DNA of 64,000 bases from Heteronotia binoei (Eukaryota). Where the stretch lies: assembly GCF_032191835.1 (NCBI RefSeq), contig NC_083223.1, positions 250,604,001-250,668,000 on the forward strand, given 5' to 3'. Both the position numbers and the translations under genes were made by a program. Of this stretch, positions 1 to 64,000 are shown in pieces (within the stretch, counting starts at the first letter, position 1; the number at the start of each line of letters is the position of its first letter). Under the pieces are notes generated by a model. That model had not been told where the DNA came from, did not search any database, and worked only from the letters and a program-made list of their open reading frames with translations.

Positions 1-2319
1 TGGGTCGGCCATAGCTCTCACAGAGCTGTTCTTGAAAGGGTAGCTTCTGGAAGAGCTCTCTCAGCCCCACCTACCATACAGGGTGTCTGTTGGCGGAGGT
101 TTGGGGGGGAAGGTAAAGGATATTGTAAGCCGCTCTGCGGCTCTGAGATTCAGAGTATAGGGTGGGATATAAATCCAATATCTTAACGTATAGCATTGGA
201 AAGAACGTCCAAGGTCATCTAGTCCAACCCTCTGCACAATTTAGGAAATCCACCAATACAACTGAGTCCCTCTTTGCTGAATCTCCCCCCCCCCCCCGCC
301 ATGAGAATAAATGTGTCAAGGTATGGGATTTGAAGCCTGCCCCAAATTCCAGCCCGGAAGCCCCAGCAGCAGCCTTGCCCACAAATGCCATCAAGGGGCA
401 GCCAAATAGAAGTGGCCGATGAACTGAACTGGAAGTTGCTTCATGCAGAGGTCAGGCCATGGGCCCATCTAACTTAGCATCCTCTCCTCTGAAGAGCAGT
501 GGCTTGCCAGGCAGGGTGGGAGAGGTCTTCCCCCAACACCTGCTAGTTTTAGCTGGAGATGCCAAGGACTGAAAATGCAACCTTCTGCATGTTCCACCCT
601 TCAAATTGCCCTGGGAAATTCCCCTGAGCAAGTGACATTCAAATGCATGAGACCTATGCAACAGTATGGGAAATCTGTTATGCCCCTCCCATTCATTTAA
701 GAACATTCCAAGAGCTGTGTTCGATCAAACTCTAGGTCCCCTGGGTCCAACATCCTGTATCTAGCAGTGGCCAGTCAGATGCCCCTGGGAAGGCCACCAT
801 CAGGGCAAGGAGTCACAAGCCATCTCTTATGGCTGCCCACCCCAACAACTGTATTTGTGGTACACTGCTTCTGTACCTGGAAGTTCTACTTAGCCATCAG
901 CCATTTCAATAAGGCTTGTGCATGAGAGAGTTGTGGATTGGGACCTGCACTGATTGAGGAAAGAGGAAGGGGCCATTTAGATTTTCCCTTTTAAGCACCA
1001 GTATGTGTCGGATCAAGCCTGCTTGTGGTTGGAGAGAATACTCTTACCATGCTCAGAAACATGATCAGTAGTGGAGCAGAAATCTGGCAATGAACTCAGC
1101 CTATTGGATTATTTGTTTATTCAATATTTATACCCCACCTTTCCTCTTGGCTCAACCCATAACCAAGTTAACATTCACAGGAGAGATGAAAAGCAGCCTT
1201 CTGGCTGTGTTGCACACTCCATGCCCTCTTTACACCCCTTGCCCTAATTTTCCGGATAGCCTCTGCCTTGCCTCCAAGCACCTTGGCACACCTTTGAAGA
1301 GTCACACCCTGGCCAGCTGTGTGGGTGCTTGCGTCACTTTAACCTACTAGCTGGGTGAGGCATTCAAACAAGCACAGAATTGACCTGCTGTCTGGGAAAG
1401 ATTCACAGATCCCTCCGGCCAGGTAGGAGTGAGGCAGTTCCAATACCCACCCCCAATTCCAGCCCCTTGCACCATCCAGTATGGCCGGCAGCTCAAACTC
1501 CTGGGTTCTCTTGCCAGGGTGGGGGAGGTTATCCAGAGGTTAGAGCAGGTTAGCCGATCCTACTGCTCTGGATCAAGTGGAATCTAGCAGTTAACTGGGG
1601 TGGGGGTGGAGTAGTCAGACTTGCCACCCACCAAAAGGCAACCCAAGTTCCCTGATTCCCCAAGAAAGTCTGGACCTCCCTCCACCCCCACCCCCCGCCT
1701 TGTTTGGGGGGAATCACAGGAGAAGGCTGCTGCCCCAGAGTTTTGCTAGTGAATTTCCAGCATTCTGCTTCCAGCAGTACTGTCAGACTAGGTGGACCTG
1801 ATCCAGCATAGGTAGTTCTGCTGTTCTTAGGGTTCGGCTGAGGCTTCCAGGGGAAGCAAAACGTTTAATGCATGTTTATAAAGCAGGTTTGAAGTACAGA
1901 GAGTATAATCTGGTGGTTGAGAAGACCCAGGTTTAACAATCTCATCCATGAATTTAGGCGATTGCAACTCTCTGCCAGGGTTGAGTCGTCCTCTGTACCA
2001 GAATATGGAAGCCTCCCTTACTGGGCTGTTGTATGGATGGCTGAGGCAGGGCACAGGAAATGCTTTGAATATTTGAGGGCCGCCTTTTAAATGCCAAGCC
2101 TTTATCATCATTAAGTATTCAAAACACTTCATCTGCCTCTCATTCATCCTCACAACAGCCCTGCAGGGTAAGGCTGGGTTCCCAGGGCTGTTTCACAGGA
2201 AGGCAGATGATGAGAAATCCTTGCTGGCACTGAAACTGGATCCAAGGGAAAGAGGAGGGGCACCGCACCCTCTCTGTCTGTGGAGACTGTGACTCTCTTC
2301 GGGCTGACGACTGTTCTGA

Positions 2320-2356
2320 TGAGTCACCATGTTATGACACAGCAGAAAATGACACA
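2320..2356. promoter_or_regulatory. FOSL1 intron-1 AP-1 enhancer (one consensus plus two AP-1-like sites)
   Basis: TGAGTCA 2320-2326, TGACACA 2335-2341 and TGACACA 2350-2356. The rodent fra-1 intron-1 enhancer is described as one consensus plus two AP-1-like elements. Confidence 0.55.
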
Positions 2357-4566
2357 GCACAAAAGTCATAGCCCCTCCCATCCTGTCCTGGACAGATGAC
2401 CCAGGTGTAAAAGAGGGGGAAATCACTTGGGGAAACTCCCCCCCCCCTTAGTATAGAGACTTGATAGAGTACGGGACTTAAATTGACAGCATGTGAATAC
2501 AGAGATCTCTCCAAGCCTTCAATATCCTATATGGCTTTTAAGAAGAGGAAGATTCTCAGAACCTAATGCCCATGTTATATAGTGGTTAGAACAGCCCTTC
2601 TTCACCTTTAACCTACTACCACCCACCACCACCAAGTACACAACATTATCAACTGCTCTCCAAGACACACATTTCAAAAATCACAACATGAAAGCAGCAT
2701 CCCAAACGAGACCATTTTATTTCTATAAGAACACTTATGATATATGCATAAAATCCCAGGCATACATTCAAAGAGAGCCTTCAACCTCTGGGCCAGCAGC
2801 CAGCTCCATAAGGCTACCTTTGATTCCTGTATGTCGTATACCACTTTTTAAAGGGCCAGCAGGAGTAATCTATGATTTTACTCTCCTGATGGGGTGATCA
2901 GCATTAAACAGCTCTCTTCCTCTGGCTGTCAGAACCTATGGAAAGTGAGGAGTGGGCTAATATCCCCAAATGCTCCTCGTTTGCCCCCAAAAGCTTAGAA
3001 TGCCCCCTAACATTAGCCCAGAGGTACAAAAAAGAGAAAGGGGGACAGGCTGTTCTGGGTGACGTATCTCCCACAACTTGGGTCAAACATCCCATTCATT
3101 CTTTATACTGACCAAAAGCAGTTCAAATACCATCTTGAGTACATTAACTCTGGTTCTCACCACACTTCCCTGGAGAAGTAAAGGGCAGCTCTAGGGAGTC
3201 CTCAAACCTCCCACTTCAAAAACTCATTGGTAGGACTCTAGAGCCCTACTACCCAAATTCTCCAGCCACTAGCTCCCTTCTTATTGTACCCCAGGCACCT
3301 TATTTTACTGTTTTAAATTGTCTAAATTGATGTATTTTTAAAGCCATTGTAAATTGATGTATTTTAAAGCCAAACTTTATATGTTGTGAGCCGCCCTGAG
3401 CCGCTTCGGCGGGATATAAATTGAAATAAACTGAAACTGATATTTTTACACATATCTGAAAACACCCAAAGTTAACTGAGCATATTTAAATCTCTCTTCT
3501 GCCTCAGTGTGCTAGGCAGGTTTACAATTAGGAGTAAACCCGTGTGAGCCCGTTGCTCCACTTCCAAAGAATTTGGGCAGCCTAGCTCTCAAAGAAGACA
3601 CATTCCTTCTAACCACTAGATTCTGCTCCCCTCCCAGTAGTCCAGAGGACCAGCTGTTATACTGCACAAGGACTCCTAACCTTCACTGGTCTGCCCCTGC
3701 AGGAGCCAGACCTGGAGTACTATCATCTCCTACTGGCCAGCATTGGTATTATTCTAATAGTTTGCATCACAAGGAAAGGTTTTTTACCTGCAAAGTACCC
3801 CTACCAATGTCTATAGACTATAAGTTTTAGTCACCGTGTGTACTCTGCCTCCATTTTGTCTGATAATAGAAACCTCTTTCCAAAATCAGGGCACACAGCA
3901 AGGGATGACTGTGCCTCTGAGCATGTACAGAATATTATTTTAAAATGCTGTACTGTAATCAAAAGCATTTCATAACTGACAGATGATGTAAAAGGACAGG
4001 CATATAAATGACAGAACAGGAACATAGACTGGCCTATTGAGATAAGTCAGTGTATATCACAGACGTGTAGAGTCATAGAGTTCCAAACGGGCTTCAACAA
4101 CCACCTCTTTTTAAAATTCAGCTGTAAATAGATTACACATTTCCTACCCTGCTGATTCATCCCCCGGACCTCCAATTAGAAAGAAGGGCTCTTGGAAGAA
4201 ATAACGGGGTTTCCAGTAAACCCCAGGACGGTTTAAAAATTAACCATTTCCTCCGATATTTTTCTTTTCTTGTTCTATTCTGGATACTGAACTGTGGAAA
4301 TATTTATTCCGTTATCATCCTTCCCTCAAAAAAGGGGCGGTGCTGGGTCAGGGTGACAGTTCACCCCAAGATGTGTATTCAGCACCACAATGAGCATCGC
4401 TAGAGAAAGCAGACGAAAGTGCCTCTGAGCATGTACAGAGGAGGCCTGAGAGAAAAGCAGGCAGGAGGGGCGGGTTGAGCTTCTAAGCAGCCTTTGATCT
4501 TCAGCACCTCTTATATTAGACAAGAGCGGAACGACCCCTAAACCATCCCCACCCCACCCCGTTTAC

Positions 4567-4665
4567 CTGTTGCGACGCTGGGCGTAAAGCGGGTGCGGGG
4601 CTCTGTAAGCGAGGCCGAGGAGCTCCGGGATCGGGTGGCCTTCCCACTCCGTACTCCTTGAACAT
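4567..4665 (-). CDS. FOSL1: Fos-related antigen 1 (Fra-1), coding exon 1; remainder of gene lies left of the window
   Basis: ATG at 4665-4663 gives MFKEYGVGRPPDPGAPRPRLQSPAPALRPASQQ (33 aa, 99 nt), then a phase-0 donor CAG|GTAAAC. Human FOSL1 exon 1 as I recall it (MFRDFGEPG...AAQQ) has the same length, start and QQ end. The exon is CpG-rich, with an immediate-early-type promoter upstream. Exon 2 was not found in 1-4560. Confidence 0.85.
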
Positions 4666-4989
4666 CTCTGCCCGGGCTCAGCCCAGTCAACTGACTCCCG
4701 CGGTCTGGAGCAAGAGCTTTCAGCGTGCCTAGATTTTATGAATGGGAACTCCCAACCACGTTTACTTTGCTTCGGGAAAGAGGGGGGAGCTATTTCCACG
4801 CTGCCACTCAGCGAGCTGCTTTGAATGGGAAATCCCGCCCCCCAGACTCCAGCGCATGAGCTTGCCTATAAAATGTAAATCCCCGCCCGCACAGCTATAG
4901 ATGCACCAGCGGAGCTTTTAAGCGGGTCGCAGCGAGCGAAGAAACCGCTGACTTCCCTCCCTAAAGCCGCGCTTGGTTCATTCCCTGCA

Positions 4990-5025
4990 TGAATCACGGG
5001 CTATGACGTAGATGCCCTTAAATGG
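4990..5025 (-). promoter_or_regulatory. FOSL1 proximal promoter module: AP-1-like site, ATF/CRE site, CArG box (SRE)
   Basis: TGAATCA 4990-4996, TGACGTAG 5004-5011 and CCTTAAATGG (CC(A/T)6GG) 5016-5025, about 350 bp upstream of the FOSL1 ATG. GC box near 4882. Confidence 0.75.
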
Positions 5026-5207
5026 TATGATTGATTTCTCTTCGACCCGCCTAGAAAAGGATTCCCCGTTCGCTTAGGATTTCACCTGCGTGATAGAAAC
5101 CCAGATTTCCACCCGGAAAGCGGCTGGAGATAAGACGGAAATTGAGCCGAGTAAAAAAAAGTTTCGAGGGACCTTTTAACCTGGAATATATCTGTCTGAG
5201 TCCCCAA

Positions 5208-5427
5208 AGACCTTCCTCCGGGGCGGGGCTTACACCACATCGAGGACAAGGCACTTTGTAGATGCTCGGGAGCGCTTGTAGGGAACTGAACTTTGAAATA
5301 CTGTTGGGAGGGAGAGAGACCTTCCTCGGGGCGGAGCTTGTTGGGCTTACACCACTTCGAGGACAAGGCACTCTGTACATGCTAGGGAGCTCTTGAAGGG
5401 AACTGAATCTTAACCTTGAAACACTAG
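5208..5427. repeat. Two diverged tandem copies of a ~100-bp unit upstream of the FOSL1 promoter
   Basis: agaccttcctc(c)ggggcgg...cttacaccac(a/t)tcgaggacaaggcact...gggaactgaa...ttgaaa(t/c)act at 5208-5303 and 5317-5427. Confidence 0.8.
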
Positions 5428-8014
5428 TGCAGGGAGGTGATGATAGAGGCCGCGAAGCACTAGGATGAAACCGATAGAATCCTCCTCCACCACCGGACCT
5501 CCCGAGCACGTGCTCTTTCTACCGGTTCAGGCCGGGCCAGATGGCGTCCCACATTCTTCACGGGGGTGACTCACCCCCTCGTGGGCAGAAGCAGGGAAAT
5601 CCCCGACAGTTCCCCGTGGGAACAGATCCAAGTTGTAAACCTAGATAGAGCCACGCTCCTGGCCCGACGCCATTAGCCGGGGAAGTGGGGGGGGGGGGAC
5701 AATGTCACCCTCCAAAGGGGTGAGAGCTGTAGACACCTACCCCAGATTTTCTGACTGGAGCCCCTAAGTTCTTTAGTACCTGCTTTCCTTTAGCTCAGCT
5801 CCTACATCTTCAACAGACAAAGGGCATGATACAGCAGTTCAATATCTCTTATGTTCTTATATATAAAAATATGGAGCAGAAGTCCATCAGTGGCTATTAG
5901 CCACAGTGTGTGTGTATGTATAAAATTTTTTGCCACTGTGTGACAGAGTGTTGGACTGGATGGGCCATTGGCCTGATCCAACATGGCTTCTCTTATGTTC
6001 TTATGTTCTTTCCTAGCACAGTGACAAGTGGTGTAAAAAGCTTCCATGTGCTAAGCCTGTGTCTGAGACTGTTGTTAAAAGCACAAGAGCAAGAGTGGTA
6101 AATAAAGTTGGCAGCCCTGTACCGTTCTGGAGAAGTGAGGTTAACTGGGGTTGGGAGCTGCTGGAGTCCAAAGTCAAAGTTCCTCTCTTCTATGGGGAAA
6201 GACAGTGTCTGCCACTAATTTGGGGTGGTGATGTGTGTGTGGATGGAAACCCGAGTACCTTCTCCATCTCTGGGAAGAAGTCTAACCTGAACCTGGAGCC
6301 TGAATAATCTGAAAGCAATGAACAAATGATAGCCCTAAGCAATGAGAAAATGTGGCAGGCATATTTAAAATTCAATTATTGTTTTAATCTCTAACAATGT
6401 GATCAGTAACAATGCAGTACACAGAGCTTTGGAGGGTTCAAAGAGTTTCACCTGCATTCTCAGTAAATTTATAAGATAGGTCAGCATGTTCCCCATATTG
6501 GAGGGGGCTAAGGGGTGTGTCTTGAGACCACCTACAGAGTTCACAGGAGAGACAAGATGCCAAGCAAAACCTTCCTTGTGCATAAATTCTCACTTCCTTA
6601 GCCTCTGCGTCAAATATCATGTTCCTCAGTCACCCTCCAAATGTGGAGGGTATCAGGATTTCCCTTCTCTTTTCTTGTCCTTTGACCCCAAGAATCAGGA
6701 ACAGAAAGTGATTCAAAAGGAAACTGGCTGTTCTGTGATCAGAGAAAGTCACTCCAGCAAGAAAACACAGCTCCAAGGTCCTGCACATGGGCATGAAATA
6801 AATGTCTTCTGTTTATTAAAGCTGCTGAGAGTCAGTTCCTTCAAACTGTTTTCCCATGCCTAGAAAATATCAAGTACTAAGAAGGAACAGAGTACCTCTG
6901 AGCATGTGCAGGGAACCTTTTCCACATCCCTGAGTCATAACTAACCTTCATAGGGAGTGGGGTCTTCTGGCTCAGAGTGTAGGTTTCCCAAAAACTTGAG
7001 TCCCAGAGCCTCTCATTTTAGTAATTTTCTAAAGAGTACAGTAATTCTTATAGTTTGCATACATTTTCAACATTTCTGTCTAGTTTGAAAGGTATGCTAC
7101 CCTTATTTCCATTTTACAGACTGGGGAAACAGGCTGAGTGATGGGAAGAAGAAACAGGTAGGGATACCAAATAGTATGATTATAATCCCAACCCCCTCAG
7201 CCAGTTATAACCATGATGAAGCACAGCCTTCTGTATCTCCTCCAATACACCAGGAGAAGAGGCCAAAAATACTTCACAGTATCTCCCTCTCATAACAATT
7301 ATGGACTGGATTTCTGTGAAAATCCCCAGGGCAGGGCAAAGGGAACCCCCTGACATTCTTTTTGAAACTTCAAGGGTTAATAAGCATCCGAGAGATCCGG
7401 CAGGATGTGAGACACACGAAAAGGATTCTGGTGACTCACTTTGAAGGAAGAGGGGGTTTAAGCCTGCCATGGCCATGGCTTGCCCCCAAATTCTGAACAG
7501 CTCTTGAGGGCACCTATGGGACAAAACACATGGTTAATAGGTTGTATTCAGATGGATAGAGACAGACTTGGGCTTTGACTGAATGAAAAGGAAAAGATGG
7601 GTAATAGGGATGAGAGTAAGAAATGTTGGTTAGCTGAGTAGACCTGTGGTTCCCTTGCTTTGGAATCTCACAGGGAAGGCCCTGTGGTCCCCCATCTAGG
7701 CTGAATAGGGTTTAGCTTTAGCAACAGGGTAGCCCTCGTCTACATGTCTTAGGTTGGGTGAGGGGAGGAGAAAGAAAGAAAGGTGGTCCTCCAGAAAAAT
7801 TACAAAAACTATGGCAAGGCATGACCCCTTAGATGAAAGGCAGGAATGTAAAATAACAAACCACTGGAATAGACTGGTCTCAGCTGGAAACCTATCATGC
7901 AATATGAACTGAAATTTCATGTGTAACATTTCCAGATCTATTTGCAATAGAGTTAACAATAGAGGAACTGGTCATCCGTAATTAACAGAACATGTACAGT
8001 GAAAATATACAGAA

Positions 8015-8437
8015 CAGGGGTGGCCAAAGTTGCTTAACATAAGAGCCACATAGAATAAATGTCAGATGTTTGAGAACCTCAAGACATGAATNNNNNNNNN
8101 NNNNNNNNNNNNNNNNNNNNNNNNNNNNNNNNNNNNNNNNNNNNNNNNNNNNNNNNNNNNNNNNNNNNNNNNNNNNNNNNNNNNNNNNNNNNNNNNNNNN
8201 NNNNNNNNNNNNNNNNNNNNNNNNNNNNNNNNNNNNNNNNNNNNNNNNNNNNNNNNNNNNNNNNNNNNNNNNTGGAAAGAAAGCGGCTCTAACTTTAAAT
8301 GTATTTTCCAAACCGCCAGCTGGCTTGGCTTGGAGAAGCAGTTTAAAGAGAGAAGTGCCCTCTCCAAGCTGGCCGATAGGGTGGTAGGGGCTTCAAGAGC
8401 CACATGTGGCTCCCAAGCTGCAGTTTGACCACCCCTG
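8015..8437. mobile_element. hAT-type MITE (contains an N-gap)
   Basis: TIRs caggggtggccaaa / tttgaccacccctg; perfect 8-bp TSD atacagaa (8007-8014, 8438-8445). Confidence 0.9.
8092..8272. other. Assembly gap (N run)
   Basis: 181 N. Confidence 1.
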
Positions 8438-9850
8438 ATACAGAATAATACATAACAGAACATACACAGTTATGAGTCCACTTGCGGAGAGGGCGGGATA
8501 GAAATTTAAGGTAAATAAAATAAATAAAAATAAGTTAAGAGGAACAGTACCATATGCAGAGATATGGGGTAAAAAATACTTATTTCAGTATCCTTCTGAT
8601 ATCTTCTCCAAAATGAATGAAGACCATAAGACCATGTGCATAGAATCATAACAAAAGTAACCACAGAAGTCATAAGAAAGCCAGATGAAGAAAACATCTC
8701 TTCATAATCTTATGGATGCAAAGGTCAAAAGCAGTCATTAAAAGCCTTACATTATCAACTCACAGCATTTCCTCTTGAGTAAAAAATCAAAATCCAAAAT
8801 GCTGGCTCCACTGCAAAAGAATGTTCCTGTTTTCCCAAGCAAGGTTTACGTGCCCTATGGAAGAGCTGCACAAGTTGAGACTCAGGAGCACATGAGGCTT
8901 CTTTGCCCTGAGTCAGATGTTTTGTCTGTCAAGGTCAGCTTTGTCTGCTTCTGACGAGCAGCACCTCTCCGCTGTCCCAGACAGAGGCCTTTCACATCAC
9001 CTCATACCTGACCCTCTTAAGTGAAGTTCCTGGGGACTGAACCTGGGACCTTCTGCATGCCAAGCTGAGGCTCTACCACTGAGCCACAGCCTCATAAAAT
9101 AAATAGGCTATAATGCAGACTTCTGCCAGAGGTTCTTCCAAAGAAATGAAACTCAGGAAACTTTTTGCATCTGAAGAACTAACAAATATTTATTCTAGCA
9201 TCAGTTTTCATGGACTGCAACTTGCTTTGTCAGATTCATGTAAGCAGGTAGATGCTGGTAACTGTCTCCATCTAATCAAGTGGGTGCACGAAACCTTATG
9301 CCAGAATGAAAACTTGTTTTGTCTTTAAGCTGGCGCAAGATTCCTGTTTATTTGTGCTGCAACCATCAGCCTGACTACCTTTCTGGAATATGTTCCCAGA
9401 AGACTCACCAAAACCCTAGGCCAAGCATCTTCTGGCACCTTTTGTTCATTCTAGGGGTCCCCAACCTTCTTGAACCTGTGGGCACATTTGGAATTCTGAC
9501 ATGGCAATACACAGCAACAAAATGGTGGCCACAGGAGGCAGAGCCAGCCACAGCTTAACCTTAGTAACACAGTGTGGATCCTTGTGCTGTGGTGGCAGCT
9601 GCTGCCAAAGCAGCATTTAAAAAAAAAATCTGCACAGCCAATCAGATCTCCAATAGTCAACCAGAAGCCTTGCTGGGCAAGAGCCCTTCCTACTCCCACA
9701 CACTTCCTAAAAACACTTGGTGGGTGCCATGGTGCCCAAGGGCACTATGTTGGGCACCCTGCCCCTGATCTAACATAGAATCACAGAGCTGGAAGGGGCC
9801 ATACAGGCCATCTAGTCCAACCCCCTACTCAATGTGGGATTAGCCTAGAG

Positions 9851-10171
9851 CAGGGGTGGACAAACTTGCTTAATGTAAGAGCCACATAGAAGAAACACGT
9901 CAGATGTTTTGAGAGCCATAAGACATGAATGCCAGATGTTTAAGAGCTGCAGGACAGGAAGGAAGGACAGCAAATAGATGGGGGAGGGAGGAGAGGTGGA
10001 AATAAAGCAACTTTAAATGCATTCTCTAAGCCGCTAACTGGCTTGGCTTGGATAAGTGATTTAAAGTGTGAAATGCCTTCTCCAAACTGGCTGACAGGTG
10101 GGGGCTTCGAGAGCCACACAATATGTGTGAGTACCACATGTGGCTCCTGAGCCACAGTTTGGCCACCCGTG
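9851..10171. mobile_element. hAT-type MITE, same family as 8015
   Basis: TIR caggggtgg; 8-bp TSD gcctagag. Further copies at about 25790-26070 and 54641-54970. Confidence 0.9.
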
Positions 10172-10179
10172 GCCTAGAG

Positions 10180-10500
10180 CACCCCTGGCAAGTGTTTGTC
10201 CAGCTGCTGCTTCAAGTGAGCGGGAGCTCCCTAGGAAGCTGATTCCACTGTTGAACAACTGTTGAACAACTGTTACTGTAAAAAAGGGTTTTGTTAATAT
10301 CCAGCCGGTACTTTTCTGCCATAAATTCAAACCCATTATTGCGAGTCTTCTCTACTGCCAACAGGAACAGCTCCCTGCCCTCCTCTAAGTGGCAGCCCTT
10401 CAAATACTTCAAGAGAGCAATCATGTCCCCCCTCAACCTCCTCTTCTCCAGAATGAACACTCCCAAATCCCTCAGCCTTTCCCCCATAGGGCTTGGTCTC
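10180..10500 (-). mobile_element. CR1 LINE 3' fragment (ORF2 C-terminus); its 3' end continues near 9775-9850, split by a hAT MITE
   Basis: LEKRRLRGDMIALLKYLKG...WNQLP, the CR1 ORF2 tail. Related ends (agaatcatagag...) occur near 190, 18275, 36520, 37335 and 57577. Confidence 0.85.
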
Positions 10501-11729
10501 CATTCACAAATATTTAAAAACCCTAGTTTCAAGAGAGCTGGTGAAAAGCTATCTGGAACAGAAGTACCTTTGTCAGTGGTTACTTATTTTGGGTGGGGAG
10601 ACAGTTTATCTAGTTGTTTTTTTAAAACTATATTGTCTCCTTCCTCCTGGCTCCATGCCCAGAGATGAGAGACACGTGGGGGTGGGGCGACAGACAAAAA
10701 AGAGTATTTCGAAGGGAGTGGGAATCTTTGAGAGAAACGTTGCAGGCCTAGCTCTCGGATTTCATTCTCACCTCTGCTGAGGGTGTGAGGCAAAGCAAGA
10801 GACCCACTGGCAGGCATGAGGAGTCGCACATGGAAACCAGCCGGCTTCCTATGGTTGCAGCCCAAGAGCCAAGTCTGAGAGGCACTGTCATGAGAAGTGA
10901 GGCCTCCCTATACTTTTCAGGTTAGTCATCCTTCCTCTTCCTTCCAGAGTTTAACTCACGTTTCAAGGATGTCGCTTGGATCTTGGCCTGTTCCCTCAAA
11001 AGCATGTCTGTGGCATGCTACAGTTCAAAGAGCAGGAAGAGAGATCCGGGTGGGGAGGTTACAGAGAGGGAACTGCCACTTGAAACAGAGGATCTTCAAC
11101 AGAGCCTCAATTTTTGCCTCCTTGCTGCTTTCTTCGGCATTGTGTAATGGATACCAGCCTCGCATCAAGAAGGACATGACACAGGCTACCCCTGCTCAGC
11201 TCACAATATAAGGCAAGTTGTTAGTCTCTGTTTCCATGGAAGTAACTCACCCATGGTCAAAATTAATCAGAACTACATGATTAAATCATCTGGGCTAGCA
11301 TAGTGGCTACAGAAGAAATCAGCCAGATGACCCTGGGAAGGTCAGAAGCAGGGCATGAAGATGCCTGTCTTCTTTTGTGGTTCTAATTGTTAATCAAAGA
11401 CATACTTCTCTAAACCGGCTGTTGGTAGACCTGTCCTCCAGCTCCAGGAATGTGCATCATCGTTTTTTTTCAAAGCCATTTCAGCTACTGGCTGTCACAA
11501 ATCGAGGCAGGGAATGCCGTAAATTAACGCCACTGTTTTAACTGTCCTGAACTCACAATTTAGCAGCACTGGGTTCTAAGGAGAGCCATTCCAGTCTAAG
11601 ACAATTCATTTCAATAGTTTTAGACTAGATTAACTCTGACCAGGATTGCACTGCCCTGTCGGTGTTCTAAGATTATGAGTGGGGAACAATTAAGCTCCTA
11701 AAAATGAGAAAAATGGAAGCTGTAAATGG

Positions 11730-12008
11730 GATTGAAGAAGATGAAGATATTGGATTTATATCCCGCCCTCCACTCCGAAGAGTCTCAGAGCGGCTCACAA
11801 TCTCCTTTACCTTCCTCCCCCACAACAGACACCCTGTGAGGTGGGTGGGGCTGGAGAGGGCTCTCACAGCAGCTGCCCTTTCAAGGACAGCTCTGCCAGA
11901 GCTATGGCTGAACCAAGGCCATTCCAGCAGGTGCAGGTGGAGGAGTGGGGAATCAAACCCGGTTCTCCCAGATAAGAGTCCGCACACTTAACCACTACAC
12001 CAAACTGG
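11730..12008 (-). mobile_element. tRNA-headed SINE with (CTT)n-type tail (representative of the most abundant family)
   Basis: Head ccagtttggtgtagtggttaagtgtgcggactc with Pol III A/B boxes. Copies at about 1-182, 12120-12380, 14605-14850, 15390-15690, 16580-16810, 24025-24320, 26480-26860, 28275-28550 and 40665-40950. Confidence 0.85.
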
Positions 12009-12981
12009 GATTGTTTTTGTTTGAGGAAAAGCAACTCTGCATAGGCTCAGAGGCACTTACACTTCCTGGATCAAGGCAGCAAAAAAAGAAGTTTGAGAGC
12101 TAAGATCTTTTTAGAATTAAGAGGAGGAGAGGAGGAGGAGATTGGATTTATACCTTGCCCTTCACTACCCAAGGGAGTCTCAGAGTGTCTTACAATCACC
12201 TTCCCTTTCTTTCCCCACAACAGATATCCTGTGAGATAGGTGGGTCTGAGAGAGTTCTGAGAGAACTGTGACTAGCCCAAGGTCACCCAACTGGCTTCAT
12301 GTGGAGGAGGAGTGCAGAATCAAACCCAGTTCTTCAGATTAGAGTCCCTCACTCTTAATTACTACACCAAACTGGCTCTCCTTGGAAGTAGTGCTGGGCT
12401 TTGGTGTTCTGTTCCCCCACCCCATACTGGCAACAGGTAGTTAATAAGAATTTTACCAGAAGGAGCACTTTTCTGCAACAAATAATCTGTGTACCAGTTT
12501 GCTGATTGGTGTCCCACATTATTTTTCTTTGAAATTAACTCTTGGTATTACTGTCCTTGGGAATACAAGCAGGAGGTAACTCTGGACCAGCAAATGCAGT
12601 GCTGGGTGCAGAAACACACAACTGTTTATCCCCCCCTCCCTTCACAAAGCTCACAGGATGGCTGGTTGGAGCCATATCACTTTCTAAATCTAGCCTACCT
12701 CTCTAGCTTGCTGTGATAAAATAAGGCTATGGTCTATTTTTCAGCTGGATCACTGACCTTTTAACAGCCACCATGCAGGCAGAAATTCTACAGGGGCAGC
12801 ACCTTCCCATGCAGTTGCGGCAGTCAGGAACGCTGCACCTGTTTGGTCTTTGCCAATCATGCAGCTCATAAAGGAGCAGGAGCCCTGCCAGGGTATAAGG
12901 GGACAATCCCTAACGTTGCTTCACCAACTTTACCATTCCCCTTTGCCTGGTCCCTTGGGGGCCCTCAGGCGGCTGCTGCTA

Positions 12982-13160
12982 TGAGTCACCCCCAGTTGCA
13001 GCTCATCCACTTGGCACCTGAGCACCGTCATTCCCATTAGGTGAGTCACTCTCTTGGTGTCAGGACAGTCAATTCTTTCACTTCTTCCTCCTCCCCCCTC
13101 CACCCACCCACTATACCATTGGCAGGGAGGGGGGGAAATGGGGCAAGGAGGACTGAGTCA
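12982..13160. promoter_or_regulatory. AP-1 site cluster, candidate distal enhancer about 8 kb upstream of FOSL1
   Basis: Three exact TGAGTCA at 12982-12988, 13042-13048 and 13154-13160 in non-repeat sequence. Confidence 0.5.
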
Positions 13161-14485
13161 TACAGCCCTATAGGCATGAAACACTTCCCTCAGCTCTCTC
13201 CCCCACCTCGTTTCTTCTCCTCCAACCACCGACTTTATTCTAACCAGGGCCTTTCCTGAACAGTCTTTACGCAAACCGGAACCAGTCCCACTTTCTCAGG
13301 CTTTTGGTGGCCACTTCCTATGGTCGCCAACTCTGGCCTGGGAAAGTCCTGGATATCTGGAGGTGGAGCCTGTGGGAGAGGGATTTCACCTAGAATGGTG
13401 TGCCATAGAATCTGCCCTCGGAAGCGGCTATTGTCTTAAGGGGAACTGACGTCTGTAGCCTCGAGATGAGTTGCAAATCCCAGGGGAACTCCAGGACCCA
13501 CCTGGAGGTTGGCAAGGCTACTTTTCAACGAGGCCCTGACGCCTTTTTTCCTTTCTCCTCGCTTTGGCAAGAGACCAAAAAGAAAAGTGTATGCGCGCCC
13601 CCGCGTAAGGGCGCCCGGCCAGAAGAGAGAGTGGGCCGCTGCCCTCCCTTTCTGCCTGCTGAAAGCCTGAGTCGTTTCCTTGCGGCTGAGCGACCTCTTT
13701 GGGCTCAGTCGTTCTCGTAACCTCATGCGCAGCCCCTCGCACACAGAGGGCGCTCAAGTGCTGTAGTAGATCTCACGAAGAACTCATCCCCCCCCCTCAT
13801 TCTGGGAGTGTCCCGAGCCAATATTTCACACAACCACACGCTCCTTCGCGCAGCGACGCTGTGCGTAGAGCTCAGCAGGCAGGGCGGGTACTTTCTCTTT
13901 CCAGAGACTGTAATCAATCTTGCCCGCAGGCTCCCTCCCACCATCACCTTGAGGGTCTCTAGGGAGCCAAAGACCGACAACTGAAAGCCGCCTAAAGGGT
14001 GGTTTACAACACTGTCCTGAAACCTAATTGTTACGTGGGAGAGATTTTTGGCAAGTGCAGCTTTTCGAGGATGAGAAGGTTTCAGCTGGGGAAATCCCTC
14101 CCTTGGCACAGCTATTAAGATTTAAAAAAAATTTAATTGTTCTCTAATTTTGCAATCCAGTTTTATTGCACTGTTTGTCCTACCGTGCTTGGCCGAGATT
14201 GCACTGTTTTCAAATGCTGTAATGCATTTTCAGACTCATTGAGTAGGCTGACTAGGAATACACTAAATAAAGTGTCTTTGCTGTTTTTCTCCACTTTGTC
14301 TTCCAAATTTGGGAGCGGGGATTGTGTGCATGGGTCCCTTCAGCATCTACACAACATCATCTTCTAATTATATGCTCTGCAAATTGTTCCAGTTCTCTGA
14401 TTATTTTGTTAAACCAGGATTACTGTGATCTTTGTTGAAAAAGTATGGGTCCAAGACTCCAAGTCCATTAGCAAGCCCTCTAGGG

Positions 14486-14972
14486 CAGCTGTCTCCAACC
14501 TTTTTGGCACCAGGGACTGGTTTTGTGGAAGACAATTTTTCCGGGGGTGGGAGGTGCGGGGGCTTCAGGATTATACAATTGTGCATTTTATTTCTATTTG
14601 TCTGGTGTGGTGGTTAAGTTTGCAGATTCTTATCTGGGAGAACTGGGTTTGATTCCCCACTCCTACACTTGCAGCTGCTGAAATGGCCTTGGGTCAGCCA
14701 TAGCTCTTGAAGACCTTGTCCTTGAAAGGGCAGCAGAGCTTTCTCAGCCCCACCTACCTCACAGGGTGTCTGTTGTGGGGGAGGAAGGTAAAGGAGATTG
14801 TGAACCACTCTGAAATTTGGAGTTGAGGGCAGTATATAAAAACAATGTCTTCGTCGTCTTATTGTTATTACTATATTGTAATATATAATGAAATAATTAT
14901 AAAACTCATGGTCCAGTTGCTAACAGGCCATGGACCAATACCGGTCCATGGCCCAGGGGTTGGGGACCCCTG
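14486..14972. mobile_element. hAT-type MITE with nested tRNA-derived SINE
   Basis: 8-bp TSD ctctaggg (14478-14485, 14973-14980); SINE at about 14605-14850 inside. Confidence 0.85.
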
Positions 14973-17900
14973 CTCTAGGGGAGCTCATAATTCTGATGGT
15001 TCCACCCACATTGCCACCATTTCCCCTGCCATGCCACCAGAGGGCTTTTGGGAGCAAAATCAGGCGGATTGCCTGTTGATCTGAAGCAGCAGAACAAAGT
15101 TTGAGCCCACTGGCTCCTTTAAGACCAACAAAGTTTTATTCAAGATACAGGCTTCCATGTGCATCCATGCAAAGCTTATACCTGGGACAAAACCAGTAAT
15201 TGCTATATTGTTAAACAATCTACTAGTTCCTTTGAATACCTTTATTTCATTTTTTTTAAAGTCTCTAGTTCCTTTGTTGTGTTTATATGGGGAAAACCTT
15301 TCCACTTATATCTCCACAGTGAAAATGGGGGGATGAAATGAGCATTCCAGTAACTAGCAGATCATGGTAATAGATTGTTACAACAAAAGAAGAAGATGAT
15401 GATGATATTGGATTTATATCCTGCCCTATATTCTGAATGTCAGAGTCTCAGAGCGGTTACAATCTCCTTTACCTTCCCCCCCTCCACCTCCAGCACAACA
15501 GACACCCTGTTTGGTAGGTGGAGCTGAGAGAGCTCTTATAGCAGCTGCCCTTTCAAGGACAACTCCTGCGAGAGATATGGCTGACCCAAGGCCATTCCAG
15601 CAGCTGCAAGTGGAAGAGTGGGGAATCAAACCCGGTTCTCCCAGATAAGAATCCGCACACTTAATCACTACACCAAACTGGCTCTCTATAGTTACTATAG
15701 CACAGTAACGATTACCATTATTTTTTAAAAGCCCTCAAAGGTACTCTGGTGGCATGAATGCTTTTTATTTTATTTTTATTTTTATTATATTTATATCCCA
15801 CCCTCCCCTATTGGGCTCAGGGCGGCTAACAGCAGTTAAAGCACACAAGAGTAAATATTACAATAAAATCATAAAAATCATTAAAACATCTTAACATATA
15901 CAATTTTAGTACCTAGATGGCATTGCTGTTAATTCTTGGTTAGCGCTATTTGCTGTAGTGGATGGGAAATGGCTACTGACAGATGGAAGTTTGCCACCTG
16001 GATGCTCTATTGCCAGTATACATGCCTCTGTGTTCACAGCTGTGATGACAGGGAAACGGAGAATCCTCGCCTTGCAGATGCAGACTTCAAGCCAGCGAGT
16101 GTAACAGTTAAGTATGTACAGGGGGAGAAATTAGTGTGACCTTGATCAGTCACTCACTTTCTGTCTAATCTGCCTCACGGTATTGTGAGGATAAAATGGG
16201 GGGTCTGGCAGAATAGTGGACTTTAGCAGTTCAGCCTTACATGATGAGTAAATGTGAATTCAAATCCCAACTGGGTGATCTGGAGAGACACTGATTTACT
16301 GAGAGGATACATTATGAATGTGGGTTGCTGGTGTTGAGAAACACCTGTTAATAAGTTTCCGGGTCTCAGGGGAGAACTGGAAAAGACCCCAGACCCAGAA
16401 AAGACCCCAGACTGAACCAACAGAATGACACCATATAAGACAGACACTTTGAGACAGATCTTGCAGCAGATTTGTTTGTATAGCCTATCTGTATTTCCAA
16501 ATTCTGCCCTTCCTCCCAGGAGTTCAGAGTGGCATGCGTGATTTCCCCCTCCTCTTTTGTATTTTTGTTCAGAGAGCCAGCTTGGTGTAGTGGTTAAGAA
16601 TGGGGAATCTAATCTAGAGAACTGAGTTTGATTGCCCACTCTTCCACATGCAGCCAACTGGGTGACTTTGGGTTGGCCACCGGTCTCTCACAGCTCTCTC
16701 AATCCTACCTACCTCACAGGGTGTCTTTTATGGGGAGGGGAAGGGAAAGAGAATGCAAGCTACTTTGAGACTCTCAGTGCAGGGCAGGGTATAAATCCAA
16801 CTCTTCTTAAAAAAACAAAACAAAGTACATCAGTCTGAAAGAGTGTCACAGACCCCGTTTTCATGGCTGAGTGGAGATTTGAACCCATGCCCTATTATAA
16901 CACTTTAATCACTATACCACACTGGCACAGGATCCCAGTTCTGACACATACACAAGGTTCCAGACAGTATCTCCAGTTACAGGATATCAGGTAGGAGGGA
17001 TTGGAAAAAGCCTTTCTGAGATCCTGGACAGTTACTGTCCATAAGAGTAGACAATAGTAAACCAGGTGGAGCCATGAACTAATTCAGTAGAAGAGCCAGG
17101 GTGGCACTGTTGGATTAAGATCAGGGAAACCTGGATTAAGATCCCTGTTTGTTATCTAGCTTACTGGGTATCCTTGAGTTATTTACTTTCGTTTAGACTA
17201 AGCTATTTTACAGGGTTACTGAACAAAGTTTGAGTCCAGTGGCACCTTTAAGACTAACAATGCTTAATTCTGTTTATAAACTTTCATGCGCATGCACACA
17301 TCTTCAGATACTTCAGATTCTTCTCTCCCCAGGAGCAATGAAACAGTTTCCATGGCATTGGGTTCGCTGGTTGATTGTTTGACTTTGTATGCATAGTTTT
17401 AAATTGCCTGTTTATGTTGTGATCCGCTCTGAGCTCCACAATCCTGGGGGAGAGTGAAATAGAAATTGAATACATAAATAAATACCTGAAGAACTATGCA
17501 TGCACAGGAAAGCTTATCCCCAGAATTAAACCCTGTTGGTCTTAAACGGACCACTGGATTCAAACTCTCTTCTGTTGCTTCAGATCAACACGGGTACCCC
17601 ACCTGAATCTATTTGCAGGGTTACTGCAAGGAGGAAATGAAAGGAACCTACGCCACCCTGAAGTCCCTTGCAGGGCAAATAGGATAGAAATGCACCAAAT
17701 AAATAAATCCTTATGTTCATACAATTTTAGACAGGTCTGAATAAATGCTCCCCCTAAGGTGTAGAGTCTTGTGAGCAAAAATTCTAGCTACTGGCGTGAT
17801 AATTGTGAGTGAGCGATTTAGCTACTGCATAAATTAGTTTTTGCTCTGGGGCCATCCTTCCTGAGCGAAGACAAAAATGTATGAGTCGGCAGCTAAAAAA

Positions 17901-18535
17901 ACTCATACTAACTCAGCTTAGATGGAACACCGGTCTGAATCCCCGAGCCTTTCTCATGGCATACACCCGGGCCTGCGTGCGTATTTTCTTTCTGCCCTGA
18001 CAGCTTCAAGGCAAGCATCATCCTCGCTCTCCCATCTGCCACATTACCGGAAGTCCTGCTGATCGGGAAATATTTTTTATTAGCTGGGCATCTCCCAAGG
18101 AATCTTGGGAATTGTAGTTTTGCTACTTTGCTGGTTGGAAACCTGATCTTTTGTTATCACACGTTATCCACCGTCCGGCGCGTTTTTGCATCCGCAGCCC
18201 ATAGCCGTTGTCCTGCTGCCGCCATGCCGGCCGAATCACAGTATACAGTGAACAGCGGAGTAATTGACACACATATAGAATCATAGAGTTGGAAGGGATC
18301 TCCAGGGTCGTCTAGTCCAACCCCCTGCAAAATACAGGAAATTCACAAATACCCCCCACTCATATGTAGAGGAAACCTTTTGAACACCAGTGCTGTGGTT
18401 CAGTGGTAGAGCATCTGCTTCGCGTGCAGAAAATTACAGGTTCAATCCCCGGCATCTCCTTTTAAAAGGATCAGGCAGTGAAAGACCTCCGCCTGAAATC
18501 CGGAGAGCCACCGCCAGCCTGAGTAGATAACAATA

Positions 18536-18780
18536 CTTGAACAAAGCAGGAGTCAAGTCGCACCTTTAAGACCAACCAAGTTTTATTCAGAACGTAAAAC
18601 TTTCGTGTGCTTTCTAAGCACACTAAGCACAAGTATACCTGATCCCCTCGTCTGATGAAGTGTGCTTAGAGAGCACACGAAAGTTTTACGTTCTGAATAA
18701 AACTTGGTTGGTCTTAAAGGTACACTTGACTCCTGCTTTGTTCAACTACTTCAGACCAACAGGGCTGCCCACTTGGATCT
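18536..18780. mobile_element. Penelope-type terminal repeat in inverted (tail-to-tail) configuration
   Basis: About 85-bp inverted arms containing tttaagaccaac. Hammerhead-like core ctgatga...gtgtgc-loop-gcacac-gaaa at 18652-18682. Related ends near 15085-15205, 17220-17330, 17485-17600, 37900-38210 and 45930-46050. Confidence 0.6.
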
Positions 18781-18921
18781 AGATAATAATACTGATCTTG
18801 ATGGACCGGTGGTCTGATTTAGGACAACTTGACCAGACCTGCTGCACGAGTATTTGTTTTAAGCAGTGCCTAGATTTCTATTAAGAGACGGGGTTAAAAC
18901 AAAATGCCAAAGAATAAATAT

Positions 18922-19055
18922 NNNNNNNNNNNNNNNNNNNNNNNNNNNNNNNNNNNNNNNNNNNNNNNNNNNNNNNNNNNNNNNNNNNNNNNNNNNNNNN
19001 NNNNNNNNNNNNNNNNNNNNNNNNNNNNNNNNNNNNNNNNNNNNNNNNNNNNNNN
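18922..19055. other. Assembly gap (N run) in the GC-rich TMED10-like promoter
   Basis: 134 N. Confidence 1.
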
Positions 19056-19400
19056 TCCCGCCCCCCGCCCCGAATGATCCCCTCTCGCTACATCGCAGGG
19101 CTAAGCGATCTTGGGGGCGTGGCTTCCTCCCGGCTAGGCTCCGCCCCCTCCGGAGTGCGCTGGCTGGAGAGCGCCACGTCGGATGTGAACGAAGCAAGCA
19201 GGGAGGGCTGGGCGGCAGCCGAGCGAAAGGAACCCGAAGCTCCGCGCGTGGAAGCTGGGGCTGGCCTTGGGCGCGCAAGGAGGGCATCGTCCGCCCCTGC
19301 GCTGATTCGAGAGGATCGCCTTGGGAGGGGAGAGATTTGCACCGGGAAAGAAACGATCTCAGTGTAAACCGGTCCGGGTTCAATTCGGGGTCTGCTGCCC
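19056..19400 (+). promoter_or_regulatory. GC-rich CpG promoter / 5' UTR of TMED10-like
   Basis: High CpG density and GC boxes (ccgccccccgcccc near 19058, ggctccgcccc near 19137), next to an N-gap. Confidence 0.65.
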
Positions 19401-19407
19401 GCCAGCC

Positions 19408-19605
19408 ATGCGGGTCCTCCCCGGACTCTTGGGTCCCTTGGCGCTGATGCTGGCGCTGGAGGCCGGCAGCTGCCACGGGCTGTCTTTCCACTTGCCACCG
19501 CAGAGCCGCAAGTGCCTTAAAGAGGAGCTCCACCGGGACGTGATGGTCACCGGAGAATACGAAGTCTCGGAAGCTGCTGCTCCCGGGGTCAGGACAGATC
19601 TCCGG
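19408..19605 (+). CDS. TMED10-like: p24-delta / transmembrane emp24 domain protein 10-like, exon 1 (signal peptide and start of GOLD domain)
   Basis: gccagccATG; MRVLPGLLGPLALMLALEAGSCHGLSFHLPPQSRKCLKEELHRDVMVTGEYEVSEAAAPGVRTDLR (66 aa); donor CGG|GTGAGC, phase 0. Aligns to TMED10 [28 protein letters not shown]. Confidence 0.95.
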
Positions 19606-19765
19606 GTGAGCGGAGCAGGCCTTTTCCGCCCCCTACCCTGCGGTATCTTCAGCTCTTCTTCGCTGCTTTAAAGCCGCCCCCCACACACACCAATGTTGGC
19701 CTGTACCTCCAGTGTTTCCAGAGACAGGGAATTAGTTCATGCTGCTGTCCCTTCTCTTTCCACAG

Positions 19766-19886
19766 GTCACCGACTCCTCTGGACACACACTGTACTCCAA
19801 GGACGATGCCAAAAAAGGGAAATTTGCCTTCACTACTGACAACTATGAAATCTATGAAATCTGCTTTGAGAGCCATGGACAGCCAG
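19766..19886 (+). CDS. TMED10-like: TMED10-like exon 2
   Basis: Acceptor ttccacag|, 121 nt, [40 protein letters not shown]+G, donor |gtaagg. Confidence 0.95.
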
Positions 19887-20435
19887 GTAAGGGGTTTCTA
19901 GGTGCTCTGGGCACTTCCCTTTCTCACTCTTCCTTTGATCACCTGCCTCTCCCTGGCCAGGCCTTGCCCCAGGCCTTGAGAAACATGCCTGGGTGTCCTG
20001 ACTCCTAATGCCAAATGTGATTGAGTTGGTTGGAGAGGAAAACACTCTGCAGGTGCCTAGAGGCCCATATTGTCTTTTGTTCAGGACAAATTCTGGATCC
20101 AAAAAGGGGCTTCTGCCTACTCCCAGTATGTACACCATTCGTTTGCCATCCCCAGTATTGCCTGCAGAAATCAGAAGTCTGTTTTAACTTGGAGGGGGGA
20201 GGAGTGTTAGATTTGAATCTTGCTGGAAGCCTTGCTCCTTAATTTCATGGATGGCTGTGGCCGCTTAGTGATAATGGGAAAGGCTTCCACACACTTTGTT
20301 ATTCAAGGGGTCTGGGGTGCTTAAGCCTCAGTTACGTACTTTTATTTTGTATAACCCTGTTTGCAGCTACCTGTCTCTCCGTCCTTTATCCTTATCCTGT
20401 CTCAAAGCTTATTCTCTCTTTCCTTGGTCTTCTAG

Positions 20436-20509
20436 GGAATTTCCGGATTCCAGATCAACTGGTCTCCCTTAATATAAAGCATGGTGTGGAGGCACGGAAT
20501 TATGATGAT
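20436..20509 (+). CDS. TMED10-like: TMED10-like exon 3
   Basis: Acceptor tcttctag|, 74 nt, (G)NFRIPDQLVSLNIKHGVEARNYDD, donor |gtaagc. Confidence 0.95.
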
Positions 20510-21646
20510 GTAAGCAAAGCATTTGTTTTGGCTGTCAAGTCGCAGCTGATTTATTGCAACCCCTCATGCGGTTTTCAAGGCAAGAGAGGAACAGAAGTAG
20601 TTTGCTGTTGCTTGTTTCTGCATAGTGACCTGGGCTTCATTGGAGGTCTCCCATCCAAATACTAACCAGGGCCAACCCTACTTAGCTTCCAAGAACTGAT
20701 GAGATCAGGCTAGCCTGGGCTATCCAGGTCAGAGCTAAATTTAGCTCTTAATATATCTGGGGACCAGTGTTCCCTCTAAGCCGCAGAATCTTGTGAGCAA
20801 AAATTCTGTTTTGTGAGCGACTGGCATTAAAGTTGTGAGCTGCTGCAAAAATTATTGTGCTCTGGGGCCATCCTTCCTGAGCTAAGACCAAAATGTGTGA
20901 GCTGGAGGCTAAAAATCTGTGAGCTGTCTCATGCTAACTCAGCTTAGAGGAGACACTACTGGGGGCATATATCCTTGTTTATTTATTAAAACACACCTTG
21001 CCTTTCCTTGTGGTTCAAAGCAGTTTGCAGTATCAGTTTAAAAACATTTTCTGTTAAAAACCAAAATAAAATAACAGACCCCAAATCTTACCTCTCTCTT
21101 CAAAGATGCCTGCCCATTCAACCCCTCACAGAAGCCCTGGTGAAGTCAGGACTTGCTGTGCCTCCTGAAGCTCTCCTAGGAGGGGGCCTTTCTCACCTCT
21201 TCTGGGAGCCCATCTACAGAGCCAGGGCCACAATGGAAAAGGCCTGGGCTCTGGTTGATTCCAGACAGGCCACTCTAAGTGGTGGCATAGCCAACAGATA
21301 GATGCCTGACAATCATAGCTGGCACACAACTGGCATGTAAAAAGACTGTCCTTCAGATATGTGGGTCTCAAATGATATTGCTCATGCTAGGCATGGGGGC
21401 AGTTTGTGCCAATCATCATTGCTTTGGGAAGTGGGAGAGAAGGATGGAGTCATTCTAGCAGAGACATTTCTGATGCTCCACCCAGAGGCATCTTGGGATG
21501 AAGAGGTTGTGCATTAAAAGTTCACCCACCCCCAAAGTGATTGCATTGTCCCCCACCACCCGCCAAAGTAACCTCTGTAGATCCAGTTCTAGTTAGGACT
21601 TTGTGTGAGTAATTTGCATTCATCCATCCCTCAAACCACCTTGCAG

Positions 21647-21773
21647 ATTGCTAAGGCAGAAAAACTAAAGCCCTTAGAGGTGGACTTGCGTCGGCTTGAA
21701 GACCTCTCGGAATCCATCGTGAAAGATTTTGCCTTCATGAAGCAACGTGAGGAGGAGATGCGAGACACCAATG
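21647..21773 (+). CDS. TMED10-like: TMED10-like exon 4 (coiled coil)
   Basis: Acceptor ccttgcag|, 127 nt, [42 protein letters not shown]+E, donor |gtgagt. Confidence 0.95.
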
Positions 21774-22299
21774 GTGAGTGACAGGCAAGCACTGAGATGT
21801 TGCCCCTCTCTGGGACCAGTGCAGGGATCAAGATAAACTATAAGGAAGACTCTTCTGCATTTCTGTTTTTCTTTTGTATTTAAATTGTAAGTTCCTTGGG
21901 GCAGAGACCTTCCTCTGTTGCTTAGGGAACTATAACGCTAGTGTATTGTAGTAGTGAAAGGAGTTCAAATCTCATCTTTGCCATGAGCTGATGGAGGTAA
22001 CGGGACTAGTTGCTGTTCTTTCAGCACCCCCAACCTGCCTACCTGAGCCTGCTTCAGCGGAGACGGCGGGATATAAATCCAATAAACCTTTAAAAAAACA
22101 ACAACACTGGGCTACATCAAAGTGCAGCTGTTTGGATTACTGAGATAACATCAGTGAAGTGCTCTACTTAAATGTGAATTCTTATTAAAATGTCCTGTAC
22201 ATTTATGACTATAAGAAGAATCCATACTCTAGAATCCAAGAACTTGAAAGGGAAACTTATAGTTCATCTTAGCACAAGAGGTCAGCTAGAAAACCTGAC

Positions 22300-23700
22300 T
22301 TTATTTATTTATTTATTACCATTTATATCCCACCCTCTCCGGAAGCGGACTCAGGGCGGCTCACAACATCATAAAATACAATCAATCCATAAAACATATA
22401 AAACCATAATTTACATATATCAACTTTAAAACCATTCTATGGCGCTATTTCAGTACAATATAGGCGGTATCGAATTCTCGACTGTGATTGTCAGCATTCT
22501 GTAAGATGTCCAGCGGCAGCCCTTTTTCAAACCGCAAAAGCCTGTTTAAATAATTCGGTCTTACAGGCCCTGCGGAACGCAGACAAATCCCGCAGGGCCC
22601 TTATGGCTTCTGGAAGGGTGTTCCAAAGTTCTGGTGCTGCCACCGAAAAAGCCCTGGATCTCGTCACACACCGCCTGGCTTCTTTTGGGCCAGGGGGAGA
22701 CAACAGATTTTTTTGTCCCTGATCGCAGTGCTCTCTGGGGGATATATGGGGAAAGGCGGTCCCGTAGATAGGCAGGTCCCTGACCATAAAGGGCTTTGAA
22801 GGTTAATACCAACATCTTGAAGCGAACTCGGAACACAACAGGCAACCATTGCATCTCCCTCAGCACAGGCTGAATGTGCTCCCATCGCGGCAGCCCCATT
22901 AACAGTCGTGCCGCAGCATTCTGCACTAGTTGTAGTCTCCGGGTTAGCGTCAAGGGTAGCCCCATGTAGAGAGCATTAGAGTGATCTATTCTTGAGGTGA
23001 CCGTAGCATGGATTACCGTCGCTAAGTTGTTGCGCTCCAGGTAAGGGGCCAGCTGCCGCGCTTGCCGAAGATGGAAAAAGGCAGATCTAACCGTGGCTGC
23101 TACCTGGGCCTCCATTGTAAGGGAGGACTCAAGAAGCACGCCTAAGCTCTTGGCCTTAGGGAGGGACCGGTATTAATGGTACCCCGTCAAGAGCCGGCAG
23201 CTGGATCTCTCCCCCCGGACCGCCTCGACCCAGGTAGAGAACCTCCGTCTTCGTCGAATTCAGTTTCAGCCGACTCAGTCTGAGCCAAGAAGCCACGGCT
23301 TGTAGCGCCAGGTCTAGATTTTCCAGGGTACAGTCAGACTGGCCACCCATCTATAGATAGAGCTGGGTGTCATCCGCATATTGATGGCAACCCAGTCCGT
23401 ACCTCCTGACAATCTGGGCAAGGGGGCGCATATAGATATTAAATAGCATTGGGGATAGGACCACTCCCTGCGGCACCCCACAACTAAGAGAGTGCTTCTG
23501 GGATGCTTCCTCCCCTATCACCACCCTTTGTCCCCGATCCTGGAGAAAGGAGGTCAGCCACTGTAAGGCAGATCCCTGAATCTCCACATCGGCAAGGCGG
23601 CTAGTCAGTAGCTGATGGTCAACCATGTCAAAAGCGGCTGACAGATCTAATAACAACAGCACCGCAGAGCCGCCCTGATCCAGCTGTCCAACTTGTTCTT
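22300..23700 (-). mobile_element. 5'-truncated L2-type LINE with decayed reverse transcriptase, in TMED10-like intron 4
   Basis: RT motifs LLLLDLSAAFDMVDH, GVPQGVVLSPMLFNIY and YADDTQLY, plus a C-terminal LQLVQNAAARLL segment. Broken by stops and frameshifts; (TAAA)n tail at about 22300. Confidence 0.9.
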
Positions 23701-25049
23701 GAGCATCGGGACTTTTCTTAAAACCTCCTAAGAGGGAGACTCTGCAACTTCTGTGGCCAAATCAACAGTTAGAGCATTCTTTCTGACTTTTCACCTAAGA
23801 GTTTAAAGTCATTGTTTTTTGTTTCATGAAAGCAGTGAATACCTGATTTTCCCTTATCTTTCTGTGATCTTTGAAAGTATCTAAAAATCTGTTCACTTTT
23901 AATTTTCTTTACTGTTGGCTAAGCATGCCTGATCCTTCAACTTCCAACAGGGTTCGCCCAAGGTGTATTTTTGCTGCTGCATGTCAGGATTTCTTGCACT
24001 GGCTCAAAATATGTTGGGGAAGGGAGGAGGAGGAGGAAGAAGAAGATGTTATTGGATTTATATCCTGCCCTATATTCTGAATCTCAGTGTCTCAGAGCGG
24101 TCACAATCTCCTTTACCTCACCCCCCACAACAGACACCCTGTAAGGTGGGTGGGGCTGAGAGAGCTCTCCCAGAAGCTGCCCTTTCAAGGACAACTCCTA
24201 TGAGAGCTATGGCTGACTCAAGGCCATTCCAGCAGCTGCAAGTGAAGGAGTGGGGAATCAAATCCGATTCTCCCAGTTAAGAGTCTATGCACTTAACCAC
24301 TACACCAAACTGGCTCTCTATTTGAACCAAGGCAGGTTCGAATCCCCACTCTGCCTTGGAAGCTTGTTGGATTAACTTGGAACAATCACACACTTATAAG
24401 TTCTCAGATCACTTTAAAAACATATTCCTGCACCAAGCTCCTGGTTATGGTGAAGCCCTGTTAAATTTGTTTGCCTTGGATGAACTGAATCCAGCTCTCT
24501 GATTTCTTGGGTCATTTCCAAATGGAAGAGGAGGCAGGCTGTGCTAAATATATACATTCAGTCAGCACCTTTTATCTCCTGTGAGGAATGCTGATTGTGT
24601 TCATGGAGTTACTGAGGGAACGAATGGTGAGTTCTTCAGAATCAGCTGTTGAGCATCATGGTAGAGAGACAGGAGACCCATGAATCACATCACAGGGTGC
24701 AGTTTTCCACAGTGGCCAGATAGATGCTTCCAATCCATAAGGTTCTTCCTCTTTTCTAATGTTCTAGTTAAGTACTGTGGCTAACAGATCTATCCTCCTT
24801 CACTTTGCCTCTTAAATCCAAGTATTCACAGTACCCTACATTGGCACATCATTCCAGTGCTAAGGATGCATCTCTGAAACATGTGAAGTAATAATGGAGC
24901 ACCTCTGAGCATGAGCAAAGAGCATCTCTTTACCATTGACTAATTCCCCACACCACCCCCATCTCAGATTCAGTGAAAGTAGCTTCTAGACAAGTGCTAT
25001 GACTTACATTCCTGATGCTTTGTTGTTGTTTCATGTTTTCTGTTTGCAG

Positions 25050-25171
25050 AATCCACCAGTGCTCGTGTCTTCTGCTTCAGCATCTTCTCCATGTTATGTC
25101 TTGTGGGTCTGGCCACCTGGCAGGTCTTCTATCTCCGGCGTTTCTTCAAAGCCAAGAAACTCATCGAGTGA
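25050..25171 (+). CDS. TMED10-like: TMED10-like exon 5 (transmembrane helix and FFKAKKLIE cytoplasmic tail)
   Basis: Acceptor tgtttgcag|, 122 nt to TGA, (E)[39 protein letters not shown]. Spliced CDS is 642 nt (213 aa) with no frame breaks. Confidence 0.95.
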
Positions 25172-25567
25172 ATGAGCTCCGGTCCGGGGTAGGGGGGGTG
25201 CAAAGAGCAGATACCCCCATGCTCCCCACTGGGTTTCTTGCTGGCCTGTGAGCCACATCTCATCAAAGTTCTTCCACCCACCAATTTCGATCAGCTCCTG
25301 AGCCGACGGGGGTTTTTTTTCTCCAGGATTTTTCCCAGCTAGGACTTTTAATGGGACATTGTGGCCCTTGGACTGGATCTCTGCCAGCTGGGAAGGAAGT
25401 CTTGTCATCAAAAAGGCATAGATTCTGGATGCCAGACTTGAAAAGAATTGGCCCCCCCTTTTCTGGTGTGGACTGTGCCGTTCTTTTTTCCCATGGGGAT
25501 GAGGGATCTCTGATTAGAATGTAATTTAAGTCCTGATTGGCGAATGCTGAAAGGAAATTTTGAAAAT

Positions 25568-25573
25568 AATAAA
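25568..25573 (+). terminator. Probable polyadenylation signal of TMED10-like
   Basis: First AATAAA downstream of the stop codon (about 400 nt), followed by U/GU-rich sequence. Confidence 0.55.
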
Positions 25574-26509
25574 TTTTGGTTCCTAGATTTCAGTGCTGTT
25601 GCGGGGGGAGGACAATGCAGGATGTTTAGTCTTCCTCTTGGGACAGGATCGTAGCACTCTAGAGTTGCAATCCTAAACTCACATCCTAGGGAGTAAGTTC
25701 CTCTGAACTCAGTTGGACTTGCTTCTGAGCGTACCTACTTAAGGACTGTAGAACAGATGGAGCCAGTGTAGTGTAGGGGCTAGGATAGAGATGGCCAGCT
25801 GCAGTTCAGGAGCCACATGTGGCTCTTTCACACATATTGTGTGACTCTTGAAACCCCCACTGCCCCATTGGCCAGCTTGGAGAAGGCATTTGTCTCTTTA
25901 AATCACTTCTCCAAGTCAGTGAGTCAGTGGCTTGGAAAATGCATTTAAAGTTAAAGTTGCTTTCTTTCCACCTCTCCTTCCCCATCTATTTGCCTTCCTG
26001 CCTTGTGGCTCTCAAATATCTGATGTTTATTCTGTGTGGCTCTTCCATTAAGCAAGTTTGGCCTCCCCTGAGCTAGGGTGTTCAGCTACGACCTGGGAGG
26101 CCCCAGTTCAGATCCCCAACTGCCAAGGAAGCTTGCTGGGTTACCATGGGCTATTCATTCCCTGTCTAACTTACCTTGCAGGGTTGTTGTGAGGATAGAG
26201 TGGGGGGAGAATGGTGAATGGGACCCTAAGCTCCTTGGAGGAAGGACATGATAAAATAAATGGGGGGGGGGCACAGGTCTGGCCACTGATTTCAGGATGG
26301 CCAGTATGCCTGGAGAAAAATTCCCTGTCCTTTTATTTTAGATGCTTGCTGTGTGAAAAAGGAGAATTGAAGGTTTTCATGGCATGGGGGTAAATGGCAT
26401 CCCATTAAACTTCTGTTAGAGGGATGTGATATTTTTCTCCAGACCTGTTGGCAACTCTGTGTGCATTTAAAAAGGAGATTGGATTTATACCCCGCCCTTT
26501 ACTCTAGGA

Positions 26510-26645
26510 CAGGGGTGGCCAACGGTAGCTCTCCAGATGTTTTTTGCCTACAACTCCCATCAACCCCAGCCAGCATGGCCAATGGCTGGGGCTGATGGGA
26601 GTTGTAGGCAAAAAAAATCTGGAGAGCTACCATTGGCCACCCCTG
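26510..26645. mobile_element. 136-bp palindromic hAT MITE inserted in a SINE
   Basis: Near-perfect foldback; 8-bp TSD ctctagga. A second copy at 62705-62840 lies in the short CTSW intron 8. Confidence 0.9.
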
Positions 26646-29600
26646 CTCTAGGAGTCTCAGAATGGCTTATAATCCTCCTTCCCTTCCTCAGTCTCCCCAC
26701 AACAGACACCCTTGTGAGGTAGGTGGGGCTGAGAGAGTTTTCAGAGAATTGTGACTGAGCCAAGGTCACCCAGCTGGCTTCATGCAGAGGAGTAGTGGGG
26801 AATCACACCTGCTTCTCCAGATTAGAGTCTGCTGCTCCTAACTACTATACCAAACTGCTGGATTTCACAAAAACACATACTAACATTTTGTTGAAAAAAT
26901 TCCCCTTTTACAGGAAAGAAAAATGCAAAGACATAAAGCCATCTTCTACCATGCAAGAAGAAATCATAGAATGGAGATATGATGCTCTTCGGTTGTTTCT
27001 CTGTGTCTGGTTGCTATGAAAGGCACAGCAGTAGAGGAATTTTTTTTAAAGTCGGCATCAATTGCCTTTCCTTTCCTTACCATACAACATTCTCTTTAAA
27101 ATGCCTCTACTGCTGTAGTATTCTCTTTAAAAAGAAGGGGTTAGGGTTCAGACTTCTTAAGAGTATCTCTTTCTGCCTTAAAAGAATAGCTGAACTCTAA
27201 CCCCAGGTAAAGACTGCTTGTGGATCCTCAGTCGTATGTTTGGTTGCCAGCTCTGGGTTGGAAATTACCTGGAGATTTGGGAGGTGGAGCCTGAAGAAGG
27301 CAGGGTTAAGGAGGGAAGAACTTCAATGGGGTATGATGGCACAGAGCCCACCTTCCAAAGCGAGCATTTTCTCCAGATGAAATAGTGGGAGATCTCCATC
27401 CACCACCGGGAGGTTGGAACTCATACTCAGTAGAGAGAAAAATGCATCAACTTGGAGACCCAATCCTGTTTCTTCAAATATTTCAGGGCATCTTACACCT
27501 TGCAACTGTCCAGTGCAAATGGTAGCATGTGTGTGTGTGAGAGAGAGACAGAGTGAATGTAGGCCACACAAGGTCAGTGCAAGCCATTATCTCTTTAGAT
27601 TACTTATGTATAAATGCACATGTGGGTGCTTAATTGGTGCGTGCTTAATTTAAACCAAGAGGGATTTGCGACAGCAGATGCCCGCCTTGCAGCTTTGCCC
27701 TGTAATCCTAGCTGGCTGGACTTTTTGAAGGGGTTGGGGGCAGAGGAGAGAGAGAGAGATCTTAAAGATTTACTTGAGTGTTATAGGAAAAGAGCTCTTA
27801 ACTCCCTCATCTAATAATGGCATTTGGAATCACTCCATGATTTGATACAAGTCCAGGACTGATGGAAGTATTATTTTTTTTACACAATGGACTTTTAAAA
27901 CTCACTGCCGCAAGATGGGGAGGCAGCCACTAGCTGGGATAACTCTGTGTGTGCGTGCTTGCGTGCATGTGAAGTGCCGCCAAGTGGAAGCTGACATACG
28001 GTGACCCCATAGGGATTTCAAACCCAGTGATTAAGCAGAGGTGGTTTTGCCATTGCCTGCCTCTGCAGAGCCTTCCTTGGTGGTTTCTCATCCAAGTACT
28101 GACTCTGATTAGCTTCTGAGATCTGATGAGATCGGGCTATACTATACCATTCCACATCCCTCTGGGCTGACTTAAAAAAATTAGTCTATTTCAAAGCATC
28201 TGTCAGTCATGATAGTTAGATAGAACTTCCATATTCAAAGGCAGTGTACCTTTAAATACTAGATGCTTGGGAGACATAGTAGGAAGACCACAGATTTATA
28301 CCCCGCCTTTCTCTCTGAATCTGAGTCTCAGTGGCTTTCAATCTCCTTTATCTTCCTTCCCCACAACAGACACCCTGTGAGGTAGGTGGGGCTGAGAGAG
28401 CTCTCATAGAAGCTGCTCTATCAAGGCAGCTCTGTTAGAGCTATGGCTGACCCAGGGCCATTCCAGCAGCTGAAAGTGGAGGAGTGGGGAATCAAACCCA
28501 GTTCTCCCAGATAAGAGTCTGCACACTTAACCACCACACCAAACTGGCTCACTTAATCACTACTCCAAACTGGGAAGAGCTGTTGCCTTCATGCACTGCT
28601 TCTCTCATTGCTGCTTTCTCAAAGGCATCCAACCAGCCATTGTTAGGAAGAGAATGATAGTATAGATGAACTTTTGGTCTGACCCGGCAACATGACTAGG
28701 TCAGGATCTGGCCAAAGTTAAACATTTTCAAGTCCCATTTATTTAACAGAGTTTTAAGCATATGTAAAGTGGTATGAAACACACACAAAAGCAAGTCCTG
28801 TTGTGTTCGATAGCAATTTCCTATGTTGTGTATGCATCAGACTGCAATCCTAAAAGTCTTTGGCTGAGTTGGAGAAAAGCACTTTGCACATGCTCAGAAG
28901 CCCAAGTTAATTGGATGATCCAGGGCTGAGGAGTGCTTGCCTGACTAATCAATCCGTCTCTTTCTCCTCCCCACTCCTCACCCTGTTATAAGCAATTTCC
29001 CCCTTGTTTATAAAAGACCAAACTGCTGGCTCATCTGAAACAGACAGACAAACTTCTACAGTTGTATTAAAATAGTTGGTGTGTTTTTATTGTAAATCTG
29101 ATATATTTCTTCATAGTGAAAACAATTTTTAAAAGTGTCCTTGGACAATCTGTCTTCTGCCATGCCTGGGGTGGGGAGTGGGGGAAAGCAATAGAAAGAA
29201 CTGACATTGTGGGGAGGCCTACACTGGGAATTTAAAACAGTCATCCCTATATGGGACCATCACAAGTGATTTTTTATCTGATGTGCACCAAGAGTATATA
29301 ACAGGGTTGCCAACTGATGGGGAAAAACAGCCTGACCTGCTCCTGTGTCTTTAACAACAACTTGATCGACAAAAAGCTTGTGGTGAAGCTTTCCAGGGCA
29401 GGGAGCTAAGCATGATTTCTTGTTGTTGGCTGTAGATCAAACAGGAGCGGTGACTTATTTTTTTAAAAAATTGCAACCGTATTACGGAATTCTTCCTACT
29501 CCAAAGGCATTTCATATTTTAAAAGCAAAATCTTGTGGACTGAAGTTCAGTAACAGGGCTAAAGATCTCAATTAAAAGCTATCCTTTCCCCTTGTAAGCT

Positions 29601-29664
29601 TGCAATTTCTAAGGTTCTTTTGACAGCTAAATTTGTTCTAACCTGATTTAAATGCTCATGGGCC

Positions 29665-29670
29665 TTTATT
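29665..29670 (-). terminator. Polyadenylation signal of GSDF-like gene
   Basis: Plus-strand tttatt = AATAAA on minus, about 220 nt after the stop codon. Confidence 0.65.
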
Positions 29671-29888
29671 CAAAGCGTTCTGCAGCAGGTGGGAACTCAA
29701 GCGCTCCATTTGGGGTTCTTTAGTGTGTGGGAGGGGGCTGTGGAAGAGGTTTTCCCACCGCTTCTCTCCAGTATCAGAAAATGCCAGTTCAGGGGCATCC
29801 CTTACAGGAGAAAATCTGTGATGGTTGCAGATGATGATCCCTGTCTATCCCCTGAATTCGGTTTCTTTTGTGCCAAGTGGAGCAGGCC

Positions 29889-30002
29889 TCAGGGTTGGCA
29901 GTGGCAGTCACGATCCAAGCGTGGTGCCCGTACAACTAATGTGCCATCTTCTTGGAGAAACACAAAGGAGATTGAAGTCCGGCGCGGTCGACAGCAGCGT
30001 GC
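29889..30002 (-). CDS. GSDF: GSDF-like TGF-beta family ligand, last coding exon (exon 5)
   Basis: Acceptor cttgcttttctccag|, phase 0: ARCCRPRRTSISFVFLQEDGTLVVRAPRLDRDCHCQP* carries the TGF-beta C-terminal CC-x-P...C-x-C motif. AATAAA follows at 29670-29665. Confidence 0.85.
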   Translation of the reverse strand, partial: ARCCRPRRTSISFVFLQEDGTLVVRAPRLDRDCHCQP

Positions 30003-31000
30003 CTGGAGAAAAGCAAGTGATTGTTTTTTTCAAGAAGAGCATAGAAGATTTACAATTTCTGCACTACACTCTCAAGCCAATACAATTATGTGCAGAGCTA
30101 CTTCAGATCATGTTTGCAGTACAGAAGCAAACTACGAGTATTTCAATAGAACAAAACACCTAAAACTTGGGATAGGCACCTGAGTCCACCCATGAAGCTT
30201 GGGGGCTTGCACACACCTCTGACTGGCAGCTGCATATGTCCAGGGGAGTGAAGATGACTGGTATAAAACATACTTAGCACCTTCTTCACCCAAAGGGTGA
30301 TTAACACATGGAATTAACTGCTGCAGGAGGTGGTGGCAACTAGAAGCATAGACGGCTTCAAGAGGGGAGTAGATAAACATGGAGCAGAGGTCCATCAGTG
30401 CCTATTAGCCACAGGTATAGATGAAACTCTCTGGGGCAGTGATGCTCTGTATTCTTGGTGCTTGGGGGGCATCTGTGGGAGGGCTTCTAGTAGTCCTGGC
30501 CAATATTCCCTCTAACTTGAGTTAGCATGAGCTAGCTCACAGATTTTTAGCCTCCAGCTCACATGTTTTTGTCTTAGCTCAGGAAGGATGACCCCACAGC
30601 ACACTAATTTATGCACACTAATTTATTGCAAGAAGAAACATCCACAGAGAAACAGGCACAGAGAGAACTGTATACCGCCTGGTTATGGCTAGCCATGCTC
30701 CCTAGCAGGCAACAGTTATTCCTATTGGCTCACTCCAGAATTCTTCATTTGCATCTCTTTGTTATAAGTTGTTACATGCCTAGCATCCTGATTGGCAGTT
30801 CTTGCAAGCTTCAGGATCCTGGTTTGCAAGGAGTGCCTGCCTCAAACTCAGGCCTACTAGCAGTGAACACAGCAAATACATAACAGCTCTAACCTAAGGA
30901 GCATGCCCCAGAAACTTTGGGCTCCTCCCATCCCCTCTAAAGTACCAGAGTCTTCCAATTAAATTGCCTGAGTGGGTCTTTGGAGGACCACATCCTGTAC

Positions 31001-31167
31001 CTGCTTTGAGTCCACTGTTGGCTGATGGTTTGGCTGTCCAAGGAGTCCACACTCTTGCATCCAAACGGGGGTCGTCTGCCCCTTTTCCTTTTTGTGGCAC
31101 TGGCAGCCCAAGCATTCCGTGAAGACGAAGGAACTGGGGTGCAGCACCCAGGTTTGCCAGCCGAGAT
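31001..31167 (-). CDS. GSDF: GSDF-like exon 4 (core of mature TGF-beta domain)
   Basis: Acceptor cccactcccttag|, 167 nt, (D)LGWQTWVLHPSSFVFTECLGCQCHKKEKGQTTPVWMQECGLLGQPNHQPTVDSKQ, donor CAG|GTACAG, phase 0. The DLGW-x-x-W-V-x-HP...C-x-x-C motif is GSDF-like. Confidence 0.9.
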
Positions 31168-31409
31168 CTAAGGGAGTGGGGAGCACAGAAAGGCATAAAG
31201 GGGTGGGTGGAAGACAGTTTTTGCAAACCATGTCTAAAAACTGTATTTGCTTCTCCTTTAAAATGGCTAGACTGGTAATTCCCATCTGAGAACAGCTAGA
31301 ATGCCACAAAAAGAAATAACTAATACGACATCTCTCTCTGGGAGAGGGTGGAACAGGGTTTGGGGAGGGGCCTCAGCATTGTGCAATGTCATAGAGTCAT
31401 ATGACATAT

Positions 31410-31605
31410 GAAGCTGCCTTATACTGAATCAGACCCTTGGTCCGTCAAAGTCAGTATTGTCTACTCAGACTGGCAGCGGCTCTCCAGGGTCTCAAGCTGA
31501 GGTTTTTCACACCTATTTGCCTGGACCCTTTTTTTGGAGATGCCAGGGATTGAACCTGGGACCTTCTGCTTACCAAGCAGATGCTCTACCACTGAGCCAC
31601 CGTCC
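31410..31605 (-). mobile_element. tRNA-Ala-derived SINE (Squam3-like), in GSDF-like intron 3
   Basis: Minus-strand head gtggctcagtggtagagcatctgcttggtaagcagaaggtcccaggttcaatccctggcatctcca. Related copies near 8880-9095, 18388-18530, 36820-37035 and 61420-61560. Confidence 0.75.
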
Positions 31606-32664
31606 CTCTCCAAAGGGTGTTTTGAAGTGCACCCTTCAAAACAGCCTCTGCTCCTGAGCCTTTAATAGAAGTTAGATCTGCAGGTCATAGCAAGCAAAAC
31701 ACAGAAATGTTTTTCCTCCACTAAAGAACAAAACCAGCACAAAATTTCTGCATAACACATAGTCAGCCCTCTGACGATGGCTCCAAAGGCAAATCTGAGT
31801 ACAGCAATAAGCCCTGGGAGACTCCTGGTAGGGGCAGGTTCCCCAGGACATGCATGCAAGGGTTTAATAGCGCAACCTTATTTTTATTTATTTATTTATA
31901 GTCCACCTTCCTCACCAAGACCCAAGGCAGATTACATAGAGTAAATCAATGCAATTAGTAGGATGAGGCATCTAATAAGTAATGCAATAGGACTAGGATT
32001 ATGAAAACCTGAAACAAAGCCAAATGTTGATGAGAGGGATGAAAGCCTCCAAGTGGAGCCTGGAATCCCCTGGAATTACAACTGTTCTTCAGATGACAGA
32101 GATCATCTGGAGAAAACGGTTGCTTTGGCAGGTAGATTATATGGCATTATATGGCATTATCCTTTTTCTCCTCAAACCCTACTCTCCCCAGGCTCCATTC
32201 CCAAATCTCTAGGACTTTTTCAACCCAGAATTGGCCACCCTCATTTGTGATATGTCAAACAATGCAGGAAATGGTATTACAGAAGTAGAAACCACTGCAG
32301 TAAGAGCAGGATAATATTACAACAAACAGATAATACATACCATATACAAGGGCATAGTCTACAGTCCTTTTCCCTTTATAAAAGCATCTTCCTGAACCAT
32401 TCTGTTATAATATTTTCCTTATTACCTTTATAGGAATTCCCACCTGAACGATTTTGTCTTTCATAGTTTGTGGTCATTCCAGGCAGTAAGCCAGTATAGT
32501 ATAAATGCCATCATACTTGATGTGTTCACTATAGGAGCCTCAAAGGAGACTTATAACCACAGCAGGCTGGTCTGTTTCTGCCCCTGCCTGGCAGCCTCAT
32601 AAGGCACCACGCCGGCTGGGGAGAAAAACAGAGATTTTAATCTAACCAGAATGAGAGCATTTAC

Positions 32665-32739
32665 CATCCATCATGATACGATATGAGATCTGGATGCAGC
32701 TCCCTCTTCGTATCAGCAGCGTTTGATTGGAGAAGATAT
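32665..32739 (-). CDS. GSDF: GSDF-like exon 3 (end of prodomain, dibasic site, first cysteine)
   Basis: Acceptor ttccttcctctctaaacag|, 75 nt, (D)IFSNQTLLIRRGSCIQISYRIMMD+D, donor G|GTAAAT. Phases 1/1 join exons 2 and 4 in frame and give the family spacing C-x10-DLGW. Confidence 0.85.
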
Positions 32740-34210
32740 CTGTTTAGAGAGGAAGGAACATTTGGTGATTAGGTCTACGTGGCAGAGACAAGGCCCCCCT
32801 GTTAACCAGGAGAGAGAATGTCAGCAGATACTGATTCTCCCTACAACGCAAAATTATAATGGGGAAAGTTGGGGCTGCCAGATTTGAGTCTTATTAAACA
32901 GGATCCTGAATGGCTTCTCCTAAAAGGTTCAACACAGATAGAGTGAAAGAGGGTAGAAACATTGTAACACATTGCTGATCACCTTTCTTTACTCTCTTCC
33001 CTAGCTGACAAAAGGCATTGGCTGTGCTGCTGTGATGTCATAGCAGGAGGTCTGTCATGGAATATTTAAAACCACAGTGAAGGAAATTGAAGGTCATGCG
33101 ACAAGGGGAAATACTTCAGACTCTGAGCATAGGAGGAAGAACAGAATGTAGGGGTTGAGGGGAAGAGATTAGCATTGGGACAGAACAGATTGCCAAATAC
33201 GGGTTTGAACATTCCTGGAGATTTGGAAGCAGAGCCTGCAGAGGACAGGGACCTCAGTGGGGTATAATGCCATAGACTCCTCCAACCTCCAAAACAGTAA
33301 TTTCTGCAGGGGAACTGATTTCTGTAATCTGGAGATCAGCTGTAACTCCAGGAGATTCCAGGCCTCACCTGAAGGTTGGCACCCATCAAGCAGAGACAGA
33401 TGGGAACAGGAAAATTAAGCAAGTAGGGGTGAGGGAGCCATATTGGTTTGATTTCAACATCCAAGCATGGCTATAGGTCTCAACAACAACTTGCAGTTCT
33501 GGGTTCCCCTTTACAGATGGGAGAGCTGAAGCTGAAAATTAACAATTTACCAAAGCCACATAGTAAATCCTTAGTTAGTGTTGCCAACAGGCCTAGAAGG
33601 GGGGAAAAAATGTCCCATTCCTTTTAACAGAATCTTAATGTGTTCTTATTTACCTCCATGCCATTAAAACTTTCAAGTGCCATTTCCACATGTAAAAGTT
33701 ATTTAAAAAGAAAAAATAAATTTTTTTCAAGGTCTGTTGGCAGCCCTATTCTTTGCAAGTTCAAAGACAACGAACTTCAAATTAGTGTTTGTTTGCCAGT
33801 CTGTTTAAGATGCTTACAAGAAATGTAGAAAGTGAAGTTTTTCCAGCGATCTCAGAAAAAGGCTATTGTTAAAGGGAGAAGAGAGAGGGTGGCAAGGGGA
33901 GACCAAACTTTATCTCAGCAGTACCTGGTGGGACAAACTGAAGAGAGGATCATGGTTAACTTCTAAAAAGAGAAGTGCTGGAACTTAAGCTTCACTAGAA
34001 TTTGATTCCAAAGCCACTACGCAGTGGTTCATGGTGAGGCAGAAGGCACTCTGCACAGGCCTAGAGATACTCTCATCACTTTGCACATTCTGCTGCTGGA
34101 CCTTGGAGCAGCAACCTGGTGGAAGGACTCAAATTAAAATCCTATTGTATAGCTATGGTGAGCAGCAGGTCTAGGGCAGAAACCAGATGTGGGAGGTCAG
34201 AGGAACTCAC

Positions 34211-34374
34211 CAAGGTACTGCCCCTGACTGGACAGGGTTGGGAGCTCCCTCGCCACCTTGGCCCAAGTTTCGTGTGCTTGGTCTGCTGCACTGGCTGCAA
34301 TCCTAGGAGGCCGGTCCAACCGAAGCTGCTGAAGCATTGCAGAAGCTGCCCGCCAGAGGACTTCTGCCCGGCAG
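34211..34374 (-). CDS. GSDF: GSDF-like exon 2 (prodomain helix)
   Basis: Acceptor ctttgttctctctcctttgacag|, 164 nt, (x)CRAEVLWRAASAMLQQLRLDRPPRIAASAADQAHETWAKVARELPTLSSQGQYL+D, donor TTG|GTGAGT. Resembles the fish Gsdf prodomain pattern C-x-x-E-x-L...LL-x-x-L-x-L...P...E-x-W as I recall it. Confidence 0.8.
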
Positions 34375-34797
34375 CTGTCAAAGGAGAGAGAACAAAGTAA
34401 AGTTAAGCTGTGGTGCTTAGAGCCAGGGTGTGTTCACACACACTAAATAACACGCTTTGCAACTGGGTTTTTACTGTGTAAGAACAGCAAAATCCACTTG
34501 CAAACAGTTGCCATGTGAAAGAACCCCCTGACTGTTCGGCAGCTCCCTGGTGTTGTTGTTATTGCAGTAGTGGTTCTGTTTGGGTTTAGAGGACAGCAGA
34601 GTAGCAAGAGACCAAAGAGGACAGCTGGACTCCTGTGCCTTTGAGAACTGGCTTGAAGGAGGCATTTCAGCCAGTGCCTTCTCTGTAGGAGAAGCTGCCG
34701 CTACTCAATTCCTCCTTCACCATATCTGTTTAAACCATATGAACCACAACCACCTTTTCTCTTAAGCTGCCAACTGGACTTCTGCTGTCTCCTGAAC

Positions 34798-34967
34798 CTT
34801 TCACAGTGGCTCAGTATGGAGAAGCCAGCAGGTGAAGCATTTAAGGTAAAAAGGTAAAAGGTAAGGTAAGGTAAAATTTTATTTATATCCCACCCTCCCC
34901 CGCCGAAGCAGGCTCAGGGCGGCTGTTGAAGGCTCAGGAGCAGCAGGAAGGCTGAGAAGTTGGCCAT
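34798..34967 (-). CDS. GSDF: Candidate GSDF-like exon 1 (signal peptide), interrupted by a LINE-tail insertion with in-frame TGA
   Basis: agaATGg (good Kozak) gives MANFSAFLLLLSL, then insert-derived QQPP*. After the insert the same frame continues LNASPAGFSILSHCE to a weak phase-2 donor AG|GTTCAG at 34798; exon 2 requires phase 2. The exon boundary is uncertain. Confidence 0.5.
34845..34928 (-). mobile_element. Short LINE (L2-type) 3' end fragment with (TTACC)n-like tail inside candidate GSDF exon 1
   Basis: The minus strand reads agccgccctgagcctgcttcggcgggggagggtgggatataaataaaa, homologous to the 3' end of the L2 at 22.3 kb and to copies near 3.39 and 15.8 kb. Flanked by a TSD-like 7-mer pair, tttaagg 34840-34846 and ttgaagg 34926-34932. 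Confidence 0.8.
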
Positions 34968-35169
34968 TCTAACATGCAGCGTTGTTCTGCTCTCAAGAAG
35001 TTTATCTGCCTCCTGTTCCCTGCCCACACAGACACTGTTGGCACATCTTCCGTAGATTAAGCATTTCCCTGCCCAAAACAACAGCAACAGCAAAAAAAAA
35101 AAAGTTCACACTTCAACATCATTGACAAGAGTATCTAGCAAAAACAACTTTTCTGCTCTCCACAGAGAA

Positions 35170-35364
35170 GGGGGTGGAAGGCAGCATAGTATAGCCTCAT
35201 CTCATCAGATCTTAGACGCTAAGTAGAGTCGGTGCTTGGATGGGAGACCACCAAGGAAGACTCTGCAGAGAGAGGCAATGGCAGACCACCTCTGCTTCTC
35301 CCTTGCCTTGAAAGCCTCTTGCTGGGGTTGTCATGAGTCAGCTGCAGCTTGACAGTATATACAC
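35170..35364 (+). mobile_element. 5S rRNA-derived SINE (SINE3) with RTE/BovB-type tail, about 200 bp upstream of the GSDF-like start codon
   Basis: atctcatcagatcttagacgctaag...cttggatgggagacc resembles the 5S internal promoter region, followed by gaggcaatggcagaccacc. Copies on minus near 20570-20735, 27960-28165 and 50205-50410. Confidence 0.75.
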
Positions 35365-38300
35365 GGGACAGGCCGCTTTCATAAAATGTGTTCCCCTTTT
35401 CTAGTCAAATATATGCAACCCTACCGAACAAGCCCACTCTTCTTTCTAGATATGACAGTCTAAAGTGACAGTTTTTATTTTACTGGACTGAACCCTAGGC
35501 TGGCTGGCACCTTGGCAAGGCTGACTTCTGATGTCCCTCCTCCACTAATAACATCACTGAGTCACATGGGGGACACCCAATTCAGTGTCCCCAGAAGGTC
35601 AGCACCCGAGGCAATTGCTTAGTTTGCCTAACGGCGGGGCTGGCCCTATGGGCCAGGCACCTTTAACAGATGCACAAGAGACAGCTATTGGACAGGTAAG
35701 ACATGTCAGAGGGACTCTGCCCTGATTGTTGCACTGTTGGCAATGGTCCCAAAGTAGCCCCAAAATATTCCCTCAGTATGAAAAATAGAAGAGTCTTGAC
35801 TTTACTCACCCCGCCCTGAAGCACACATTGTATGAACAGCGATGGAATCACAACCGTTCTGTCACTCTTAAAACACCACCACAGTTAAGGATTGTGGATG
35901 TGTTAAGGTGACATTCAGATAAATCAGCCAATCAGATACTGGTTTTAAATATGCAGAGAAAATCAAGGAGCTGGGAGGATCATCCATAGACCACCTGTCC
36001 TGCACAGAAAAACTTACATCACAGGCCACAAAGCAAAGCTGCGAAAACAAACTAACAAGAAGAAAGAGTTGCCAACTTTCTGGCTGGACCTGCTCCCAAA
36101 AGCAGGGCTTTTTTTTTTTGGTAGAAAAAGCCCAGCAGGAACTCATTTGCATATTAAGCCATATACCCTGAAATCATCATTGTTCACACAGAGCTTTTTT
36201 GTAGAAAAAGCCCAGCAGGGACTCATTTACATATTAGGCCACTCCCCCAACACTAAGCCAGCTGGAACTGTGTTACTGTGCATTCCTGCTAAAAGATCAG
36301 CCCTGTTTACAAGCATCTTCCTCAGAAGGCGATAATGCTTATTTCCAAGGCCTGGAAACAATTCACTTGCAGACCAACAGTTGGATGTAAAAAAGTGCAA
36401 AAAGCAAGTGAAATAATTTTTCCAGTTCTGCTGGTAATCTTACTGATAAAAGTGTTTACAAAATCAACACCTGCAAGGGAGTTCAACTGTAGGGAGAGGC
36501 CTGTGACTCGGTGATAGAAGCATAGAATTGCAGAATTGGAAGGGCATCCAGGCCATCAAGTCCAACCCCCTGCTCACTGCAGGATCAGCCTGAAGCATCC
36601 CTGAGCAGTGTTTCTGCAGCTGCGACTTAGATTGCCAGTGAGGTGGAGCTCACCACCTCCCTAGGTAGCTGGTTCTGCTGTTGAATAATTCTTACTGTAA
36701 AAAAGTTTTCTCTAATATCCAGCTGGTACCTTCCTGCCCTTAATTGAAACCCATTATTGTGAGTCCTCTTCTGCCAACAGGAACAGCTCCCTTAAGTGAC
36801 AGCCCTTCAAATACTCCAAGAGAGCAATCATGTCCCACCCCACACCTCCTCTTCTCCAGACTGAACATAGAGCATCTGCTTAGTGTCAGCAGGTCTCAAG
36901 GTTGAATCTTTGGCATCTCCAGTTAGAAAGATGATGAAAGATTCTCGGAAGTTGCTGCTGCCCCCACCAGTCACAGTAGACAATTCTGACCTTGATAGAC
37001 CAAGAGGTCTGACTAGTATCAGGCAATTTCATGTGTTCAGTTGTTAGAAGTAAACAAATGCTCCCCGCAGTGTTGTTATGGAGCACAGGTCCATCAGTGG
37101 CTATTAGCCACAGTGTGTGTGTATATATAAAATTTTTTGCCCCTGTGTGACACAGAGTGTTGGACTGGATGGGCCGTTGGCCTGATCCAACATGGCTTCT
37201 CTTATGTTCTTATGTTAGACAGATGCCTTGCAAACTGAATTATAGCAGATACACCCCAGACAGTAGAAAAACTCTTCCTAAAAGTCAAGTACGAAGGAAC
37301 TCTTCATCTGAATGTAGCTCTACACCACCCACAGAATCATAGAATTGGAAGGTGCTTACAAGGTCATCTAGTCCAACCTCCTGTACAATGCAGGAACTTC
37401 ACAAATACCTCCCCCCACCACATCCCCAGTGAACCCTGCTCCATGCCCAGAAGGTGGCAAAAACCTCCAGCATCCCTTGCCAAACTGGGGTGGAGAAAAA
37501 TTGCTGACTGACCCCAAAGTGGCAATCAGCATTTCCCTGGGTGTGTAAGAAAGGGCCACAAGAACTAAGTACTGATGCAACCCTTCCTGCCCTCCCTCTC
37601 ATGATCTGCCTAAGTTCACAGAATCAGCATTGCTGTCAGATGGCCACCTAGCCTCTGCTTAAAAATCTCCATCCTGCATCTTCTTATTACAGTTATTCCC
37701 AGCCCTTTGGAGGATGGTGAAGCAACGTGGCTCTCAGGTGGGGAAATAAGGCCCTTCCTGACTCTGTGAGTTCTGACCTACCCCCTGAGATGCCAGAAAA
37801 GGTAAGTAAATGAATATCTATTGTAATTTGACAGTTTATTGGGAAACCATCCATGTCATGTTTAGTTTAAAATCTCCTATGCCACGTAGGACAGTTAAAT
37901 CCAAGTGCAGTAGCACCTAAGAGATCAACAAGACTTTTAGGGCAAAAGTTTCTGAGAGTTAAAGCTCCCTTCATCAGAAAGGAATAGGAATGGAAATCTG
38001 AGTCTTTATATCCCAGTCAGAAGGTGGGAGAGGTGTTGTAAAGATGCAAAGGTACAAATGCATATTGTAGTCAGCTTGATTAGGGGAAACGCAGAAGGGA
38101 GCCTTGACTCTCAGAAACTTATGCCATGAAACTCTCATCCATTTCTAGGGTGCTTTGGGACCTGAATCTCACTGTGCTACTGCAGACCAACATGGCTATC
38201 CTCTGAAATGAAGCCACTAAGAAAGCATGGAGATCGGTGTGGAGGGAGCACCTTCAGGACACCAAGGAGGTATGGTAAGTAAGAAAGAAAAAATGCCTAT

Positions 38301-41300
38301 CACCTTTCATGAACAAATATCTCCATTTCTATTTCAAACCCAAAGGGTGACGATGCTGGAAAAATTATCCCATTTTCCTGGATCAAGTGGAAACCTATCA
38401 TAGCTGTAGGTTGACCCCACAAATATGCATAACTCTCCGCCACAACCACATATAAGTTACCGGTCAGCATCACCTCTTCTGGCTTGAGATTCCACAAGTA
38501 AATCTTGCAGAGTGTGATAAAGAACTTCCCTTTATTTGTTCCCAATCAACTGTTCGTCAACTGCATATGGTGATCCCATGCTACAGATCGATGGTTGTGG
38601 AACAGTGCTCTCTATCCCTCTTCTTCCTTCCACCCCATGCGTAAGTGTGTAAACCTTTCATGTCTTCTTTAGTAGGTTTTGTTTTTTAGAAAAAGACCCA
38701 AACGTCTAACTTTTCCTACTAGGGAAGCTGCTTTAACATCTTTGCTTGTTGGGCTGCCCTTTTTCTGCCTGTTCTCCAGTTCTACAATATCCTTTTTGAG
38801 AGGGAGGGAATTTCAAAAGAAGCATCTTTTCTCTTCCATTGCAGAAATCTCTCCTTCTAAGCCACTATTAAAGGCAGATGCCTTTATAGAAAGATCCTTT
38901 CCCACATCTGGCCACCCCAGTCCTCAAACCACAACTGCCCAGGAGGTATCCATGCAGCTGCTTACCTGTCATTGAGGGTAACCACTGCAGATTCCTGTGG
39001 CTGACCATCATCGGAGTTTATCTCCCAAGGGGCACAGGCACCCCAGGGTGGCACCCCTGCCAGCAACCCACTCAGTAGCAGCATGTGCCACATGGCCAAG
39101 TTGAATGTATCTGGGCAAAGGCGAAGGGGAGTGGGTTTTGCGGCCAGGTGGGCAGGATGGCGAGTGAAGCTGAGGGGGGGGGGGGACTGGGAAGAGATGT
39201 GAGCGGACAGACTGTGGGAACCCACTTTTATCTGCCTCTCCTCCAGCACTCTGGTGACCTTGGCATTCTTCACAGGCAGGCTTGTGTCTTCCTCGACAGG
39301 AACTGGGAAAGGAGTATCAGATGCCAGCTTTCTGCCCTTTGGGGTATGGCCAGACACTCCCCCCCCAATCAAATCCACCCCTTTTAAAAATCATAAAAGC
39401 AAGGGGGCCCCCTTTAGGCACCATAGCTGGTACCCATTGATGAACCAATCTTTTGTGAATCTGTCTAATCTTCTTTTAAAACCATCTATTCTCATCGCTA
39501 CGTCTACTGGTTTAATTCAGACTTGAGCCAAGAGTCTGTATCAGAAGAAACTGCTTTATGCTTTGTAACAAGTGGAATAAAGACGAGGGCCTCTGAGTAT
39601 GAGCAGAGCACAGTGCATTTTTAATAATCAGCCACTGAGTAACCACATCCTATCCCAGGAATGGGGAGTAGAACTTCCAATTCAGAGGTGGATGTAGGGA
39701 GCAACACAAGGAGGAGAAATTTGCCATGGATTGTGCTTGCTGAATTCTGTGCCCCTTGAAAACTCATAGAGATACAGTGCCAATCAGGGTCAGATTAACA
39801 ATTAGGCCAAGTGGGCACGGGCCTATGGGCTCCCATGCCTTTAGGGGCCCCAGACCAGCTCCCCCCCACCCCGTTTCCCCCCCTGCTTGCAGCCCTCCCA
39901 GCTTGCAAGTGCAGTCAGCAACTCAACTGCTCTTTGCCTGACTTGCCCGCCTGGTGCGGCTGCCGCTTATATCATCACCAAGTTTGCCTCTGTCTGCCTC
40001 TTCCCCAGAACTTTGTCGAAGGGGCTTTTGAGAAGGGGCTTGCAGGCTGCAGTGTGGGCTGTGGGTGGCAGGGCAGGTGTTCTGACTCTGAAATAATTTA
40101 CAAGGGGGTTTCTGAGATTTTAACTGCCTAGCAGCCTCCACAGGGTTTAATCTGGCACTGGTGCCAATAGAAGTTGTCGTCACTAGATTGTCATATTTGT
40201 AGGGCATCTCTACCATTTCCACATGTTAAGTCTCCATTATAGGACAGGACATTTTCTCTAGGCTGCTGGCAAGCCTAGCCCTGACCTGAGGAATGGAAGC
40301 TGCCACACAGAATGTTTAAGGTTAAAAAAGCACCTTTAACTCTCTCCTAAAATTAGACAAACAAAATGTAAGATTTTGCAAACAGAGGCTTAAAATGGGC
40401 ACTGTGGCATACGCCTGTCTATAGCCTAGCAGCAGAATGTTGGTCCATCTGCTGCTTCCAGAATGCATTACAGTCATCTCAATAAAACCAGAGTGTAGCT
40501 GTTTGCAGCCAAATTGTTTCTCTTCATGATTGGGCACAGCAGGTAGACAAGATGCCCCATCATGAAGCCAATGTGCACTGGCCCTGTACATTTTTTTAAA
40601 AAAAGGATTAGAAACATTTGTAAATGATAGACCTAGGGTTGCCAGGTCTGTGTTGGAAAATATCTGGAAGAAGAAGAAGAAGAAGATATTGGATTTATAT
40701 CCCGCTCTCCACTCCAAAGAGTCTCAGAGCAGCTCACAATCTCCTTTACCTTCCTCCCCCACAACAGACACCCTGTGAGGTGGGTGGGGCTGGAGAGGGC
40801 TCTCACAGCAGCTGCCCTTTCAAGGACAACCTCTGCCAGAGCTATGGCTGACCCAAGGCCATGCTAGCAGGTGTAAGTGGAGGAGCGGGGAATCAAACTC
40901 AGTTCTCCCAGATAAGAGACCGCACACTTACTACACCAAACTGGCTCTCCACCAAACTCGCTCTACACCAAACTGGCTCTCTCTATCTGGAGACTTTGGA
41001 GGGGAGCCAGGAGAGGGCGGAGTTTGGGGGAGGGGAGGAGCCTCAGCAGGGTACGATGTCACAGAGTCCACCCTTCAAAGCAGCCATTTCCCCCAGAGGA
41101 GCTGATCTCTGCCAGCTGGAGATCAATTTTAAAAGCAGGAGGTCTGCAGGCCCCACCTGGAGGCTGGCAACCCTAGGTCCTCTCCATAGCAACCAGCCAT
41201 GATAGCCAAATAGAGCCTCCAGAATTAAGAGGCAGCCTACTCCTGAGTACCAGATGCTGTAGACCAGGGCTCCCCAACTTTTTGAGCCTGCAAGCACTTT

Positions 41301-41596
41301 TGAAATTCTGACATAGCATGGTGGGCACAGCAACAAAATGGGTACCACAAGCCGTACCAGATCTACATGTTTTTGAAAGGGGGAAAAGTTAAAAAATGAC
41401 ACCCCCTTATGGGCCATTCTATTTTATGGTCCCATAGAATACAATGGACTTCCAATTTGGTGGCCCCCCCTCTGTCAGCGCCTGGGGCAAGCACCCCCCT
41501 CTGCCCCCGCCCTAGATCCGGCCCTGGCCACAGGAGGCAGAAAGCCAGCCAGAAAATGATTGCTACCCTGCTTAACTTCAGTAACTCAGTGTAGAA

Positions 41597-42103
41597 TAGG
41601 GTTGCCAATCCCCAGGTGGGGGCAGTGGATCCCCTGGTTTGGAGGCCCTCCCCCCGCTTCAGGGTCGTCACAAAGCGGGGGGAGGGGAGGGAAATGTCTG
41701 CTGGGAACTCTGTTATTCCCTAAGGAGATTTATTCCCATAGAAAATAATGGAGAATTGATCCGTGGGTATCTGGGGCTCTGGGGGGGCTGTTTTTTGAGG
41801 TTGATGAACCAAATTTTCAGTACAGCATCTAGTGCCTCCCCCAAAACATTCTCCAAGTTTCAAAACGATTGGACAAGGGGGTCCAATTCTATGAGCCCCA
41901 AAAGAAGGTGCCCTTATCCTTCATTACTTCCTATGGAAGGAAGGCATTGAAAAGGTGTGCTGTCCCTTTAAATGTGATGGTCAGAACTCCCTTTGGAGTT
42001 CAATTATGCTTGTCACAGCCTTGATCTTGGCTCCACCCCCAAAGTCTCCTGGCTCCACCCCCAAAGTCCCCAGATATTTCTTAAATTGGACTTGGCAACC
42101 CTA
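41597..42103. mobile_element. hAT MITE of the tagggttgcca...tggcaacccta family (representative copy)
   Basis: TIR tagggttgccaa; TSD gtgtagaa/atgtagaa. Other copies at about 13.3-13.5, 27.2-27.4, 33.2-33.4, 40.6-41.2, 43389-44286 (TSD gcaggact), 45.0-45.2, 46789-47310 (TSD gctgaatg/gctaaatg), 48.6-48.8, 51.0-51.5 and 58.3-58.8 kb. Confidence 0.85.
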
Positions 42104-45100
42104 ATGTAGAACCTTGTGCTGTGGTGACAGCTACTGCCAAAGTAACATTTTTAAAAATCTGCACAGCCAATGAAATCTCCAACAACCAATCAGAAATCTT
42201 GCTGGACAAAAGTCCTTCCCGAACCTGCTCAATTCCTAAAAACACTTGATGGGTACCATCAGAGGTCATTTTGTAGAAAAATAGGTGGTGGAGCTCATTA
42301 GCATAACTTATTAGCATATGCCAGCCCCCCACCAATCAAAAGAAACCCAACACAAGAAAGGAGAGCCCCGGGTGAGTGAGGCCTGCTTGGGCTGGCCTGA
42401 GATTCAGCCAGCCCAAGAACCTCACTCTCCTGCCCCGCCTCCCAGTCAAAAGGCCCGCAAGCTACGGACCCGTTGCCCAAAATCACATAAGTGGATACAG
42501 GGTGGTGTGGGCTTCTCCAGGGGTTGATGAGGGCTGCTGGGGGCATGGCAAAAAACCCCTGGTGGCTGGCTGGCTGCCCACTCTCCTAATCCAGGGATTG
42601 TTATGCAGCTGCATTTGCTATTCAATGGACAAGGTAGGTGGGGAGGAGAAGGGGAGCCATCAGAAAGGTTCAGGAGCTGTTCTCCTGCGAGCTCCTGCTG
42701 AATCTGAGGCCAGGGTGCCACCAGAAAAGATTTTTTGAAAAAGAGCTTTATTGAAATAAATATCAATGTACATAGTAAAACAAAATGACAAACACAACAA
42801 AAATATATCGTATCACAATATAAATAAAGTACAGTACACAACATACAGGGGTAGTGAGGATTTACAAAAGAAAATAGATAGTAATAGCAGCAGTCATAAG
42901 TTTAGGCTAAATACAGAACAAACTAACAAAACATCCCATAGCAAATGGCATGCAGCAGGGTTTCTTTCTAGGAGAGGGGGACCACTTCTCCATTAAAGGT
43001 AAATGCTGAAGAGGGTTATCTTGAGTTTGTAAATTTGCAGTGATCTTATCCATTATGTTTTTAAGTACCAGGCATGTATTGTGGGAGGGGAGGGTGGGGG
43101 GGGATTTTATCTTTCCATTTGGAACAGCTTTGGCAGCCATAAGTGAAATCAGTATCAAATCTCTTTTAGGTTTTGGAATAGTGTTATGTTTCCAAAGACT
43201 GAGAAGAATCAATTCAGAAGAAAGCAGAATCAAGAAACCTGTAATTTAAAAAATTTCGTTAAGGATTTACTTCCCCAAAAGTAGTGAACACAGCGCAAGC
43301 CCACCAGAAAAGATATTGGTGAGTGCCAGGGCACCCACAAGCATCATGTTGGGGACCCCCTGTTACAGACAAACAGCTGGGCAGGACTCAGGGCTGCCAG
43401 GTCCAGTTCAAGAAATAGCTGTGGACCTTGGGGGTGGAGCCAGGAGATATTGGGGGTGGAGCCAGGAGCAAGATTGTAACAAGCACAGAGCAAGTGGGAC
43501 CATCTGCAATAATAGACAGATAAACAAGAGTTCTGGCCATCACATTTAAATGCCTTCCCTTCATTGGAAACAATGAAGGATAGGGGCCCCTTCTTTTGGG
43601 GCTCATAAAATTGGACCCCCTGGCCCAATCTTTTTGAAACTTGGAGGGTGTTTTGAGAAGATCCTATGCTGCAAATTTGGTCCCTCTACATCAAAAAACA
43701 ATTCCCAGAGACCCAGATACTTGTGGATCAATTCTTGATGATACCTTATGCCATGCAGGGTTTCCCAAACTCCCCCCTCCTCCTGTGGCCCATTTTCCCC
43801 CCATGGTCTGGGTGGAGGATACAGGGAGTGATACAGAGACTGCACACCAGCCAGGAGCTTTCCCTGTCCCTCTCTGATGTTTCCAAACATCAAAGAAGGG
43901 CGGAGGAGCGTGCCTGTCTGGCACGCAGTCTCAGTATCGCTCCCTGAGCATCCTCTAGCTGGAGGATGCTCAGAGAGTGCTACAGTCAGTGGTGGTGGCA
44001 TGGGGGGCAGGGGCTGGAGCGCGGCGCTGCATTGCGACACCAAAGATAAATATAGAAGGGAGTTGGTCCACCCCTGGCGACCTGGCATTGAGGCTTGCGT
44101 GGCCTGGTACCAGGTCATGACCCTGCAAATGGGAAACGCTGCCCTATGGGAATCGGTCTCCATGGGGAATAATGGAGTGCCCAGCGGACATTTCCCCCCT
44201 CCCCCCACTTCCTGATGGCTCTGAAGCAGGGGGAGGGTCTGCAAGCCAGGGCTTCCCCTGACCCCACCTGGGGTTTGGCAACCCTAGCAGGACTAGATCG
44301 TCATGTTCCAGCCACAGGATTCTAATGGCACCTGGATGGCCAATTAGATGCTCGCCCAGATGGACCATTAATCTCATCCAGTAAAGGAAGCTCTGCTATT
44401 CTGATAAAAAACACTTGTCTCTTTTCACTGGACTGACAGGTTAGAGATTGAGGAGGAAGCCAGCAAGAGGAGGAGGCCCAGTTCCCTGTTTTCTATATTG
44501 CTGTTTCTTCGGGCCAGACATTCCAGGGGAACAGAAAAGGATTGTCTGTGCTATAAATAGCTCCCCAGGTTGGCTGCCAGGGGTGCATGTGGAAGGGGTG
44601 TGTGTATGCATGCATGCGGGAACAGAAAGGCGAGAATCTGCTTGGAGTAGATTAGCTGTCTGCAAACATGGCTCTGCACCTGCTCCCAAGGCCTCAGCAT
44701 CAAAGGACGGAGTGGGGAACAAGGTGGGGAAGCTGGTGGCTTTGGAGGAGAGGAGGGGGCTGGGGAGTCTGGCCCCTGCCAAGATGTTCCAGACCCCTTC
44801 TTAGAATCTTCAGCCTTCATTTAAAAAGTAATTATAGTAAAAATAGTTTTGAACTTTAAAAAAAAAACTTTTAGAGATAAAGGAAAAACAAAACGTGCAG
44901 GAGGTGGAATTCAACTCAAATGTTTTCCAAAGTTCCAGGGATCCCAAGGACACTAATTGTATCTCGTTTTTCCAGGTATAGGAGAACAAGTTGAGGTATG
45001 TGTATGCTTAACTAGGGTTGCCAGTCTCCAGGTGGTAGCTGGAGAGCTCCTGGAATTACAGCTGGTCTCCAGGTACCAGTTCACCTGGATGCTTTGGAAA

Positions 45101-45339
45101 GTGGACTGTATAGCATTGTACCCCACTGAGGCTCCTCCCTTCCCCAAGCCCCACGCTCCCCAGGTTCCACCACCAAACCTCCAGGTATTTCCAAACCCAG
45201 AAGTGGCAACCCTAGTGCGAAACTGGATGAAGAAAGTCAAGAAAACAGACTACAGTAACAGACTACAGTAACAACCCATCTCTCAACAGATACCCAAGCT
45301 AAAGCAAAAAGGGGAAAAAATGCACAGGTAGCGTACTTT

Positions 45340-45750
45340 AGATGTTTAGATGTTGGAGAAACGTCCACTGTGGGGTGACATGATAGAGGTTTACAAGATT
45401 ATGTATGGGAAAGAGAAGGTAGAGAAAGAAGTACTTTTCTCCCTTTCTCATAACCCAAGAACTCATGGACATTTAATGAAATTGCTGAGCAGTTGGGTTA
45501 GAACTGATAAAAGGAAGTATTTCTTCACCCAAAGGGTGATTAACATGTGGAATTCACTGCCACAGGAGGTGATGGCACAGTGGGGGGGGCACAGTGGGAC
45601 CTCTTGATGGCACTTGATGGCGGGGGGCACAGTGGCTCCACTGGTGGACCTCTTGATGGCACTTGGGTTTTTTTGGTCACTATGTGACACAGAGTGTTAG
45701 ACTGGATGAGCTATTGGCCTGATCCAACATGGCTTCTTTTATGTTCTTAG
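45340..45750 (+). mobile_element. CR1 LINE 3' fragment
   Basis: LEKRPLWGDMIEVYKIMYGKEKVEKEVLFSLSHNPRTHGH...YFFTQRVINMWNSLP and a (cttatgtt)n-type 3' end. Short related ends at about 5860-6010, 30280-30500, 37080-37215 and 56840-57065. Confidence 0.85.
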
Positions 45751-46060
45751 AGAAATCCTGACAGGTAGCTACTTTAGACAACTGCTCTTAATGCTCAGCA
45801 CTGAATCTAGTGCCATGCACCAAGCCAGGCTTATACACTCAGCTTCTGAAAGGAAACATGCCTGGACTCACATCTGCTTAAAAGACCCAGTCTTGTGCAT
45901 AGAAGGAGTCCAGCAGCAGAATTTGACAAAGGGAGCTTTGACTCATGAGAACTTATACCCTGGAAATGTTACTGGTTTTTAAGGTGCTGCTGGACTCTAA
46001 TTTTGTTTTTCTGCTACCACAGACTAATATGGCTGCTCACCTGAAACCATCTTGCATCCA

Positions 46061-46397
46061 GGGCTGGATTAACAATGGGGCCAAGTAGGTACTGGTCTAT
46101 GGGCCCCCATGTCCTTAGGGGCCCTGGGCTGGCTTCTCCCCCTGATTTCCCCCTGCTTGCAGCCCTCAGAGCCTGCACACCCAGCCAGCAACTGAGCCGC
46201 CCTTTGCCTAACTTGCCTGGTGTGGCTGCTGCTGGCGTCACCATGTTTGCCTCTCTCTGCCTCTCCCCCACAGCTTTGTCAAAAGGGCTGTTGAGAAGGT
46301 GCCTGCAGGCTGCAGCAGGGGCCATGGGTGGTGGGGTGGGTGTTCCGATTCTTGAGATAATTTGCAAGAGGGCCCCCAAGGGTTTAATCCGGCACTG
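46061..46397. mobile_element. hAT-type MITE; related copy at about 39776-40160
   Basis: Ends cagggctggattaa / ttaatccggcactg; TSD cttgcatc/tttgcatc. Confidence 0.75.
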
Positions 46398-49300
46398 TTT
46401 GCATCTGTGTCTGAGGACATTCTATGGTTTACCTGGAAGTGAGGCAGTTTCTTCAGGGAAAAATCTCTACATGTGCTCAGAGGCATGTTTGTTTAACTTT
46501 ACACTTTTGACCCAGCCCAGGTCTTGAGCTCTGCTTGTGTACAGGAAAGTTGTACAGAAATGTCTTTTGCAGGAGATGGAACACATGGGTTGCAATCTCC
46601 AATACTACTTCACATTTTTAAATAATGTACATGTCCATAATATCACACATACCCTGCAGCACCGTGAAGAGAAAAGCTGTGCAGGTCAGAATTCTCTATA
46701 ACTCAGCCAGTCTATGGAGATGTTTACTCAGATGCAGAATTGCTAGCTGCTGGGGCAAGGAGTCTTATCCTTTAGTAGAGGCTGAATGTAAGGTTGCCAA
46801 ATCCAATTCAAGAAATATCTGGGGACTTTGGGGGTGGAGCCAGGAGATTTTTGGGGTGGAGCCAGGAGACATTGGGGTGGAGCCAGGAGCAAAGGTGTGA
46901 TAAACATATTTGAACTCCAAAGGGAGTTTGGTCATCACATTTAAAGGGACTGCACACCATTTTAAATGCCTTCCTTCTATAGGAAATAATGAAGGATAGA
47001 GGCACCTTCTTTTGGGGCTCATAGAATTGGCCTCCCTGGTCCAATCTTTTTGAAACTTGGGGGGTATTTTGGGGAGAGGTACTGGATGCTACATGGAAAA
47101 TTTGGTACCTCTACCTCAAAGCACAGCCCCCTCAGAGCCCCAGATACCCATGGATCAATTCTCCATTATTTCCTATGGGAATAAGTCTCCATAGGGAATA
47201 ATAGAGTTCCCAGCAGGCATTCCACCCGCACCCCCTTTCTGATGACCCTGAAGCAGGAGGGCTTCCAAACTGGGGGATCTCCTGTCCCCACATCGGAATT
47301 GGCAACCCTAGCTAAATGGGATGCTATTCACCAGGCAACACTATTTACTTCCTTGTTATGATAAGCTTCAGCTACCTGTTTTCATGCAGTAAGTCTCTAT
47401 TGCAGGGACAGCAACCTTGCTGACGCTAAGTACATCTCAGTATGATTTCTATGGACGATCTCCTTTGAACCCCCATGTTTGCTCCATGAGAAGAAAGTGA
47501 ATTATACATTTAACAAATGAAGTAAATGCAGCAGATCTCAGAAGTAGATAACTTGGGGGAGAGAGGAAGGAGCTTTAGAGGAGATGGTTAGTGTGGGCAA
47601 GAAACTGTTTGGCCACAGAAATGGTCTCCAGCATAAACAGAATCTGTCCAGTCTACCAGCAAGAAGGAGAAGGAGTTCCAAAAGGCTAGAGGAAAAAGTC
47701 CTGTGTGGAAATAGGCAGTGGAAGCTTTTCATGGCATGGGGTAAATAACATCCCATTAAGGAGATAGGATGTTTTGTTGTTTGGGCAGTTGGTAAATTTA
47801 AATTCTTCCAAGCCATTGGGGGGCGGGTGTTTACTTTTTGTCCATTCTCTATACCTTTAAGAGCTGTTGGGTACACACAAATTAAGAAGTGATTGTGTTT
47901 ATTCTTTCTGTTTTGTGAAAAACCATACCTGCTGAGAATCTACACCTCAAGGAGCCTCAAGCTATTATTCAAGCCGCAAGACTAGAGCAGGCTGGTTTAT
48001 CCTCTAATCAGTTGGCAACCATAGAAACCACATCCTCTAATCTGAAAGGCTGGGTCCTGTTCCAGATGTTCAAGGGCTCCTGTTTCAGGTCTCAGCTGGG
48101 GGAGGAGGTGTAAAGTCAGTTGATGGGCAGAGGGAAGTCCCCTGAAAGGTTGGACGCCAGAAACCAAAAACTGTGTTTAGATACATTAAACACAAAAGTA
48201 CATAATCCATACTTTTTTTAAAGTGCATTTGTTGTAATAATAAAAGTAAAGATCCTCTGGAGGAATAGTTGTGCAATTTGAAACATGGGGTGGGAGAAAG
48301 AAAAGCCGCACCCCCTCTGAAATGTGCCCTTGCGGAGGCGTGGAGCAGAAGAGAGGACTTGAGGCAGCCAAGAACTGTGTTGACCTGTATGCACTAAAGG
48401 TGGCAGAAAAACCTGTATTGCTTTGATGCAGGGGTCCCCAACATGGTTGCCATAGTGATATGGTATCCAGCAACACCTTTTCTGGCACCCACCAAAAGTT
48501 TTTAGGGAGTGGGAGGGGGCAGGGAGGACTTTAGCCCAGCAGGGCTTCTGATTGGCCATTGGAGATTTGATTGGCTGTGCAGATTTTTTTTTAAATGTAG
48601 CTTTGGCAGCAGCTGCCACTACAGGTAGGGTTGCCAGGACTGTGTTGGAAAATACCTGGAGACTTTGGAAGGGGGGGATGGATCCATGAGAAGGCAGGAT
48701 TTGTGGAAGGGCCTCAGCAAGATACAGTCCACCTTCAAACAGCCATTTTCTCTAGAGGAGCTGATCTCTGCCAGCTGGAGATCAGTTGTATAAATCGGGA
48801 GATCTCCAAGCCCACCTGGAGGCTGGCAACCATATTTGCACTGTGTAACTGAAATGAAGCAATCATTTAGTGGCTGGCTCTGCCTCATGTGGCTGACATT
48901 TTGTGGCATCTATTTGGCCGGTGTGCCTGCCATGCCATGTCAGAATTCCAAAACAGTCTAAAAAAAGATGCGGACCCCTGCCTTAATGGCTAAGCAGCTT
49001 TTCCAGCGCTGTTCCCCTCCCCGCAATGGATATCTATAGAAGTGAGTGCCATCACACTGCAAGCAATCAGTTCCTACCCAGTCCTGTGTGTGCCTCTGAT
49101 TTTGGTGGGACTGATTTAGAATGCTCAAGGTTACAGGTAATTCCCAAGGCGCAGCTGTATTAAGTCTATAGCAGCAAAATAAATCAGGAGTCCAGCGACA
49201 CCTTAAAAGACTTATTGCAACATAAGACTTTGTGAGTTAGAGCTCACTGCAGCAGAGGCAATGAAGTGTACATCCATACTGTTGAAATGTGGTGGGTGTG

Positions 49301-49466
49301 AGATGTTACAAAGAGATTTCAAACAAGATCTACTACCGAGAACAATTGATTCACTCCGAGCAAGTGGGACCATCTGCAATAATAGACAGATAAACAAGGT
49401 AGGATTAAGCATAAAACTTAGTGCAAGAAAGGTAAGCAGATTCCTAGAAGTTACAATGGTATAGCT

Positions 49467-50065
49467 CAGGGGTGTTAAACTTACGGCCCGGGGGCCAAAT
49501 CAGGCCCCCAAGCAACTGGCTGTCATCTGCTTCCTTCTCCCTCTCTCTTGCTTCCTTCTGCATCACAGCTTGCTTTATCAGTCTTGCTCAATCGCCCAGG
49601 AGTAACAGAGCAAAACCTTTTTTTTCTCCATTGGCTGAGGTTCCTCCCTTGGGGAGGAAGGGAGGGAAGGCAGAGCCTGTTTTTCCAGGCTCTCTCAATC
49701 GCACAGCAGAGGTACTGAGCCAACCTCTCTTCCTTCTATTGACTGAGGTTCCTTTCCCTCCTGGTCCCCTGGGGAAGGAAGAAAAGAGCTAGAGTTTCCC
49801 TTGCCCAGTTCCCTGGATCCCATGGGAGAGATACAAAGAAAGCATCTTTAAGACCAACAAGTGCTAACATCTTAAACATGTTTAAAGGGTTTTTTTTAAA
49901 AAAAATGTAATTGTGTTTGACTGTGTCCTTTATAAACTTTATATCTCTGCTACTTAATCTTAAATAGGTATACGCATAGCCTGGCCCGACCTGACATGGC
50001 CCGGCCCAACAAGGTCTCATTTATGTCAGATTTGGCCCTCATAACAAATGAGTTCAACACCCTTG
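49467..50065. mobile_element. hAT-type MITE
   Basis: TIR caggggtgttaaac / gagttcaacacccttg; perfect 8-bp TSD gtatagct. Confidence 0.9.
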
Positions 50066-52625
50066 GTATAGCTGAATTAATTGACATCTGTAATGAGTGG
50101 GATATGCAAGATATTAACATCAGTAGTGCCCAAGGAATCCCTGATTCCTGGGAAGATTTTTTGGGGGGGCGGGGGGAATTGTTTTGTGTTGTGTTCATTG
50201 AGTTGGTGGAAAGTGCCATCAAGTCACAATCAACTTACATGACTCCATAGGGTTTTCAAGGCAAGAGGCATTTGGCATTTTGCCACTGCCTGCCTCTGCA
50301 TAGCAACTCTGGACTTTCTTGGTGGTTTCCCATCCAAGTACCAACCAGGACCAATCCTGCTTAGTTTCTGAGATCTGACAAGATCTAGCTAGCCTGGGCC
50401 ATCCAAGCTCTTGAATTTGTTAGTGAAGTCTATTTCCCTGTTGGATTCTCCCTTTGAACATTGCAGGTGTGATATTTCAGGGCCACCACCAGCATCCTGA
50501 GGTTGGGATCCAAACAACTGTGCAACTAGTTCCATCTAATCCAGGAGTAGGGTCCTTTTGGGTGTGGTCACTCAACAGCACAACCCCCACAGTGACATGG
50601 CAAAACGTCAAAATGGGAGGGGGGATTTGGAAAGCAGTTGTAGATGTGGCATTAGAGTAGCAGACAAGGTGTGAAAGTAGGGGTCCCAGCTCTGAGTCCA
50701 GAGATTAAAAGGTGGAGCCTGAGACAGTGAGGTTTAGGGAGGAAGTGTGACGACAGGATATAATGCTATGCCGTCCACCTTCCAAATCAGCCATTTTCTC
50801 CAGAAGTAGAAGAAATGTATTAATTTAAAAACGATTAATGTCGTTTGGGGATCAGCTGTAATTTTGGGAGATCTTCAGCTCCCACCTTGAGATTGGCATC
50901 CCTATGTGAGAGAACTTCTGTTCTTCAGAAGGAAAAAAGTAAGATATCTATGTGAGAATAGGCAAATTCTTAAAGAATCCTAAAGGATTGGGTTGCCAGA
51001 TCCAACTCAGGAAATATCTGGGGGCTTTGTGGGTGTGGCCAGGATACTTAGGGGGTGTGGCCAGGAGCAAGGTTGTGACCCCATGACTGAACTCCAAAGG
51101 GAATTCTGGGCATCACATTTAATGGGACTTTTAAATCTTCCCTTCTTTGGAAATAATGGAGAATTGGGGCACCTTATTTTGGGGCTCATAGAATTGGAAC
51201 CCCTGGGGTGTGTGAGGAGAGGCACCAGATGCTATGCTGAAAATTTGGTGCCTACCTCAAAAAATGCCCCCTCTCGAGCCTCAGATACCTACAGATTTAT
51301 TCTCCATTATACCTTATGGGGACCAGTTTCCATAGGGTATAATGGAGAGGCCAGTGAACATTCAACCCCCCCCCCCGCTTTCTGATAACCCTGAAGTGGA
51401 GGGAGGGCCTCCAAACCAGGGGATCCCCTGCCCCCAACTGGAGATTGGCAAACCTACAAGAGCTTTCTAGCTCCCAGCTTGTTGTATTTATTAACAGAAA
51501 AGTACACCGTTCTGTGTTCAGAGGTGTTTGTGAATTCATAAGATTCCTTAATATTTGATAGCTAATGCAGTGGAGTTGCTAATCTGAGTGATTGTGCTTA
51601 TTTTCTCTATGTTAGAGGAAAAGGTTCATTTGCCAGTTTCTAAAGAGTAGTCTCCCCAGTCCCTAAATGGCCTTATATAAACTGATCACTCTCACATACC
51701 CAAACACCCCCCTGCAATATGAGGAGGGTAATGCTGGCCTACTTTTCAGCGTTGTTGTACTGATAAAATAATATACATGGATCATTTTGAAGTTCTACGT
51801 ACGTGCAAAGTACAAGTGATCATTTTCCATTTGGAATCTGATATAATTTCTCTCCTGTTTAATCCCAGATGTTGCGGGGAAGGGAGAAAGCCTTCTTTCC
51901 CACCCTATTCAGAGCAGCAGACACCAGTTTGCAAGAAGTGGGAAACAGAGAAGATGGTTTTTTGAGTGGCAGGATTGTCCTTTGGGTCTCTTCCAACAAC
52001 CTGCTGCTTTGAGCCAAAGACGGCTCAAGGCCGACTAGAGAAGAACAAAAGAACATTGGCAAGAGACTGTTCATTGTGGGATGGGCCTGGGGGCTGCAAC
52101 CAGGCAGGGGTGGGGGGAGGGCAGAGAGAGAAGGGATGCAGATAGTGGAGAATCCAGTGGATGACTGGGGCACAGAGGGATTGTGCAATGGCAGTCCTGG
52201 AAGCGAAGATTATGAAACCATAGATGTCAGTTATAGTAAACAGATGCTATGTACGTGGCTTGATTTCTTAAGAAAGGGAGATGTGCAGAGATTTGTACGT
52301 ATCATTTCTTCTGAAGGGGCCTTACTTCCAAATGCAAGGTAATGGCGGTGGTACCGGGAAGGCATTCTGCACATGCTAAGAGACACTCCACTATTGTAGC
52401 ACAAGTTCCAAAGGGCAAATTAAGCTCTCCCTAAACACACACACACACAACCCCCCCCCCACACACACACAATTTGACACTAACTCCCAAAATACCAGCC
52501 CTCCCCCTCTTCCTGCCTCAGTGGTTTCCCCACCGGATGCCTCCCCCCTCCACTTGAAGTCCCTATAAGTGCTTTGCTTGGGTTGCAGGCTGGCAGTTCC
52601 ACAGTGGCACAGAGATACACCGGCA

Positions 52626-52724
52626 ATGTGGTCAGCCACCCTGCATGCTTACTTGATGGTGTGGGGGTTATCGGTCTCTGTCCCCTATCCTGACAATTCC
52701 TTCCTACCATCAGTTCTGAACCTG
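52626..52724 (+). CDS. CTSW: Cathepsin W exon 1 (signal peptide)
   Basis: MWSATLHAYLMVWGLSVSVPYPDNSFLPSVLNL, donor CTG|GTGAGG, phase 0, matching exon 2. TATA-like ctataag near 52563. Confidence 0.7.
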
Positions 52725-53365
52725 GTGAGGAAATTGAAGAGAAGGGGGAGAAAGGGGAGGGGGGTGCCAAGAAGGCAGCAGGGTTAAGCAGAAGCAGGCA
52801 GGCAGGGTTGTTGTTTGCAAATAAGACTGTTTTGATACCTTTACTTTTCCTGATGGGGCTCTTATGTCTTCCAATGTTGATCTATGGACAGAAATTCCAC
52901 AGGTAAAACTCCTCCCCTGCTGCACAACCGTATCAGAAAAAGCAGCCTCTGCTTCATTTCTGCCTTTTGCATGGTTGTTAAAAGACAGGCACCAGAAGGA
53001 AAGTCAGCAAGCTTGCCCGCTCTAAGCTGTGGAATCTTGTGAGCAAATATTCTACTTTGTGAGCTACTGGCATTAAAGTTGTGTGCAAGCCATTTGGCTA
53101 ATGCATAAATCAGTTTGCTCTGGGGCCATCCTCCTGAGCGAAGACAAAAATGTGTGCACTAGAGGCTAAAAAGCTGTGAGCTAGCTCACACTAACTCAGT
53201 TTAGAGGCAACACTGGAGGTCATAGATAAGGCATTGAGGCCAGAAAAGGAGTGGGTAGACAATAATAAACATAACAAATATTTTAAATAAGTAATGGCTG
53301 AAGGGGATCTGCTCCATTGGAGAATTAAACCATCTGCTCAGTTTATTTTTTCCTTTCTGTTTCAG

Positions 53366-53432
53366 ACACAGGTAGCCCTGATCTTCCAGGATTTTATGAC
53401 ACAGTTCAACAAAACCTATGGGAGTCAAGAAG
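53366..53432 (+). CDS. CTSW: Cathepsin W exon 2 (I29 propeptide)
   Basis: tttcag| TQVALIFQDFMTQFNKTYGSQE+E |gtaagg, 67 nt. Confidence 0.9.
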
Positions 53433-54094
53433 GTAAGGGCTCCAGCCTACAGGGCTAACTGCAGGGTTTGGGGTTGGGAAAGGAAATGGTTCATATTGTG
53501 TTTTCTTACCAGTCTCCTATTTTGTGAAGGGGGAGAATGGCAGGCAGAAATTCAACAAGTACAGTGTAGCCAAAGAAAAGGGGAAACTGCCTGTTTAATA
53601 TCTACCTGACCTGATCCTATTGAATCACAGGAGACCTGCCAGAGAACGGGCAGGATCGTTGTTCTCTCACATCCAGCCCTTCCTCCTCATTGCATTCACC
53701 CCTCCCACCCAGTTTTGGCAGTTCTTGATAACTAATCTCCACAGGCATCCTATGAGGTTGTTCACTGTTATTCTCATTTTATGGATCCGTTATCTGAAGT
53801 TGAGGGACTGGACCTCAGTTATTTATTGAGCTTTAAGACAGAGCTTACATTGTCAACCAAACCTTCTCTGTATTCTCCTTTGCCTCCATGAGGATGGGGG
53901 AGGGGGTGTGCTCCAGAATCTGTCCTTGGTGCCTTGAAATATAGCCCCCAAAGAGCCAATTCACAGGGTTGATCTTCCAACGAAGTTCTTGGGGTGTGAT
54001 TCTCACCAGAAATCTTACTCAAAATGTATGATGTATTTCTTCAAGTTGGGGGAAGGTCCTGTCAGTCTGCTGAATCTGTCCTTTTACACCTCAG

Positions 54095-54208
54095 AGAGAG
54101 ACCATCGCTTCCAAGTCTTTGTGGAAAACCTGAAAGTGAGCTGTGCGTTACAGGCCTCAGAGTTGGGGACGGCCCAATATGGGGTCACTTTGTTCAGTGA
54201 CCTGACAG
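54095..54208 (+). CDS. CTSW: Cathepsin W exon 3 (ERFNAQ-type motif and G-x-T-x-F-x-D)
   Basis: 114 nt, (E)RDHRFQVFVENLKVSCALQASELGTAQYGVTLFSDLT; donor |gtgagg. The spacing E-x3-R-x3-F-x2-N-x3-S-x3-Q is the cathepsin F/W variant. Confidence 0.95.
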
Positions 54209-55339
54209 GTGAGGAGGAGGGAGCTGTCAGGCCCAAAGGAGGCGTTGGAATGAAGCTTCTGGCTTGGATGTTGGACGTCTGTCAAAGGTGGTGGATAGGA
54301 GAGTGATTAGACCCAAGGCTGGGGCCCAGGACTTAGGAAGTTCTCTTTGCTTAGCCCCAGGGAAATGAACATGGGCATTGTATTAATTAATGGCTGTCCT
54401 GATGTAGGGCATCTTCCTCTTACTAGAGGGGAGGAATTGGACCTTGCTTCTTGACCAGACAGGCCATTACAGTGGCCCTTTTTTAGCCAGATATCCTCCT
54501 AGAGGCAAGTCCTGTTAGCTGCTGAATCACTTAGCACATAGGTGGGTATTCTGAGGTAAAAATTCTTTGATGTCTTCCCCTGCCCCATGACACGAAGTAT
54601 GTTCTCACGAAGACTAAAGTCCAGCAGGGTAGTTCTAAGCCAGGGGTGGCCAAACTGTGACTTGGGAGCCACATGTGGCTCTTTTACACATATTGTGTGG
54701 CTCTCGAAGCCCCCACCACCCAGTTGGCTGGCTTTGAGAAGGGCATTTGTTTCTTTAAATCACTTCTCCAAGCCAAGCCAGCCAGCAGCTTGGAGAAGGC
54801 ATTTAAAGTTAAAGTTGCTTTCTTTCCACCTCTCCTTCCTTCCTCCATCTATTTCCTTTCCTTCCTTCCTTGTCTTCTGGCTCTCAAACATCTGACGTTT
54901 ATGTCTTGCAGCTCTCAAACATCTGATGTTTATTCTGTGTGGCTCTTATGTAAAGCAAGTCTGGCCACCCCTGCTCTAAGCGATGCCAGACAAAACATTT
55001 TTTAAATCAGTGGATTGACTCTGAGCCCCTTGTAATGTTGTATTAGAAGAGTTCACATAATTGCTGCTGTAGCAACCAGGCAGCCACATAATCAATAGGT
55101 AAAGCATTACTGCACTTGAGGAATTGCACCTATTGAATTTTTACCAGACATATGATCATTAAAGTTCTGTTCCCCCAGCCAATGTGAATTCTTATCTCCA
55201 GTTGTTCTATAAGCCTTTTCCAAAGAGGGTCTTCACAACCTCCACTTTCCAGAGAATTCTAACCAAAGGTTTAAGATAAATCTGCCATGCCCTAGTTTAA
55301 ACTAGAGCCACCAACTTTTTTTTTCAAATTTCCCCCCAG

Positions 55340-55476
55340 AAAGTGAGTTTGAAAAGATGTTTGGGATTCCTCATCCTTCTCATCCCCCTACATTGAAGAA
55401 GTCAGCAAAACCCCTCAAGAGTGCAAAGTCCTGCGACTGGAGAAAATATGGAGCTATCACAGCAGTAAAAAATCAG
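55340..55476 (+). CDS. CTSW: Cathepsin W exon 4 (end of propeptide, CDWR, oxyanion Gln)
   Basis: 137 nt, (E)SEFEKMFGIPHPSHPPTLKKSAKPLKSAKSCDWRKYGAITAVKNQ, donor |gtaaag. Confidence 0.95.
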
Positions 55477-57098
55477 GTAAAGGGATTTGTTGTGTGATGG
55501 AAACCATTAGGGGAAACCAAACATCTTCTCAAACTAAAGTGGGACATCCCTTTGTAATGAATAATGAAGGGAAGGGTCATCTATTGCCCCCTGGTGATGG
55601 CTTTAATACCAGACCGCCCCAGTCTCTTGTGGGGAGGGGGATTCAAGGGCAGCTGTTGCTGGCTCCCCTTTTGAGGAACCTCTTGAGACTTAGAAGACCT
55701 TTCTGAAAAATCTTCCTTTACAAGTTTATAGGTTAAGAAATGTTGGATAGATGCAGCTATGGCAGAATGTGAGCAGGCCCAGAATCCTACAAGCTGGGGA
55801 CCCACATCACAATGCTTTCTAGTGGGGCTGGCCCATGATCAGTCAGCTTTGTAGGGTTGCCAAGTCCCCTGTAGCCACTGACAGGGGAGGAAGGAGTTAG
55901 GGTTGCCGGTTCCAGGTTGGGAAACTCCTGGAGATCTGTGAGTAGAGCCTGGGGAGGACCTCAGGGAGCTACAATGCCATGGAGTCCACTCTCCAAAGCA
56001 TCCATTTTTTCCAGCATCTGTATTTTCACATCTCTACTTGGCAATGTGAGGATGTAAACCCAGGTCTCTTGGTTTTTAGTCCAAAGTTCCAATTACTGCA
56101 CCACCCTGGCTGTGCTAGGAAAGGTGGTTTCTGGAAACAGTTGGTGCTGTGCAGCTTATCTCTTATAAGAGGCAGTTTCTTTGTCCTGATTTTGAACAAA
56201 CTATAGTTGCCACCTTTAGCAGCCAGACAAAGTTTTCTTGCTGCCTTTTTCATGCCAGTAGAAAGCCTTCTGACAGTGCTGCAAATGGATAAGACTGAAC
56301 ATTGTAGTGGCTCCCACCTTGTGGAATGGCCTGCCTGAAGAGGCCAGGAAGATTCCCCCCCGCCCCACTTTAATTTAGTAAAATGTGCAAAACTTAATTT
56401 TTTAGGAGGGCATTTTTATAAAGAGATGGAACTGGATTATAACGGAATAGCTGAGGAGGTCAGTAGTGTAAGGAGATGGTTTTCACTGCCAGCCAATGGG
56501 GAACCATCCTGCCTGCTGCCATTTATGCTCCACCTTTCCTTGTGGTTCAAGAGTATGGCTGAGAGTTCTGATCAAGGTTAGATTTTCAAAGGCACAGAAC
56601 TGTTGAGTTTATCCCAGATTAGCTAACTGGGAAGATTTATCTCATGATTGGCAACTCTGGAAGGCTTACTTTGTCATTGGCCTGTGTGAGGGAGTGAAGA
56701 TAGAGTCTTGGCTATTTTAAAGTAAAAAGAGCAAACTAATGAAAGCTTCTTATATTTAAGCCTTAGCAGTGGGGAAAACTGACAGTTCATTTATCAGTAT
56801 GTAAAATGTGCTTCCATCATGAATGCATTACCCATTCATCAATGACAAAAACATCTTTTGCATCCTGCTAGTGCAATGATGCTGTGTATTCTTGGTTCTT
56901 GGGGGGCAACACTGGGAGGGCTTCTAGTGTCCTGGCCCCACTGATGGACCTCCTGATGGCAACTGGTTTTTTGTTTTGTTTTGTTTTTGCCACTGTGTGA
57001 CACAGAGTGTTGGACTGGATGGGCCATTGGCCTGATCCAACATGGCTTCTCTTATGTTCTTATGTAGTGCTATACATTTCTATTTCCTTCCTTCTCAG

Positions 57099-57195
57099 GG
57101 TACCTGTAAATCATGCTGGGCTTTTGCTGCTGTATCCAACATTGAGGCCTTGTGGAACATCCATTGCGATTCACCACGAAACCTCTCTGTACAGG
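57099..57195 (+). CDS. CTSW: Cathepsin W exon 5 (catalytic Cys)
   Basis: 97 nt, GTCKSCWAFAAVSNIEALWNIHCDSPRNLSVQ+E, donor |gtatgt. NIEALW-x-I matches CTSW NIETLWRI. Confidence 0.95.
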
Positions 57196-57681
57196 GTATG
57201 TCTGGTATCAAAAGAAAGCTTGATGGGTTTGGGCCAGGTCTGACTTGGGCTGAGCGCTAGAGCTGACATATGATTGGCTGTAAAATCTGTTTCCAAATTC
57301 CAAAGATATGGAGAACACTCAGCAATTTGCCTTGGATCACTGCCATGAAAGCCATGAGTAAACAGGGTTATTCTCTTTCCCCTAGATCAGATGGATTTGA
57401 GTCCCCACGATGACCTCTGATTTACCTATGCTTTTGTGCATTGTTAATTTTTGTAACTCATTGTCACAATATGCAGCAGAAGCAAACTGAATTAGCTGGA
57501 CAAATTCCAGGAAGAAAGGATGCGAGGAAAGTGTTTCCAGAACATTAATTTATTTCTACAACGGATTCTTCCTATCATAGAATCATAGAGTTGGAAGGGA
57601 TCATGTAGTCCAACCATATGCACAATGCAGGAAACTCACAAATAGCTCCCCCCCATAGAGTCCCCCCCACTTACTCAGGTG

Positions 57682-58288
57682 GGTAAGAAAACAACAAAAC
57701 ACGGTGTAAATTACACGCTTAAAGTAAATGCTTTACATTCTTTACTCATGCATCACTTATTATGGCTAGCATCAAATGCTCTTAACCCAATACTGAAACT
57801 TAAAGAGTCCACAGTCCTCAAACAAAGGCTCTATTGCAGTACGCAGATGGTACTGTATATCCTTGAATCAATCCTGAGGTAGCAGTCCTCTATTCAACGA
57901 AAGGTTCTCCTAACCTAATAAATACTAAGGTTCTCCTAACCTAATAAATACATCGGGGATGTGAGCAGTTGCCTTAGCATGGGTTCCTGATTCAAGAATA
58001 CGCAGACACTGGAAGTGGCAAATGCCGCACCTGTTGAATAGAGAACAGTACCATCTGCGTCTACCAGCAAGAGGGATATAAAGACAACAGGATTTAGCAC
58101 CTATTGTTTGCAGGATCCAATTTGGATCCTATTTGCAATAGAGCCTTTGTTTGAGGACTGTGGACTTTTTAAGTTTCGGTATTGGATTAAAAGCATTTAA
58201 TGCTAGCCATAATAAGTGATATATGAGTAAAGAATGTAAAGCATTTACTTTGTGTGTAATTTACACGGTGTTTTGTTGTTTTCTTACC
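57682..58288. repeat. About 600-bp foldback element with ~160-bp inverted arms in CTSW intron 5
   Basis: 57682-57840 is the reverse complement of about 58131-58288 with few mismatches. There is an inner inverted pair and a ~25-bp tandem duplication at 57901-57951. No TSD seen. Confidence 0.8.
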
Positions 58289-59731
58289 AGTCTGTACACT
58301 GTGGTTTCCGGTTTGCCTAATCCCCAGATGGGGGCAGGGGATCCCCCAGTTTGGAGGCCCTCCCCCCGCTCCAGGGTCACCAGAAAGCGGGGTGGGGGGG
58401 GAGGGAAATGTTTGCTGGGCACTCCATTATTCCTTTTGGAAACCAATTCTCATAGGGTATAATGGAAAATTGATTTGTGGGTATCAGGGGCTCTGGGGGA
58501 AGCTTCTTTTTTTAGGTAGAGGCACCAAATTTTCAGCATAGCATCTGGTGCCTCTCCCTAAAACACCCTACAGGCTTCAAAAAGATTGGACCAGGGGGTC
58601 CAATTCTATGAGCCCCTATAGGTGTCCCTATCCATTATTTCTAGAGGAAAGGCATTTAAAAAGAGTGAGTTTCCTTTAAATGTGATGGCCAGAACTCCCT
58701 TTGGAATTCAATTATGCTTGTCACAACCTTGCTCCTGGCTCCACCCCCAAATTCCCCAGATATTTTTTGAATTGGACATGGCAACCCTGCCCCCACACCC
58801 AGTTACACCTGCTGACACCTGTTCCATGCCCAGAAGATGCCCCCACCCCCCCAAAAAACAACCCTCCAGGATCCCTAGCCAAACTGTCAGACTTTCAGAG
58901 GTTCATTTAAATTGTTTTATTTAACCAGGATCCCTAGGTAAACTGGCCTGGAGAAAATTTGCTGTCTGACCCCGAAGTGCTAGAGAAGTGCTCCTTTGTT
59001 TTATTTACACACACATACAATAAACCTAGAACAGTACCTATTTCTTTTACCTATTTCTCTGCCTGACTCAGTGGTTCTGTAAAAAGAAAAGATTTCCAAA
59101 TCAGTTCGGTTGCCATCTCTGCATCAGGAAACACTCGGAAATTTTCGGGATGGAGCCTTGGGATGACAGAGCCTGGGAGGAGGCAGAAATTGATCTCTGC
59201 TGCCTTCTGGAGATCAATTCTAATCCCAGGTGATTGCTAGGGCTCACCCGGAGGTTGGCAAATTTACAAATCAGCCAACTTCTTTTTGGTTTGTGGTGGG
59301 TGGGGATTGATTATACATCATTCCCAGTGACAGATAATTGCCAGATCTGAGTGTAAAGGATTATATTTAGAGAGTGTAAAAGGATTATATTTGACAAGTT
59401 CAGGAAATTATTACTTTCCCCAAAAAAACATCCTTCCCATGACTCCAAAGTGAACTGAATTTTACAAGTTTGAAAACCGAAAATTTTGGAACACTGAAAA
59501 TCCATCTGGATTTCAAATGTGTATTAAAATATCAATTCTGTGTTAACTCTTTTTGTCAATGATCACTTTTTTGATTGATGGTTCTTACTGCTAACATTTT
59601 TGGCCTGGCCTGGATCATATCTGCAGGGAGGGAGAAAGGAACTAAGGTTGAATACTACTCTTACTAAGCCTCTTATTTCTAAATGATGGACTCTATTTTA
59701 ACCTTGCTGATCTTGCTTTCTCCCATTCCAG

Positions 59732-59812
59732 AGGTTGTTGATTGTACAAGATGTGGATCTGGCTGTGAGGGGGGATTTCCATGGGATGCCTTCCAGACAG
59801 TCCTCAATCACA
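59732..59812 (+). CDS. CTSW: Cathepsin W exon 6
   Basis: 81 nt, (E)[26 protein letters not shown], donor |gtatgt. Matches CTSW [26 protein letters not shown]. Confidence 0.95.
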
Positions 59813-61243
59813 GTATGTTCTCCAACACCCTCCTTCACCTAAGCTGCCCTGCCCACCACATGGCCATTCTGATCTGGAGAAAGTCTTTCTTCAACACAAA
59901 TGTTGTAGAATGGCCCCTGCATTTGCCCTAAACCTCTGTGTTCAACCTTTATGGTCCCTTGCTCCTCTTCAAGACTAGCCCCTGTGGGTAAGGGTTATAG
60001 AATCTTGAGGAGGCTGTCCCATAAGCCAGCATAGGACTTTTGCTTTGCTTGTAACATCTGTTACAGTTGAGCCTGTTGGGTGACTACCTGCTGCCACAAC
60101 CTGCTGCTCCTGGGCCTGAGCTGCTCACCAAGCCATACCCACCGGTCTTGAGGGTTTGTCTCAGGTCTTCCTTGTTCATCAGGGGGGCTTGGCTTGTCTG
60201 TATTCTCCACCACTGTGGCCCCCCCAGGGGGCAGCGGGACAATATGACTGACTTCCATAAACATCATGATTGACTTCCATAATCAGCAGAGAATCACCGG
60301 ACAGAGTGATGTTCCTTAACTGCCTCTTTGTTGGTGTAGGAAAGTCCACAGTTTTCCTCATGAGCACAGATCCCTTCACCCACCCATTCTGCCCTTGAAA
60401 CCTCAGGGGCTGAGCTGTACCTCTGAGGCCTTGGGGCAGCTCCACCAGACCTGTCCCAGTTGGGTAGCCTTCTCTTGCTCCAGCTCCTCCTTTAGGTTCC
60501 GTCTTTCTTCCTTCTTTGCTCAACCAGTTTGCATTCTTCATCTCCTCCCTCTCTTCTGACATAGCCCCTTTTTATTCCTGAGGCCCAGCACCACCCCTTG
60601 TGGCTCTCTTAACTCCTTCTTTGCCTTGCCGTGTTCCAGCTGGGTTTGCATAGGGCTGCTACTTGCGAGTTGCCCCATCGTCTGGGTTTGCATAGGGCTT
60701 CTTGCGAGTTGCCCCATCCTCTCCTGGTGCATCTGCTGTTTTTTGCCCAGTAAGTGGCACCTCCCACTCACTGGGCCTCTTCCTCTCCTGGTGGTGGCCT
60801 GCTTAGAGAGGCCTTGGGACAGCCAGATGAGAACTGGCCTATTAAGCCAGGAAAGGGAGAAGGCTAGGAGTAGCTGATCCCAAGGCTTTGTACTGCCTGT
60901 CAACTGGAGTTGTCCAGTATGCTTTTCTAGGCCCATCTGTGCATGCAGTTTGACTAAGGCCCAGCTCGAGAGCATAAGAGACCCGTGGTTCAAATCCCAG
61001 AGGCCCAGAAAGTGAACAAAATTTGTTTTTGTGTAAACCTGAACTTTGTAAACCTTCTTGAGTGTGTTATTAGTCTTGGACTTGGACCAGAAGACCCAGA
61101 TTAAAATCCTTGTTTGCCTGTGAAAACTGCATGGGTGAGGGGAAGGGCTTGGGTCTGCCCTCTTGTTGATACAGTCCCTAATGAATGGGATGGAGAGAGA
61201 AAGGACAGTTTCCTCACCTGATAGACAATGTGCTCCATTCTAG

Positions 61244-61363
61244 GTGGACTGACAGAAGCGAAACACTATCCTTATGTGAACAAAGAGCAGCTGTGCAGAA
61301 AGAACCAAGGGAAAGCAGTTGCCTGGATCCATGACTATGAATTCCTGTCCAGGGATGAGAAAC
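61244..61363 (+). CDS. CTSW: Cathepsin W exon 7
   Basis: 120 nt, (S)GLTEAKHYPYVNKEQLCRKNQGKAVAWIHDYEFLSRDEK, donor |gtaagg. VAWIHDY matches VAWIQDF. Confidence 0.95.
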
Positions 61364-62578
61364 GTAAGGATTTATGGTGATAGTTTACAAAGGCATGGAA
61401 GCCTATGAAAAGGGGGCGTGACAGAGAACTTCATGCAGAGGACCCCACATTCAATCCCAGGCATCTCCATTTTAAAGAATCTCCTGCGTGGAGCAGGAGG
61501 GACTTTTCTCTACCTGGAATCCTGGCTAGACAATATAATTGAGAAAGACCAGTGATCTGATTTCAATTGAAGGAGGCTGCGTTTCAGCTCTGCTTATGGG
61601 GAATTGACTCCCAGAGGCAAGCGGTGAGAAGAATGCACTCTGCACATATTCAGAGAAGTAGCCCCCCCCTCCCCCAGATACCAAATCAGACCATTGGCCC
61701 ATCTAACTCAATGCTGTTTGCTCTGCCTTGCTGGAGAAGACCACTAATGCCTACTACTTAAGATTTTTTAACTGGAGTTGTCAGATTGAATCTAGGACCT
61801 TCTGCATGCAAAGTACATGCTCTACAATGGAGCCACCTCTTTAGATGTTGTTTGGGGCTGATGAACCCGCACTTCAAGTGCTAGCTTAAATGGAATCTGG
61901 ATGAGTAAGCCCACAGACTTTCTGTGTGAGTCTCGGGGGCGGGGGGATGTAAAGCACCTGAGCAGGGCAAGGAGAAAGCAGAGATAAGGGGAAGAACTGG
62001 AGCAAGGTGCCAGGGATCTGCTTGCTGTGACTATCTTCTGTTGCTTCACTGGATTGAATAATGTTCCAAATACTGGAAGTGAGCTTCTAAGTTACACAGA
62101 ATCCTTTGTAAGGTGTAACTGTAAATTTTCCTTTTAAGGACAAAGGATACTGCATACCCAGGCAAACGCAGACTCGGTAAAGATTGCAGTACTTAGAAAG
62201 AATAGAGCACAGAATGTTATTGTGCCAATACCAGCCTAAGAAGACAGCATCTTCTTTTTGATTTTTGTACTGTATAATGTGCACGTGCTGAAGAACTCTG
62301 TAACTCCAAAGCTAACTTTTGCCACTTTGAATTTATCAGTTTGCATGGATTCCTCCTCCCTTCTAATGATAGCCTGGCCACAGAGAGGCTATTTGTGGTA
62401 ACTTGGCAGCTATTTAGCACATGTCCAAGCTATTATAATATCTCATGTGTCAAGACTAGACCTTGACATGGCTATAGAGATCACATTCTGGGGCAGGAAT
62501 CAAGGATCAGAATATCTGGTCTCCCATCTCTGTACCCCGGTGCTAATCTCAGATGTCATTTTCCTTGCTGTTCCCCAG

Positions 62579-62643
62579 ACATAGCCCAAGTCATTGCTTT
62601 CCAAGGTCCTGTAACAGCGCTCATCAATATCAAGTCACTTCAG
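62579..62643 (+). CDS. CTSW: Cathepsin W exon 8
   Basis: 65 nt, (H)IAQVIAFQGPVTALINIKSLQ, donor |gtaggt. Confidence 0.95.
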
Positions 62644-62929
62644 GTAGGTGTCTGATGGAGGTGGAGAGAAACCCATCCCTTCTTCCCCTCTCCTTGGCCT
62701 ATGCCAGGGGTGGCCAATGGTAGCTCTCCAGATGTTTTTTGCCTACAACTCCCATCAGCCCCAGCCAGCATGGCCAATGGCTGGGGCTGATGGGAGTTAC
62801 AGGCAAAAAACATCTGGAGAGCTACCGTTGGCCACCCCTGGCCTACACCACCTCCAAGACAAAAAACTGCCCCTGCTTCCAGAACACCTCCTGTCCCTTT
62901 CTGATCAGTTTGTGTTCTCTGTCTGCCAG

Positions 62930-63020
62930 CACTACCGAAAAGGCATCATCCGGAGACCTTCTCAGGATTGCAGCCCCCAAGATCTGGAACATGTTGTGCT
63001 CATTGTGGGTTATGGTGAAG
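62930..63020 (+). CDS. CTSW: Cathepsin W exon 9 (catalytic His); final exon(s) with the NSWG motif lie beyond the window
   Basis: 91 nt, HYRKGIIRRPSQDCSPQDLEHVVLIVGYGE+G, donor |gtgagg. No WILKNSWG exon was seen in 63021-64000. Confidence 0.95.
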
Positions 63021-63204
63021 GTGAGGCATTCATTGATGGGGTTATGGGAAAGCTGGAGCAAATACCATCAGCAGTGCTTTTTAACACTGAGTGTGGTGGG
63101 GCAAAGGACAGGAGCCATAAGCTAGGGAAAATGGGTGGCTGATAGCCTCTCCAGGCTTACAGTTGACCTCATCAACTAGTTTTGAGATGGACTAGACAAG
63201 TTAA

Positions 63205-63500
63205 TAGAGCAGCCCTGTGGTGCAGAGTGGTAAAGCTGCAGTACTGCAGTCCTAACCTCTGCTCACGACCTGAGTTCGATTTCGGTGAAAGCTGGATTCA
63301 GGAAGCTGGCTCAAGGGTGACTCAGCCTTCCATCCTTCTGAGGTCGGTAAAATGAGTACCCAGCTTGCTGGGGGGAAAGGCTAGATGACTGGGGAAGGCA
63401 ATGGCAAACCACCCCGTAAAAAGTCTGCCATGAAAACATGATGCATGATGTGATGTCATCCCCGAGTCGGAAATGACTGGTGCTTTACCTTTACCTTTTT
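63205..63500 (+). mobile_element. Sauria SINE (Squam1-type), near full length
   Basis: tRNA-like head, gactcagccttccatcctt...ggtaaaatgagtaccc core, BovB-like gaaggcaatggcaaaccac segment and (accttt)n tail. Confidence 0.85.
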
Positions 63501-64000
63501 AGACAAGCTAATGGAAGAAAATAGATCTGAACAACTATTAGACATGATAGCAGAATAGAGCCCTCATATTCAGTAGCACTGTGCCTCTTAATAGCAATTG
63601 TGTAGGGACAATATGGGGGAGGCTGAGGTCTTGATACTAAATGTCCAAGTAGCTTGAAAACTGAATGCTCCATGGATTAAACTACTCTTAACAGCTTGGT
63701 TAAATAAAGCAATTTAAATGAACCTCTGAAAGTCTGACAGTGCAAAACATGCAAGGGAGTGAGTTTTACAATCTTGGGCTACTATGAACAGACAGGACTA
63801 CTTCTCTGTGTAGTAACCCATATGACAACTAAGTTCCTCTGACTATTGTCTTCTAGTTAGGGTTAGGAGATCAGCCTCTGCAAAACTGCCAGCTTTTCTT
63901 CAGTGGCTGTTCTATGGAATAGCTTTCCACTGCACTGAGATCTTCACAATGTATGCATGGATTAGGTAAAATTAATAGATTAGTCCAAGATAGTTAAAAG

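Follow-up and report, generated by a model that had tools for sequence, protein, structure and literature searches.

A conserved squamate gene for a TGF-beta ligand and its inferred place in the Gsdf lineage

Has any amniote kept Gsdf? Papers up to March 2026 report that gsdf was lost in Amniota, with none left in reptiles, birds, or mammals, and the literature builds a scenario of two losses for the gene, in Anura and in Amniota. The question is raised by a locus on what is evidently chromosome 1 (C1:250.63 Mb) of the gecko Heteronotia binoei, lying in the 64-kb stretch of DNA that was analyzed here (the window), for which a preliminary description had proposed a GSDF-like member of the TGF-beta family. 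The novelty claimed for it stands, both against that literature and against the NCBI annotation, where the squamate copies are named only "uncharacterized" or "GDF15-like."

Structure, conservation, and product of the gene

The locus holds a genuine protein-coding gene, present in a single copy, transcribed, and conserved throughout Squamata; its features are listed in Table 1. Four exons had been proposed initially. The minus strand does encode all four of their peptides (34373-34212, 32737-32666, 31165-31001, and 29999-29892, split codons excluded), each exon has its AG acceptor and each internal exon its GT donor, and the phases of 2/1/1/0 as well as the AATAAA signal were likewise found. 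The leading "x" residue of that reading is a split codon, and the exon before it had been missed, giving five coding exons. This first coding exon carries a signal-peptide-like hydrophobic stretch and the donor CAG/GTAAGC, and its product agrees with the start of the Paroedura orthologue and with the H. binoei NCBI model from residue 150 on. Exon 2 begins one nucleotide before the codon of the invariant Cys44, exon 3 terminates within the Asp codon of DLGW (phase 1), and the phase 0 donor of exon 4 follows a Gln. The five spliced exons form an open reading frame of 215 amino acids, and the product is identical to residues 150 to 364 (the last 215) of the NCBI model LOC132579523 of Heteronotia binoei, annotated as "uncharacterized." It is the single such locus in the genome.

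Table 1. Positions in the window of the gene and of its proximal promoter
Feature	Position	Strand	Description
Conserved proximal promoter block	39210..39328	-	117-235 nt upstream of ATG
Putative SF-1/NR5A1 site CCAAGGTCA	39255..39263	-	Consensus match at -170
Putative GATA site AGATAA (possibly also TATA-like element)	39228..39233	-	At -140
Coding exon 1	38966..39093	-	128 nt; ATG, signal peptide, N-D-S sequon; next intron phase 2
Coding exon 2	34211..34374	-	164 nt; prodomain helices; next intron phase 1
Coding exon 3	32665..32739	-	75 nt; invariant N-Q-T sequon, Arg109, first knot Cys112
Coding exon 4	31001..31167	-	167 nt; DLGW, C-L-G-C-x-C knot motif, extra loop Cys162
Coding exon 5	29889..30002	-	111 nt + TGA; CC and C-x-C of knot
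3' UTR	29650..29888	-	AATAAA at 29670-29665; X1 transcript contig covers down to 29650

A look at other squamates, as had been suggested, yielded orthologues across lizards and snakes: in geckos, Rhineura, Podarcis, Elgaria, Hemicordylus, Lerista, Pogona, Anolis, and four snakes. In six squamates, the exons measure 128/164/75/164-167/111 nt with the same phases and encode proteins of 213 to 215 amino acids. Since five squamates other than H. binoei have the same five exons in the same phases, the exon structure is not due to chance. The dN/dS ratio was 0.25 to 0.41 in all 15 squamate pairs. Word-indexed protein searches and an exhaustive phmmer search with exon 4 returned squamates only, the latter finding no fish Gsdf at E<0.001. 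FOSL1, TMED10-like, and CTSW had been named as flanking genes to check; CTSW-like and TMED-like neighbors are present and conserved beside the squamate gene, but a bZIP-motif scan of the window revealed no FOSL1.

Evidence of transcription comes from a public run, X1, the only transcript-like run to contain the gene. A contig of this run joins 31168-31000 straight to 30001-29650, which is the splice of exon 4 to exon 5, and the aligned part of an X1 contig stops at 34211, the end of exon 2. The run covers exons and not unique intron sequence, with depth also in the bin holding exon 3.

The precursor is a divergent TGF-beta-superfamily ligand of 215 amino acids with a signal peptide. The TGF-beta cystine knot recognized earlier was borne out by a score of 35.2 bits for the full protein against Pfam TGF_beta (PF00019; gathering cut-off of 27) and by scores of 33.1, 35.7, and 42.1 bits for orthologues. 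Exon 4 alone matched the family at E=0.002 (domain positions 14 to 54), and an AF2 model of the protein shows finger strands. The prodomain is short, with two helices, about 80 residues, and two N-glycosylation sequons, and an R-x-x-R furin site is absent from the 215-amino-acid precursor. The cystine-knot domain contains a CC pair and two extra cysteines.

Comparison with Gsdf and with other ligands

The gene was compared with a fish-like genomic fragment, L050, a metagenome contig recovered with a degenerate DNA probe. We take this unlabeled contig to be teleost gsdf on its resemblance to medaka and trout Gsdf and on the published trait of a knot motif lacking the glycine, rather than on a database label. 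It is without exons 1 and 5, the exon 5 acceptor being off the contig. A comparison of intron positions had been proposed, and exons 2 to 4 of L050 agree with the squamate gene at all four comparable boundaries, in the same phases: an acceptor that precedes the prodomain Cys codon by a single nucleotide (implying a phase 2 intron), a phase 1 junction after exon 2, a phase 1 split of the DLGW Asp (G/AT), and a phase 0 donor after the Gln just upstream of the CC exon. The lengths differ, the squamate exon 4 being about 36 to 39 nt longer and exon 3 being 18 nt shorter. No other TGF-beta gene found in the gecko genome has this intron plan. GDF15, AMH (at C2:199.56 Mb), GDF9, BMP15, LEFTY, the inhibin betas, and the BMPs are located elsewhere in that genome; the mature domain is undivided, in one exon, in those paralogues, and BMP5-8-type introns lie at other positions. 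INHA, which is a separate gene in Anolis, was not located in the gecko genome.

The question of which clade the protein joins was answered in the same direction, such that both the intron plan and the clade tests favor the GSDF-like reading first put forward. A squamate profile gives L050 50.0 bits, versus at most 32 bits for any gecko paralogue, and the match runs colinearly between the prodomain Cys and the knot motif (maximum over 500 shuffles, 7.2 bits). L050 also ranked first with the prodomain part of the profile (22.8 bits; next best, 7.2) and with its N-terminal knot half (33.0 bits; GDF15, 24.4). Squamate exon 2 aligned by hhalign to L050 exon 2 with a probability of 87% and an E value of 3.8e-6 over 41 gapless columns, and BLASTP with exon 4 gave 45% identity over 22 amino acids to the L050 counterpart (E of 2e-8). 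When the gecko prodomain exon was compared with L050 exon 2 by pairwise BLASTP, no match resulted; the similarity there is at the profile level only. Overall, squamate proteins are 25 to 33% identical to L050; published identities are 28 to 29% between coelacanth and teleost Gsdf and 31 to 33% between gar and sea bass.

In a tree of 44 columns, the squamates and L050, a long branch, split from 19 paralogues at 100/100, with L050 as the sole presumed representative of Gsdf and with INHA and coelacanth, lungfish, newt, caecilian, and shark Gsdf outside the sampling. AU tests rejected the placement of L050 with GDF15 (p=0.012), AMH, and GDF9/BMP15, and marginally with the inhibin betas (p of 0.010 to 0.042 overall). 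The nearest ESM-Atlas feature cluster is "gonadal somatic cell derived factor," with a score of 0.93 and 196 of 256 features shared. The best non-squamate Foldseek matches are unnamed fish proteins of about 200 amino acids, aligned over the full length at E of 3e-11 to 6e-8, and every reviewed ligand came at E of 6e-5 or worse.

Inhibin alpha and AMH are usually placed nearest to Gsdf in published trees. Both differ from the squamate protein in having much longer precursors, a single-exon mature domain, and the canonical C-x-G-x-C. The squamate protein shares with Gsdf a precursor of about 215 amino acids with a very short prodomain (about 190 to 230 was taken as the range for Gsdf, and published lengths are about 214 to 230; Cynops GSDF has 214 amino acids, and the Latimeria gsdf coding sequence has 693 nt), fast evolution, an N-glycosylation sequon immediately preceding the first knot Cys, and an extra Cys in the loop after the knot motif, which is seen in squamates and L050 both. 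Like fish gsdf, which has five exons (PMC9275722), the squamate gene has five coding exons and four introns. The published diagnostic of Gsdf is a knot motif without the glycine of C-x-G-x-C, and C-x-x-C spacing is found in its place in the squamate proteins and in L050 (C-A-L-C). However, the squamate motif is C-L-G-C-x-C, with a Gly inside the C-x-x-C in 13 of 15 sequences and a further Cys two residues on; Pogona is without the Gly, and Hemicordylus is without the middle Cys.

Another difference is the neighborhood. Fish and gar gsdf adjoin nup54/aff1, and the fish block also includes klhl8/sdad1, whereas the squamate gene lies in a CTSW/TMED10-like/FIBP neighborhood resembling human 11q13.1, with FIBP beside it at C1:250.56 Mb. 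Synteny with fish gsdf is not shared: in the gecko genome, NUP54 maps to C9:110.19 Mb, BMP3 to C9:106.2 Mb, and an AFF gene to C9:101.5 Mb.

Origin of the squamate gene

From these sequence comparisons, we infer that the squamate gene is an orthologue of Gsdf, or at least the one member of the Gsdf lineage to have survived in amniotes. Either it or fish gsdf would have relocated at some stage, leaving the gene in its present CTSW/FIBP neighborhood. Alternatively, the gene could be an old paralogue within the Gsdf lineage, a duplicate that survives in squamates alone, with the true orthologue having disappeared from the aff1/nup54 locus, a history that we judge unlikely. It would account for the differing neighborhoods (11q13-like on C1 versus a 4q21-like block on C9), the deviations in the knot motif, and the high divergence from L050. 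Against it, among human paralogy groups 11q13 and 4q21 are not known to be 2R sister regions, and the genome has only one such gene. The divergence, moreover, equals that among accepted Gsdf orthologues, and a review places gsdf at a rearrangement breakpoint.

More doubtful still is a distinct orphan squamate ligand, whose likeness to Gsdf would be convergent or would reflect deep superfamily ancestry, L050 then not being gsdf. The name gsdf for L050 is our own assignment, the mature domain alone has artemin as its nearest cluster in the feature search, the prodomain alone scores only 0.78 to 0.81 in such a search, and fish Gsdf was missed by the exon 4 phmmer search, all of which would suit an orphan. 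Yet among teleost TGF-beta genes, gsdf is the one described as having five exons, and convergence is very unlikely because four intron boundaries and phases are shared and the colinear 50-bit match includes the prodomain.

Descent from a diverged GDF15 duplicate, as the automatic product names of the snake, Pogona, and Eublepharis copies would imply, is highly improbable. The proteins do share the TGF-beta cystine knot and a similar DLGW-x-WVL segment, and GDF15 is the best-scoring solved structure, at 32.8 bits, but BMP7 is nearly equal (30.4 bits), GDF15 reaches only 23 bits against the squamate profile and ranks 16th in a Swiss-Prot fold search, and the AU test separates it from L050. GDF15 further differs in its prodomain of about 190 amino acids with a furin site and in its canonical C-x-G-x-C. 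Its plan is one of two exons with an undivided mature domain; the squamate gene is split by four introns, of which two fall within the mature domain. A duplicate of GDF15 would need to have gained three introns. The true GDF15 is at C2:192.57 Mb, as one open frame of 274 amino acids with the motif C-E-G-S-C, and orthology of the squamate gene to it was rejected. Since the true gene lies elsewhere and has a different exon plan, the NCBI name "GDF15-like" is misleading. Least credible of all is a decaying pseudogene or gene-prediction artifact. The gene does evolve rather quickly, with dN/dS reaching 0.41, and several NCBI models of squamate copies carry odd N-terminal extensions. Yet six species from across Squamata retain an intact open reading frame and the splice sites, both domains have dN/dS values well under 1, no knot cysteine varies, and there are a spliced transcript contig and a conserved promoter.

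Promoter and implications for amniote biology

Across six squamates, a snake included, no upstream stretch other than the promoter block aligns well. Its putative SF-1 site lines up in each of the six species, the Rhineura version being CCAAGGCCA, and AGATAA sits within the motif GGCAGATAAAAGT, invariant in 6 of 6. Mammalian inhibin alpha and AMH are ligands of gonadal somatic cells, and SF-1 and GATA factors drive their promoters. The squamate gene resembles fish gsdf in carrying both kinds of motif in the proximal promoter, and fish gsdf promoters require Sf1 sites (PMC8292791). The conserved block suggests, from its motifs, expression in gonadal somatic cells. Transcription would then take place in SF-1/NR5A1- and GATA-positive cells of the gonadal soma via the CCAAGGTCA and AGATAA module, and the product would be secreted as a glycosylated, probably disulfide-linked dimer that keeps its short prodomain. 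The predicted ligand may act on neighboring germ or somatic cells, as fish Gsdf does.

We regard the explanation as a whole, of a transcribed ligand gene that belongs to Gsdf or its lineage, underwent relocation, and encodes a secreted factor of the gonadal soma, as probable. A fuller proposal, to which we give slightly less than an even chance, is that Gsdf was kept past the amniote ancestor as a functional squamate orthologue, relocated to CTSW/FIBP, expressed in the gonadal soma under SF-1/GATA, and having a role in testis or ovary differentiation. If that is true, the loss scenario would become one of several later losses: in mammals, in turtles and archosaurs, possibly in tuatara, and in frogs. 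With a member of the lineage conserved and transcribed in squamates, the history of loss in Anura and Amniota changes.

In fishes, Gsdf drives testis differentiation and has been the master sex determiner more than once. This role makes the squamate gene an obvious candidate in squamate sex determination and in signaling between gonadal soma and germline. Squamates turn over frequently between temperature-dependent, XY, and ZW systems, and, if the proposal holds, they would gain a sex-determination candidate that repeatedly became a master switch in fishes. It would also be the first experimentally tractable amniote Gsdf, in Anolis, Paroedura, Pogona, and Eublepharis.

Structure, transcription, and conservation of the gene

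The four peptides of the TGF-beta gene given in the preliminary description were recovered on the minus strand (34373-34212, 32737-32666, 31165-31001, and 29999-29892), with the claimed AG acceptor on all four exons, GT donor on every internal exon, intron phases of 2/1/1/0, and AATAAA, found at 29670-29665. The unassigned leading residue of the described protein is a split codon. While those four exons stand, the first coding exon had been missed, and the gene has five in all. The open reading frame from the five spliced exons encodes 215 amino acids, identical to residues 150 to 364 of the NCBI model LOC132579523 (Heteronotia binoei). Its assignment to the TGF-beta family was borne out by a Pfam TGF_beta score of 35.2 bits for the full protein, against a cut-off of 27.

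Coding exons of the Gsdf-like gene
Exon	Window position	Strand	Remarks
1	39093-38966	-	Single strong candidate in upstream scan; ATG, hydrophobic signal-peptide-like start, donor CAG/GTAAGC, phase 2
2	34374-34211	-	Split codons included
3	32739-32665	-	Split codons included
4	31167-31001	-	Split codons included
5	30002-29889	-	Split codons included

The LOC132579523 model has 149 further residues at its N terminus, which cross the promoter region and probably arose as an artefact of prediction; models from Paroedura, Rhineura, Podarcis, Elgaria, and snakes begin at the methionine used here. N-terminal extensions of 50 to 150 residues running across the conserved promoter block occur in the NCBI models P0010 (H. 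binoei), P0003 (Hemicordylus), P0018, and P0019, and SF-1 and GATA sites are there "translated" as PVKNAKVT. These extended starts are probably wrong, because the interspecies indels in this stretch are not multiples of three.

Splicing was seen in X1, a public sequencing run marked "DNA?". In a 545-nt contig, exon 4 (31168-31000) continues straight into exon 5 and the 3' UTR (30001-29650), with the intron between them removed, and the aligned part of a second contig stops exactly at the exon 2 donor. Depth is present over exon 3 and absent over unique intron sequence. Because its contigs over the gene (window 29650-35600) are spliced and exon-only, X1 is in effect a transcriptome. Interspersed repeats whose summed depth is very high in every gecko run lie at 30290-30615, 31404-31600 (intron 3), 32040-32240, 33230-33430, and 35220-35420; the one in intron 3 resembles a tRNA-derived SINE, and many contigs stop or jump there. 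Runs of N occupy 8092-8272 and 18922-19055 of the window.

Relatives were found in squamates only, both by an exhaustive phmmer search with exon 4 and by word-indexed searches, one with a protein and two with profiles. They come from the geckos Paroedura and Eublepharis, from Rhineura, Podarcis, Elgaria, Hemicordylus, Lerista, Pogona, and two Anolis species, and from four snakes. Rebuilding the gene from genomic DNA gave five coding exons in all six species, of 128 (125 to 131), 164 (158), 75, 164 to 167, and 111 nt, with identical phases (2/1/1/0) and junction residues. Ten cysteines, an N-Q-T sequon, and the tryptophans of the DLGW region are invariant or nearly so among squamates. Values of dN/dS ranged from 0.25 to 0.41 across all 15 pairs, alike in prodomain and mature domain; the gene is under purifying selection and its protein is fast evolving. 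Genome-wide, the squamate profile matches this locus alone, and the gene is almost certainly real.

The GDF15-like name and other TGF-beta genes of the gecko

The relatives' records are all named either "uncharacterized" or "growth/differentiation factor 15-like". We located the gecko's other TGF-beta genes with the Pfam model and then read their sequences. GDF15 proper is a separate gene (C2:192.57 Mb), as is AMH (C2:199.56 Mb), and the mature domain is undivided, in one exon, in GDF15, AMH, GDF9, BMP15, LEFTY, the inhibin betas, MSTN/GDF11, and the BMP/GDF genes. The squamate profile scored at best 32 bits against the gecko paralogues (GDF15, 23 bits), and among solved structures it scored 32.8 bits with GDF15, barely above the 30.4 bits of BMP7. 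A fold search of reviewed proteins placed GDF15 at rank 16, with E values of 6e-5 or worse for every match. Given these scores, this rank, and the differing exon plan, the GDF15-like name is not supported.

TGFB1-3 were also considered as genes sharing both mature-domain introns, and this was rejected: the four genes fetched are of the BMP5-8 type, with introns elsewhere, after DLGWQ and 12 residues before CC. Judging from Pfam coordinates, the genes that we take to be TGFB-type are split at other places. The survey also turned up a GDF1/GDF3(Vg1)-like mature domain in two identical copies, 1.7 Mb apart and in opposite orientation (C2:185922081-185922386 and C2:187620427-187620732), and a third, stop-interrupted copy (C2:187605320-187605499) that adjoins one of them; the arrangement has the appearance of a recent segmental duplication. 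A weak, degenerate inhibin-beta-like frame at C13:25708891-25709166 (Pfam E value, 0.001), 42 kb from an INHBC/E-like gene (C13:25.75 Mb), may be a decaying tandem duplicate.

Probable affinity to Gsdf

The motif L-G-W-[DQ]-x-W-V-[IL]-[HY]-P was turned into a degenerate DNA pattern and run on a metagenome contig collection, where six of seven matches were due to chance and the seventh was L050, a fish-like genomic fragment (MDSQ01219163.1; 1216 bp; GC, 41%) with three exons and introns of 94 and 98 nt. The same probe on a prokaryote genome collection gave bacterial chance matches only. We take L050 to be a probable gsdf, its translation being nearly word-for-word that of percomorph Gsdf; the contig carries no database label. 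Its knot motif, C-A-L-C, lacks glycine, a published trait of Gsdf.

L050 and the squamate gene share the four comparable intron boundaries. In agreement with the earlier claim that the introns lie as in gsdf, the acceptor in L050, the probable gsdf, falls one nucleotide before the prodomain cysteine codon, which points to an identical phase 2 intron. The next junction, after a 158-nt exon, the length of Podarcis exon 2, is in phase 1; a further phase 1 junction splits the Asp of DLGW as G/AT; and a phase 0 donor follows Gln ahead of the CC exon.

Spliced L050, which ends before the last exon, scored 50.0 bits against the squamate profile, colinear from the prodomain cysteine to the knot motif; the maximum among 500 shuffles was 7.2 bits. 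It also ranked first with the prodomain sub-profile (22.8 bits; all others, 7.2 or less) and with the N-terminal half of the knot (33.0 bits; GDF15, 24.4). For the prodomain exon, hhalign gave a probability of 87% over 41 gapless columns, and pairwise BLASTP of the gecko prodomain exon alone against that of L050 gave no alignment. Exon 4 is 45% identical to L050 over 22 residues. Squamate proteins share 25 to 33% identity with L050 over about 105 aligned columns, which falls in the range for accepted Gsdf orthologues, reported as 28 to 29% for coelacanth versus teleost and 31 to 33% for gar versus sea bass.

Searches by features and fold gave the first leads for the squamate gene. In the ESM-Atlas, the nearest feature cluster to the whole protein was "gonadal somatic cell derived factor" (0.93; 196 of 256 features), with artemin and GDNF clusters close behind; the mature domain alone placed artemin first, and the prodomain alone reached only 0.78 to 0.81. 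With the AlphaFold model (pLDDT, 71.6), the matches after the snake orthologue's own cluster were unnamed fish proteins of 172 to 310 amino acids, which align over the full length with E values of 3e-11 to 6e-8.

In a tree against 19 gecko paralogues, L050 and ten squamate proteins formed a clade with support of 100/100, from 44 columns, with L050 on a long branch and INHA left out, since a search of the gecko genome with a back-translated INHA motif found nothing. AU tests rejected the placement of L050 with GDF15 (P = 0.012), AMH (P = 0.010), and GDF9/BMP15 (P = 0.012), and only marginally with the inhibin betas (P = 0.042). L050 and the squamate proteins have in common W-V-x-H-P-x-S, where other ligands have W-I-x-A-P-x-G-Y, as well as C-x-x-C spacing and one additional cysteine in the loop that comes next. 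Unlike Gsdf, most squamate sequences have a glycine inside C-x-x-C and a further cysteine two residues on (C-L-G-C-x-C), so the literal "no glycine" diagnostic of Gsdf does not hold for them. We consider it likely that the gene is the squamate orthologue, or the sole surviving amniote member, of the Gsdf lineage.

Genomic setting, predicted function, and significance

The gene lies between conserved neighbors, a divergent papain-family (CTSW-like) gene upstream and a convergent EMP24/TMED gene downstream; in the snake Candoia, the downstream neighbor, within 10 kb, is a bZIP gene. For FOSL1, mentioned earlier among genes of the context, a six-frame scan for the Fos basic-region (bZIP) motif found nothing in the window. 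FIBP is 65 to 75 kb away on C1, an 11q13.1-like setting. The TMED10-like (EMP24/GOLD) gene, at 19321-19671 on the plus strand, stands between the Gsdf-like gene and FIBP and has orthologous loci (L031, L040, L041, and L043); human CTSW and FIBP are adjacent, with no TMED10-like gene known between them.

The gsdf gene of fish and gar is linked to nup54 and aff1, in a block corresponding to human chromosome 4. In the gecko that block is marked by NUP54 (C9:110.19 Mb), an AFF gene (C9:101.5 Mb), and BMP3 (C9:106.2 Mb), so synteny with fish gsdf was not matched by the gene on C1. SDAD1 was uninformative, its Pfam search having no match anywhere in the genome. Besides the multi-exon NUP54 on C9 there is a single-exon copy at C21:89717827-89718231, with the whole Pfam domain and one in-frame TAA, which is probably a processed pseudogene. 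GDF9 adjoins an AFF gene on C5, and BMP15 shares C11 with another AFF gene, a pattern that fits the published gsdf/gdf9/bmp15 paralogy and suggests that Gsdf is in a derived position in one of its two settings. A review locates gsdf at a rearrangement breakpoint. That the gene on C1 is instead an old paralogue within the Gsdf lineage appears improbable.

The sequence of the precursor shows a signal peptide and two sequons for N-glycosylation, N-D-S and the invariant N-Q-T. Its prodomain, of about 80 residues, is modelled with two helices (pLDDT, about 90). Furin cleavage is unlikely, because a single invariant Arg precedes the first knot cysteine and there is no R-x-x-R. The CC pair, which forms the inter-chain disulphide in other ligands, is present. 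One block upstream of the ATG aligns in all six species and contains CCAAGGTCA, an SF-1/NR5A1 consensus, at -170; an invariant GGCAGATAAAAGT with a GATA site lies 30 nt downstream of it in each. This pairing of SF-1 with GATA is also used by AMH and INHA. In fish, the promoters of gsdf have Sf1, Dmrt1, GATA, and SOX motifs, the Sf1 and Dmrt1 sites being needed for activity (PMC8292791). As we infer, the squamate gene would be transcribed in gonadal somatic cells, and its secreted product would be a glycosylated ligand, uncleaved and probably dimeric, that acts locally, as fish Gsdf does. The full reading, an orthologue acting in gonadal somatic cells, is one that we hold tentatively.

Squamate records are already in NCBI, under no meaningful name. 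Lizard, python, and gecko were among the 24 species of a TGF-beta ligand survey that called gsdf ray-finned-fish-specific. According to reviews and a paper of March 2026, Anura and the amniote ancestor each lost it; a literature search on gsdf combined with squamate terms returned reviews only. If orthology holds, a single amniote loss would become several later losses, and the gene would become a candidate in the sex determination and gonad differentiation of squamates.
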